A stretch of DNA of 64,000 nt from Mobula hypostoma (Eukaryota), in contig NC_086117.1 of the NCBI RefSeq assembly GCF_963921235.1, positions 43,214,001 through 43,278,000 of the forward strand, written 5' to 3'. Shown here in pieces: positions 1-64,000 of this stretch; the first letter of the stretch is position 1, and each line of letters begins with the position of its first letter. A model generated the notes under the pieces. It did no database searches and had not been told where the DNA came from. It saw only the letters and a list, made by a program, of their open reading frames with translations. The translations under genes were made by a program, and so were the position numbers.

Positions 1-610
1 TGAGTGCAAGGTTGTTGCTGTGACACCATTCAACTAGCTGATACATCTCGTTCCTATACTCCCTCTCATCACCATCTAAAATCCTGCTAATAGTTGTATC
101 ATCAGCAGATTTATAAGTAGCATTTGAGCTGTGCCTAAGCACAGAGTCATGGGTAGAAAGAGAGTGGAGCAGTGGTTTTCATGCACAATATTCTCCCAAG
201 TGAACAGTGAAAGGGGTGATCAGCATAAGACTGCTTTTATCCCATCCCTTTGATCAAGTCTTTTGGCCACCTATTATGAGCGGCAATACTGTGCTCGAAA
301 ATGGGAGGGGTCAGAGGAATAGGGCCTGATTGTTTCAGGCTGACAGGAGGGTGACAGAAATTCAAATAATCACACATTAGAACAGTGGGATGCGGAAGGG
401 CACTTTGAATGCACAAGATGCTATACTTTGAAGTGGACGGGCTACAACAACACAATACCACAAACATACACTCTGTAGCCATTTCTTTGGTACAGGATAT
501 ACCTAATAAAGTAGGCATTGTGTATATACTTGCATGCAAGAATAACTTGGATTTTCATTACATTTTTAACAGAGTCAAAGGTGTTTTAAAGGAATATAAA
601 GGAATATAAT

Positions 611-898
611 GTGTGGCGCGTGGCCAGGTGGTTAAGGCGTTCGTCCAATGATTTGAAGGTCACCAGTTTAAGCCTTGGCTGAGGCAGCGTGTGTGTCCTT
701 GAGCAAGGCACTTAACCGCACATTGCTCTGCGGCGACACCGGTGCCAAGCCCTTCCTTTGGACAACATCAGTGGCGTGGAGAGGGGAGGCTTGCAGCATG
801 GGCAACTGCTGGTCTTTTATAAATACCTTGCCCAGGCCTGCGCCCTGGAAACCTTCCAAGGCGCAAATCCATGGTCTCATGAGACTAACAGATGCCTA
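611..898 (+). mobile_element. tRNA-derived SINE (family A), copy 1
   Basis: Pol III A-box-like TGGCCAGGTGG and a degenerate B box, then TCCTTGAGCAAGGCACTTAAC. Aligns along its length with the reverse complement of 7044-7337; both give the same pseudo-ORF TLPRPAPWKPSK. Confidence 0.85.
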
Positions 899-1564
899 GA
901 GAGCAGTGGTCCAAGACCCCAACCCTAAGGTGATTGTCAGCGAGGTGGAGATGTCTTTAGGTTAGTAAATCGAGGATCAGTTGTAGATGGAGCCTGAATT
1001 GTTGCGTGCCTGAACGTGCTATTGATTATTCTCATGATCAGTGTTAAGTAATACACACATGCAACATTTCATAACTATGCTGTGTAGGCCAGAGTGAAAT
1101 CGTGGCACACAATAGCTTAATAGTGATAAACAATAAACAGAACACTTCCTTCACGATACATTTACTGATGTTTACCAGTATTAAGCAAGCTTAAAACTCA
1201 CAGATATTGCTACCTCAAGGGCAAATAAAGTGTGGTTGGAGAAGGTCGTCTTTCTACCATGTGTACTTCAAGTCAAAATCCAAATTAACCCGCGCAGGAA
1301 AAGATGTAGAAAGCAGCTTATGAACAGGAAGTGACATTCATACAGGATTGTAAGGGCCCATTCCACAAGAGAGGGAGGGAGGAATGGATGGATAGATAAA
1401 CAAACTGCATACAAAACAAACAGCACCTCTAGAGGCCAGAACAATGGACAAGCTAATAATGAATCCACACAGCCTGTTTCCCAGGATCCTATGCCTCCTG
1501 ACTTTCTGAAAGAGCCTACCGTGGGGAACTTGTTGAAGCATTACTAAAAACAATTTGCTTTGTC

Positions 1565-1830
1565 ACATCATCAAAGAATTCGATCAGGCTCATGAAGCAC
1601 GACGCTTATCCTCACGAAGTCATGCTGATTATCCTTAATCAGACTGTTTCTCCAAATGCTCATAAATCCTGTCTCTAAGATATTTTCCAATAGTTCACCC
1701 ACTACTGAAATAAAAGTCACTGATTTATAAAACCCAGGGTTATCGCTACTCCCTTTCATGAACAAAGGATTAACATTTGCCACTCTCCAATTATCCACAC
1801 TAAACCCTGTCAAGATCACTGTTAGCTCCC
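1565..1830 (-). mobile_element. CR1-type LINE ORF2 (RT) fragment
   Basis: Translation WRVANVNPLFMKGS..NPGFYKSVTFISVVGELLE..QHDFV is a decayed form of the CR1 RT N-terminal motif (DWK.ANV.P.FKKG..NYRP.SLTSVVGK). Confidence 0.85.
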
Positions 1831-2114
1831 TGTACTGAGGGACAATATGAATCACCAGTGGGTTGACACATGATTTACGGAATGAAGATACAGGAATGGC
1901 ATCAAATTATTAAATTTATTCAAAATAATTATGTTTTATTACATATACATAGCTGAAACATTCCCACAGAACATACAGAAACTATGTTTTCTCTATGCTA
2001 GGCAGCAAAATATTACAGCAAAGCAAGCTTTTCCCCTTTCTTTTGCAGCTAACTTAATGTAACATTTATCAGGAGAGTAGAAACTCCTACAAGGTTGAGG
2101 TACTTCAAACTACT

Positions 2115-2330
2115 TAGGTACAGAGAAGATGTCAGAGGCAAGTATTTTTTTCTTTTACACAGAGAGTGATGAGTGTGTGGAATGGGCTGCTGGCGGTGGT
2201 GGTGGAGGCGGAAACGATAGGGTCTTTTAAGAGACTCCTGGAGAAATAGAGGGCTAGGTCATTCTAAGGTAAGGACAGCTTTGTGGGCCGAAGGGCCTGC
2301 ACTGTGCTGTAGGTTTTCTATGTTTCTAAA
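2115..2330 (+). mobile_element. CR1 3' end fragment
   Basis: FFTQRV-type ORF2 C-terminus followed by the GGGCCGAAGGGCC...GTGCTGTA 3' UTR tail. Confidence 0.75.
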
Positions 2331-3174
2331 TCTTGTGAATGTTCTATGGAAGAGTATTCCAAGTACCCTTATCCTGTATGGATGCAAGCTAATGACTCTC
2401 AAACAGCACAACATTATGTTAAAAGGGTTATTGCTGATGCAATGAATGGAATTAAACTATAAAAGAATAATATGCAAAATATTATTTTACAGTATATTAC
2501 AATGGCAAAAAAGATACCACTAGTTAAGGAGACCATTACGGAGATTTATCAAATGAAGAAAGTATCATTGCATCAAAAAGAACTTCCAGCATTTACATTG
2601 AAGGATCCTTAATTTATGCATTGTAGTCCAATCATTGTAGTTACTATTGGACTTAAATAACACTTAGAAGGGGAAACATAATTTAATTCTAGCAGAATTT
2701 AGGGCGTCAGTTTAAATGTTTAGTCATTTAAAATGATCTAGAAATATTCCAGTCTGCTCTGAACAAATTTTTTTTGGTGCAAAAATGTTTACTGCTGAGT
2801 AGCGAAATCATTTTGCAACCTTTTTCCACATTGTTCATTCATATTCAGCAAGTTCCTGTTGGGTAAGATCTTCTATTTATTTCACATTTCATAACCTTCT
2901 CTCAGCTATTGATAATATTGTATTTTCCAAAGAAAAAAATCATACCACAATCTTTTACAATAATGTATATTTACTCCTTTTATGTATTTTGCAAGTAGCA
3001 TGACCTGACACCTAATTTGCCTAACCAGCTTTGACTAACCTGGCATAAATATATTTCCTCACATAGCCATTTATAAATTGGCCTATTTCTTCATTATATC
3101 AGCACAGGTAAGTAGAATATACATACATCATTGAAAGTAGGAGAAAGCTCCCAGATGAACAAAGATGAAAGTAC

Positions 3175-4600
3175 ATTCACTATCAAAAGTATGTATACCA
3201 TATGCTGCCTTGAGATTTCTCTTTTTACAAGCAGCCATAAAACAAAGAAAACCAATAGAATCCATTTAAAAACTGTCAAATATCCAATGTATGAAAAAAG
3301 GAACAAATTGTGCAAACAATAAAAAGTAAACAAACACTCAGAACTAAAATTCACAAAAGTGAATCCACAGCCACGAAGCCAGATCATTGCTGCAGCCTGT
3401 CTAGGATCTGGTTAGTTGCAGGCCACAGCCTCAGTTCAGCACAGAGACAAGTGAACCTCGTAGAGCAACAAGCTGAACACCGGACTGGCCCCGACACCCC
3501 AACATTTTCAATATGGCCTGCCACTTAAGATCGGCCAAACACTGGATCGTTCCTCCCTCTCAGGCCCAGGCCCTACCGCTTCAATTCAGCTCCAATTCCA
3601 CTCCAGTTCTTGGGCCTGGACACCGCCGACTAGATTTGGCCCGTACCCACCACGCTGCAAACTGACTGCACCATTGAGATTGCAGTTCACGCCACAAAAA
3701 AAAACTTTTAACTTCTAAGTTGGTTCACAAAATATAAATCAAACAACAGCACCACTAAGAAATACAAGACATTTATTGATCTACATCCTGGACATACAGA
3801 TTTGATGAGGACATTCTGAAATAGTATCTGGGAATGGAGAGTAATGAGGACGATTAGGATTCAATGTTGTCATCTACTGACAAGTTGTTTCCCTGTATTA
3901 AAATGAATGAGAAACAATTTAAATTCTAACATACATCATTTATACCGGGAAGTTGAAGAAAAATGTAGAGCAACATACTTCCATATTCATGCATTCTGTG
4001 AATCCAACTATTTTGGTAATACTGTATCTCTTAAAACTCATTGGGAATACCTCTTAATTTAATGTGCTCCAAAATGTGCCTTCGCTATGCTGAGGTTACT
4101 TGTGGATAATGCCATTAAGTCAAGAGAAATTTCATTGCTCTACTTTCATTCTACTTCAGAATCAAATTGCATTTATTATCAAAGTATGTTTACTTTATAC
4201 AACCTTCAGATTTAAAGAAACCCAACAGAAATGATTAAAACAAAAGACAGTCAAATACCAAACATGCAGAGAAAAACAAGAGGAAAAAACCCATGCAAAC
4301 AATAAAAGTAAGCAAATAACATTCAGAACTGAAGTTCACAAAAGTGAGTCCACACTGTGATATCTGCAGGCCATAGTCATAGTTCAATGCAGAGCTGAGT
4401 TAACTCATGGAGCAACAAGTTGAAGCTCAGTGTAGCGTCAAGTAAAATTCATGCAGCAGCAACTTGAACTGGCCCTGACATCCTGTCCTTTTCAACCTGG
4501 CCAACGTTTAAATCATCCAGACCTTGCTCTCTGACCCAGACCCCACTGCTTCAATACGCTCACGGGCTGGTGCCCCACCACCTCAATTCAGGCCATACCC
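3175..4600. repeat. Two diverged direct copies of one interspersed repeat (~3175-3650 and ~4170-4600)
   Basis: Both contain ATCAAAGTATGT, then TGCAAACAATAAAAGTAA.CAAA..CA.TCAGAACT.AA.TTCACAAAAGTGA.TCCACA, in the same order. Confidence 0.7.
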
Positions 4601-7043
4601 AACTTTATAAGCCTTTTTAGTGTTCCATCTACTTATGACAGGTTTGATTGGGAGGATTCTAGGTAATTAACTGCACTAAAATCCATATTAGCTAAAGCAA
4701 GGCTGACAGGAAGGTTAACTAACCACATAAAATGTTGACAGAGAAATATGTCTTTGGTGTCTAATGCTAAATGGGTAAAAGGAATTTGCCATATGTACTC
4801 ACTAATCTTGGAAATCCATTTGCAAACATTTAATCACCATACGAGGAGTTGGGTTGCCAAGATTGGCGAACAGCACAACCCCATTATCAACCACCTGAGC
4901 TACACATTGAGTTATTTCCAATATGTACTCAACTTCCAACTTTCTGATTTCATTGAAGTCAATGGAACTGAGTGTTGTGAATTCAAATGACAAACGATGC
5001 TCTCACCTACTCAGTGGTAGTGACCAAACCTGAATATGTCTATTATATCACTGAAGGTGAATTGAGTCTACAGAAATTCCAGAAAAAAAGGGAAATCTCT
5101 GATAGAGTACTTTAACATGAAATTTTGAGAACTGTGTACAATGGCAGAAAGGCTGAGGGGTAAAATCTTCGGTGCACAGGACAAATTTCAAAGATGATGG
5201 TAGAACTGATACTGAAGGAAAGTGATCTGCACAACTTGAAGCTCAGCATCAGGGTAATTGCAAAAACAGAGACGCAAAGAAATCCAATCAGAGAAATGGA
5301 ACAAGTGAGAGGGTGCAAGGTTAGAAATAAAAATGGCAAAACTGAGCCTGAAAATCAAAAGTCATGGTGTACAAGCAATGGTGATGAGATGGGTGGTGGG
5401 TAAAACAGAGCATGAAGACAGAACACATGGATTTTTGAAACTAGTAGAATAACATGAGAAAACAAGACAATCTGATGGATATCTGAATTCTGTATTCATA
5501 TTCAGTGACAATATATCACAATGTCTCTATATCCAACATCTCCTGGATTATGACCACACACAATCTTGTTTCTATCATAAAAGTAGTTCAGTTCTCCCCA
5601 AGGATCTTATTGTTAGGAATTAGCTTCACTTCCATTCTAAACTTTTCTGAATTTTGTTTTATCAAAACAAGAGTCAAATCTCCAGCATTACAAACATAAT
5701 ATCAAACCCTGATTGCACAAGAACACTAAAATTTCTTTCAAGCATTCTTGATTTTTACTACACTGGTTTTCCCCAAAGAGTTCCTACCAAGTTACGTCAA
5801 TGAATAAGCAAATATTTTAAAAATAAAAGTATGTCTCAGATGCTGTAGCTATAATCCTAGATTATGATTTAATAATGCCTTTGTTACTTGTTTTTGTTCT
5901 TTTATTCCTAGGGTCCCCTTAAAAAATGAATGAGTTGAGGCATCAAATGAGTAACTGTGTCATGCTATTTTTCACTTTTTCTCTCGTTAACATTTCTTGG
6001 GACATTAACACCTTGGGATCTGCCTCAGATACATTGACAAGTACATATTTATTGGATGCAAAACTCTGCTTTTAACTTTTCCCCCTTTCCGTAAATACTG
6101 TCTCTTTCCAGCATTTTCTAATTGATTTTATCTATAAATATATGCTGAGACCTCAACTACAATATATTAATCAGAGCAGGTTTGTATTTGCAGGGGATGT
6201 AGCAGAGCTTGGTAAAAGTTTCAACTGCCCAATATTTGCTGTTTTTAAAATAAAACAAGTTCCATAAGAATGCAAGAGATATATACACTAGGCTAGATGC
6301 ACCCTGGGACAGCTCAGCATTCAATAAGACCAAGGCTGATCCTGTATCTTAACAAGTTTCCACTTCTATGGGAAAAGCATACTTTTATACACCTTAGTCA
6401 AAATGCCTCATTCCTTCTTCTGAGCTTCAACTTCAGAAGAGTACGAGACAAAATCTCACCACCTAACCTGTTGATCACTCTCAGTATTTCATATATTTCA
6501 GTCTAAACACTATTAAATATAGTTCCAGCCTTATCAATCTTTCCTTAGAACAATCAGTTGATATTCCAAGAATCAATCTAGTGAAAGCATAGTGCCTTCA
6601 TAAAATCAAATACATCCATCCTTGGATCACAAAACTCCACAAAGATGTAGTCTTTCCAAAGACCTTTACAACTGCAGCAAAACTTCCTTAATTCTTATAA
6701 TTTAACCCTGTTGTAATAAAGGTCAGATTTACATTTGACTATCTGATTGTTTGCTTGTTCACTTGCAATTCCCACCATCCCATCCATTTATAATCCGTCT
6801 TTTTCCTTTTGCAAACTCTTTTTTCAGTTTCCTAAACAAACTCAGTTTTAAAATGTACACAAATGTTGCAATACACTGTCCTTCTCCAAGCTATTAATGT
6901 GGATTGTGAACAGCTGAGGATCTAAATCTGCTACTTGTGATACCTTGCTACCTGCAAGCTGCCAACCTCAATTTTTACCCCTTTAAGCTATTATCCAAGC
7001 TAATAATCTTCTAGCTTTAGTTAATTTTTTGTGCAGATCTTTT

Positions 7044-7337
7044 ATAAGCATCTGTTAGTCTCATGAGATCATGGATTTGTGTCTTAGAAGGTTTCCAGGG
7101 CGCAGGCCTGGGCAAGGTTGTATGGAAGACCGGCAGTTGCCCATGCTGCAAGTCTCCCCACACCACGCCACCGATGTTGTCCAAGGGAAGGGAACTAGGG
7201 CTAATACAGCTTGGCACCGGTGTCCTCGCAGAGCAATGTGTGGTTAAGTACACAACACGCTGCCTCAGCTGAGGCTCAAACTAGCGACCTTCAGATCACT
7301 AACCCAATGTCTTAACCACTTGGCCACGCGCCAACAC
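7044..7337 (-). mobile_element. tRNA-derived SINE (family A), copy 2
   Basis: Reverse-complement match to 611-898; head GGCGCGTGGCCAAGTGGTTAAG. Confidence 0.85.
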
Positions 7338-7554
7338 TATTGTGCAGATCACTCTTTACCTAATCTAATAATAGCTTCATAAAATATCTCAAACTTGACT
7401 TCCTTTACACAATACATCGCCTTTTCCCAATCATGTTGAACTCCTGTTGCCACATCCTCTGAAATGAATGCCAGCAATTTTCTGATAACAAGCACCAGGT
7501 TAAATAATATTTAATTACCCATTTTCTTGCCTGTTTTTGGAACAACGGTGTTAC

Positions 7555-7822
7555 AATCATGGGACTAATAACCATCACCTCCCAGCTTTCTACATCTTCC
7601 CCACCCACTCACCTATCTTCCCTCTCACGTGGTCTTGCATATCACCTGCCAGCTTGTACTCCTGCTTCTTCTCCTCCTCCCCCTCCCACATTCATATTCT
7701 GGAATGTGTCTCCTTCCTTTCCAGTCCTGATCAAAGGACTCAAATGAAAAATTAATTGCTTATTCCTGCCTATATATGCTGCCTGACCTGCTGAGTTCCT
7801 CCAACATTTTGTGCATGTTGCA
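7555..7822 (+). mobile_element. Decayed Penelope-like pLTR/3' fragment
   Basis: Pyrimidine-rich tract, a degenerate CAGTCCTGA..AAGG hammerhead remnant, and the ATGCTGCCTGACCTGCTGAGTTCCTCCA terminus shared with the younger PLE copies. Confidence 0.7.
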
Positions 7823-8129
7823 GAATATATTTAAGCTCCTCAACTGGTCAATGTGCATCCATGGCAAGAACAAAAGAATTAACTTTTTAGGTCAAAGGCA
7901 TAAAAAAAATCATTCATTTGAACATTAAGTCAGTTCTGATCACCACAGATGTCGCTGGCCTGTGAAGTATTCAGCAGAATTTTCTGTTTTTATGTCATAT
8001 AGTGCCTAATGGTCAGTGGTTTAACTGCACAGCAGCACAAGTGATTCAATATTAATACAGAATGTTTCATCAGTCAGGTGATATTCAGATTGATGTTCTC
8101 TCCCCATATATATGCAAATTTTAGCAGGT

Positions 8130-8345
8130 GTACCATGGAGAGCAGTCTAATTGGATGCACCACCATCTGATATGGAGGAGACAATGCACAGGATCATAAG
8201 AAAGCTGCAGAAGGTTGTAAACTCAGTTAGCTCCATCCTGGGCACTAGCTTCCCCACCATCAAAGACATCTTCAAAAGGTGATGCCTAAAAAAAGGCAGT
8301 GTCCATCATTAAGGACCCTCACCACTTAGGAGGTGCCTTCTTCTC
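8130..8345 (+). mobile_element. Rex1/Babar-like (L2/CR1 group) LINE 3' ORF fragment
   Basis: ES.L.GC.T.WYG..AQD.KKLQKVV..IIKDP.H motifs. Related fragments lie at 33250-33420 (-) and 55975-56435 (-). Confidence 0.7.
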
Positions 8346-9789
8346 AACAAATCTCACGACCTACAGTATGTCAGTGATAATACAACTAATTCTGACTCTG
8401 ATTCCTTCATGTCCAAGCCAGTCAGTGTCAGCTATAAATAAACTCACTTTCTGTTTGTGGCTTCCTGCACTGTTACAATGAGGCCCAACTCCAGCTTGAG
8501 GAACAACATCTTTTCCTCTAACTGAGCATGCTGAAACCTGTAAAACTGAATATCAAATTCTCCAACTTTAAATAATGAACTATTTTTTTCTGTTTGCATC
8601 AGAACTTCCTATTTCTGCCAGTCATCACCATTTTGGCTATTCTTTTCTTTATTTTTCCCCCTCTTCTTTTATACCTTCTGGCTTTCTGGATATATCCCAC
8701 AGTCTTACACTAAAATATATATTACACAGGCTAAGCAGCTTAATCTGACTTTAACAGCTCCTTTTAATGCCACATTATAATTTCACCCTCTGGAAGGTAT
8801 TCCTCTTGTTCTACCAGCCCCTATTCCCCAACTTTGCTGCAACCTAAACTTGACTTTTTCATCTTTTCCCAGTTCTGGTGAACCTAGGTTGAAATGTTAA
8901 CCAATTCCCTTTCCACAGATGCTGCTTGACCCGCTGAATAGTTCCAGCATATTCTGCTTTTATTTCGAATTTCCCGCATTGACAATATTTTTTCCAGTGA
9001 CTAACAATTAATGTGCCAGTGTCTGTTTGTACCTCCATATAGCTTATTTTTACATTCCCACCTAGATTTGCATCATGAGTCAAGTTTGATGTAAATTTCA
9101 TAACTTAGTTAATAACCAACTGTAAGCCCACTACAACTTTGTGTAACCAACATTAGGAACTACCTCAGGGCATGAAATTGCCACATTTATTCCTTCTCCC
9201 CATTTATTGCCCTTAATCAATCCTCCATTCACATAAATGCATCACCAACAAGTTATATCTTTTGAAAACCCAGGTACACTTGTCCTTCCTACTGCTTTGT
9301 TGGTCAAAAACGTGTAATGAATTTGTTAAATATGCTTGTTTTCTTAAAATCACATTAACTCTGCCTAATAATAATGACCAACAGTGCACAATGCGAAACA
9401 AATCCCTGCACTTCCACAAATGCTTCCACATGTTAAAACAACCAGAACTAGAGCTCCTAAGTATGAAACAGTTATCAGAAATGAGGCAAATACTTCAGGG
9501 GCACTTTATTCAGAAAGTGTTCCTAAATATACATTCAGAACTCAAGCAACAAAAACACATGGAAATAGGAGGAGGCCACCAGGACCCTCAAAGTTTCCCT
9601 TCCATCTACAGTATGCTGCCTCAATTCCCCTTCTATGTCATTTCCTCAGAACACTCAATTACTTGAATTTCCAAATATTTATCTCCACCTCAAATACATC
9701 AATGATCCAATTGCAGAGATTCACTAATTTGAAAGAAATTTTTATGTACCTCAGTTTAAATGACTGGCATCTTTTTTTAAAAATTAGCT

Positions 9790-10075
9790 TTATTTATCAC
9801 ATCTACCTTGAAACATACAATGAAATGTGTAGTTTGCATCTACAACCAACACAGTCCTAGGATATGCTAGGGGTTGGCCACAAGTGCTTACATGTTTCAA
9901 ACCCCAACATAACATGCCCATAACTTACTAACTCATATATCTTTAGACTGCAGAGGGAAACCAGAGCACCAAGAGGAGAACATACAAACTCCTTATAGAC
10001 AACGGCAAGAATGGAACCCCTATCAGGATTGCTGGCATTGTAAAGCGTTACACTAACCAGTATGCTATTTTGTTG
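9790..10075 (-). mobile_element. V-SINE (HE1-like) fragment
   Basis: Reverse strand carries the V-domain-like core TAAGGAGTTTGTATGTTCTCC...GGTGCTCTGGTTTCC. Confidence 0.6.
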
Positions 10076-11009
10076 CTATGCCCAGTTGCTTGAAACTCTC
10101 CCACTCAACATCCATCTTGTCAAGTTCTGCCAAGAAAAAAAGCGTACTGGAAACACCATTAGGTAAACCTAAAAATAAAGTGCTCACCTTACAAAGCCGC
10201 ACCAGAAATCACATTCCTGTTCAATACACTAAGCTAAGTGATCTCACATTCAATAGATAGATCAGATAATACTCAACAGTCCAAGAACATCCCCAGCCTC
10301 AATGATGGTAGGACCTAAGCACACAAGTGATGAAGGCAAGGTAGTCATGACTATGCTCTGCCAGAATTCTAGTGTTTGTTCAGTCTCTACCATGGTAGAA
10401 ACCTTTCTTCATCAAATGAATACACTCTTATCATATCAAAACTTGGCTTGAGAGTGCTGGATACCACAAAGGTTGGGACCAGACAACATACAAGTTGTAG
10501 TACAAAAACATATGTTCTAGAACTAGCTCTTAGCATTCAGCTAGAATTCAGTTCATTCAGAGTTCAGCACGCTGGTCTATGCAACAATGTGGGAAATTGC
10601 CTAGGAATGTCCTATTCACAAAAGGCAGAACTAATCTTATCCACCTAATTACTACTCCAGCAGTAGAATGTTACAAGTTGTTGTTAATGGTGCTGTCAAG
10701 AGGCAAATGCTCTCTAATACCCTGCTTAATGATCCAGTTAGGATTTTACTCATTTCTAGACTAAATCACAGTCTTGATCTAAACATACACCAAGTGGTTG
10801 AAAGCTGAAGTTGCAGCAAGTGAAAATTCCCCTGACATCGAAACAAAATAATTATGATGGTTGGAAGTTAATTATCTCAGCCATAGAACATCCTGAAGGC
10901 AACATCCTTGGCCCAAACATTCACTGGTTGTCAAAGAACTTCCTTCAGCAAATGAATCTGTCCACAATTGCTTCCAGCAGGACCCAGACACAAAAAAGAC
11001 TGCAGTTGC

Positions 11010-11925
11010 TTGAAATCTACACCAAAACTCAAAAAAAATGCTGGAGAAATCCAGTAGTTTCAGACAACATCTATGGAGGGAAATTAACTATGAACCTATT
11101 GGGCTAAGTCTTCATCAGGACTGGAAAGAAAGAGGGCAGAAGCCAAAATAAAGGGCTGAGGAAAGGGACAGAAGCACAAGCTGGCAGGTGATAGGCAAAT
11201 CAATGGGAGGGGGGAAGATGGGTAAGTGAGAAGGGGTCAGGTGGGAATGATACAAAAAGCTTAGAAGTACTGTAATAGGTGGAAGAGGCAAAGAGCTGAA
11301 GAGAGTAAAATCTGATTGGAGAGGACTGTGGATCATTGAATAAAAAGGAAGGAGATGGGGAACCAGAGGAAGGAAGGTGTGGATGATAGGCAGGTGATGA
11401 AAGTAAGGAAGGAGAAAGAGAAGAGGCGCAATACACACAAAATGCTGGAAGAACTCAGCAGGTCAGGCAACATCTATGGAAATGAATAGATAGTTGTCGT
11501 TTTGGGCTGAGACCCTTCCTTAAGAGAAGAGGTGACGGAGCCAGAGGGAGACGGCTGCAATGTCAAACAGAGTGGAGTGATTACCGCTTGCTAGAGGCAT
11601 TGATGATCATGACATTAGGTTGGAAACTACCAAGAAAGACTAAGATGTTGTTGATGTTGTTCCCTCTAATATGCATCTAGCCTCAATTTGGCTGTAGAGG
11701 AGGCCATTGACAGACACATTAGTGTGGGTATGGGAAGTAGAACTGAAATGGTTGGCAGCAGGAGATCATAGCTATATCATTTCTTGCATCTGGTGCTAAC
11801 AGAGAAGCCTCCACTACATTAGTGGGACCCAAAATTGGGGATCGCTTCATCAAGCACCTACATTCCATCTGCCATAATAGCCAGGATCTCCCATTGGCCA
11901 ACTCTCCCTTCTCCTCTAATAGCTT
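11010..11925. mobile_element. Old Penelope-like element remnants (minus-strand pLTR/EN pieces and a plus-strand GIY-YIG piece)
   Basis: Degenerate pLTR termini at 11030-11125 and 11430-11520. Plus-strand GDRFIKHLHSICHNSQDLPLA at 11822-11900 is the PLE GIY-YIG motif. A matching plus-strand pLTR resumes at ~12930-13370. Confidence 0.65.
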
Positions 11926-11929
11926 CCAT

Positions 11930-12930
11930 TCTCAAACAACAGGAATTCTGCAGATGCTGGAAATTCAAGCAACACACATCAAAGTTGCTGGTGAACGCAG
12001 CAGGCCAGGAAGCATCTCTAGGAAGAGGTACAGTCGACGTTTCAGGCCGAGACCCTTTGTCAGGACTAAATGAAGGAAGAGTTAGTAAGAGATTTGAAAG
12101 TGGGAGGGGGAGGCGGAGATCCAAAATGATAGGAGAAGACAGGAGGGGGAGGGATGGAGCCAAGAGCTGGACAGGTGATTGGCAAAGGGGATATGAGAGG
12201 ATCATGGGACAGGAGGTCTGGGAAGAAAGACGGGGGGGGGGGAGGGAGAACCCAGAGGATGGGCAAGGGGTATATTCAGAGGGACAGAGGGAGAAAAAGG
12301 AGAGTGAGAGAAAAAATGTGTGTATAAAAATAAATAACAGATGGGGTACGAGGGGGAGGTGGGGCATTAGCGGAAGTTAGAGAAGTCGATGTTCATGCCA
12401 TCAGGTTGGAGGCTACCCAGACGGAATATAAGGTGTTGTTCCTCCAACCTGAGTGTGGCTTCATCTTTACAGTAGAGGAGGCCGTGGATAGACATGTCAG
12501 AATGGGAATGGGATGTGGAATTAAAATGTGTGGCCACTGGGAGATCCTGCTTTCTCTGGCGGACAGAGCGTAGGTGTTCAGCAAAGCGGTCTCCCAGTCT
12601 GTGTCGGGTCTTGCCAATATATAAAAGGCCACATCGGGAGCACCGGACGCAGTATATCACCCCAGCCGACTCACAGGTAAAGTGTCGCCTCACCTGGAAG
12701 GACTGTTTGGGGCCCTGAATGGTGGTAAGGGAGTAAGTGTAAGGGCATGTGTAGCACTTGTTCCGCTTACACGGATAAGTGCCAGGAGGAAGATCAGTGG
12801 GGAGGGATGGGGGGGACAAATGGACAAGGGAGTCGCGTAGGGAGCGATCCCTGCAGAAAGCAGAGAGAGGGGGGGAGGGAAAGATGTGCTTAGTGGTGGG
12901 ATCCCGTTGGAGGTGGCGGAAGTTACGGAG
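11930..12930 (-). mobile_element. Young 5'-truncated Penelope-like element: GIY-YIG endonuclease C-terminus plus pLTR
   Basis: Open ORF 12367-12819: GTYPCKRNKCYTC...GVIYCVRCSRCGLLYIGKT..RLGDRFAEH..VATHF..LGSLQPDGMN (CCHH finger plus GIY-YIG of PLEs). Followed by a pLTR with a hammerhead motif at 12032-12067. Confidence 0.93.
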
Positions 12931-14394
12931 TTTCCAGTCTCACCTTCTTTACTTGTCCAAATTCATCTTTAGTATTGCTTTATATTCCTGCTTATCTCCC
13001 ATCAGCAGCTATCTCCCACTCTCCTGCCTCCATTTTTGCTCCATTTGTTTTTCCTCTCCGTCTACCTCCATTTATCCATCATCTGCCACAGTCTTCCAAT
13101 TCCACCCTTGCTCACCTCTCCTACCAGGCACTAACTGCCTGATAATTTACACCCCTCCTCAGACTACTAATCACCTTTGTATCCTTTCTTGCCACTCACG
13201 TTTTCCTCTCTATGCCGGCTACCTCACCTCTCTGCTCTCAGTTCCAATGCAGGGTTTTGACACAAAATATTATCAATTCCCTTCCTCCCTTCAATGCTAT
13301 TTGACCCAGAGTTCCTCCAGTGAATTGTGTGTTGTCCAGATTCCAGCATCTGCAATCCCTTGTGTTCCCATTAGACAGGATGAACCTGTTTCCCCTGGAG
13401 CAACAGAGAGTGAACAGTGATCAACAGAAGTATGTAGAATTATGAGATGTCTGGATATGATAGATAGTCAAAATAATTTTCCATGGTAGGAGTATCAAAA
13501 CAAGAGGGCATAGATTTCATGTGACGTGTCAAGTTTTGAAGATGATTAGACACAGATAGTGGTTGCCCTACCAGGGGAGCTGGTGGAATCAGCTATAATT
13601 ATTATATTTAAAAGTCACTTAGACAGTCAACTAAACAGGCAAGAACATAGAAGAGTATGGTCCTAATGCACAGAAATGGGATTAATGTAGATGAGCAAAA
13701 AGGTCAGGCTGATCATAATAGGGAAAAGGGCACGTTTTCTTTCCATACAACTCTAAGACTATAAATTGTGATTTAAAGGGCAATGACACAAAGTCCAGGT
13801 GCTGTACCTACCAAAGATCAGTTGATTCTTTCAACCATCTGCTAAAGGACAAAAGAAAAAAGTGTCAGAAACTTCCTCTCTCAACACTTTTATCCAATGT
13901 CAAGAAATCAATTAATCAATAGATCATTAGTATTCACATAAGCCTCTGTTTATTCCAACCCTGTTTAAGTATAAACTAATAAATTCACTAATCACTTTTC
14001 AGTTAACTACTTACTGCAGACACTTGTATTGGGTTAAGCATCACTAATCCCTTATTCCCCAGGAATACAGAAGAATATATGGCCTTAATAAGTATTCCTC
14101 ATATAAACATATGAGTTATAATGAACAAATTAAATAGAGGGTACCCAATACATATACATTGCTGTATGATAATCAAGATTCAGAACTAAGTGTATCTGGT
14201 GACAGGAAAACTGACAAAGGAGGAAGGGGTAGTCCTGTAATTACAGTGGAAACTTTATGGGAAGAATTAGGAAAGAATCTGACTGGAGTTATGTATAAAA
14301 CTGAAAAGAACTCTGAAATAGTGTTTTTTTCAAATTTTTTATGACTCAATAATTGGAATAATTAATTCAAATAAATTTGGATAAACTGATCAGT

Positions 14395-14805
14395 TACACA
14401 AGAGTTTCTGAAATGCTGGAAATCTTGAGCAAAACACAAAATACTGGAGGAACTAAGCACATCAGGCAGCATTGATGGAGGGGAATAAACATTTGAAGCT
14501 TTGTCCCAAGACTCTTCATCAGGACCAGAAAGGAAGGGGACAGAAGCCACAATAAGATGGTGGGGGAGGGGAGAGAGTACAAGTTGGTAGGCAACAGTGA
14601 GAACCAAGGAAGGAGCAAGTGGGGTGAAGTAAGAAGCTGAGAGGTGACCAGTAAAAGAGGTAAGGGCTGAAGAAGGAATCTAACTGGAGAGGACATGGAC
14701 CATGGAAGAAAGGGGAGGGAACCCAGAGAAAAGTAATGGGCAACTGAGGAGAAGGGTTAAGAGGGTGATCAGAACGGGGAATGGAAATAAAAGGGGGAGG
14801 GAGTA
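14395..14805 (-). mobile_element. Decayed Penelope-like pLTR
   Basis: Same purine-rich pLTR sequence and GGTCCTGATGAAGAG hammerhead remnant as the other copies. Confidence 0.7.
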
Positions 14806-15814
14806 GTTCATGACTGAATCAGTGAATCTCTGGAGTTTACACAGGGTAGCTTTTGTAAACAATGTTGAAGAATAAAATATAGAACATGTCATATTAGATC
14901 CACAATAGTGTAACAAGACCAAATTATATTAACAGACTTGGGCAAAGCTGAATTCCATGCAATGGAACTGATACTATCTACCACAAATTGGGTAAATCTG
15001 CTAACGGATTAAACCACAGTAAAGTAATAGATGTTTAAAAAAGGAATTTGCTGTTATACAAAAGCAGACTAGAACTCTAATAAGGAGAACAAAAAATAAA
15101 GAAGTTGTCGATAATTAAAGAGATATCTAATAAAAAGCATGTATCAGGCAGAAAATAAAGTAATTTGAGAAAACAATTAGTAATCGGGAATAGTGACTAC
15201 CAAAATTAGTACTTGTTCACACATTGTTAAAACGTCATATACAAGTACAGATGTCCTATCTTTATTTTCTAAGATTTGGAGTACAAGAAAGCCAAAACTA
15301 TACAAAGCCTCAATTAGACTACACGAATGAGCAGGTCTTAGCATGACAGATGAGATATACTGACTTTTGAGGAAGTGTAGCATAGATTTAACAGAATGAT
15401 GCATAGCCCTGCAAGCAGAGATTAAGAAAGTAGGACTTCATTTAAAATTTCAAGGAAATTAATAAGGTAAATATAGCAAACAAATTTGTGCTGGTTGTTG
15501 CAATCTAAAAGGTCCTCATGTAAAAACTAAAGCCAAGCTTAATTCTGAAAACTATTCTATGTGCTGAAAATTTGGAATTGGTCTCCAAAAATTGCAAGTT
15601 GATGGTAATTCAATTTTTAATTTAAAATCTCAAAATGATATTATTTTTGGTTAATAAAAGTTTAAGGGAAATGAGGAAAAGGTAGAACTTTAGAGTTAGA
15701 TCATGGATCAGTTATGATCTTATTGAATGTGAAAGAGATCCAAGAAGATAAATATTCTAGACCTGGTCTTATGTACCTAATTTAATGTAGCGAGTGACCA
15801 AGATCAAAACACAT

Positions 15815-16245
15815 GTCACAACACGCTAGAGGAACTCAGCAGGTCGGGCAGCATCCGTGGAAACAATGAGTCGACGTTTCGGGCCAGAACCCTTCGTCAG
15901 GACTGAAGAGGGAAGGGGCAGAGGCCCTATAAAGAAGGTATGGGAGGGTTGGAAGTAGAAGGCTGGTAGGTTCAGTTGAAAAACCAGTAATTTGAAAGAC
16001 AAAGGGGTGGGGGAGAGGAAGCAGGGAGGTGATAGGCAGGAAAACAATGGGTAGGAGGAGGCGGAACCATGAGGGAGGTGATAGGCAGCTGGGGGAGGGG
16101 TCAGAGTGAAATAGGGATAGAGGAAGGGAGGAGGAGGGAATTACCGGAAGTTGGAGAATTCTATGTTCATACCAAGCTGAGCTAAACTCAGGTTGGAGGA
16201 GCAACACCTCATATACCATCTAGGTAGTGTCCAGCCCCTTGGTAT
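15815..16245 (-). mobile_element. Penelope-like pLTR (minus) with a short inverted plus-strand EN piece at 16180-16245
   Basis: Near-identical to 58260-58600. Strand switches at ~16180 (CTAAACTCAGGTTGGAGGAGCAACACC). Confidence 0.85.
15869..15904 (-). ncRNA. Minimal type I hammerhead ribozyme motif (best-preserved copy)
   Basis: Minus strand reads AGUC-CUGACGA-A-GGG(UUCUGG)CCC-GAAA-C-GUC-GACU. Core CUGANGA/GAAA/GUC is intact, stem I is AGUC/GACU, and a palindromic ACGU replaces stem III. Confidence 0.85.
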
Positions 16246-17344
16246 GATGTCTATATTTGAGGGATAGCATAATTTGATAGTATGCTTCTTCTGCATTCAG
16301 AGATCATATAGAACACACTATTCTATGTGTAGTTTGAATACAGCAATACATGTGTAAAATAATTTATCAAAACAAATAGGTAACGTAACAGGATACTTAA
16401 AGTAATTGCAAATGATAACATTTTCAAAGTATTAAAGCAAAAGCTTTCCACATAATTTTCACTGATAAAACTCATTGATCAATTTTTTCATTGCTATGTG
16501 CCTCCACAGAACACGCTGACTGGCCCTGCCAGAGCAAATCAGGCCGTTTCAATAAAAGCATTCAGCTAACTCTAAAATACCATTCTACAGAACCCAATAT
16601 TATGGATGGGTGCTTGTTCAGTAACAGATTAAGCAAGCTCAACCTATACTCTCTAGTTTCCAAGAATCTCAGCTGATCTCATTCAAACATATAAAATTCT
16701 TAAAGGACTTCACAAGGTAGACAAAGTTTCCCATCAGCTGGGGAAGCTAGAGCCAGCGATACATTGTTAACAAAATTGAAGGTTAATCATTCAGAACTGA
16801 AATAAACGTTCTCCCTTCTGACTGTGCAAGTTTTCTTCAGGTGCTCTAATTCCCTCCTGCCTCCTCCAAAATAATATGCAAGTAGGTTAGTTGGCAATTG
16901 TAGATTGCACATAGTCCAGATAACGCAGATGAATAGCAGGCGAATTGGATTGTAGTTGATGGGCATGAGACAGAGTAGACTGCAGGAGGTGCAGGACCTC
17001 CTGTATTGGAAGTTAATATAGAGATAAAAAGAAAAATCTTTGTAAGAGGATAACAAACCATTGGAATTAAGACCACTGGCAACAAGTCTTTAGGCAAGGG
17101 TAGAAAATTGCAGCAAGTCTGAATGATCAAACATTGTACGGCCTTTTATGCATCTGGCATCTTTCAGTCTGTTATTGGTAGCAAATCTCAGTTTACAGTG
17201 TATTGCTCCACAAATAAAGCCACAGAACTTCTCTATACAATCAGAAAGACATTCATCTCATTCCAATGTGGTGAAGCATGTATGCAGTTTTGCAGTATTT
17301 AATAGTTTCTCCATTGTGAGACTGCTTTTATTATTTATTTTTTT

Positions 17345-17595
17345 TTAAATTTAGAGATACAGCACAATACCAGGCCCTTCCAACCCAATGAACAAGCATC
17401 ATCCTATTACACTCATGTGACTAATTAACCTGCTAACACATACACCTTTGCAATGGAAAGAAAAGCAGAGCACCCAGAGGAAATCCATGTGATCACAGGC
17501 AGAACGTACAAACTTCTTACAGAAAACAGCGGAACTGAACCTGGTTTCTGGCACTGTAATAACGTTACACTAACTACTACACTATCATGCTGACC
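17345..17595 (-). mobile_element. V-SINE (HE1-like) with CR1-like 3' tail
   Basis: tRNA-like head, V-domain CTGTAAGAAGTTTGTACGTTCT..GGATTTCCTCTGGGTGCTCTG, tail GAAGGGCCTG..GTGCTGTATCTCTAAA. A related fragment lies at ~16790-16935 (+). Confidence 0.7.
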
Positions 17596-18737
17596 TAAAC
17601 AGTGAAATTTCATTGCACAATGACTTTTTGTGAACTCCTCAGTTTAACTTTGTCATACTTAATCACAGAAAGGAATCTACAGTATCAAGTGTAACTGGTC
17701 TATAACCATTAACTGTGCATCATGTAGGTGAAGGACTACTGATAATGCCAACATTTCATTCTGCTCCTGTATATCAATCACCAAAAGTTGATCTTGGCCA
17801 ACAAGGGCTCTTCCTTGTGACAGTTCCTGTCAGGAGCCTGCAAGCATAGCAGCAGTACAACTATTTAACAGGTAAATGAAAATAAAAATAAATATAGATA
17901 CTAGAAAAGCCGAAAATGCTAGAAATGCTCAGCAGGTCAGGTCACGTATGCGGAAAGAGATACAGACCTAACATTTTAGGTCAAAGGCCCTTTGACAGAA
18001 CTGGGAAGGAGAGAAGCCTGGCAAGCTGAGCATTTTGCTTCTTCATTTCAGTCACATAACGACAGCATGTTATTGCATAGAAAATCATAAAAAAAAAAGG
18101 TCATTGCATCCTCAAACAAGAATTCCATGCCAGGAATACTCAGGAATAATTCTACAACTTTGGGAAAATATTTATGGTAATGTGTAGTATGCTACACAAC
18201 CTGGACAATATAAGTGAACAGTGCAACCTGTCACCAATGAGAAATATTACAAGGAGGAAGAGGAAAAAGAATAGAACTAAAAAGATGAGGATGGTAGAAG
18301 GAGAAAACATGTTTTTGACATTGATGGACCCTTTTGCCTTGGTGGTTTATGTGGTCTTATGAAAATTACAGATAGATCTTCACTACATTTCCTTAACTAC
18401 AATGCCAAACTCTTTACGGTTCCTCTCTCAGTAACTATTAAACCAGCCTTTGCTGACTTATCAGTGTTTTCCTCAATTCACTGCAGCTGTAAAATTAAAC
18501 GCCAAGTATGAAGTTTATTCCAAATTTATCACATGAATTACCTAAGAATACACCAATTAACTTTAATTGAAAAAAGGAAATAGCTTCTGCCTGTAAGAAG
18601 CATACAAGAACAATCTGGAATGAATTAGTAAAGCATCTCATTATGATTGGAGAAACAGTGATAAAACAGTAGTGTGGATGACCGGAAATAGTACTGGAGT
18701 CATGTAGGATTAAAAGAGATTTTAGGAGAAATCTTAC

Positions 18738-18788
18738 CTGAGCAACCCTGGTGTGATCATAACCTTCTTCCAATACAGTTTTATGATC
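18738..18788 (-). CDS. Candidate cytoplasmic-tail exon of the type I membrane protein gene
   Basis: 51-nt block with acceptor ttttactctaAG and strong donor CAG|GTAAGA. Open in phase 2 ((L)IIKLYWKKVMITPGLL), which fits the TM exon, and also open in phase 0 (DHKTVLEEGYDHTRVAQ). Not independently supported. Confidence 0.4.
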
Positions 18789-20099
18789 CTTAGAGTAAAA
18801 CTCTTAACTTGGTTATTCCACTTCTTTCCTCAACTGCCATGCATATCGCCTCAGCATGAATGGGAAAGAGGGCCTCTATTCGTCTGCTCATCTTGTTCAC
18901 AGCCTTCATTAAGGAACCACGTAAAGACCTTGGTTTCACTGAATTCAGTAAAATGAAAGAAAAAACGCTTGCCTGGTCTTCATAAAAAGTGCAGTTCACT
19001 TTTAATAAGCAGCAATTCCAGTGGATTTTCTTTCATCCTCAATAGCTGAACTGCCTAAAAAGTACTGACATCACCCTACATATTAAAATATGGGACAGGC
19101 TTAGCAAGTGCATGCTTGATTCATGTGAAACTGGAAAATCACTCCCACAACATCTTGACATACAAGCTCTGTTTACAGAAGCATCTTGCTGCCTATAGTC
19201 ATAAAATTATGTTTTTTTAAATTTATTGATTGCTATCTTCCGTTTGATTAACCACTCAAGTAGATACATCTCCCTTTCTACTCTAAAAAAGCTAGGCACT
19301 GAAATTCTGCAATGATCACTAAGCACAGAGAACAAATCATAAACATGGTTCAATCAGACTAAGGCTCATCTAAGGATCCATTTCCCTTTGTAAATAACAG
19401 ACCTTTCCCTTTTGGACAATGTGCCTTAAAGATAATAATAACAACTTCTAAAAAGTTATAATACAGGGAGTTATTATTCATCTCAGATATAGCAATGAAA
19501 TGAATGAAGAGAAAGATCCTTTGATGTTGCTGTTTGAAAGGTAAATATTAGATAGAACAAGAAAACACTGTTCTTCAGAAAGTACTTTTATTTTCACTTT
19601 AAAAGTTCAACATCATCCACATACAAGAATGTAATCTCGTTTAGACTACATTGTACTCAGTATATGCAAAGATCGTTAACATGATCTAGATTAATTTGAC
19701 AGTCTAAGAAAATGTGAATGAACTAGAAGCAATCCCGAATAAATCTATCACTCATATTCTACAATGAAATATTATTGCTGATTTGAATATTAATGTTGTA
19801 ACTTGTAATTATTACAGGGATTATGGATAGCTGCTCTTCTAAGTGCCATGGAGACTTTAGCTTTCTTACCAGGCTTTAGAATACCAAATGAATGGATTGA
19901 AAAGCTACATTACAGTGCTTCACAAAGCCCCTCATTGCTCATGTTTTGATCAGAAACTTGGATAATGAAGACCCTGAAAGTAATCTCATGGCCATCCAAC
20001 CTTCCATAACCATTTACTAGATACCAGAAAATGCCCCAGAAACTGAGTAGTCAGTCATCATATTAGCTTCTATTGTAGAGGCATTGCAGGATCATCCAG

Positions 20100-20530
20100 G
20101 ATAAATAATATCCCCAAACAACAGGTTCAGACTTTACTCCCTGGAGCATAGGAGAATAAGGAGTGATATGATAGAGGTATACAAAATTATGAGAGGTATT
20201 GGGTAAATACAAGCAGGCTTCTTTCACTGGGGTTGGGTGAAACTAAAACTAAAAGTCATGGGTTAAGGGTGAAAGGTGAAATATTTCAGGGGAACCCGAG
20301 GTGGAGCTTCTTCACTTAGAGGGTGGTACAAAAGTGGAATAAGCTACCAGTGGAAATGGTGGATGCAGGTTTGAATACAACACTTGAGAATTTTGGGTAA
20401 GTACATGGATAGGTGGGGAATGGGCAGGGTATATGGTCCAAGTGTGGGTTGATCGGACAAGGTAGAATAACGGTATAACATGGACTAGATGGGATGAATG
20501 GCCTGTTTCGCTGATCTAGTCCTCTGTAAC
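20100..20530 (+). mobile_element. CR1 3' end fragment
   Basis: LYSLE.RR.R.D.IEVYKI..G..FF..RVV ORF2 C-terminal motifs and 3' UTR. Confidence 0.75.
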
Positions 20531-20955
20531 CTCACACTAGTCACACTGCCGATTCTAGGCAGCTAGCCACATTGCCGATTCTTCTCATGAGGGAAGCAAC
20601 TCGGATGTGTTTGTGCTGACACATCATTCGCTCTTAATTTGGATAAGGTACAAGATCTTAACTTCATACATTATCTTTGATACTGCAGAATAATTTAGAC
20701 AATTTGAACTTACGTTTTTACTACTAATTATGATGGATTGAAAATTTAGTGGAATTTGCCAGCTTCCATGGCCAAATCGGTTTATGTTTCCACAAAATGA
20801 AGCCACATGCATGAAACAAAATACATTAAGATTTAATTTACCGACTCTCAGTGGACAATACTATGACATGTTAATGGATACAAATAAAGGTTAATTTTAT
20901 AACTCTACTTTTAATCTACTTTCCCTACATCTCAACAAACTACAAACGTACTTAC

Positions 20956-21112
20956 AACTTTTGAAGGTTATCATGGAGCAGACGTGGGTACAGGATTAGC
21001 ACAATTCCTGCAATCGTTGTCAGGATACACAGCAGAGAGAGCAGACCAAGTACTGCTACAACAGCTCTCTCATTTCCCTCTGTTACCACATATGAGCAGT
21101 CACAATAACCAA
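20956..21112 (-). CDS. Transmembrane exon of an unnamed type I membrane glycoprotein
   Basis: Acceptor tttcatttgtataatAG, donor TT|GTAAGT, 157 nt, phase 1->2. Encodes (L)GYCDCSYVVTEGNERAVVAVLGLLSLLCILTTIAGIVLILYPRLLHDNLQK with a ~25-aa hydrophobic span. Phase matches exon 34017-34056. Confidence 0.8.
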
Positions 21113-22309
21113 CTATTATACAAATGAAAATAAAATGCCGATTAATTATAATGGCAGAATTGATAAATAGACATTCTACATCTAATTTAGTCATTAAAAG
21201 ACCCAAGTTTACCTGTTATCTTCTATTCACTAGCTGATGTAGTGAATTATGAAACATCCAGAATTAAATTTACAAAGCATACTTCTAAATTTCAATTTCT
21301 TTCTCAGGTCCATCTAATTCTGATTAGGGTTGAATTTGGCAAAATGCACAAAGTGTATCCATGATGACATATGGCTCTCCATATCCTTTTTATTGAGGGC
21401 AGTTCCTCAAAAAAATCTCTGCAGTTTTCACCCCAAAAATGTATGACCTATTATGACACTTTGGGTATTAGTGGTCCAAAATCAAAACTAATTCCAGAGA
21501 ATTAAAAATAAGGGAAAAATCACTTGAGATTTTAGTGATTACTTCCTTGGCAGAAATATTCTGAGTACCTTGTACATTTAAGAATTTAAAAATCTAAGCA
21601 TAGAAGCAAATTGGTCACTAAGACAACAAACAACAGAAGTAGATTCATCACAGAAAGAACAAGAACATGAACATAATGGTAAGTCAAGTGGCTCCTCAAG
21701 CCTACCCTGCTATTCAGTCTGGAAATGACTCATCTGCCCAGGTTTCATCTCCTATTCTAACCAGTTCTGCAAACTTCTCAATTTTTTGATCCTTCAAAAA
21801 TTTATCTACTTTCTTTTAAAATACCCAAAATAATCTAGCCTCCAGTACTCCACCAAGATAGAGAATTAAACAGATTCAACATCCTCATCAAAAAGCTCCT
21901 AAGCACCTGGGTGTTAAATGACTGCCCCTAATCTTATAATTATGTCCCCACATTTGATATTCTCCTCTTAGTGGAAACTCCTTGATATCTACCCTATTAT
22001 GATGCTGAAGGCCCTATGTTTTAATATCATTATTTGTTCTTTTAAACTCCACAGAATATCAATCTAATTTATTTAAATTGTTGACATAACAACGGTAATC
22101 TTAGGCTACTGAATGATATTGATCAGCAGGTAAATTGGACAGGACAATGACAGATAGAACTTAATCTTGAGAAATGAGAGGCGATACATTCTGGGAAAAG
22201 GGTCAAATAAGAGTAGAACATACATCAGGAATAGTAGAGCCATAGAGAGTATTGAGGAACAAGGAGATTTTGATGTACATCTGAAAGTTACTGAATTTGT
22301 AATCACAAA

Positions 22310-23330
22310 AAGATAGGGTGAGGCCAGTAAAAAGGATGCTCGCCTTTTTTCAAATCAGTGTAAAGGGGTATGATTTAATGGCCATTACAGAAACGTGGTT
22401 GCAGGGTGGCGAGGATTGGGAATTAAATATCCAAGGATATCAGGTAATAGGGAAGGACAGGCAGGACGGTAAGGGAGGTGGGAAGGTGGGGTAGCGCTCT
22501 TAATTAAGGACAAGATCAAATTGGTCGAGGCAATCTTGAGGAGGACTTCATAGAATGCATGTGTGATAGCTTTCTTGAACAGCATGTTACTAAACCTACA
22601 AGGGAACATGCTGTCTTGGAAGAAGGCAAATGTCACACCACTGTTCAAAAAAAGGATGTAGACAAAAGGCAAGTAACTATAGGTCAGTTAATTTAACATC
22701 TGTAGCTGGGAAAATGCTTGAGGCCATCATTAAAGAAGAAATAGCGAGGCACCTGGAAAGAAATTCAGCAAAGGCAGGTCTCTTTGACAAACCTACTGGA
22801 GTTCTTCAAGGATATTACAAGGTGCAGTGGACAGAGGGGAACAGGTGGACTTTATTTACTTGGATTTCCAGAAGGCATTTGATAAGGGTGCCACATAAAA
22901 GACTTATCCATAAAATAAGGATGCATAGGGTTAGGGGTGATGTATTAGCATGGATAGAGGATTGGTTAACCAATAGAAAGCAGAGAGTTGGGATACGTGG
23001 GTGTTTCTCTGGTTGGCAATCAGTGGTGAGTGGTGTGCCGCAGGGTTGGTGATGGGCCCGTAACTGTTCACGATATACATTAATGATCTGGAAGAGGGGA
23101 CCAGGTGTAGTTTGCTGAGGACACTAAATTGAGTGGAAAAGCAAATTGTGCAGAGGGTACGGAGAGTCTGCAGAGAGATACAGATAGGTTAAGTGAGTGG
23201 GTAAGGGTCTGGCGGATGGAATACAATGTTGGTAAATGCGAGGTCATCCACTTTGAAAGGAAAAATGGAAGATCAAATTATTACTTAAAATGAAAAAAGA
23301 TTGCCATGATCTTATTGAATGGCAGGACAG
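22310..23330 (+). mobile_element. Internally deleted CR1 LINE (EN and RT fragments)
   Basis: GGGVALLI (EN), NYRSVNLTSVAGKMLE, RVPHKRL..WL.NRKQRV..SGVPQG RT motifs, with frameshifts. Another CR1 3' piece follows to ~23970. Confidence 0.9.
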
Positions 23331-24384
23331 GCTCAACAAGCCAGAGAGCCAACTCTTGCTATTTCTTATGTTCTTCATTAGCTGGAGTACAGAATATAAC
23401 AAAGAAGGTCTTGGTAGAACTTCATGTAATGCTGATTCGGCCATAGATGGAATACTGTGTGCATTTCTGGCTGTCATACAAATGAAGGATGTGATCATGC
23501 AGGGAAGTGCTTAGATGATTAACCAAGCCTTTGCCTGGGATGAAAAGTTTTAGTTTTACAGTAAAAATGGATAAGCTGTGTTGGTTTCACTTGGAACTTG
23601 GGAAGATGACAGAGGATCAGATAGAGGTGTAAAAAAATGAGTAGCATAAATAGATAGAATGAAACATTTCCTTATGCTAAGCGATCTAAGATGGCGGGGC
23701 AGAGGTTTAAGGTGAGGACTAAAAGATTTAGAGGAGATCTGAGGTAGAATTCTTTCACCCAGGAGGTTATTGTAACTTAGAATCCCTAATTGATGGAAGA
23801 AGATATGCTCAAAGATTTACGGATCATCTGACTAAGCACTTGAAATCACCATAATTTACTAGACCATGAAGCAACGACTGATAAATGGAAATATTACAGA
23901 TGGTTACTTCATGATGGCATGGATATAGTGGGTTAAAAGATCTGTTTCTGTGCTGTACAACTGTATGACCAGCATCTAGTGATAGGACAATGCTCTCATC
24001 ACAGAAATATAGCATGGTGAATCTCTTTTATTCTGCCTCCAACACCAATATATCTTTTCTTAAATAAAGTGACCAAAACTTGCATAGTACTGCAGATGTA
24101 GTACTCACCATTATCCTGTACAATTGTAACAATGCTCCCCTATTTCTGAATAAAGGGTTTCAGGCCACAGTGGTAGTTTGTGTCATCATATGTATTTAAA
24201 GTTTCATTTATGCTTTGAATCTAATTAATATACTTATTTTAAAAAAGACTTAAAGGTGATACTAAATGATAAAAAGTATGTTGTATTAGGTATTATAATC
24301 AGATAAAAAAACTAATTATCAAAAACTGGCATGCGCAAAACTGAGATTTGCAGGACTGGGATACGCTGTAAATGTAGTATATAG

Positions 24385-25558
24385 CAGTGGTCCCCAACCA
24401 CCAGGCCGTGGACCGGTACCGGGCCGCAGAGCATGCTCTACCTGGCCACGAGGAAACGATATGATTTGGCGATATGAGTCAGCTGCACCTTTCCTCACAC
24501 CCACTGTTGAGCCATTACGCATGCGAGGTCATTACCCGCTCGTCATCCATTTCAGCGCGGGAAGAAGATCAACTCCTCAAGCTTGCAAATGACGGCGGGC
24601 TGAAAAGTATGACATAACATCTCTGCCGGCATTATGGATCAAAGTCAAGGCTAAATATCCTGAGATAGCCAGGAAAGCACTGAAAACGTTGCTTCCATTT
24701 CCAACGCATCTCTGCAATGAATGCAACGAAAACTTAATTGCGGAATAGACTGGACATAAGGAACCTTGTTCGAGTATCGCTGTCTCTCGTCACCCTTCGA
24801 TAGGACCGTTTTGTTGCAGGGAAACAAGCCCAGGGCTCCCACTGATTCAACGATATTGGTGTGTTGCAATGATTTTATATGTTCATACGGGGAAAATATG
24901 TGCTGCGTGTTTAATATCCAAACGATACTTAAAATGTTATGATACTATTGACTTATATAACTATATAACAATTACAGCACGGAACAGGCCATCTCTGCCC
25001 TTCTAGTCCGTGCTGAATGCTACTCTCACCTAGTCCCACCGACCTGCACTCAGCCCATAATGCTCCATTCCTTTCCTGTCCATATACCTATCCAATTTTT
25101 CTTTAAATGATAATATCGAACCTGCCTCCACCACTTCTACTGTTAGTTCGTTCAACACTTACTTCAAGCTCTCCTGTCCTCCCCTGATAACTGACTTATC
25201 ACTATATTCATGCCAGGAAAATATGCGCTGTGTGTTTAATATTAAATTCGTTAGATAAATCCTTTTAGAAATGAAATTGAGTGTACTAGCTAATTATCAT
25301 CTATATTCCAGTCGTGATTAACACCCCCCCGAACAGAATCGCCAAAAACGATTTGTAGAAAAAAATCGTACACGCATGCACACTGGTGCCCGCGCAAGGC
25401 TTCATGGTCATTGTAGTCTTTTCAGGGAAAACCCAGCCTATTTGACTGCTACTCTTGTCCGTTGACAACCCTACCACCCCACCCCCACCCCCGGCCGGTC
25501 CGCAAGAATATTGTCAATATGAAACTGGTCCGCAGTCGAAAAAGGTTGGGGACCCCTG
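24385..25558 (+). mobile_element. Non-autonomous hAT (Charlie/Buster-type) DNA transposon
   Basis: TIRs CAGTGGTCCCCAACC / GGTTGGGGACCCCTG. Perfect 8-bp TSD GTATATAG (24377-24384, 25559-25566). Remnant WIKVKAKYPEIARKALKTLLPFPT..LRNRLD resembles the hAT C-terminal dimerisation domain. Nested CR1 3' end at ~24960-25145 (-). Confidence 0.92.
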
Positions 25559-28177
25559 GTATATAGAAACTCGTGAAGATAAATAAGTTTTGAACAACTA
25601 CATTTCTATTGCTTTTGCATCTTAAGAAATTTTGGCACACTTGTTGAATTCAAATCTGAGTTTAGAACACCACAACCTTAAAGGCAATAATTTTTGGATT
25701 GTTACTTAAGCCACGTGTAAACTGATGTGGAGGCAAATTAAATCAGAGTTAAATGCACAGTCAAATTATAGTGTGAGATATGAGGATTCTTTTTGCCCTG
25801 ATGCAATGTTACCAATGCTACATAAAAAAAAGAGATGTTCCATTAGAATATATTTAACTTGAAGCAAGGTAGAAGCCATGTTCTACTAAAGCAAATAATA
25901 ATGACAAAATAGAATGTCTGAAATTTCTGTTGAGGGAAATTTATAAATCTAAAACTCCAAAGCAAAACAGTGGTTTATCGACTTAGGTTAAGTAGATTCT
26001 GTCAGGAATGAGCGAGGCATTTAACAGTGATCATGCAATAGTGAAAAGGGTCAAAGTAGAACCAAATGAGCAGTGGGATTTTAATTCCATTAATGATCTG
26101 AAGTTTTAAATATGAATCTAGTCTTAAGCAAAGATGACCACAAAGCAAGCAGAGCAGCGTAAAATTCTACATGGTTCACTACTGCCCTTTAAGGGAAGGA
26201 AATCAGCTGCCTTTGATCTGGCCTATGAGTGACTTCAGACCAACATAATGTGAATGATTCTTAACTGTCATCTGAAATGCCTAGCCAATCATTCAATTGT
26301 ACCATAAATGCCATGTTGAAACTGAAAGAAGCAGATGAAAAACTGGTAAGCATGAAGCATCAACGTGTGCACTAAATAAGGATGCAGCAGTGTTGCTTCT
26401 GCCTAATCTGTCAATGTTGTGGTCACCTTCAGAAACACCTGGTGCCCAAATTGGGACAGTTATTAAAGAGACTCTTCAATCAACAATGTGACATGGTCAG
26501 AGAACTAGAACTATACCTTATATAACAATGTCAGATTTCTATCTCAATCCCTATATGTACATTTTGAACCAACAGAGGACAATTAGAGATAATGGCATAG
26601 TGGGACACAGGAGGCAGAAACACCAGAACTCCTCAAGATTTAACTCCAGACCACATGAAGTCTCATGGCAATGTCAAATATGGGATAGAAGCCTTCTTCT
26701 GATTATTACTTACCCTCTTCTTTCAATCAATGAAGCAGCTTATGTTGAACAACACAGAAGCACTAAAACTAAAATGATATGGAATGTACTCAATGAGAGA
26801 TTTCAGTGCCCATCAGAATGACTTAGTTAGCAGCAATATCCCCAGCTGAATCCTGCATGACCTAGGTGCCAGACTGGGTCTCTGGTTGTTGTGGGTGATT
26901 TAGCTTGAAGTGCATGCCTACTTGATGCTGTCCTCATCAAACTATCTACTTCTGATGTAAATATAAACTACTTTGTAATGATGAACATTAAATAAGCAGA
27001 CAGACATCAACACTAATTTAGTTCACTATCGTCCTTCAGTCCACAACAGAAGTGACAGAGTGACCACTGCAGATTCCTTGTGGAGACAATTTCCATCTTC
27101 ACACCAAGGTAATCTTCTGCTGTATGGCACTAACTTTGTGCTAAAATAGAGATCAAAACAGATCTAGCAGCTCAGAACTAGTTATCCACAAGGTCCTACA
27201 GACAACCAACAACAGCAGAAATGTACACCACTAGTCTCATAACTCACATAATAATCCTCACATTACCATTACTTTCAAGCCAATAGAACAACCCTGGCTC
27301 AATGATAAGTGCACAGGTACATGCTTGTACACACCAGATGTATCTAAAATTGATGTGATATTTGTCCAAAACTTCTTTTCCCAAACATGCTGCCTCTCCT
27401 TATAAGTGCTTTTGGCATTTTCTGTTTCGTTTCACATTTCCAGTTTCTACAGCTTTTTGATATTCAGTTACCTTAACAAGTTTTGTCTCTACACCATCAC
27501 AAATATTTCTTCTGTTCACACTAACCCTCCCTATCTTTGTAACTAAAAATGTTTACCTTATCACTTCTCCACCTCTGATGAAGGGCCCTAGACTTCAGTG
27601 CTGTGCATTTAAAATTACAGATATATATGAGTAATCAGGTAGATATACAGTATATTCTTTAAGTATTCTTGTTTGGTTAAATAATTCTTTGCAGGTTATA
27701 TGTATAAATACATGAATTGCGTACAACAACTAAGATTGGCTCTCTTGTTTTCCTTCAAATTAATTTAATGTTAAGGAGTTGTAAAACATAACAGTGGATA
27801 CAAGGTGTTTTTAAAGCGAACCTGAGACAGCTGTCAACCTGTTGAAGTGCAGCAATACGTTTAAGTACTAAAAAAAATGCAGCGCATGTTATTCTGAAGG
27901 GAAGAGATGATCAATTTTTTTCAAAAAGGCAGAAAATGGAAGAATCGACTATCAAGTGATAATAATCAGAAAAAGAGCAGAAATAGCTGGCTACATCAGA
28001 AAGATAGACATGTTCGATTACTTAACAGGTAACTGGCTCATGTATACTGAGCTAATTGAACAGCATTTTTAAGCAAATGAAGTAGCCAATGAGAAACAAT
28101 ACCAATTTTTCTGAGTGCACTGGATTTGAAGCATACAGTTTATTTTAACTGCTCCAAACAAACCAGCTAAAATGAGC

Positions 28178-28272
28178 CACATACATCAAAGTTTCTGGTG
28201 AACGCAGCAGGCCAGGCAGCATCTATAGGAAGAGGCGCAGTCGACATTTCAGGCCGAGACCCTTCGTCAGGA
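28178..28272 (-). mobile_element. 95-bp Penelope-derived insertion consisting of the pLTR 3' end with a hammerhead motif
   Basis: Matches 11972-12067. Flanked by the 11-bp TSD CTAAAATGAGC (28167-28177, 28273-28283), inside Gypsy gag. Confidence 0.88.
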
Positions 28273-29118
28273 CTAAAATGAGCTTTGCTGATATTGTGGA
28301 AGTAATGCAGGAACATTTAGAACCAAAACCATTGTTGATTGCAGATTGGTTTAGGTTTCACAAGCAGAATCAAAAGGAATGGGAGTCTACTTTAGTGTAT
28401 GTAGCTGAATTAAGGAAGCGGAGCATTGTCATTTTCGTAATGGGTTAATGATGCACTGAGGGATCGTTTAGTTTGTGGAATCTTACAAGAAAACATTCAA
28501 AAACAACTCCTAACTGAAGCACAACTTACATTTAAAAGAGCAGTTGAAATAGCTGTATCAATGGAAACGGCATATGGAGATGCAATTGAGTTGTTGTCAG
28601 GAATGAAAGTGAGCATGAATAAAATTGCAACATTTAAACAGACACCAGCCTGGCTGAACAAATTGTATTACAGTTGTAGCAGGGTCTCGTATATACCAGA
28701 TAAATGCAGATTTAAAGGCAACACTTGCAGTAAGTAGGACACATGCAAAAAGCAAGTCAGACAGACAAAAAGAAATAGACTGTACAGGGTTAGAGAAAGT
28801 GATAAAAAGTCAAGCTGCAGTTTCAAAACAATCACTAATCTGCATCCCAAGGACGAAAAATTTGATAATGATAAGAGTGTCACAGGACTGGCTAGCCTTG
28901 AGATTTATATTATGAAAACTAACAATAGACAAGCAACATGGCTTACGCCAAATGTGAACAGAAAATTAATTAAAATAGAATGCAGATCCATCCACCATTT
29001 AAATGCCACATACCCTGCAAAAGAATCAACTGAAAGCAAATTAAGAAAGGTACTGGATGATGCCATATCTGTCTCCATACTGTACACTGTGAATTGTTGC
29101 CCAACAAAGGGCAAACAG

Positions 29119-29668
29119 GTGTTGGTGCCAACTTCTGCGTCTCTGGTTGGAAAGCATATTTCACCAAAGAAGGACATTGCTGCTCAGAGGAATCATGAAA
29201 GTGACGAAAACAGTGATCTGACTACAACAATTTTCATACACAACTTATTTGAGAAAGTTTCTGATATGTTAATCAGACAGTTACTTGTGAAATGTAGCTT
29301 GGTTTTAAGTTGGAAGAGAGTTCTGGGAGCTTCAGGAAATTTGTAAGCATTCAGCTTTTGTGAGTATAAGGAACCAAAATCTACACTGTGCATTATTGCA
29401 CGATCATCAAGTGGGAGACAGAAAGCTGCTTGTAAAAATAGACGCAAAGTCCAAAGTTCAGCTGGATGAATGAAAGGCCAAAAAGAAAGGAGTCAAAGGA
29501 GATATGAAAACAGAGTATTCGTCAGATGATATTGTAGATGAGGAAACCAAGAGCAGAGATCAGATTGCAAAGGGAACAATAGACGAATCAATAAGAGAAT
29601 ACCCTAGTAAAATAATGTCCCTTCCCAAGATCAAAATGCACAAACTAGAAGAAAAAGGATGAAGGAAG
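29119..29668 (+). pseudogene. RBM25: Processed fragment of RBM25 (RRM and following helix) inside the LTR element
   Basis: VLVPTSASLVGKH..TTTIFIHNLFEKVSDMLIRQLLVKCSLVLSWKRVLGASGNL*AFSFCEYKEPKSTL/LLHDHQVGDRKLLVKIDAKSKVQLDE*KAKKK..DEETKSRDQIAKGTI..IREY, recognised against vertebrate RBM25 (..ASDMLIRQLLAKCGLVLSWKRVQGASGKLQAFGFCEYKEPESTL..). Two stops, two frameshifts, no introns. Confidence 0.92.
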
Positions 29669-32469
29669 GTGTCCAGAGCAGTCAGAGTCCTCCTACAACT
29701 ACCACAGAGGAAGCCCCAGAACCCAAGACTGTTTCACAACCACAAGTCTCACCTACCAAGCAGAGTGATCCCCCTTGTCAGAAAAGACGTTATTCTACAA
29801 GACTAAGAAATTCGCCCAGTAATTAAATCTTTAGGCCAGAATGAAACAATTTAAAATTTACACTGCTGTGATTGTCTGTATATAGTAGTTGTATTATATA
29901 GTATACTGTGTATATAGTTGAGATACATTCTGTATTGATTTGGAGTTTATAGCTAAGCAGGGAGGAATGATGTGTATTTAATATTTCAGTAATATTTGAG
30001 TAAACTTGCATATATTGTTTGATTAGGCATTTTTATTTAAGTAATTCATTATGGATTTTATGTATAAATACGTGAATTGCATACATCATCATGCTACCAC
30101 TTGATACACACGCACCTCTCAAAGTAAAGAGTAAACTAAGACTTGCATCTCTCGTCTCTCCTTTTCCTTTGAATTAGTTTAATGTTTTGTAGTTACGAAA
30201 CATAACAGTCAGCTCTTCTTCTCTCCCAAGGCATAGCTTCTTCCTTCACTCATCATCTTAATCAAGATGGTGCTGAGATGCTGTTCGATCGAGATCATGG
30301 CTCAGACAGTTGTTTTTTTTTTAAATTTGTAAGGATGGTTTTGTGAACAGAGAGAGGAGTTGGGTGTCAGATTAAGATTTTGGGACAGGGATGTGGAGCC
30401 AGGCCTCCACTCAGCAATATGGATAGTTGACAAAGAACATCAGGAGTCGGGGCCTCTGCTTCACGCTCAAAGGCCAGAGATGTGGATGTAGGACGAAGGA
30501 CATCTGGAATTTATGCCTCTGCTCTGTGCTCCAAGGCCAGCAACATGGATGCACGATGAAGGACCTTGTAACTGTTGGGCTGTTCCAGGTCCTCTTGCCT
30601 CCTGCTCCCGGGGACTGGTCAGTTGACATGTCAAGAGTTCAAGCAGGGTCCTGTTGTCAGCTGCTCTAGGGGTTAACACTGAATACTGAAGCCCAAAGGT
30701 CGATTGAAAACCTGGAAGCTGGAAACTGGAGGCCTGTCCTGGATTTGGAGTACTGTTTATGTGCAAGGGTGGGTGGGAGGAAGAAAAGGGGCTTGATTTG
30801 CTAATGTTGTTTTGTTGCTTGTTACGTTCTGCTTTGTTATGTTTTGTGTTGTTCTGCTGAGCATTGTAGACATGTTATGTTTGCACTAGAATGTGTGGTG
30901 ATACTTGCAGGCTCCCTGTGTGTGCTGCCTGTTACACAAATGATGCATTTCACTGTACGTTTCGATGTACAGGTGATAAGTAAATCAGAATCTGAATATG
31001 AACCTGAATATGAGCTTGGCCACTAAATACATCCAACATTTTCCATTTTTTCTTTTGAATTCTGGTATCTGCAGCTTCTTTGTACCAATAGATACCAACG
31101 AGATGCTTCTCTTGGCCAAAAGCTTGAATAGGCACAGTCTCAGGATATTTAGGTTCAAGTTTAATTGTCATTCAGCCAAACATGAATATCTGTCAATACA
31201 ACCAAATGAAACAGTGCTGCACCGAGGTCAAGGTACGAAACACAGTACCGACAGTCGCACACAGCAGTTTATGAGTCCATGAATTTTCAGCGGTCTACAG
31301 TTGAACATGATAGTTTGCCTTCTGTCAAGTGAAAACAGGAGCACAGCAACAAATAGGAAGTGAATTTAAAGCTAAGATCAGGAGGAATTTCCTCCTTAAG
31401 AGATCGGGGAATATTTGGAATACTCTGTTCTTGAGGATTGTGGATGAGGAGTCATTGGGTACGTTCAAAGCAAAGAGAGCTCTGGGAAAATCAAGGGATA
31501 GCAAGTTCTGGCAGGAAAATGCAGGTACAAGATCAAGGTAAACGGTCAACAGGGTGTTAAATCAATCTTTCAGAGTAACATTGGAAACAGTATTTTATAG
31601 TTCTGGTGCTGGCAGCAGACACAATTAAGTAGAATTATGGACGCTCACTTGCCACCTCACTGGATATGGTATTACAATTTGAGGTTATGTGCATTCAAGT
31701 GGAGATTAGCTCCAAAGGATGTAGAGGTCAGCTCTGCACAGATACCTGATGTGCTAACTTTTACTTCATTTTCTGTTAGCTCTTTCCTTACAGCTTCACA
31801 AAGTTGATATTCCAAACAAAAGATATGAAATCATTGCCTAGTACTTAAGTGATTGGTTGGTGAATATGATTTGAGTGGAATAGCCCAAGTGATATAAAAG
31901 TACAACAATTAAAGTGATTTCTAGTGATGTTAAGAGTACTGACAATATTGGTAGAAGGGTTAACTACAACCTGAATAAAAATTGTTTGGTTAAGTAATCT
32001 CCATTATTGATGGAATTGTTGAGAAGACACACTTGGACTCCATTTAGGCCATTTTCCAATGACCTCTGTTGTCAGGGAAGGTAATGTCTACAAGGCAAGT
32101 CGGTAAACAATCTTTGTATTCCAGATACTCTGTGTAAGGCCCAATTTCTTGCATGTCTCATATATCTGGTAGCAATCCCACATAAACCTGGCATATTTGC
32201 TGTAAATGTGTATTTCCTAGATGTCATCTTCAATAATCCAATTTAATAAACTGAATGTGTGGAATGGTATTACTACAGGAAAACTAGATCTAAATCTTGG
32301 GAATCACCAGTACAAGCAAACCTAAATGCCTGCAAAATGAAATTACTGTTTCTTCCCTTCTTTGTTCTGGGTAAGCCATACATCATTAAGGACAACTTTT
32401 GCCACTGTTCAACATTGTTATTTTAAAACACAAGGTTTTGTGCATCAGAATCCTGAATGAAGCTGTATA

Positions 32470-33000
32470 TTTAGAACAAAACACAGGGGCAGGGCCTTCA
32501 GCCCATAATGTTGTGCTGAACCAGCTAAAAAGTAAATCACCACCCCCCCAAAAAAAATAACCTTCTTACCTACACAATGTCCACATCTCTCCATCTTCCT
32601 GACATTCATGCGCCTATCTAAACCTCTCTTAAAAGCCTCTAATGTATTTGCCTCTACCACCATACCAGGCAGGGCAACTGAGGCATCCATCATTCTCTCA
32701 GTAAAAACCCTACCCCTCACATCCCTTTTGAACCTACCCCCTCTCACCTACATGCCCTCTAGTATTAGATATTTCTACACTGGAAAAAAATTCCCTGTCT
32801 ACTCTATCTATACTGCTTATAATCTTAAAAACCTCCATCAGATCTCCCCCCAGCCTGTGCTGCTCCAAAGAAATCAACCCAAGTTGTCCAGCCTCTCATG
32901 ATAGCACATGTGCTCTAAACTAGGCAGCACCCTGGTAAACCACTTCAACACCCTCTCCAAAGCCTCAACCTCCTTCCTATAGTGGGGCGACCAGAACTCT
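32470..33000 (-). mobile_element. CR1 3' end
   Basis: RGGRFKRDVRGRVFTER..AFKRGLDR ORF2 C-terminus plus 3' UTR. Confidence 0.85.
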
Positions 33001-34016
33001 TCATCTCATATTCTTGAAATTTATTATTTCTTTCTTTTTGTATTTACAGTTTGTCATTTTTTGCACACTGGTTGAACACCCAAATTGGAGTGGTCTTTAA
33101 TTGATTCTATCATGGATTTACAGAGTATGCCCATAAGAAAATGAATCTCAGGGTTGTATATAGTGACATACATGCACTTTGATAATAAATTTACTTTTGA
33201 ATTTTCAACAAGGCCATAACCAGCTAGATTGTGAGGTCAAAAGTCCATCTTATCAACTTAGAAGACCATTCAATAGTCTTATAACAGTAGGACAGAAGCT
33301 GTCCTTCAGCCTAGTGGTACATGCAGTTTTGTATTTTCTGCCCAAAGGGACTGGGGTGAGGAGAGAATGCCCAGGGTGGGTGGGATCTTTGATTATGTCG
33401 GCTGCTTTACTAAGGCAGTGAAAAGAGTACACAAAGTCTACCTTAACATCAATCATAAAGGCACACAGCATAGAAACAAAACTTCCAGGCACCAATCACT
33501 GTGCTGACCAAATAGCTATCTTTACTATTTCTATTTCCCACCAATCAGCCCATGACCTTCTATGCCATGGTATTTCAAGCCTTTAGGTACATCATAAATG
33601 TGAGAGTCCGAAAGCACTTTAGAACTGATATTACTTTTACTTTGCAGTCACTGCAGTTATGTAAGAAAATGTGCCAATCATTATGTTCAATGATGTCACA
33701 CAAAAATATAAATGATGGGTTAATTGTTTCTCATGATTTTAGTAGAGATATTAACATTGGAAAAAAAGCCAAGAAAACTCCTAGCTATTTTTCAAATAGC
33801 GCATCTTATCTTTTATATTTTCTTGAGTAGGTAAATTAGGCTTAAATATAATCACTTGACATGCAATATTTTGCACCACATTGAAATAGTAGCCTTGCTT
33901 ATACACTTAGGTACATAAATAAATGAACACAGTTTGACTACTAACAAGAACATAATTACCATTATGAACTGAAATCATGCAAATTGTATACTTATATAGT
34001 TCAACACATTACTTAC

Positions 34017-34056
34017 GAGCTTTATTCATTCTCTGAAATGCTTTGTCCGATCTGTA
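34017..34056 (-). CDS. Short juxtamembrane exon of the type I membrane protein gene
   Basis: Strong acceptor tattttgtttctttttacttatAG (a second AG lies 5 nt downstream), donor CTC|GTAAGT. 40 nt; the only open frame is YRSDKAFQRMNKA, phase 0->1. Confidence 0.75.
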
Positions 34057-34805
34057 CTATAAGTAAAAAGAAACAAAATATAAATCAGATAAAGAAACAC
34101 ACACGCTACAATGTAGAACCTAACACACAAATAATATGCTAATTAAACTGATATAGCTCTATTGTTATACACTTTATTACTTTCACCTTGAGCTGAGTTA
34201 CCCAAGTAGTAAAAATGGATATTTGTTCCATAGTTCCAACACGATTGAGACAAGAAGGCTAGGTTGTTACTTCTGGCATAGCAACCACATCTACGAAGTC
34301 TTCTGTTGGATGGGACAGGCTACAGTAAAATAATCTGCCATCTGACCATAGTTCAGGATCTGACACACTTTGCAGTACGCTATGTCATGTACTCTCTCAA
34401 CTCCCCACACCCTGGCTCTCAAACTCTCTTCCCACTCACTAGGGCTTTGGCTCCCAAGCTCCCTTTCACTTACCCCATTTCCCATGATCCTTTTGTCTGC
34501 ATTCTTGCATTTCCCTTGTATGCAACAGGCCCAGTTCCCATACTTTCTCCAATTCACTAAACCTCACTTCCCACTCTACTTTCTGACTTGGCAGTTCCCA
34601 TTTCCCATCTTCCCTGCTAATTTCTTGGTGCCTTGAATGCTACACTTTTTTTTCTGGTGCCACAGAGCCCTATTTCCTATGTTCTTTTCTGATCTGCAAG
34701 CCCCAGTTCCCAAGCTCTTGCTTTAAACTTACTTGATTAACCAGGAAATTTACTATATACATTAATACCAAACACATTTTAATTCATTTTTCATCTTAAA
34801 ATGTG

Positions 34806-35463
34806 CATTTTTAATATCATCTCCAAGGTATTGAATATAGATATCTCTCCTCACCCGATTACTGCTATCTTTGGACTACCTAAAATTTCCAGTAATCTTT
34901 CCCCTTCAGCCCGTAGAATGATTGCATTTCTTACTTTAATGGCGAAAAGATGTATCTTACAACATTGGAAAGAGCTTAATGCTCCAACTACCTTTTTTTG
35001 GTTTTCTCAGACGATATTATGCTTGAATTTGGAGAAAATTAGAAGCAATCTTTATGACTCCTCATTTAAATTTGAACAGACTTGGAGATCTTTTATTCAA
35101 TATTTTCATTTAATGTAATATATACCCTTCCTGTTTTTTTTTATTGTTTTTAATGGAGGTCGGGATTGAGGGCGTGATTTTAAGTTTAACTCTGTTTGGT
35201 TTCAAGTTAGCCCATTGCTTTGCTTTGCGTTAGTTGCACGGTGGGTTTTTTTTGGGTTTTTTTTTTCCTTTTCTCTATTGATACATATATAAAAATTAGT
35301 ATACTATTATGTTACCTTGGTATGTTATGTTTAAATTACATTGTAGTATTTTTTCTGTATTAATATCTTCTGTAATTTTATTATATTCTAACAGTATATT
35401 AGTGTCTATATGGCTTACCTTTTTGTATACTTATTCAATAAAAAGATTTAAAAACAAACAAAC
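34806..35463 (+). mobile_element. 5'-truncated L1-clade LINE (ORF2 C-terminus and 3' UTR)
   Basis: Open 105-aa C-terminus with MAKRCILQHWK..P....W..LEKI..F..TW, then AATAAA and an A-rich tail. 8-bp TSD AAAATGTG (34798-34805, 35464-35471) at a TT/AAAA site. Confidence 0.88.
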
Positions 35464-35876
35464 AAAATGTGTTGGGTTATTAATAAAAATAACATCTAAT
35501 AATCTGGAAAATGTCAAATCAACACCTCTGAATTGCCAAACAGGTGGCATTATGGCGTTTTACTGTATTGTCAAATTGTTGAACTGTCACCTTATAACAT
35601 ACAATATATAACTTAGAATGGTTGCAGTAAAACAGTGAGGTGTGTATGAGAGTGATTTATATCACAAAAATTAGCATATTTCATAATTCAATGATTTTTT
35701 TTGAAAACTTATTTGTAGTGTCCTTTATTTTAATTTCGTGTCTAACCATATGAAGGAAAAAATATCAAACTATGACATTTTCTAATTAACCTATTCCTCT
35801 AAACTAGAAATATCTGCCACTTAGTGGTGTCTATATTGCATACTTCCCTTGGGGAAGTGACGAAAATAAAACTTAC

Positions 35877-35928
35877 ATCACCTTCTGGTAGATAAGGACA
35901 TTATTTGAACAATATTTACACTTCTCTC
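35877..35928 (-). CDS. Candidate alternative Cys-containing exon
   Basis: Acceptor tttgctaattaatttacgaacAG, donor GAT|GTAAGT. 52 nt, open only in phase 1->2: (G)EKCKYCSNNVLIYQKV. Confidence 0.45.
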
Positions 35929-36558
35929 CTGTTCGTAAATTAATTAGCAAATGAAACTTGTATGTGGTTGTCAACAATCTTCACATCAATCCTGAATGAG
36001 TTTACAGTAATTTACTGTTCCAATGGAATTTAACACTAAAATATAACCATACATGGAGGCTTGACTGCCAATGACCCAGAATTTAGGAGGCCTTGGAAAT
36101 ATACTTCAGCTGCTCCAGACTTATTACAATAATTGAAACACATACACATTTTTAGTAGGCTTCTCTTTCAGTAACAGTGAAACCAATCAGAGGTGATGCT
36201 CCATATTATCCAAAAATGGCTACCAGTATCCTAATCTAGACAGGTATCTGTATATCTACGTCAGAAATACGTGGTCAGTTTCACCAATATTAGCATAATG
36301 GTAAGTAATATGAATCTCATATAGAAGAGGTACTGGCTATATCATTTTCTCAATAGCACACATTAAACATGGGAGGATTGACCAATTATGAGTGGCTAAA
36401 GAAATTGTATCTACATTCTTTCAACTTTGTTAACATAAGAGGAGTATACTCAAACTTACTCCACTGAACTGCACCACTAAATGCAAAGTCCATTTAACAT
36501 ACACCAAAATAATATATGCCTGAGCTTTTATGGGTCTTTTATGGTGCAAACCACTCAC

Positions 36559-36740
36559 CTTCCTATCGAATATGATCACAGACTTAGCAGTAGTATTAGG
36601 AACTGAAAGTGAAGTTGGTATGGAATTCAGATTTGATGTCAAACTGGAAGCTGAAGGTACAGTAAGATGCTCTTTGATAAGTATTTCCAGTGCAGATGTA
36701 GATGGAACACGGGCTGTTATATTCTCAGTTTCAGTCCAAC
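36559..36740 (-). CDS. Ser/Thr-rich (mucin-like) ectodomain exon
   Basis: Acceptor ttttgatctaAG, donor AAG|GTGAGT. 182 nt, single open frame, phase 1->0: (G)WTETENITARVPSTSALEILIKEHLTVPSASSLTSNLNSIPTSLSVPNTTAKSVIIFDRK. N-glycosylation sequons NIT and NTT. Confidence 0.78.
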
Positions 36741-38180
36741 CTTAGATCAAAATTAACTACAAAAGGTTAGTCATCAAACAAAACAAATGCACAAATAAAT
36801 TAAACATGTGGCACATATCAAATTAGAAATAACTTAGAAAATGTGTAAGGTGGTTCAGTTGTTCTCTGATCTTGGCATCATTTCATCACTATAAAGAGGA
36901 GACATCATCAGTACACTGTTGACAAACTTACTGGAGTTCTTTGAGGATACGATAAGTGCAATGGATAGAGGGGAACAGATGGACATTATTTACTTGGATT
37001 TCCAGAAGGCATCTGATAAGGTGCCACATAAAAGACTTATCCATAAGACCGTAAGACGTAGGAGCAGAACTAGGCCACCTGCCCCATCCAGTCTGCTCTA
37101 CCATTCAATCATGCCCAATACTTTTTCCTCCTCCTCAACTCCAGTTCTCAGCCTTCTCCCCGTAACCTTTGATGCCATATCCAATCAAGTTCTATCAATC
37201 TCTGCCTTAAATACACCCAACAGCCTGGCCTCCTTAGCCGCAAGTGGCAACAAATTTCACAAATTCACCATCCTTAGGCTAAAGAAATGTCTCTGCATCT
37301 CTGTTTTGAAAGGGCGCCTCTCTATCCTGAGGCTATGCCCGCTTGTTCTAGATTCTCCATCATGGGAAACATCCTTTCCACATCTACTCTGTCTAGGCCT
37401 TTCAATATTCTAAAGGTTTCAATGAGATCCCCCCCATCCTTCTGAATTCCAGCGAGTACAGACCCAGAGCCATCACACGTTCCTCGTATGATAACCCTTT
37501 CATTCCCGGAATCATCTTTGTGAACCTCCTCTGGACCATCTCCAATGCTAGCACATCTTTTCTTAGATGAGGAGCCCAAAACAGTACACAATGATCAAGG
37601 TGAGGCCTCAGCATCACATCCTTGCTCTTGCATTCTGGACCTCTTCAAATGAATGTTAACATGGCATTTGCTTTCTTCACCACTGACTCAACCTGCAAGT
37701 TAACCTTTAGGGTGTTCTGCACAAGCACTCGTAGGTCCCATTGCATCTCAGATTTTTGGATTTTCTCCCCATTTAGAAAATAGTTCACACATTTATTTCT
37801 ACTACCAAGGTAAATGACTATGCATTTTCCAACATTGGGCAAGAAACTGGCAAATGAAATACATTCTCTTAATCTGTCCAAGTCCTTCTGTATCCTACCT
37901 GTTTCCTGAACTCTACCTGCCCCTCCACCAATCTTGTATCATCTGCAAACTTGGCAACAAAGCCATCCACACCATCATCTAAATCAGTTACATCGAGCAT
38001 AAAACGAAGTGGACCCAACATCGACCCCTGCGGAACACCACTAGTCACTGGCAGCCAACCAGAAATTTTTTTTATTCCCACTTGCTGCTTCTTGCCAATC
38101 AGCCAATGCTCTAACCATGTTAGTAACTTTCCTGTAATACCACGGGCTCTTAACTTGGTAAGCAGCCTCATGTGTGGCAC

Positions 38181-38937
38181 TGTTACATACCCCGTAACAG
38201 GATAAAGGACCAGCAGAAATAGAACACACTTGGAGTCTGGTTTTGCTGTTAACTAATTCTATTTTATTAGTAACTACACAATATAGTAATAAAACCAGAT
38301 AAATCAAACGGGTTAGCAGAGTTTATGCATATATAGGTGCCGAAATATAAAACCCAAACTCCTTCAACCTTAGGTGGTAATTGATACAGTCTTACAATGG
38401 TACATAAGCAAAGTCAGTTCAGTTCGTGATATTGNNNNNNNNNNNNNNNNNNNNNNNNNNNNNNNNNNNNNNNNNNNNNNNNNNNNNNNNNNNNNNNNNN
38501 NNNNNNNNNNNNNNNNNNNNNNNNNNNNNNNNNNNNNNNNNNNNNNNNNNNNNNNNNNNNNNNNNNNNNNNNNNNNNNNNNNNNNCGTAAGCTGATGCTG
38601 TCGATTCTTCCTGTTGTCCTCCGAAACTCCCAAGTTAGCCAAACTTGATCAACTTGAGTGCGCCGTCTTCAAGTGATAAACTACCAACCCAGGCAAGGGT
38701 TAGACACACTGGTAGACTCCACAGGGTCGCTCTTTCACGCACTAATAATCACAGATCGATTCCTCTTCATCGATCCTCGCTCCCACACTCGTGGGCACCT
38801 GAAAGTGTAGTGGTAATTTCACCACACCTTAGTGCGTCTGTGTGTCCTTTTTCTTGTGTGTCCAAAAGTCAGTCTCATTCTCCCAACATTTTAAAGTGAC
38901 AGTCCACAGAAAATATGAACCCTAGGGGTACATAACA
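38181..38937. mobile_element. Solo LTR (or gap-collapsed LTR element) inserted in CR1
   Basis: TG...CA ends with imperfect inverted termini TGTTACATACCCC / GGGGTACATAACA. Perfect 5-bp TSD GGCAC (38176-38180, 38938-38942). Spans the N gap. Confidence 0.8.
38435..38585. other. Assembly gap (151 N)
   Basis: Run of N. Confidence 0.99.
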
Positions 38938-41429
38938 GGCACCTTGTCAAAGGCCTTCTGAAAGTCCAAATATAGAACATCCACTTCATCCCCTTTATCC
39001 ATCCTACTTGTAATTTCCTCAAAGAATTCCAACAGGTTCATCAGGCAGGATTTTCCCTTAAGGAAACCATGCTGACTTTGTACTATCTTGTCCTGTGTCA
39101 CCAAGTGTTCCATCACCTCATCCTTAACAATTAACTGTAACATCTTCCCAATCACTGAGGTCAGGCCAACTGGCCTATAATTTATTTTCTACTGCCTTCT
39201 TCCTTTCTTAAAGAGTGGAGTGACATTTGCAATTTTCCAGTTCTCTTTCACCATGCCAGAGTCCAATGATTTTTGAAAGATCATTTCTAATGCCACCACA
39301 ATCTCTAACGGCATCTCTTTCAGAACCCTAGGGTGCAGCTCATCTATTTTATTATTATTATTATTCATCTGGTCTGGGTGACTTATGTACCTTTAGGTCT
39401 TTCAACTTTTTGAGCACTTTCTCTTTTGTGACAGAGACTGCACCCTATCATGTTACTAGAGCACTTTAAGATTTAATTTCCTGTTATCTTTCAGGATAAG
39501 TTCTGTCATGATCTTGAGTGATAGCCTTCCAGTCTATTTTAACCCCAAGTTAAAAGATGGGGTCCACATAAACTTACGCCTGCTGTACATGAGGATTCAT
39601 GGCAAGTATATAGAAGACTAGTATCAATTGCATTTTTCCATACCTTCTTCATTCATAGCAATCAATGTTCATGCATCTGCCAGACACTCCACATATTGCC
39701 ACATTCTGTCCATCACAATACTATCCATTTATCACTCCAGAATGGAAAAAGGAAGGCATCCCTACAACCCGACACCACTAATCTCTAGCTCAGAAACTGG
39801 CAATTCAAGGTTTCAACAGGCTGGAGGACTGCAATTTAGATGCAGAGACAACTGGTGCTAGCCGTCTGTAAATAAGCAACGCAAATACACCCCCCACAAA
39901 GCAAAGCAGCACATCAGCCCTACCTGGTTGATTTGGACAAGAACTTCAAAATGAAACATACAGGAACATACTGTGAAATCTTATCAAAATACCTTACCTA
40001 GTCTGTCTGACAGAATGCAAAAGATGTTATGCAAGATTCCATCAACGTAATTATGTAGGACATGTTCTGTTTGACATGCAAAACCTCTTTTCACTGTATC
40101 TCAGTACACGTGACAATAATAAACCAATGCTAACTCTGGAAGTTTATGCAAAACATTGGATACATATTTCTAGACAGTAAATGGTGTGAAATTCCATGCC
40201 CGTGAAATTAACATTTCTTTCAGGCAGCCACTGCTGAAGCAGGTTTCTGACTGCACTGAACAGAAATGGAGATCACTGAGTGAAACTGAATATTCACGCT
40301 TCAGAGAATATGCTTAAAACACAACTCTACTTACTGTAACCTGTAATCAAACTGTAGTTCTTTAAAAGGAGAGGTGCTAGCAAAGAACAAATTGTTTCTG
40401 AAGGGAATAGCTTATTTTTTAAATATCTAATTTCATTTTATGAGTTTAGCATCAATGTTCAGAAAACTAAACAGTTCAGCTTCTTTCTCCTCCACCAGAT
40501 TACTGAATGGATAATGAACCCATAAACACTACCCAAGTTACTTTTTCCTCTCTTTTTCACTACTGATTTAATTTACTTTCTATATATACTCCTTATTGTA
40601 ATTTATAGTTTTTATAATGTATTGCAATGTACAGCTGCCACATCAACCAATTTCACCACATTTGCCAGTTATATTAAACCTGATGCTGATTCTAAGATTT
40701 GTTCAAATCTTTAAAGCTTAATCACTTCAATGAAATATGCAGATAATGTGACAAGGGGGGCTTTTAAACATGGTGCAATGGTCTTGTATCTCTACAGTCT
40801 TTATATTCAATTTATTTATTATCAATAGTACTTTATCATTATGTACTACAATGTACTGCAGCAATATTCTATTTATTAAAAGTGTATTGGATATAAATAG
40901 CATTTAAACGGTGATTTTGTAGGTCACTATTTTGAAGCAGTGTGCATATTCTGGCATTTCCCCTTCAGCAATGAAATGGAACTGCTGCAAAGATGAAGTG
41001 AATTTTTCAAGCAAAAATATGTCAGCACTGCCAGTTATTTTAATGAATTGTATAACTTTTACTGTCTTGTGAGCATAATCATTTATCCCATCCAAGAGAG
41101 GCTTTTGTTACAGGATCTGAATCTGTAGTGAGGCTTTCTTAGAAAACTACATGCAGACAGTAAGAGTATGGAACTCTGGAGGTAATGACATTCTGATAGC
41201 AACGTCTTTTTCAATGCTCTGCTTTCAAACCTTCAACTAACTAGAGCATCAAATCCAATGCATTCATCAAACACATTTGTTGTGTGTATGACAACAAATC
41301 TTGAATTTGTTGTATTGCTGGAAGACAAGAGATTTGTCATCTGTTTGGTATGATACTACATTTGTAGTAATGTGCTTGATTAGATAATATTGATTGGTCA
41401 AGGTCAAAGATCATTACAGAGTCTATATC

Positions 41430-44400
41430 ATAAGATATAGAAGCAGAATTAGGCTGCTTGGCCCATCAAATTTGCTCTGCTATTTCATCATGGCAGATTT
41501 AATTTTCCTCTCAGCTCCAATCTCCTGCCTTCTCCTGGTATCCCTGACCAATTAAGAATCTATCAACCTCTGCCTTAATTATACATAAAGACTTGACCTC
41601 CACACCTGCCTGTGGCAAATAATTTCACAGATTCACCACCCTCTGGCTAAAGATATTCCTCATCATGTCCATTCTTAAAGGACATCCCTCTATTCCAAGG
41701 CTCTGTCCTCTGCTCTTAGACCCTCCGAGCACAGCAAACATCCTCTCTGTATCCACTCCACCAAGGCCTTTCACCAATCGTTAGCTTTCAATGAGGTCAC
41801 TCCTCATTCTTCTGAATTCCAGTGAATACAGGCCCCGAGCCAACAGATGCTCTTCATACGACAAGCCATTCAATTTTGAAATCATTTTCGTGAACTTCCT
41901 TTGCACCTCCAGTTTCAGTACATCCTTTTGAAGATAATGGGTCCAAAACTGCTCCCAATACTCCAAGTGAGGCCTCACAAGTGCTTTACATTACATTCTT
42001 TCTTTTATATTCTAGTCCACCTGAAATGAATGCTAACATTTTTGTATTTTCTCTTCATTTAGAAAATAGTCAACCCTTTCACTTATTCTACCAAAATTCA
42101 TGACCATACAGTTCCCGGCACTGTATTCCATCTGCCATTCCTTTGTCCATTCTCCTAATCTGTCTAAGTCCTTCTGGAGCCTATCTACTCTCTCAAAACT
42201 ACCTGAGTCTCCACCTATCTTTATATCATCTCCAAACTTCGCAACAAAGACATTAATTCCATCATCCAAATCATTGACATCTTATGTAAAAAGAACTGGT
42301 CCCAACACAGACTCCTGTAAAACACCACTAGTCACCGGCAGCCAACCAGAAAAGGCTCCCTTTATTCCCACTCTTTGCCTCCTGCCAATCAGCCACTGTT
42401 TTATCCATGCTAGAATATTTCCCATACTGTCATGGGCTCATAGCTTGTTAAGCAGTATTCATGTGTCGCACCTTGTGAGAGGCCTTCAGAAAATCCAAGC
42501 GTACAACATGAACCGATTCTCCTTTGTCTATCCTGCTTGTTATCTCTTCAAAAAATTCCAACAGACTTGTCAGGCAAGATATTCCCTTGAGGAAACCATG
42601 CTGAATATGGCCTATTTTATCATATGCCTCTAAATACCCTGAGACCTCACACTTAATAATTAATTCCAACATCGTCCCAACCACTGAGGTCAGACTAACT
42701 GGCCTATAGCTTCCTTTCTTCTGCCTCTTGAAGACTGGCATAACATTTGCAATTTTCCAGTCTTCTGGAACCATTCCACAATCTAGTGATTCTTGAAAGA
42801 TCATTACTAATGCTTCCAGAATTTCTTCAGACACCTCTTTCAGAACTGTGGAGTGTAGACCATCTGGTCCAGGTGACTCATGTACCTTCAGACCTTTCAA
42901 CTTCCCAAGAACCTTCTATCTAGTACGAGTAACTTCACACACTTCATGACCCTTGACACCTGGAACTTTCACCATACTGCTAATACCTTCCACAGTGAAG
43001 ACTGATACAAAATTTAGATTCAGTTCATCCGCCATTTCCTTGTCTCCCAATACTACCTCTCCAGGATCGTTTTCCAGCAGTTCAATATCCAGTCTCGCCT
43101 CTCTTTTACACTCTATGTATCTGAAGAAACTTTCAGTATCCTCTTTAATATTACTGGCTAGCTTACTTATGTATTCCATCTTTACCTTCTTAGTCACTTT
43201 TTTAATTGCCTTCTGTTAGTTTTTCGAAGCTTCCCAATCCTCTAACTTCCCACTAATTTTTGCTCTATTGTCTGCCCTCTCTTTGGCTCTTATGTTGGCT
43301 TTGACTTCTCTTGTTAGCCACTGTTGTGTCATCTTCCCTTTAGAACACTTTTTTTCTTTTTGGGTTGTATATATCCTGTGCCTTCCAAATTGTTTCCAGA
43401 AATTCCAGCCATTGCTGCTCTGTAATCATCCTTGCCAGTATCCTTTTCCAATCAATTCTGGCCAACTCCACTTTCATGCCTCTGCAATTCTCTTCACTCC
43501 ACTGGAATACTGATACAATGGACTTCAGCTTCTCCTTCTCAAATTTCACAGTGAATTTGATCATATTATGATCACTTTCCCCAAAGGGTTCCTTTTCTTT
43601 AAGCTCTCTAATCAATTCTGGTTCATTGCACAATACCCAATCCAGAATAGATGATCCCCTAGTGGGCTCAACCAGGAGCTACTCTAAAAAGCCTTCTCGT
43701 AGGCACTCTAGAAACTCACCCTCCTGTAAATCAGCACCAAACTGATTTTCCCAGGTTAACTGGCTATTGAAATCCTCCATGACTATTGTAACATTGCCCT
43801 TTTGGCATGCATTTTCTATCTCACATTGTAACTTGTAGACCACATCCTTACTACTGTTTGTGTATCTGCATACGACTCCCATCAGGGTATTTTTACCCTT
43901 GCATTCCTTGGCTCTGTGCACAATAATTCAACACCTTCTAACCCTCTGTCACCTCTTTCTAATTATTTGATTCCATTTTTTGCCAATAGAGCAACAATGC
44001 TCCCTCTGCTTTCCTGCATGTCCTTTTGATATAACATGTACCCTTGGACACTAAGCTCTCAGCTATAATCTTCTTTCAGCCATGATTCAGTTATGCTTAC
44101 AACATCATACCTGATATTCTGCAACTATGCTACAAGTTCATGTACCTTATTCCATATACTGCACACATTCAAATATAACACCTTCAGTCCTGTATTCACC
44201 CTTTTCAATTTTGTCTGCCTTTTACATTGCAACTCAGAATCAGAATCATCCTGCTGACTGCAATTTTGCCCTATCAACAGCCTCTCCTCAATACACATTG
44301 CCTGTTTGTAAACCAGTTATCTCATCTTCAGCACTATCATCCGCCCTTCCTTTGATACTTCTTGCATTGAAATATAAGCAGCTCAGGACACTAGTCGCAC

Positions 44401-44770
44401 CATGTTCAACCTTTTGATTCTTAACTTTGTCTGAGGTCTTACCAACATCTGTCTCCACAACTTTTCTGGCACTCTGGTTCCCAACTCTCTGCAACTCTAG
44501 TTTTAACCCCACCGTGCAATATTAATAAACCTTCCGACTAGGACATTAGTTACCCTCCAGTTTCGGGTGCAAACGATCCCTTCAGTACAGGTCCCACATT
44601 CCCTGGAAAAGAGACCAATGATACAAAAATCTTACGCTCTTCCTCCTACACCAACTCCTTAGCCATGCATTAAACTGTGTAATTTTTCTAGTTCTGGCCT
44701 CACTAGCACATGGCATGGATAGCAATCCTGAGATCATTACCCTGGAGGTCCTGCCCTTTAACTTATATCC
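41430..44770 (-). mobile_element. Long decayed CR1 LINE (ORF1 esterase-like C-terminus, APE endonuclease, RT, 3' UTR)
   Basis: ISGLL..FNAWLRSWCRR (ORF1), CLYFNARSI, SDHNMI (EN), SPGPDGLH, QHGFLKG, KFGDD (RT). Confidence 0.93.
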
Positions 44771-45923
44771 CATTGAACTATCATAAGAAATTACTTTGAC
44801 TCAATGCTTCAGCCTCATACCTGATAAAAGTGTATAGCAATGCAGCTGTAGAGTCTGCAATGACTTGGTTGAGACAGTGACAGATGGTCCTTTGGGCTTG
44901 CAGGGCAGGACAACAGGCAGTTAACTGAATACGAGTTGAATGTCAGGAGACGAATTACAGAATTTCTGGCAGGAAGATCTCGGAGATCTCTAAGCAATTA
45001 TTAACCCCACACTGGCACACAAAATACATTATATAGTTGCTTACTCAGGTTATTCTGACAGCATCACCCAAACCTACAATTTCTTCCACCAAGCCCTAAG
45101 GCAGAAGAAATATGAGAATGCTATCACCCATAGGTCTCTCCCGCAACAACAAAGCCACCTTCCCACAAAGTGAGACATATAATCAACCAACTCACTCAAT
45201 CTTTGGGAACTACCGAATTTCACAAATATGGCGCCATTCCTTCTGATGGTTTCCAGTGTACTCAGCAAACTGTAAAGTATGGTATAAAACATCATATGGT
45301 ATAAATCATTCTCAGAGTGATCTGGAGGCTAGAAATTCAGAATGAAGTGACTTTGACTGACAAAGACAACAGAATTTAGGCTGTAGCTCTGCTTACAAAG
45401 GATCACAGGCCTCTGACTTGGGAAAATTTAAAATCTCCAAGCATATTGCTGCTCAGAGATCCAGAGATACAAATGAGATTCCTCAACACTCTCGGGGAAT
45501 ATGGTTTACAGACATAAACCTCTCTTCCCCAATTTTATTAGGATCCTGGCATATTTATCCTGTCTTAAACACATTCTGCAGCTCTGCTATTGTTGTATAC
45601 CCAGATATATCAACTACCAAAGTGGAGGAATGCAGTATTCTCACCTAAAAGTCACTATGCATACTACTACTAATCCACCAGTAAGCCTGTCGAGTTGTTG
45701 AAGCAAACTGCAGAAGTGTCAATTAGCTCAGGTGCCATTTAAAATAAATTAAACTGCTATGAATAGAACAGCGATGCATTTAATAAGTACAAGGGGAAAA
45801 CATGATCCAATTTTATCTGACAATGCTACAAATGAGAACTGCACAAGGGTTGACATTATTCAGTGTGTTAAATCCATCAATATCCATCACAACATACAGT
45901 ATGTGGTTTCTATCAGATTCTAC

Positions 45924-46659
45924 AGGCTGATTTATACTTGTGCGTACCAGCTTACGTCGTAGCCTACGCAAGTGGGCTACGCCGTTGTGAGCATTTATAC
46001 TTGTGCGTTGGTGTGTCTGCGTCGCTCTGCAATTCACCACCGAAACGCTAGTTGGTGGTGGGGATTCTACGCCACTGTGTTGAGTTTCTTCGTGTTGAAA
46101 ATCAACATGAAAAAACTCAAACTTCAAACAATGGCGACTGAAACTGAAGGAGGGTGAATTTTCTGTGCTTGTCCGGCCACTGAGAGACATGGACAAGGAA
46201 ATACATTTCAAATATTTTCGGATATCGGCAGGTAGATTTGACGGTTTGGTTTATCATCTCCAACCATTTATTTCACATCAGTGTACACACAGTATACTCA
46301 GAGACTGGCAATCACCATTTGAGTTCTAGCTTCAGGTGGAAGTCAAGAGGCTGTAGCAGCTAGCTACAAACTGGTGTCAAGCACAGGGTCCTCCATAATT
46401 TCGGAGGTCTGTAAAGCTTTATGGAAAGCATTGCAGCCAGAGTTCCTTCCCTGCCCTTCTTCGCCCAATGGGAAGCTTTTGGAGCGTAGGAGGAAATGCG
46501 ATGCTACCAAGCAGACCAATCACAGCTGTTTTGGTCTGCATCGCCGCGACGCGTAGTTACATTTTGGGGGAGGTGCACGTTAGGCTACGGCGTAGTAGTA
46601 GGGTAGGCAGCTACACCGTACTTACGGCATACATTTGACACACAAGTATAAATCGGCCT
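45924..46659 (+). mobile_element. Non-autonomous PIF/Harbinger DNA transposon
   Basis: TIRs AGGCTGATTTATACTTGTG / CACAAGTATAAATCGGCCT with TAC/TAA flanks. Remnant [46 protein letters not shown] is typical of the Harbinger transposase N-terminus. Confidence 0.88.
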
Positions 46660-46783
46660 TAAGCATCTTCCACAACTATCTTTTACAGAGGGCTACCATT
46701 CTACAAAAGTAGGCGGTGCCAAACAAAAGCACAGCATAATAATTAACAGGCGAATGCACAAAAAGAAGTCCAAATTACCCTAC

Positions 46784-46841
46784 CTGAAGGCAAAGTAATG
46801 AGAATGGAAAACCAGATAAAATAAAATGTGGATGCTTCCAT
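46784..46841 (-). CDS. First coding (signal peptide) exon of the type I membrane protein gene
   Basis: Strong Kozak gtcaccATGG. MEASTFYFIWFSILITLPS+G, 58 nt, phase-1 donor CAG|GTAGGG; joins exon 36740 in frame. Confidence 0.78.
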
Positions 46842-46930
46842 GGTGACAGTGGTGTCTGTTGTACTTTAAAGCCTCCAACCACCACAAGGTGGCACAAAGA
46901 GATATTTTGTATAATACATGCCTTTGATTA

Positions 46931-47046
46931 CCAATGCCTTTGGGGATTGTGACATCACATAATATTATTGTTACTGACTTGCATCACTTCAGTTTTACCT
47001 GTACTTTGCAGTCTATATGACAGAACAATATGACACTGTGACATCA
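46931..47046 (-). promoter_or_regulatory. Candidate proximal promoter: two TGTGACATCA (CRE-like) sites and a CCAAT
   Basis: TGTGACATCACA at 46948-46959, TGTGACATCAA at 47037-47047 and CCAAT at 46931, 90-205 bp upstream of the ATG. Confidence 0.45.
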
Positions 47047-47377
47047 AGGTTTCATGGAGCACAATTACAGAACACTTGAAGGCATTCAAATAAAACAAAC
47101 CCTTCATTTTTCATTAAATTCTGAAAGTATTATGCCGTGAAATATTTTAAGTGTTCACCAAATCTGGCCAGAAAGTCTGATGTAGGCATCGTCTTGGACT
47201 GATGTGCAATTGCTGATGGCCAAGTTTGCAAATGATACGAAAACAGGTGGAGGGGCAGTTAGTGTTGAGGAAGCAAGGAGTCTGTAGAAGAGTGCAGAGA
47301 AATGAGAATGGGACCAAAATGGCAGATGGAGTACAATGCAAGGAAGTGCATGGTCATGCACTTGGGTTGAAGGAAAG

Positions 47378-47575
47378 GGCTGGGGGCACAGTGAGATCAG
47401 GGCCCAGCTCCAGAACGGAGGTTCCCGAGTTCGATCCAGTGACAGACCGCTCCCTAGCGCACTCTCCATCCGTGCTGGGTTGATGTCGACCTCGTTAAAA
47501 AAAAACACTGCCACCTCCAGTTTAACTTCCCACGCAGAATACTGTGGAGGTTCAAATACCCAAAACCCAAAAAAT
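47378..47575 (+). mobile_element. tRNA-derived SINE (family B, tail type 1)
   Basis: B box GAGTTCGATCC; body CCATCCGTGCTGGGTTGA shared with 63368-63659; different 3' tail. Confidence 0.75.
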
Positions 47576-50024
47576 GGGAGCAAATTCAGAAATCAGACAT
47601 GCAAAGGAACTTGGGAGTCATTGTAAAGATTCCATTTAGATTAACATGCAAGTTGAGTTGGTTTAAGGAAGGCAAATGTAACGCTAGAATTCTTTTCAAG
47701 AGTATTAGAATATATAAAAAAAAACAACATTGTAATACTGAGGCTTTATAAGACATTGTTCAGACTGCACTTGAAGTATTGTAAGCTGATTTGAACCCCT
47801 TATCATAGAAAGGATAGGCTGGCAATTGGAGCGGGTTCAGAGGAGGTTTATGAGAATGATCCTGGGAATGAAAGGGTTAATGTATGAGGAGGATTTGATG
47901 GCTCTGCGACTGTATTCATTGGAGTTTAGAAGAATAACAGGGAATCTCATTGAAACCTATCGGATATAGAAAGGCCCAGATATAGTGGACATGGAGTAGA
48001 TATTTCCTATAATAGGGGAGTCGAGGTCCAGATGGCACAGTCTCAGAATACAAAGACATTCCTTTAGAAAAGAGGTGAGGGGGAATATCTTTATATCTTT
48101 AGTCAGAGGGGTGGGTCTGTGAAAGACATGGCTCTTGACAGCTGTGGAGGCCAAATCATCGGGTATATTTAAAGCAGAGGTTGATAGGTTTCTGATCAGT
48201 AAGGGCATCAAAGATTCAGTCATTTATCAATATTACAGTGGGGCAAAGGAATTACAGAGGCACGAGAAAGGAGTTGGCCAGTATTAATTGGAAAAGAACA
48301 CTGGCAGGGATGACAGCAGAACAGCAATGGCTAGAATTTCTGGAAGCAATCGGAAGGCACAGTAAATATAAATCCCAAGAGGAAGAAGTTTTTAAAGGGA
48401 AGATGACACAACAGTGGCTAACAAGAGAAGTCGAAGCCAACATAAAAGCCAAAGAGAGGACATATAATAGAGCAAAGGTGAGTAGGAAGTTAGAGGATTG
48501 GAAAGTTTTAAAAAAAAAGGCTATTTAGAAAGTCATTAAGGTAAAGATGGAATATGAAAGTAAGCTAGTCAATAATATTAAACAGGATACCAAAAGTTTC
48601 TTCAGATAGATGAATTGTAAAAGAGATGCAAGACTGGCTATCAGACTGCTTGAAAACTATTCTGGAAAGGTAGTAATGGGAGACAAGGAAACGGCAGATA
48701 AATTGAATGAGTGCTTTGCTTCAGTCTTCACTGTGGAAGACTCTAGCAGTATGATGGTAGTTCCAGGTGTCAGGGGCATGAGGTGTGTGAAGTTGCCATA
48801 ACTAGAGAGAAGGTTCTTGGAAAACTGAGAAGTCTGAAGAAGGTACATAAGTCACCTGGACCAGATGGTGTACACCCCAGAGTTCTGAAGAGGTGGCTAA
48901 AGGGATCATGGAGGCATTAGTAATGATCTTTCAAGAACCACTAGATTCTGGAATGGTTCCAGAAGACTGGAAAATTGCAAATGCCACTCTAGTCTCCGAG
49001 AAGGGAAAGAGCCTGAAGAAAGGAAACTATGGGCCAATTAGTCTGACCTCAGTGTTTGAGAAGATGATGGAATCGATTATCAAGCTTAGGCTCTCAGGGT
49101 ACTCAGAACCACATGATAAAATAAGCTGTAATCAGCATAGTTTCCTCAAGGGAAAATCTTGCCTGACAAATCTGTTGAGCAGGATGAGAATCAGTTGATA
49201 TTATGTACTTGGATTTTCAAAAGACCTTTGACAAGGTGCCACACATGAATACTGCTTAACAAGCTACGAGCCCATGGTATTACAGAAAAGATTCTAACAT
49301 AGATAAAGCAGTGGCTGATTGGCAAAGGGTGGGAATAAAGGAGAGCCTTTTCTGATTGGCTGCCAGTGAGGTGGTGTTCCACAGGGGTCAGTGTTGGGGT
49401 CAATTTTTTAAAATGTTATTTCATCAGTAATTTGGATGATGGAATTGATGGCTTTGTTGCAAAGTTTACAAACAATATGAAGATAGCTGGAGGGGCAAGT
49501 AGTTTTGAGGAAGTAGAGAGACTACAGAAGAACTTAGATTTGGAGAATGGACAAAGAAATGGCTGGTGGAATACAGCGTCGGTAAGTGTATGGTTATGCA
49601 CATTGTAGAAGAAATGAAAGGGTTGACGATTTTCTAAACAGAGAGAAAATACAAAATAAAAACTGAGGTGTAAAGGGATTTGGGAGTCCATGTGCAGGAT
49701 TCCCTAAAGGTTAATTTGCAGGTTGTCTGTGGTGAGGAAGGCAAATGCAATGTTAGCATTCATTTCAAGAGGACTAGAATATAAAAGCAATGATGTAATG
49801 TTGCAACTTTATGAAGCACTGGTGAAGCCTCATTTGGGAGTATTGTGAGCAGTTTGGGGCCCTTATCTTAGAAAAGATGTGCTGAAACTGGAGAGGGTTC
49901 AAAGTAGGTTCACGAAAATCATTCCAGGATTGAATGGCTTGTCATATTTAAGAGTGGTTTATAGCTCTGGGCCTGTATTCACTAGAATTCTGAATAATGA
50001 GGGATGACCTCATTGAAACCATCA

Positions 50025-51310
50025 AATAGACAATAGGTGCAGGAGTAGGCCATTCAGCTCTTCCAGCCAGCACCACCATTCACTGTGATCATGGCTGATC
50101 ATCCACAATCAGGACCCTTTTCCTGCCTTCTCCCCATATCCCTTCACTCCGCTATCTTTAAGAGCTCTATCTCTTTCTTGAAAGAATCCAGAGAATTGGC
50201 CTCCACTGCCTTCTGAGGCAGAGCATTCCACAGAACCACAACCCTCTGTGTGAAAAAGATTTTCCTCAACTCCATTCTAAATTGTCTACCCCTTATTCTT
50301 AAACTGTGGCCTCTGGTTCTGGCCTCCCCCAACATCGGGAACACCTTTCCTGCCTCTAGCCTGCCCAATCCCTTAATAATCTTCTATGTTTCATTCAGAT
50401 CACTTCTCATCCTTCTAAATTCCAGTGTATACAAGCCCAGTCGCTCCAATCTTTCAACATATGACAGTCCCACCATCCCAGGAATTAACCTCGTGAACCT
50501 ACGCTGCACTCCGTCAATAGCTAGAATGTCCTTCCGCAAATTTGGAGACCAAAACTGTACACAGTACTCCAGGTGTGGTCGCACCAGGGCCCTGTACAAC
50601 TGCAGAAGGACCTCTTTGCTCTTATACTCAACTCCCCTTGTTATGAAGGCCAACATGCCATTAGCTTTCTTCACTGCCTGCTGTACCTGCATGCTTACTT
50701 TCAGTGACTGATGAACAAGGGCACCTAGATCTCATTGTACTTCCCCTTTTCCAAACTTGACCCCATTCAGATTGTAATCTGCCTTCCTGTTCTTGCCACC
50801 AAAGTCGATAACCTCACATTTATCCACATTAAACTGCATCTGCCATGCATCTGCCCACTCACCCAACTTGTCCAAGTCACCCTACATTCTCATAACATCC
50901 TCCTCACATTTCACACTGCCACCCAGCTTTGTGTCATCTGCAAATTTGTTAATGCTACTTTTATTCCCTTCATCTAAATCATTAATGTATATTGTAAATA
51001 GCTGTGGACCCAGCACCGAGCCTTGCGGTACCCCGCTAGTCACTGCCTGCCATTCTGAAAAGGACCCATTAATCCCTACTCTTTGTTTCCTGTCTGCCAT
51101 CCAATTTTCTATCCATGTCAGTACCCTACCCCCAAAACCATTTGCTCTAATTTTGCACACTAACCTCCTATGTGGGACCTAATCAAAGGCTTTCTGAAAG
51201 TCCAGGTACACTACATCCACTGGTTTTCCCATGTCCATTTTCATAGTTACATTCTCAAAAAATTCTAGATGATTAGTCAAGCATGATTTCCCCTTTGTAA
51301 ATCTATGCTG
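50025..51310 (-). mobile_element. Young 5'-truncated CR1 nested in CR1
   Basis: Long open RT segments ([34 protein letters not shown]; LYRALVRPHLEYCVQFWSP) and an (AATAGAC)n tail. Confidence 0.92.
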
Positions 51311-51902
51311 AAATGGTGAAAGGCCTTGATAAGAGTGGATGTGGAGAGGATGTTTGTTATCTTGGGAGAATCCAAGACCAGAGGACACAGCCTCAGAATA
51401 CAGGAGCGCCTTTTAGAATGGAGATGATGAGGAACTTCTTTGGCCAGAGAGTAGTGAATCTGTGCAATTCTTTGCCATAGGTGGGTGCGGAGGCCAAGTC
51501 TTTATGTATATTTAAGGCAGAGGTTGATAGATTCTTGATTGGTCAGGGCATGGAGGGGTACTGGAAGATAGCAGGAGATTGGGACTGAGAGGAAAATTGG
51601 TTTAACCATGATGAAATGGCACAGCAGACTCGGTGGGCTCCTATTCTGCTCCTGTATCTCATGGTCTTATGGTTACAGGGAGAAGACAGGAGAATGGTGT
51701 TGCGAGGAATAATAATCAGCTATGACAGAATGGCAGAGCAGACTGAATGGGCTGAATGGCTTAATTCTGCTCCTATGTATGATGGTCTTGTCAGTAACAC
51801 ATTGAGAAGTTCAGAATATCATAAATTGCAAGACTGAAGTTAGAAATAGGACAAACAATTAAAAGTCATACTGATGTTTATACAAAGAAAGTACATTTTA
51901 AG

Positions 51903-53790
51903 TACAATGGATTCTGGCTAATTGGGACACACAGAGACCAGGACATCTTGGCATAATTATTCAGCTTCTCCAATTAGCTGAAGTTTCATGGAAATACTTA
52001 AAAAGGTATAAAAAAGAAACAACTGTTTAGCTGAGTAACAATTTATGTATCTGGATTAAATACATCACAAATTGGAACACTACCAATACCTCTACAGTAT
52101 TACAAAACTGTATTAGTTCCTAATACACGTTTCCCCCGCCATCCGAAGGTAGAGCGTTCCTATGAAACGGTTCGTGAGCCGAAATGCCGTAAAGCGAAGA
52201 AGCAATTACCATTTATTTATATGGGAAAATTTTGTAGGCGTTCGCAGACCCAAAAATAACCTACCAAAATCATGCCAAATAACACATAAAACCTAAAATA
52301 ACAGTAACATATAGTAAAAGCAGGAATGATATGATAAATACACAGCCTATATAAAGTAGAAATACTTCTCCACAATCATTACTGAACTGTTCTCCGAAGC
52401 AAAAATCTCACGCAAGCGCCGTCGGCAGAAAATCTCACGCAAGCGCTGTTGGCAAAAACACACGCAAGCGCTCTCCAGTAACCTTTAAGCTATGAAGCTG
52501 CTAAATCATACCAAATAACACGTAAAAATACCCGGCTGGTATAAAGTAGAAATAGCGTATGTACAGTGTAGTATCACTTACGGGAATCGGGACAGCGCCG
52601 AGCACACTGATGATGGTGTGTTAGACTGAGTCGTCGGAGTTTGGGTAGTGCAGTGGACCCCACCTTCCAGGCCGCGGATCGATACATTGCCACGAAGAAC
52701 GCAGGGGTCCAGCGGTAGCCGGGAGGTACACAGCATATCTTTGAGAAAAAAGCCGAAACAAACACGCTAATTAATTAGGTGCCACCTGTAATTGTCGGCC
52801 CAGATCAGTGCCGATTTCCGATTGCATCGTCTCTGAGCTGGGCCGACAATTACGTGTCATAGAACATAGAATAGTACAGCACAGTATAGGCCCTTCGGCC
52901 CACAATGTTGTGCCGACCCTCAAACCCTACCTCCCATATAAGCCCCCACCTTAGATTCCTCCATATACCTGTCTAATAGTCTCTTAGCAGTCGGCAGCAC
53001 CAAATTCACCATGATCAAAACGCTTAATTATGACTAGTTTTACCATAAGTGTAACACCCTTACAAGCTCTTTCAGGCTTTTCCGATACCATAGAACTCAT
53101 CTTGCAAACGGCTGCTCACAGGCTCATGTTTAAGCAATGCCGGTGAGAATCCAGGGGAGAGCAGCTGCTCCGGGCGCGCTGCCTTTTATCGCGCGCTGAA
53201 TTTTTTTTCCGTAACAGTGAAAACACCTTCTGAAAGCGAAAATAGGGTACTAATGTAGGTCTTTCGTAACAGTGAGGTTTCATAAAGAGAACATTCGAAA
53301 AGCGGGGGACACCTGTATTTATTGAAGGAGGAATTCATCCTGTGTACATTGCTGTGTTCTCCTGATTGACTGTAAATGAACAAAAGCAGCCCAGACACCT
53401 AGTGCAGATAATGGACTGCCTTCATGCAAAGGTTTCAGTGATCACACCCTCCAAACCTTCATTTTCATTATAACATTCAGGATGATTGTCCTGAAGTAGT
53501 GAAATGGTTTCATTTTCACTCCCGGCTGTTTCTACATCTCCACCCCTGAATTCTTGAAAAAGCAGTGAGCAAAACAGTTCCGAATTGTCTTACAACTTAT
53601 TTCTCACCAAACATCAGTGACAAAAACCACTGCTTTTTGAACACAAACACATGCAAATGATGCTACTTAAAAACTGTTCAGGGCATGCTGTAATGTCTAA
53701 CAGACATACAAGTGCACGCAACTGAGGGTCATTAGAAACTGTTCAGCAAGTTTCCTGTCCCAATTAAACAGCATAGTATCCCAAATAAAT
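51903..53790. mobile_element. Old Tigger-like DNA transposon remnant hosting a younger element
   Basis: TACAATGGATTCTGGCTAATTGGGACAC at the left end; inverted GTCCCAATTAA / ATCCCAAATAA near 53760-53790. Confidence 0.55.
52126..53315. mobile_element. Non-autonomous Tc1/mariner-pogo (Tigger-like) element
   Basis: TA flanks; imperfect TIRs CACGTTTCCCCCGCCATCCGAA / TTCGAAAAGCGGGGGACACCTG with subterminal TATGAAAC/GTTTCATA. CpG-rich. Nested CR1 3' end at ~52858-52985. Confidence 0.8.
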
Positions 53791-55107
53791 GAAGGAATTC
53801 CCAGCTATTTTCTTGATGGAAGGTGGTAATGCAATTGATTCCTAAAAGGACTACACTGTCTTGTGAATTCTGTGCCTGTTCAGCTGGGGCCTAAAATTAT
53901 TGTAATGTAATGACCGCAATCTTCCTTCTCATACCAGCTATGGCTTTGTTTGGTGAACTCCCTATTGATTCTCACAGATTTCAGCTTTAAATGTTACATA
54001 GACATCACTATCACTCACCCTTTAGAATACAGCTTATTTGCCAGTATTTTGATTGAAGCTGTGTTGAAGTCCAGAACCTAGTGAGTTACATTAAACATTG
54101 TCTGAATTATTAGTGAGTTAATTAGCACTTGGTAGTGCATTATAGAGCCAGTGATTGAGATTAGTCTGATATAACATAGAATAGTAAGCACTGTACAGGG
54201 CCTTTGGCAATTCCAAAGATCAATGTAACTCTTCCCTCCCATCCTCCCCATAGGCTGAAATGTTTATAATCATCACATTGAAATTCCAGATTGATTATGA
54301 TTTACTGCTTCTGTATGAAGTTCCCACCATCAGAGAAGCTGGTGTTCAGCTCACTTGATTTCTTCATATGCATGAATAACTAATTTAAATGCAGCAAAAG
54401 TTAACGGTCTTGGTAAAGTTCACATGGGAGGCAAAGATTTCTGCATCAGAAGTAGACACGTTGCAGCCTTGTATCTTCAACAGTGGCACCTACCTAACAA
54501 TGTACAGTACTCTCCAGGAATATTCCAGGTATGCCAGCCAATTGCATATTAGCATTTATAATTTTTTTTTAACATTCTTAACGCTGATGCATACCCCACA
54601 ACCAAACTTTGCAGGCTTCATACACAGTAAACTGCTGAACTATCATGCATGATATTCAGTGATACAGCATCTCATCTTTTACAGCATAAAATGATTCATA
54701 ATTGAAAGTTAATAGCACCCTGCTACTAGGGAAATGGCTTGCTGCAGGACTTCACCTGCTCAAAGAAAAGTGTTTGGTTTTACAGGAGTTGCAAATGCTG
54801 AGGGTATAATCAGATATGTAGCTGTCACAAAGAATAACGGTAATAAAAACGGAAAATGCTCAAAACACTCAGCAAGCCAGGCAGCAACTCTGGAAAGAGG
54901 CAATTAACTTTTCAGTTTTAAAATCTTTCACCAGCAATAGAAAAGTGAGAAAACGGGTTAGTTTCAAGAAAGGATTAAACAGGACAAGATAAATATCTCT
55001 ATTAGAAAAAGGCCAATGTCATCCAAACAATTCCAATATTTATGGAAGCATTTGTAGCTAAGTAACACCCTCGCTCACTGTTATTCTAAATATCAGACAA
55101 AACATAC

Positions 55108-55290
55108 CTGTGAGACTTGTAACTTAAATTACTTCTTGCATATAACGCATATATACTCGCTGATTTGTTTTCAAGATCATACATGTTGTGTATCCGAACT
55201 GGACAAGAGCTTGAAGCTGTTTCTCTCTCGGCCGATAGTAGGATTCCCACTGACGAGCCCCAATTCACGGCGACAAAATGGCGGCAGCAG
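55108..55290 (-). other. Candidate non-coding first exon on the minus strand
   Basis: Starts near GCCGCCATTTTG in the CpG-rich region and ends at the donor CAG|GTATGT (55108/55107). The 5' end is approximate. Confidence 0.5.
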
Positions 55291-55460
55291 CACCTGCTCC
55301 GCCACCGCGTGCCGCAAAGCGGCTGCGAAACGGTCACGTGGTACGGGCCGTGCGGCATGGCGCTCCGGGGCCTGGGCTGGACTGTGGCTTTCACAGCGAC
55401 GACGTTTTTCTTTACAGGTACGGGGTTGATGTGGAAAAGCGCACGTCAGTGGCTTTAGGT
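55225..55460. promoter_or_regulatory. CpG-island-like, probably bidirectional promoter
   Basis: The only non-repeat CpG-dense tract in the window. YY1 motif CAAAATGGCGGC (55274-55285), E-box GTCACGTGG (55333-55341), CACGTCA (~55442). Splice donors point outward on both strands. Confidence 0.8.
55357..55417 (+). CDS. Probable first coding exon of a plus-strand gene (signal-peptide reading; alternative start at 55278)
   Basis: gcggcATGG Kozak, MALRGLGWTVAFTATTFFFT+G, phase-1 donor CAG|GTACGG. An alternative frame from 55278 gives MAAAAPAPPPRAAKRLRNG..DVFLY(R) at the same donor in phase 2. No downstream exon found in the window. Confidence 0.55.
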
Positions 55461-56464
55461 TTAAACAACGTGTGGAATGATAGTTACTTAATTGCTATTC
55501 AATATCAAAACGGGAAAATGTCTTCAAAGCGTCAGTGTCGTCGAGGTCAGCTCGTTTCCGAGAATCTCTGTGGCATACCTTTCGACAAGATCATTGCTTG
55601 GAAACACCTATGATAAATAAGTGTGCAAAGTGCATGAATCATTCAAGATTGGTTAATATACAGAACGCAAGTGAGACAGAGAACAAAATGGTTGTTACTG
55701 CAGCTCTGATACAGCACAAAAAAAACCCACAATAAGATAAAGAAAACAATAATAATAATAAAAACACAAAAAATACAAATAGGTAAGGTAGCTGCGAAAT
55801 TGGTTGTATGTCCGTAAAGTGTCTGTACATCAGGTGACCGACAGGAAAAAATAAAGTAGTGGTGGTTGGTGCAGTGAAGGGGTGGGTTAGTTGTTAGAGG
55901 TGTTGATTAGTCTTACTGCTGTGGAAAGTAACTTTTTGAATCTGGTGGTCCTAGCATAGATGCTATGTAGTCACCTTCCTGATGGGAGCCCATGAGCAGG
56001 GTAGGTGCTGTTGCTTCATGATGTTACTGGTCCTCTTCTGGCAGCTCTGTGTATATATGTCCTTGATGGCTGTTAGGCTGTTGTGGGTGATGTGTTGGGC
56101 AATTTTGACACCACCCATCTTAGAGCCTTCCTGTCCTCCACAGTTCAGTTTCCATACCTTGCAGTGTTGCTGCTTGTTAAGATGTTCTCTACCGCACATC
56201 TGTAAAAATGAGCTGAATGTAGGTGTGCATAGTCTAGCTCTCTTCAACATTCTCAGAAAGTAGAGGTTTCAGTGAGCTTTCCTGATTGTGTAAAATGTGT
56301 TCTGGGACCATGAGAGTTTGTGCGAGACGTGCGCTCCCAGGAGTTTGAAACTGCGTGCAGTCTCCACTGTTGTAGAGCTGATATAAAGAGGGGAGTGAGT
56401 GGTGCGAATTTTCTTGAATTCAGTAATTATCTCCTGAGGTACAGGCATCTGCAAGCACACTCAT

Positions 56465-57200
56465 TCTCAGTTGCTATGAAATTTTGAACTGTTTTAGTGG
56501 TGTTTAGTATTATGACTTTTTGGAGATTTACATAAATACTGCTATGTAGGACTAATTGTTTAATGCTGTTGTGTAATGACTTGGGGATGATTCCAGTTGT
56601 AGATATTACTATTCAGACAATGTATACTCCATTCATGTTTCATAGTCCTTTAATTAAGCATATTTCTTGTGTTTTTCACTTATTGATTTCTGTATGTTAT
56701 GTGTGTTTGGAATAGGTATATCTATTAAGTTGTTCTTGCTTGTTTTATCCTGTAATATTAGATCTGGACAGTGATTATAGGTTGTCCTATCTGTAATAAT
56801 GGATTGGTTGTAACAAAATTTATAGGACTCAGACTCTAAAACTGGATCAGGCTTGACATTATAGTAAGATACGGGGTGCAGTTTATGAGTTTGTATTTTA
56901 AAGCAAGATTTTGGTGAATTATGTTTGCCGCTTGATAGTGCCTGTATAAGTAACCAAATTGATTTAAGCTGCTGTAATCCTGTAATATGTTGGATTGTTT
57001 CTGGTTTCTCTTGGTATTTTCCGCATTTATCGTCCTGAATTTGTTGTTTTTTTATTATGTATTTTTGATAATTTTTTGTATTGGCCACCTGGCCACGTAT
57101 TGCCACAAGGAATTCCCCTGTTCTGGGAAAAACTCTTCAACTCTGAGCCAGGCATTCGTCACTTCCATGTCAACATCAGGTCGTGAGGATGTCTCCCATG
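56465..57200 (-). mobile_element. RLE-type non-LTR retrotransposon remnant (R4/Dong-like)
   Basis: AIRGQV.NT.NY..DKC...E.ETIQHITG (CCHC knuckle remnant) followed by PDLIL.D...IDIPIP..EKHKKY (restriction-like endonuclease PD..D motif). Confidence 0.75.
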
Positions 57201-58254
57201 GTGGGTCCATAAGACCATAAGTTTTTGTGCAGAATTAGGCCATTTGGCTCATCAAGTGTACTCCACCATTTCATCATGGCTAATCCAATTTTCCTCTCAG
57301 CCCCAATCTTATGCCTTCTCCCCATATCCCTTCATGCCCTGACAAGTCGAGAATCTATCAACCTCTGCCTTAAATACACATAAAGACTTGGCCTCCACAG
57401 CTGCAAAGAGTTCTACAGATTTTCCACTCTCTGGCTAAAGAAATTCCTCCTCATCTCCATTCTAAAAGGACACCCGTCTATTCTGAGGCTACGTCCACTG
57501 GTCTTAGACTCTCCCACTATTAAAAATATCCTCTTCACATCCACTCTATCAAGGCCTTTCATCATTCAATCATCCCTCATTCTTCTGAATTCCAGTGAAT
57601 ACAAACTGAGCCATCAAACATTCTTCAGATGACAAGCCATTCAATCCTGGAATTATTTTTTGTGAATCTCCTTTGAACCCTCTCCAGTTTCAGTATATCC
57701 TTTCTAAGATAAGGGGCCCAAACCTGCACACAATACTTGAAGTGAGGCCTCACCAGTGCTTTATAAAGTTTCAGCATTACATCCTTGCCTTTATATTCTA
57801 GTCCATTTGAAATGAATGCTAACCTTTCAATTGCCTTCCTCACCACAGACTGAACCTGCAAATTAACCTTTAGGGAATCCTGCACAAGGACTGCTAAGTC
57901 CATTTGCACGTCAGTTTTTTTGAATTTTCTCTCTATTTAGAAAATAGTCACCCCTTTATTTCTTCTACCAAAGTGCATGACCATACATTTCCTGACACTG
58001 TATTTCATCTGCCATTTCTTTGCCCATTCTCCTAATCTGTTGTAAGCCCTTCTGTAGCCGCTCTACTCCCTCAAAACTACCTGCCCCTCCAGCTATCTTC
58101 ATATCATCTGTAAACTTTACAATAAAGCCTTCAATTCCATCATCTAAATCATTAGCATATAACGTAGAGTTTAAAGAATCTGTCCCAACACAGACCCCTG
58201 TGGAACACCACTGGAAGCTAGAAAAGGTAGCCAGAAAAGGCTCCTTTTATTCCC

Positions 58255-60522
58255 AGCAACACTTTCAGTATGCTGGATGAATTCAGCAGGTCGGGCAGCA
58301 TTAGTTAGAAATGATGAGTTGACATTTCGGGCCAGAACCCCTCGTCAGGACTGAAGAATGAAAGATGGGGAAGGATTTGAAGACTGTGTAACTTCAGTTG
58401 AAAGACCAGTAATTTGAAAGACAAAGAGGTGGGGGGGGGGAGCATTGACGTTATAGCCCTGAAAACAATGGGTAGTAGAAGAAGGAGGCGGAACCATGAG
58501 GGAGCTGGGGGAGGGGATAGAGTGAAATAGGGATAGGGGAAGGGATGGGGAGGGAATTGCCGGAAGTTGGAGAATTCTATGTTCACACCAAGGAGCTGGA
58601 GACTACCGAGACGGTATATGAGGTGTTGCTGCTCCAACCTGAGTTTAGACTCATCATGGCAGTAGAGGAGGCCATGTATGGACATATCTGAATGGGAATG
58701 GGAAGCAGAGTTCAAGTGGGTGGCTACCGGGAGATCCTGTCTGTTGTGGCGGACAGAGTGGAGGCGCTCGACGAAGCGGTCCCCCAATCTGCGTCGGGTT
58801 TCACCAATGTAGAGGAGGCCGCACCGGGAGCACCGGTTGCAATAGATGACCCCAACAGACTCACAACTGAAGTGTTGTCTCCACTGGGAGGGACAATTTG
58901 GGGTCCTGAATGGTTGCAAGAGATGAGGTGTAGGGACAGGTGTAGCACTTACGCTTACAGGGATAAGTGCCGGGTTGGAGATCAGCGGGGATGGACGTGC
59001 GGATAAGGGAGTCACGGAGGGACTGATCCCTGCGGAAAGTGGAGAGGGGTGGAGAGGGAAAGATGTGCTTAGTGGTGGGGTCCTGTTGAAGGTGGCGGAA
59101 GTTGTGGAGGATAATGTGCCGGATCCGGAGGCTGGTGGGGTGGCAGGTACTCTGTCCCTGTTGTGGTTGTGGGAGGATGGGGTGAGGGCCGAAGTGTGGG
59201 AAATGGAGGAGATGCGGGTGAGGGCATCATTGATGACTGTGGAAGGGAAACCACGATCCTTAAAGAAAGAGGACATTTGAGATGTCCTGGAACGGAAAGC
59301 CTCATCCTCAGAGTAGATGCGGCAGAGACGGAGGAACTGAGAATAGGGAATGGCATTGTTGCATGCGGCAGGTTGGGAAGAGGTATAGTCAATAGACAAT
59401 AGAGAATAGGTGCAGGAGTAGGCCATTCGGACCTTGGAGCCATCAAGTTAGTTATGAGAGTCAGTGGGCTTGTAGAAGATGTCAGTGGACAGTCTGTCTC
59501 CGGAGATGGAGACCGAGACATCGAGAAAGGGGAGAGAAGTGTCCGAGATAGACCAAGTGAATTTGAGGGCTGGGTGGAAGTTTGAAGTAAAGTCGATGAA
59601 GTTGACGAGCTCAGCATGGGTGCAGGAAGCAGCACCGATGTAGTCGTCAATGTACCGAAGGAAAAGTTGGGGAGCAGTACCAGAATAGGATTGGAGCACA
59701 GACTGTTCCACATAACCAACGAAGAGGCAGGCGTAGCTGGGTCCCATGCGAGTTCCCATAGCTACACCGTTAGTCTGAAGAAAGTGGGAAGAGCTAAAAG
59801 AGAAGTTATTAAGTGTGAGAACCAGTTCTGCCAACCGGAGGAGGGTAGTGGTGGTGGGGAACTGGTGAGGTCTATTATCCAGGAAGTAGCAGAGGGCTTT
59901 GAGGCCTTCCTGATGGGGAATGGAGGTCTATAAGGATTGGATGTCCATGGTAAAAATTTAGCGGTTAGGTCGAGCACCTCCACTCTGTCCGCCACAACAG
60001 ACAGGATCTCCCGGTAGCCACCCACTTCAACTCTGCTTCCCATTCCCATTCAGATATGTCCATACATGGCCTCCTCTACTGCCATGATGAGGCTAAACTC
60101 AGGTTGGAGGAGCAACACCTCATATACCGTCTAGCTAGTCTCCAGCCCTTTGGTGTGAACATAGAATTCTCCAACTTCCGGTAATTCCCTCACCCTCCCT
60201 TCCTCTATCCCTATTTCACTCTACCACTCCCCCAGCTCCCTCATGGTTCTGCCGCCTTCTACTACCCACTGTTTTCAGGGCTATGACGTCAATGCTTCCC
60301 CTCCCCCACCCCTTTGTCTTTCAAATTACTGGTCTTTCAACTGAAGCTACAAGCATTCTTCAAATCCTTCCCCATCTTTCATTCTTCAGTCCTGACGAAG
60401 GGTTCCGGCGCGAAACGTCAACTTATCGCTTCTAGCTGATGCTGCCCGACCGGCTGAGTTCATCCAGCGTACTGAAAGTGTTGCTTTGATCACAGCATCT
60501 GCAGATTATTTTGTGTTTATGA
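58255..60522 (-). mobile_element. 5'-truncated Penelope-like element with an inverted pLTR at its 5' side
   Basis: RT motifs LQTNGVAMGTRMGPSYA..FLRYIDD..LPFLD and GIY-YIG GVIYC.RC..YIGET. pLTR at 58255-58600 (-) and inverted copy at ~59968-60522 (+). 13-14 bp TSD TCCTTTTATTCCC(A) at 58242 and 60523. Hammerhead motifs at 58317-58352 (-) and 60388-60423 (+). Confidence 0.93.
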
Positions 60523-61159
60523 TCCTTTTATTCCCACTATTTGCCTCCTCTCAATCAGCCACTGCTTTGTCCGTGCTAGGATCTTTCCTGTAATACCATG
60601 GGCTCGTAGCTTGTTAAGCAGCTTCGTGTGACACCTTGTCAAAATCCAAGTACACAACATCTACCTTTTCTCCTTTGTCTATCCTGCTTGTTACTTTTTC
60701 AAAGAATTCCAACAGATTTGCCAGGCAAGATTTTCCATTGAAACCATGCTGACTACGTCTCTAGTGGGCTCAACCACGAGCTTTCCAAAAAGACATCTCA
60801 TAGGCACTCTAGAAATTTCCCCTCCTGTATCCAGCACCAACCTGATTTTCCCAGTCTACCTGCATATTGAAGTCCCCCATGACTATTGTAACATTGCCCT
60901 TTGGTATGCTTTTTCTGCCTCTTATTGTAATTTGTAGGGAAAATTCTTACTACTGTTTGGGGACCTGTATACAACTCCCATCAAGGTCTTTCTACCCTTG
61001 AGTTCCTAAGTTCTATCCCCAACGATTCAACATCTTCTATGTCACCTCTTTCTAATGATTGGATTTAATTTGTTACCAACAGAGCAATGCCGTCCCTTTG
61101 CCTTCCTGCCTATCTTTTCGATACAATATGTAACCTTGGATATTAAGCTACCAGTTATA

Positions 61160-61729
61160 GTTGTTCAGTTGTTTGTCCATTGTCAATGTCGATAAGGACT
61201 TCGACACCATTATGATGGTGTCGAGACTAGCACTTGATTTGGATTTAAGTGAGGGAGAGTTGCGCAGCGTCAGCCTCACTCTCTCTTTCCATTTCCCACC
61301 TGGATCCAGTGGCAAGACAGAGTCGAGATGGCTGGAGATGGGACTAGGCGCAGTGGATGACTGGGACGTCTACTGTGTCTTGTCCTGCTCTACACGTTCC
61401 ACGACGCTTGCAGAGACCACCTTCTTGACCGTTGGATCTTCCATTGGTCTCGTCTGGTCAATCCACCGGAGTCTGTCTTCACATGCTGGAATAGACAACT
61501 CCCTATCTCACCGAGGGTTTGAGACCCTTTGGCTCCCCTCGCCTGGTTTAGCCAGCTTGTCAAAGCTGTTGCCCGGGGTGTGGCAGCTGTCACATGCAAA
61601 CAGCTACAAGGAGCCACAGGTGAGAGCTGAGTGCCAGGTGGGGACCAAAAATAGACTAACCGCCTTGAAAAGGACGCGACATGTTCCCCCACCAGAGGTG
61701 ATACCCCTCCCTGACACCCCTTACACCCC
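61160..61729 (-). mobile_element. 570-bp non-coding retroposon (probably RTE-related, non-autonomous)
   Basis: 10-bp TSD ACCAGTTATA (61150-61159, 61730-61739) in the CR1 EN region. 3' hairpin TCGACACCAT/ATGGTGTCGA and CAA-rich tail. No tRNA head, no TE-like ORF. Confidence 0.85.
61538..61729 (-). ncRNA. HDV-like self-cleaving ribozyme at the 5' end of the retroposon
   Basis: P1 GGGGUGU/ACACCCC, P2 CUCACCUGU/ACCAGGCGAG, P3 GGC/GCC, U-CC/GG P1.1, P4 CAGCUU/AAGCUG, J4/2 GCUAA (candidate catalytic C at 61551). Correct nested double-pseudoknot order. Confidence 0.75.
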
Positions 61730-62324
61730 ACCAGTTATAATATTTCAGCCATGATTCAGTGATGCCTACAACATCATACCTGCTAATCTGCAACTGTGCT
61801 GCAAGTTCATCTACCTTATTCCTTATACTGCGTGCATTCAGATACAACACCATCAGTCCAGTATTCACCCTTTTTGATTTTGTTCACCTTTTACATTGCA
61901 ACTCATCCTGTTGATTGCAATTTTGCCCAATGAACACCCTCTTCTCACTAGACATTGCTTCTGTTTGGTGAACCAGCTACCTCATCTTCAGCACTATGAC
62001 CTGCCTTTCTTACGATACTTCTTGCATTGAAATATAGGCAACTCAGGTCACTAGTTGCACCATGCGCAACCTTTTGATTCCTGTCTTTGTCTGAGGTTTT
62101 ACCAACATTTCCCTCCGCAACCTCTCAACTAACTGTTCTGACACTCTTTTCCCAACGCCCTGCAACTCTAGCTTTAATCCCACCATGCAGCATTAACAAC
62201 CACACCCCACACCCCAGTTCAGGTGCGAACCGTCCCTCTGTACAAGTCCCACCTTCTCTGAAAGACAGCCCAATGATCCAAAAATCTTATGCCCTCCCTC
62301 CTACGCAAATCCTTAGCCACTTAT

Positions 62325-64000
62325 TAGACTCTTTTAAAAAAAAATCATTAGGAGGGAAAAGATGAAATATGAAAGCAAGCTAGCAAGTAATATCAAAGTG
62401 GAGAGTAAAAGCTTTATCAAGTACGTAAAAAATAAAAGAGAAACGAGAGTGGATATAGGACTGCTAAAAAATGAGGCCGGAGAAATAATAATGGGGGATA
62501 AGGAGAAGGCAGATGATCTAAATGAATATTTTACATCAGCCTTCACTGTGGAAGATACTAACAGTGTGCCAGATGTTGAAAGGTGGGAGGGAAGAGAAGT
62601 GAGTGCAGTTACTATTACAAGGGAGAAGGTGCTCAAAAAGCTGAAAGACCTACAGGTATATACCCTATGGTTTTGAAAGAGGTAGTGGTAGAGATGTGGA
62701 GGCATTAGTAATGATCTTTCAAAAATCATTGGAATCTGGCATGGTGCCAGAGGTCTGGAAAATTGCGAATGTCACTCCACTCTTTAGGACAAATTCAGTA
62801 TAGCTTCCTTAAGGGAAAATCTTGCCTGAAGAACCTGTTGGAATTCTTTGAGGAGATTACACATATGTAGTGGATGTTGTATATTTGGATTTTCAGAAGG
62901 CCTTTAACAAGGTGCCACACATGAGGCTGCTTACCAAGTTAAGAGCCCATGTCAGTTCAGGAAATTTACTGGCATGGTTAGAGCATTGGCTGATTGATGG
63001 GAGGCAGCGAGTGGGAATAAAAAGCCAACTTTTCTGGTTGATTGCCAGTGACTAGTGGTGTTCCACAGGAGTCAGTGTTGGAGCCGCTTCTTTTTATGCT
63101 GTTTATCAATGATTTAGATGATGGAATAGATAGCTTTGTTGCCAAGTTTGCAGATGATATGAACATTGGTGGAGGGATAGGTAGTATTGAGGAAACAGGT
63201 AGGCTGCAGAAGAACTTAGACAGATTTGGAGAATGGACAAAAAAGTGGCAAGTGAAATACAATGTTGGAAAATGAATAGTCATGTACTTTGGTAGTAGAA
63301 ATGAATGTGCAAACTATTTTCTAAGCTGGGAGAAAATCCAAAAATCTGAGATACAAAGGGACTTGGGGGCCGGCTGGTGGCGCAATGACATCAGCGCCGG
63401 ACTCTGGAACGGGGGTTCCCGGGTTCGAACCCAGTCGGGTCCGCTCCCGAGTACGCTTTCCATCCGTGCTGGGTTGAGTGTCGAGGTTGCAACTCGACCT
63501 TGTAAAATCAAAAAGGGAAAAGTACTGCGAAATGTCTGTGTGAGGAATGGCGTGCCACACAGTCTCTCTCTCGCTCCGCGCCTTGTAAAGGCATGAAAAA
63601 GACATCGTCCCGCCAACATTGCACACACACGGATGCACGCACACACAAGCCAAAAAAAAACAAAGGGACTTGGGAGTCCTTGTGCAAAACACCCTAAAGG
63701 TTAACATCAGGTAGAGTCGATGGTGAGGAAGGCAAATGCAATGTTAGCATTCATTTCAAGAGGTCTAGAATACAAGAGCAGGGATGTGATGCCAAGGCTT
63801 TATAAACCACTGGTGAGGCTTCACCCTAAGCATTGTAAACAGTTTTGGGCTCCTCATCTAAGAAAAGATGTGCTGGCATTGGACAGGTTTCAAAGGTGGT
63901 TCATAAGGATTATTCTGGGAATGAAAGGGTTATCATACGAGGAACGTTTGATAGCTCTGGCTCTGTATTAGCTGGAATTTTGAAGGATGAGGAAGGATCT
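62325..64000 (+). mobile_element. CR1 LINE ORF2 (plus), runs off the window
   Basis: YLDFQKAFNKVPH, TSGVPQESVL, KFADD and KANAMLAFISRG motifs. Confidence 0.92.
63368..63659 (+). mobile_element. Young tRNA-derived SINE (family B, tail type 2)
   Basis: A box TGGCGCAATGA, B box GGTTCGAACCC, poly(A). Perfect 15-bp TSD ACAAAGGGACTTGGG (63353-63367, 63660-63674). CpG-rich. Confidence 0.92.

Follow-up and report, generated by a model that had tools for sequence, protein, structure and literature searches.

What is the 570-nt insert that occupies the minus strand at 61729-61160, and does the structure at its head allow its RNA to cut itself free? In the 64-kb stretch of ray DNA analysed here (hereafter the window), the first-pass annotation had described a short retroposon that begins exactly with an HDV-like ribozyme. 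Our analysis points to a similar answer: the insert is quite probably a decayed, non-autonomous derivative of an RTE-like LINE, the first 194 nt of which would form an HDV-like self-cleaving ribozyme.

The insert and its HDV-like head

The extent of the element was read from the sequence and agrees with the earlier description of a 570-bp insert between two copies of a 10-bp target site duplication (TSD; ACCAGTTATA), one of which directly abuts G1 (61729). It lies in the apurinic-endonuclease part of a LINE open reading frame and in the same orientation, the frame reading ...LNARSIRNKVDEL...ITESWLK up to the insert and continuing beyond it. Paralogous copies of the host LINE that lack the insert, found in contigs from four public DNA runs, show joints from 61150 to 61731; the 580 bases skipped equal the insert plus one duplication, and the boundaries are therefore exact. 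A blastn search with the element found no second copy in the whole 64-kb window. At the 3' end, both the 10-bp stem (61224-61201) and the CAA-rich tail noticed earlier are present, and the stem straddles the deletion junction discussed below.

Two open reading frames over the element, of 113 aa (sense) and 197 aa (antisense), were rejected as genes; called LINE-locus homologues of the sense frame begin upstream of the element. In a search of protein collections the sense frame matches called frames on contigs of an ENA assembly and of two Logan runs. The antisense frame matches deposited 'uncharacterized proteins' of Mobula birostris and M. hypostoma, which bears on annotation, as antisense frames of copies of the element have thus been deposited as proteins. 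These matches also favour the cartilaginous-fish host that the first-pass annotation had suggested.

All parts of an HDV-like double pseudoknot can be located, in canonical order, within the first 194 nt of the element, both by reading and on recomputation (Table 1). P1, P3, the UCC and GG that would form P1.1, the GCAA-led P4 and J4/2 are placed as the first-pass annotation had them, with P1 complete over its seven pairs. Its P2 (61624-61616 with 61547-61538) is right and extends to 10 bp (61626-61617 with 61545-61536), with one A.C mismatch at 61541 in the window copy. J1/2, given there as about 100 nt with its own hairpin, is 96 nt long, and its hairpin was recovered by RNAalifold. The extra hairpin in L3 was also found: L3 opens with UCC, the CC of which can pair with the GG at 61574-61573 (156-157) as P1.1, and contains a GCUGU/ACAGC hairpin that is conserved at 5-6 bp. 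A second GGGGUGU (61720-61714), suggested as an alternative P1, mainly provides the 5' strand of the helix that closes J1/2, but some copies do start there.

Table 1. Features of the insert and its predicted fold, in window positions; numbers in brackets count along the fold, position 1 being G1 = 61729
Feature	Positions	Strand	Basis and remarks
Non-autonomous retroposon copy, entire	61160..61729	-	570 nt; sequence and family-majority comparison
TSD copy, element 5' side	61730..61739	.	ACCAGTTATA on +; sequence; empty-site joints in paralogous host-LINE copies
TSD copy, element 3' side	61150..61159	.	ACCAGTTATA on +; sequence; empty-site joints
P1 5' strand GGGGUGU (1-7)	61723..61729	-	The element begins with G1; none of the 7 pairs varies across 5 lineages; predicted cleavage just 5' of G1
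J1/2 peripheral domain, 96 nt	61627..61722	-	Long hairpin with 10-bp P1.2-type basal helix; RNAalifold on 5 lineages; 7 pairs changed on both sides
P1.2-type helix, 10 bp	61719-61710 with 61638-61629	-	Second GGGGUGUCAGG unit with CCUGGCACUC; closes J1/2, ends two bases before P2; RNAalifold
P2 5' strand CUCUCACCUG(U) (104-113)	61616..61626	-	Sequence; 5-lineage alignment
P3 5' strand GGC (115-117)	61613..61615	-	Sequence; 5-lineage alignment
L3, 28 nt (118-145)	61585..61612	-	UCC 61612-61610; variable 2-nt linker 61609-61608; inserted hairpin 61604-61600 with 61590-61586
P3 3' strand GCC (146-148)	61582..61584	-	Sequence; 5-lineage alignment
P1 3' strand ACACCCC (149-155)	61575..61581	-	7/7 pairs with 61729-61723
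J1/4: GG (P1.1 partner), then GCAA	61569..61574	-	Invariant in 5 lineages; UACA replaces GCAA in one SINE subfamily
P4 hairpin CAGCUU-UGAC-AAGCUG (162-167 with 172-177)	61553..61568	-	61568-61563 with 61558-61553
J4/2 G-C-U-A-A-A-C	61546..61552	-	C61551 corresponds to the catalytic cytosine of HDV; next base U or A among lineages
P2 3' strand CAGGCGAGGG (185-194)	61536..61545	-	C61541 gives A.C mismatch; family majority is U
Remaining LINE 5'-UTR-derived body	61216..61535	-	Element ~228-514 common even to LINE lineages with other heads
LINE 3'-end-derived part	61160..61215	-	Stop-codon region, ...GGACGAAC-like end, CAA-rich tail

The two joining segments agree with the HDV class: C61551 sits in GGCUAA, and J1/4 is led by the GG that can pair with the CC of L3. 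The core of the genomic HDV ribozyme reads ...GGGCAAC-P4-GGCGAA..., and, if this form of the core is right, J1/4 and J4/2 are nearly identical to it in sequence. L3 is the exception; in known HDV-like ribozymes it is a short, conserved loop of about 7-8 nt, whereas here it measures 28 nt and carries a hairpin.

A LINE partner and conservation of the fold

The first-pass annotation had supposed an autonomous relative sharing both ends of the element, and such a relative was found in other assemblies. Five LINE copies of ~4.09 kb (L001, L002, L005-L007; ENA ERZ26859072), 99.3-99.7% identical, carry a homologous head where the element starts. They have an 837-nt 5' UTR, one open reading frame of 1069-1076 aa (broken into two parts in both L001 and L007) and a 3' UTR of ~45 nt, and the 1069-aa frame contains Exo_endo_phos (residues 7-160) and RVT_1 (555-825) domains. 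The 3' UTR ends in ...GGACGAAC or ...CGUCGACAACGACGGACGAAC followed by (AAC)n, with (ATC)n or (AGT)n tails also occurring. Over positions 1-514 the element runs collinear with the L002 LINE from the first base of the latter to its base 513; identity is 74% for the window copy and 78% for the family majority. The last ~45 nt of the element correspond to the LINE stop-codon region and tail when CpG decay is allowed for. Sharing both termini, the ray element is thus an internally deleted form of such a LINE: it consists of the first ~516 nt, from the 5' UTR, joined to the last ~50 nt, with the coding region gone. In ray contigs, 54 loose ends run on beyond the deletion junction (61213) and hint faintly at an autonomous partner in the same genome.

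The layout of the partner, with a single frame for an N-terminal APE and an RT, no ORF1, a very short 3' UTR and a microsatellite tail, is RTE-like, and from this layout rather than from a phylogeny we infer that it belongs to the RTE clade. Proteins related to that of the partner at ≥60% identity number more than 1600, mostly on ~4.1-kb contigs of marine and other metagenomes, and a look-up in the ESM Atlas returned generic APE/RT clusters, mostly chordate. The LINEs come from ENA ERZ26859072, Logan runs and JGI and Tara metagenomes; beside the five copies, other lineages with this head are L017 (a Logan contig), L011 (a JGI metagenome contig from a pattern scan), L003 and L004. The metagenome pattern scan also returned two 5'-truncated, decayed copies (L008 and L013) and four unrelated chance matches (L009, L010, L012 and L014), which were discarded.

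Three further LINEs (L015, L016 and L018; 68-79% protein identity) share the 5'-UTR body and the 3' end and carry other heads, in which a relaxed descriptor found no complete HDV fold. One of them, L016, has a sub-threshold Rfam match to the HDV-like drz-agam-1 in the same place (26.7 bits against a gathering score of 37), with a 7-nt UCCACGU loop as its L3.

The first-pass annotation had asked whether the pairings are conserved across copies. In an alignment of five lineages (the window copy, L002, L017, L011 and L004), RNAalifold recovers P2, P4, the L3 hairpin and the long hairpin occupying J1/2. When every helix of the pseudoknot is counted, 94.0% of the cells hold standard pairs, as against 38-52% when the partners are slid by 1-3 columns. 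Eleven pairs have changed on both sides (two in P2, two in P4 and seven in J1/2), a number reached in 0 of 500 shuffles. The changes in P2 are C-G to U-A and U-A to A-U, and for the second pair of P4 the window copy has A-U, most LINEs and the family majority have G-C, L011 has U-A and one SINE subfamily, as seen in loose-end consensuses, has C-G. No change occurs in P1, P3 or P1.1 across the five lineages, so that it is conservation, not covariation, that speaks for them; the expectation of covarying pairings was thus borne out for P2, P4 and J1/2, but for P1 and P3 in its conservation part alone. Also invariant are G1, UCC, GGGCAA and GGC-N-AA, where the N of J4/2 is U or A. An invariant core between freely covarying helices, as this alignment presents it, is what one would expect to see around a constrained active site.

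The ray family, its 5' ends and competing readings

Words of the element occur in both DNA and RNA runs from a dozen coded organisms, and we mapped Logan contigs of six organisms (seven runs) to the window. The summed word depth along the element is at least 10^5 in every DNA run, and the family is therefore highly repeated, in at least eight related species. As a rough guess there may be ~10^4 copies or more, given a summed depth of ~3-5 x 10^5 against roughly 8-20 for a single contig, depth not being the same as copy number.

The window copy differs from the family majority at 34 sites at least (~6%), 13 of which are CpG decay. The majority base at 61541 (G>A on the + strand, ~99% of depth) repairs the mismatch in P2, and the majority bases at 61567 and 61554 make the second P4 pair G-C instead of A-U; G.U intermediates also occur. 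The family majority pairs perfectly throughout P1 (7 bp), P1.2 (10), P2 (10), P3 (3) and P4 (6). With its P2 mismatch, and with a U at 61585 where the majority has G, the window copy may itself be inactive. In a comparison of contigs, subfamilies diverge most within the J1/2 domain (61627..61722), and a second subfamily is visible in loose-end consensus strings at 61573-61576 (...GG-UACA-CCGC...GCGG-GCUAAACCAG). The two bases after UCC (61609-61608) are UU, CC, AA or UA by group, variability that fits an unpaired linker.

Family depth drops from ~40,000 to ~100 across 61732/61733, more than 400-fold, and contigs of the SINE family cease to match at 61729/61730 or at 61720, beyond which the sequences are unlike. 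The 5' boundary of the family is therefore that of the window copy. The LINEs begin likewise: in L001, L002 and L005 the start is, apart from small irregularities, at the first 9-nt unit, and L006 starts exactly at the G of the second, as apparently does L007, which lacks a duplication. Target duplications of the LINE copies are ACTGAAGAT(C), ACTAACATGTA and ATGTGTCATGT. The L017 contig begins one base before GGGGUGU, and L011 also starts at GGGGUGU. The prediction that copies and relatives should start at the first G of P1 therefore holds for the LINEs, for L017 and L011 and for the SINE-family ends, at the first or the second GGGGUGU. The two starts fit either of two explanations, namely that each GGGGUGU unit can serve as P1, giving two cut sites, or that masters with one unit and with two units coexist.

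A defined 5' end would by itself also be compatible with a transcription start. The reading that competes most seriously with a ribozyme, although we regard it as unlikely, is accordingly a structured 5' UTR with some other role (an internal promoter, an element for translation or RNP assembly, or an RT-binding site), in which the HDV-like fold would be real and non-catalytic, and transcription initiation would set the 5' end. Covariation proves structure and not catalysis, and the expanded L3 is unlike the compact loop that proven ribozymes have; the insertion could impair the active site. At E ≤ 10, Rfam gave no HDV-family match in the window head, L017, L011 or L004, and only chance snoRNA- and miRNA-like matches in the region, its HDV-family models ignoring the pseudoknot and disallowing insertions such as the L3 hairpin. 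The body downstream of the ribozyme is conserved across LINE lineages, so the LINE 5' UTR has other functions too, and in L1Tc one stretch of 77 nt is described as both promoter and ribozyme (PMC3383444). Against this reading, the residues that stay invariant correspond exactly to the HDV active site (G1, UCC/GG, GGGCAA and GGC-N-AA, with N variable), and RTE-type relatives are documented to use such ribozymes (PMC6765202). The 5' end, moreover, falls on the first base of P1 at either of two GGGGUGU units, and it is this agreement with a conserved HDV-type fold that leads us to favour the ribozyme.

That the pairings reflect accidental complementarity within a G+C-rich piece of LINE seems to us very improbable. 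The motif was spotted by eye, and the minimum free energy of the head is no better than that of shuffles (z = -0.56), a measure that is uninformative for a pseudoknot. However, a descriptor written after the motif was seen (generic HDV rules plus a long J1/2, an L3 of ≤40 nt and one mismatch in P2) matches both strands of the window (128 kb) only at G1 = 61729 and 61720. Forty dinucleotide-shuffled versions of the window (5.1 Mb) and 2000 shuffled versions of the element, ~6 Mb in total, yield no match to it. The descriptor matches L001, L002, L005-L007 and L011 strictly, and the window copy with one P2 mismatch. Compensatory changes keep the pairings in independent lineages, and the mismatch of the window copy is repaired in the family majority, both of which argue against chance.

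An ordinary pol III SINE, with a tRNA-, 5S- or 7SL-derived head, a LINE tail and incidental ribozyme-like pairings, would fit the size, copy number, target duplication and LINE-type tail but has next to no credibility, since ARAGORN found no tRNA in the element and Rfam (E ≤ 10) no tRNA, 5S, 7SL or snRNA match in the region, a missing head that agrees with the promoter-less SINE-like family of the first-pass annotation, and since the collinearity of positions 1-514 with the LINE 5' UTR refutes it.

With a ribozyme-headed LINE derivative as the preferred reading, we can propose a rough mechanism for its spread. The element would be transcribed inside a longer host or read-through RNA, and the predicted ribozyme would cut 5' of G1, releasing an RNA that begins at the element's first base. 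The APE and RT protein encoded by the LINE would then recognise the shared 3' end, and target-primed reverse transcription at a new nicked site would lead to the 10-bp duplication. Catalysis, the absence of a promoter of its own and the use of the LINE protein in trans are, like the RTE membership of the partner, what we infer from these comparisons. A stronger proposal, to which we would give somewhat less than an even chance, is that the head is catalytically active and represents a type of HDV-like ribozyme not described before, combining the L3 hairpin with a P1.2 clamp, and that it enabled the vast amplification of a promoter-less, non-coding RTE derivative across many ray species.

Relation to known ribozyme-headed elements

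A non-coding derivative with a putative ribozyme head ranks with the most repeated sequences of several ray genomes, and several consequences would follow. It would be a clear case of a vertebrate short retroposon that needs no pol III head, since the predicted ribozyme defines its 5' end. L3 builds the active site, and a natural variant with a hairpin there makes the tolerance of the HDV core for insertions testable. Sense copies in introns could affect host transcripts. Were the stronger proposal true, no larger family of self-cleaving ribozymes would be known from a vertebrate genome, and thousands of sense-oriented intronic copies could cut host pre-mRNAs; were the ribozyme inactive, the finding would shrink to a deletion derivative that carries a structured LINE 5' UTR.

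It is established that RTE-clade and baggins LINEs can begin with an HDV-like ribozyme (Ruminski et al., 2011, as cited in PMC6765202), and in R2, RTE, baggins and L1Tc elements the RNA is freed from a longer transcript by the ribozyme and copied from its 3' end by the LINE protein (PMC6765202, PMC3774820). The ray element resembles the RTE and baggins LINEs, including those of the drz-Agam-2 type, in that its predicted ribozyme occupies the first bases and would have its cut site at the element's first nucleotide (PMC6765202, PMC4908430). It also shares with the drz-Agam-2 type a long structured J1/2 closed by a helix beside P1 and P2 (PMC4908430); in large HDV-like ribozymes such a P1.2 helix pinches P1 and P2 together and speeds cleavage (Webb et al., 2016, PMC4908430). 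As is proposed for the ray element, these LINEs are thought, in the account given by PMC6765202, to be promoter-less and freed from read-through transcripts, and the partner LINE has the corresponding single APE and RT frame, short 3' UTR and microsatellite tail. The differences lie in the 28-nt, hairpin-bearing L3 and the elasmobranch host, and in the ray copy being a non-coding deletion derivative amplified far beyond its LINE.

R2 elements, the ribozymes of which conserve P1.1, P3 and L3 (PMC3774820), have given rise to SIDEs, internal-deletion derivatives (Eickbush and Eickbush, 2012, PMC3414825) that keep the 5' ribozyme and the RT-binding 3' end of the autonomous element, have lost the coding region and are mobilised in trans (PMC3414825), an arrangement that we suppose for the ray family as well. 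Unlike the latter, R2 and its SIDEs are confined to 28S rDNA, are co-transcribed by pol I and have a low copy number (PMC3414825). The ray family is dispersed, duplicates its target at varied sites and reaches high repeat levels in several species. In Trypanosoma cruzi, the autonomous LINE L1Tc and its non-autonomous partner NARTc share a 5' HDV-like ribozyme that frees the RNA from co-transcripts (PMC3383444, PMC4035085). The Pr77 head of these elements is 77 nt long, is also a promoter and has no L3 hairpin, and the LINE clade and host kingdom are different (PMC3383444, PMC4035085). The hammerhead SINEs of Schistosoma and the twister variants on schistosome non-LTR elements likewise have a 5' self-cleaving motif that sets the RNA end, but of the hammerhead or twister class and not HDV-like (PMC6765202, PMC8501958).

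In line with the first-pass annotation, which knew of no description from cartilaginous fish, a literature search of incomplete coverage returned nothing that joins HDV-like ribozymes with elasmobranchs, and no description of an expanded L3. The textbook case in vertebrates is the mammalian CPEB3 ribozyme, an HDV-like, intronic and single-copy motif. It is like the ray element in placing an HDV-like fold in a vertebrate genome, and unlike it in lying in the intron of a single host gene, in its minimal size and in its place outside mobile elements. Elements of this ribozyme-headed kind are known from RTE elements, R2 SIDEs and NARTc, whereas the 28-nt L3 with its hairpin and the scale of amplification look new.

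The retroposon copy and its host

The non-autonomous retroposon with its predicted ribozyme head lies in the same orientation (window 61160-61729) as the ORF of the CR1/L2-like LINE into whose endonuclease part it is inserted. This host LINE is very highly repeated, with a summed depth of about 1.5-3 x 10^5, and many of its paralogous copies lack the insert. An antisense ORF runs across the whole element (see the table below). Other copies of the element have similar antisense ORFs, which the annotations of Mobula birostris and M. hypostoma list under the name 'uncharacterized protein'; these entries look like an annotation artefact. Elsewhere in the window, 151 consecutive N (38435-38585) represent an assembly gap or masked sequence.

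Near its 3' end the element carries a perfect stem lying across the point where the 5'-UTR-derived part meets the 3'-end-derived part, and the internal deletion that joined these parts therefore created or completed it. Among the rows listed of the variant table, no family-level variants fall inside the stem. Variation elsewhere defines at least two subfamilies of the SINE, with loose ends at 61573-61576 and 61633-61649: one has UACA in place of GCAA in J1/4, and C-G as the second P4 pair, and in another the interior of J1/2 has diverged strongly.

Locations of the features discussed
Feature	Location	Strand	Remark
Antisense ORF	window 61161-61754	+	197 aa, across whole element
Host of insert, endonuclease part of CR1/L2-like LINE ORF	window 61000-61149 and 61740-61900	minus	
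10-bp stem	window 61201-61224		UCGACACCAU/AUGGUGUCGA
HDV-like LINE head	L016:60-220		different head, same 5' position as the element's predicted ribozyme head
LINE heads without recognisable ribozyme	L015:1-460, L018:1-290		
Metagenome examples of LINE group	L018, L011		Tara Oceans ERR1726711, JGI Ga0224511

The LINE group in sequence databases

Five LINE copies with the same head as the element (L001, L002 and L005-L007, ENA ERZ26859072), each of ~4.09 kb, are 99.3-99.7% identical, and the ORF of 1069-1076 aa is intact in three of them and split in L001 and L007. Their protein cluster has 230 members, and the family is young and probably active. Among the protein-relative matches listed, many marine metagenomes contain entire ~4.1-kb elements of the group, each assembled as a contig of its own. 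One database entry for the bacterium Alcanivorax profundi, the hypothetical protein RJG14924.1, is also a fragment of the group and most likely comes from contaminating animal DNA.

The 5' heads of related lineages

Comparison of the LINE sequences suggests that the heads are exchangeable modules. Lineages L015 and L018 (74% and 79% protein identity) have the conserved 5'-UTR body and 3' end in common, and their first 250-450 nt are unrelated sequence in which a ribozyme is not recognisable. The head of lineage L016 (68% protein identity) reads GGGGGGU ... ACC-UCCACGU-GGU-ACCCCCU-GG ... CUAA, a predicted P4-poor HDV-like fold with an L3 of normal size (7 nt), and it matches Rfam drz-agam-1 at 26.7 bits (E = 0.14), under the gathering score.
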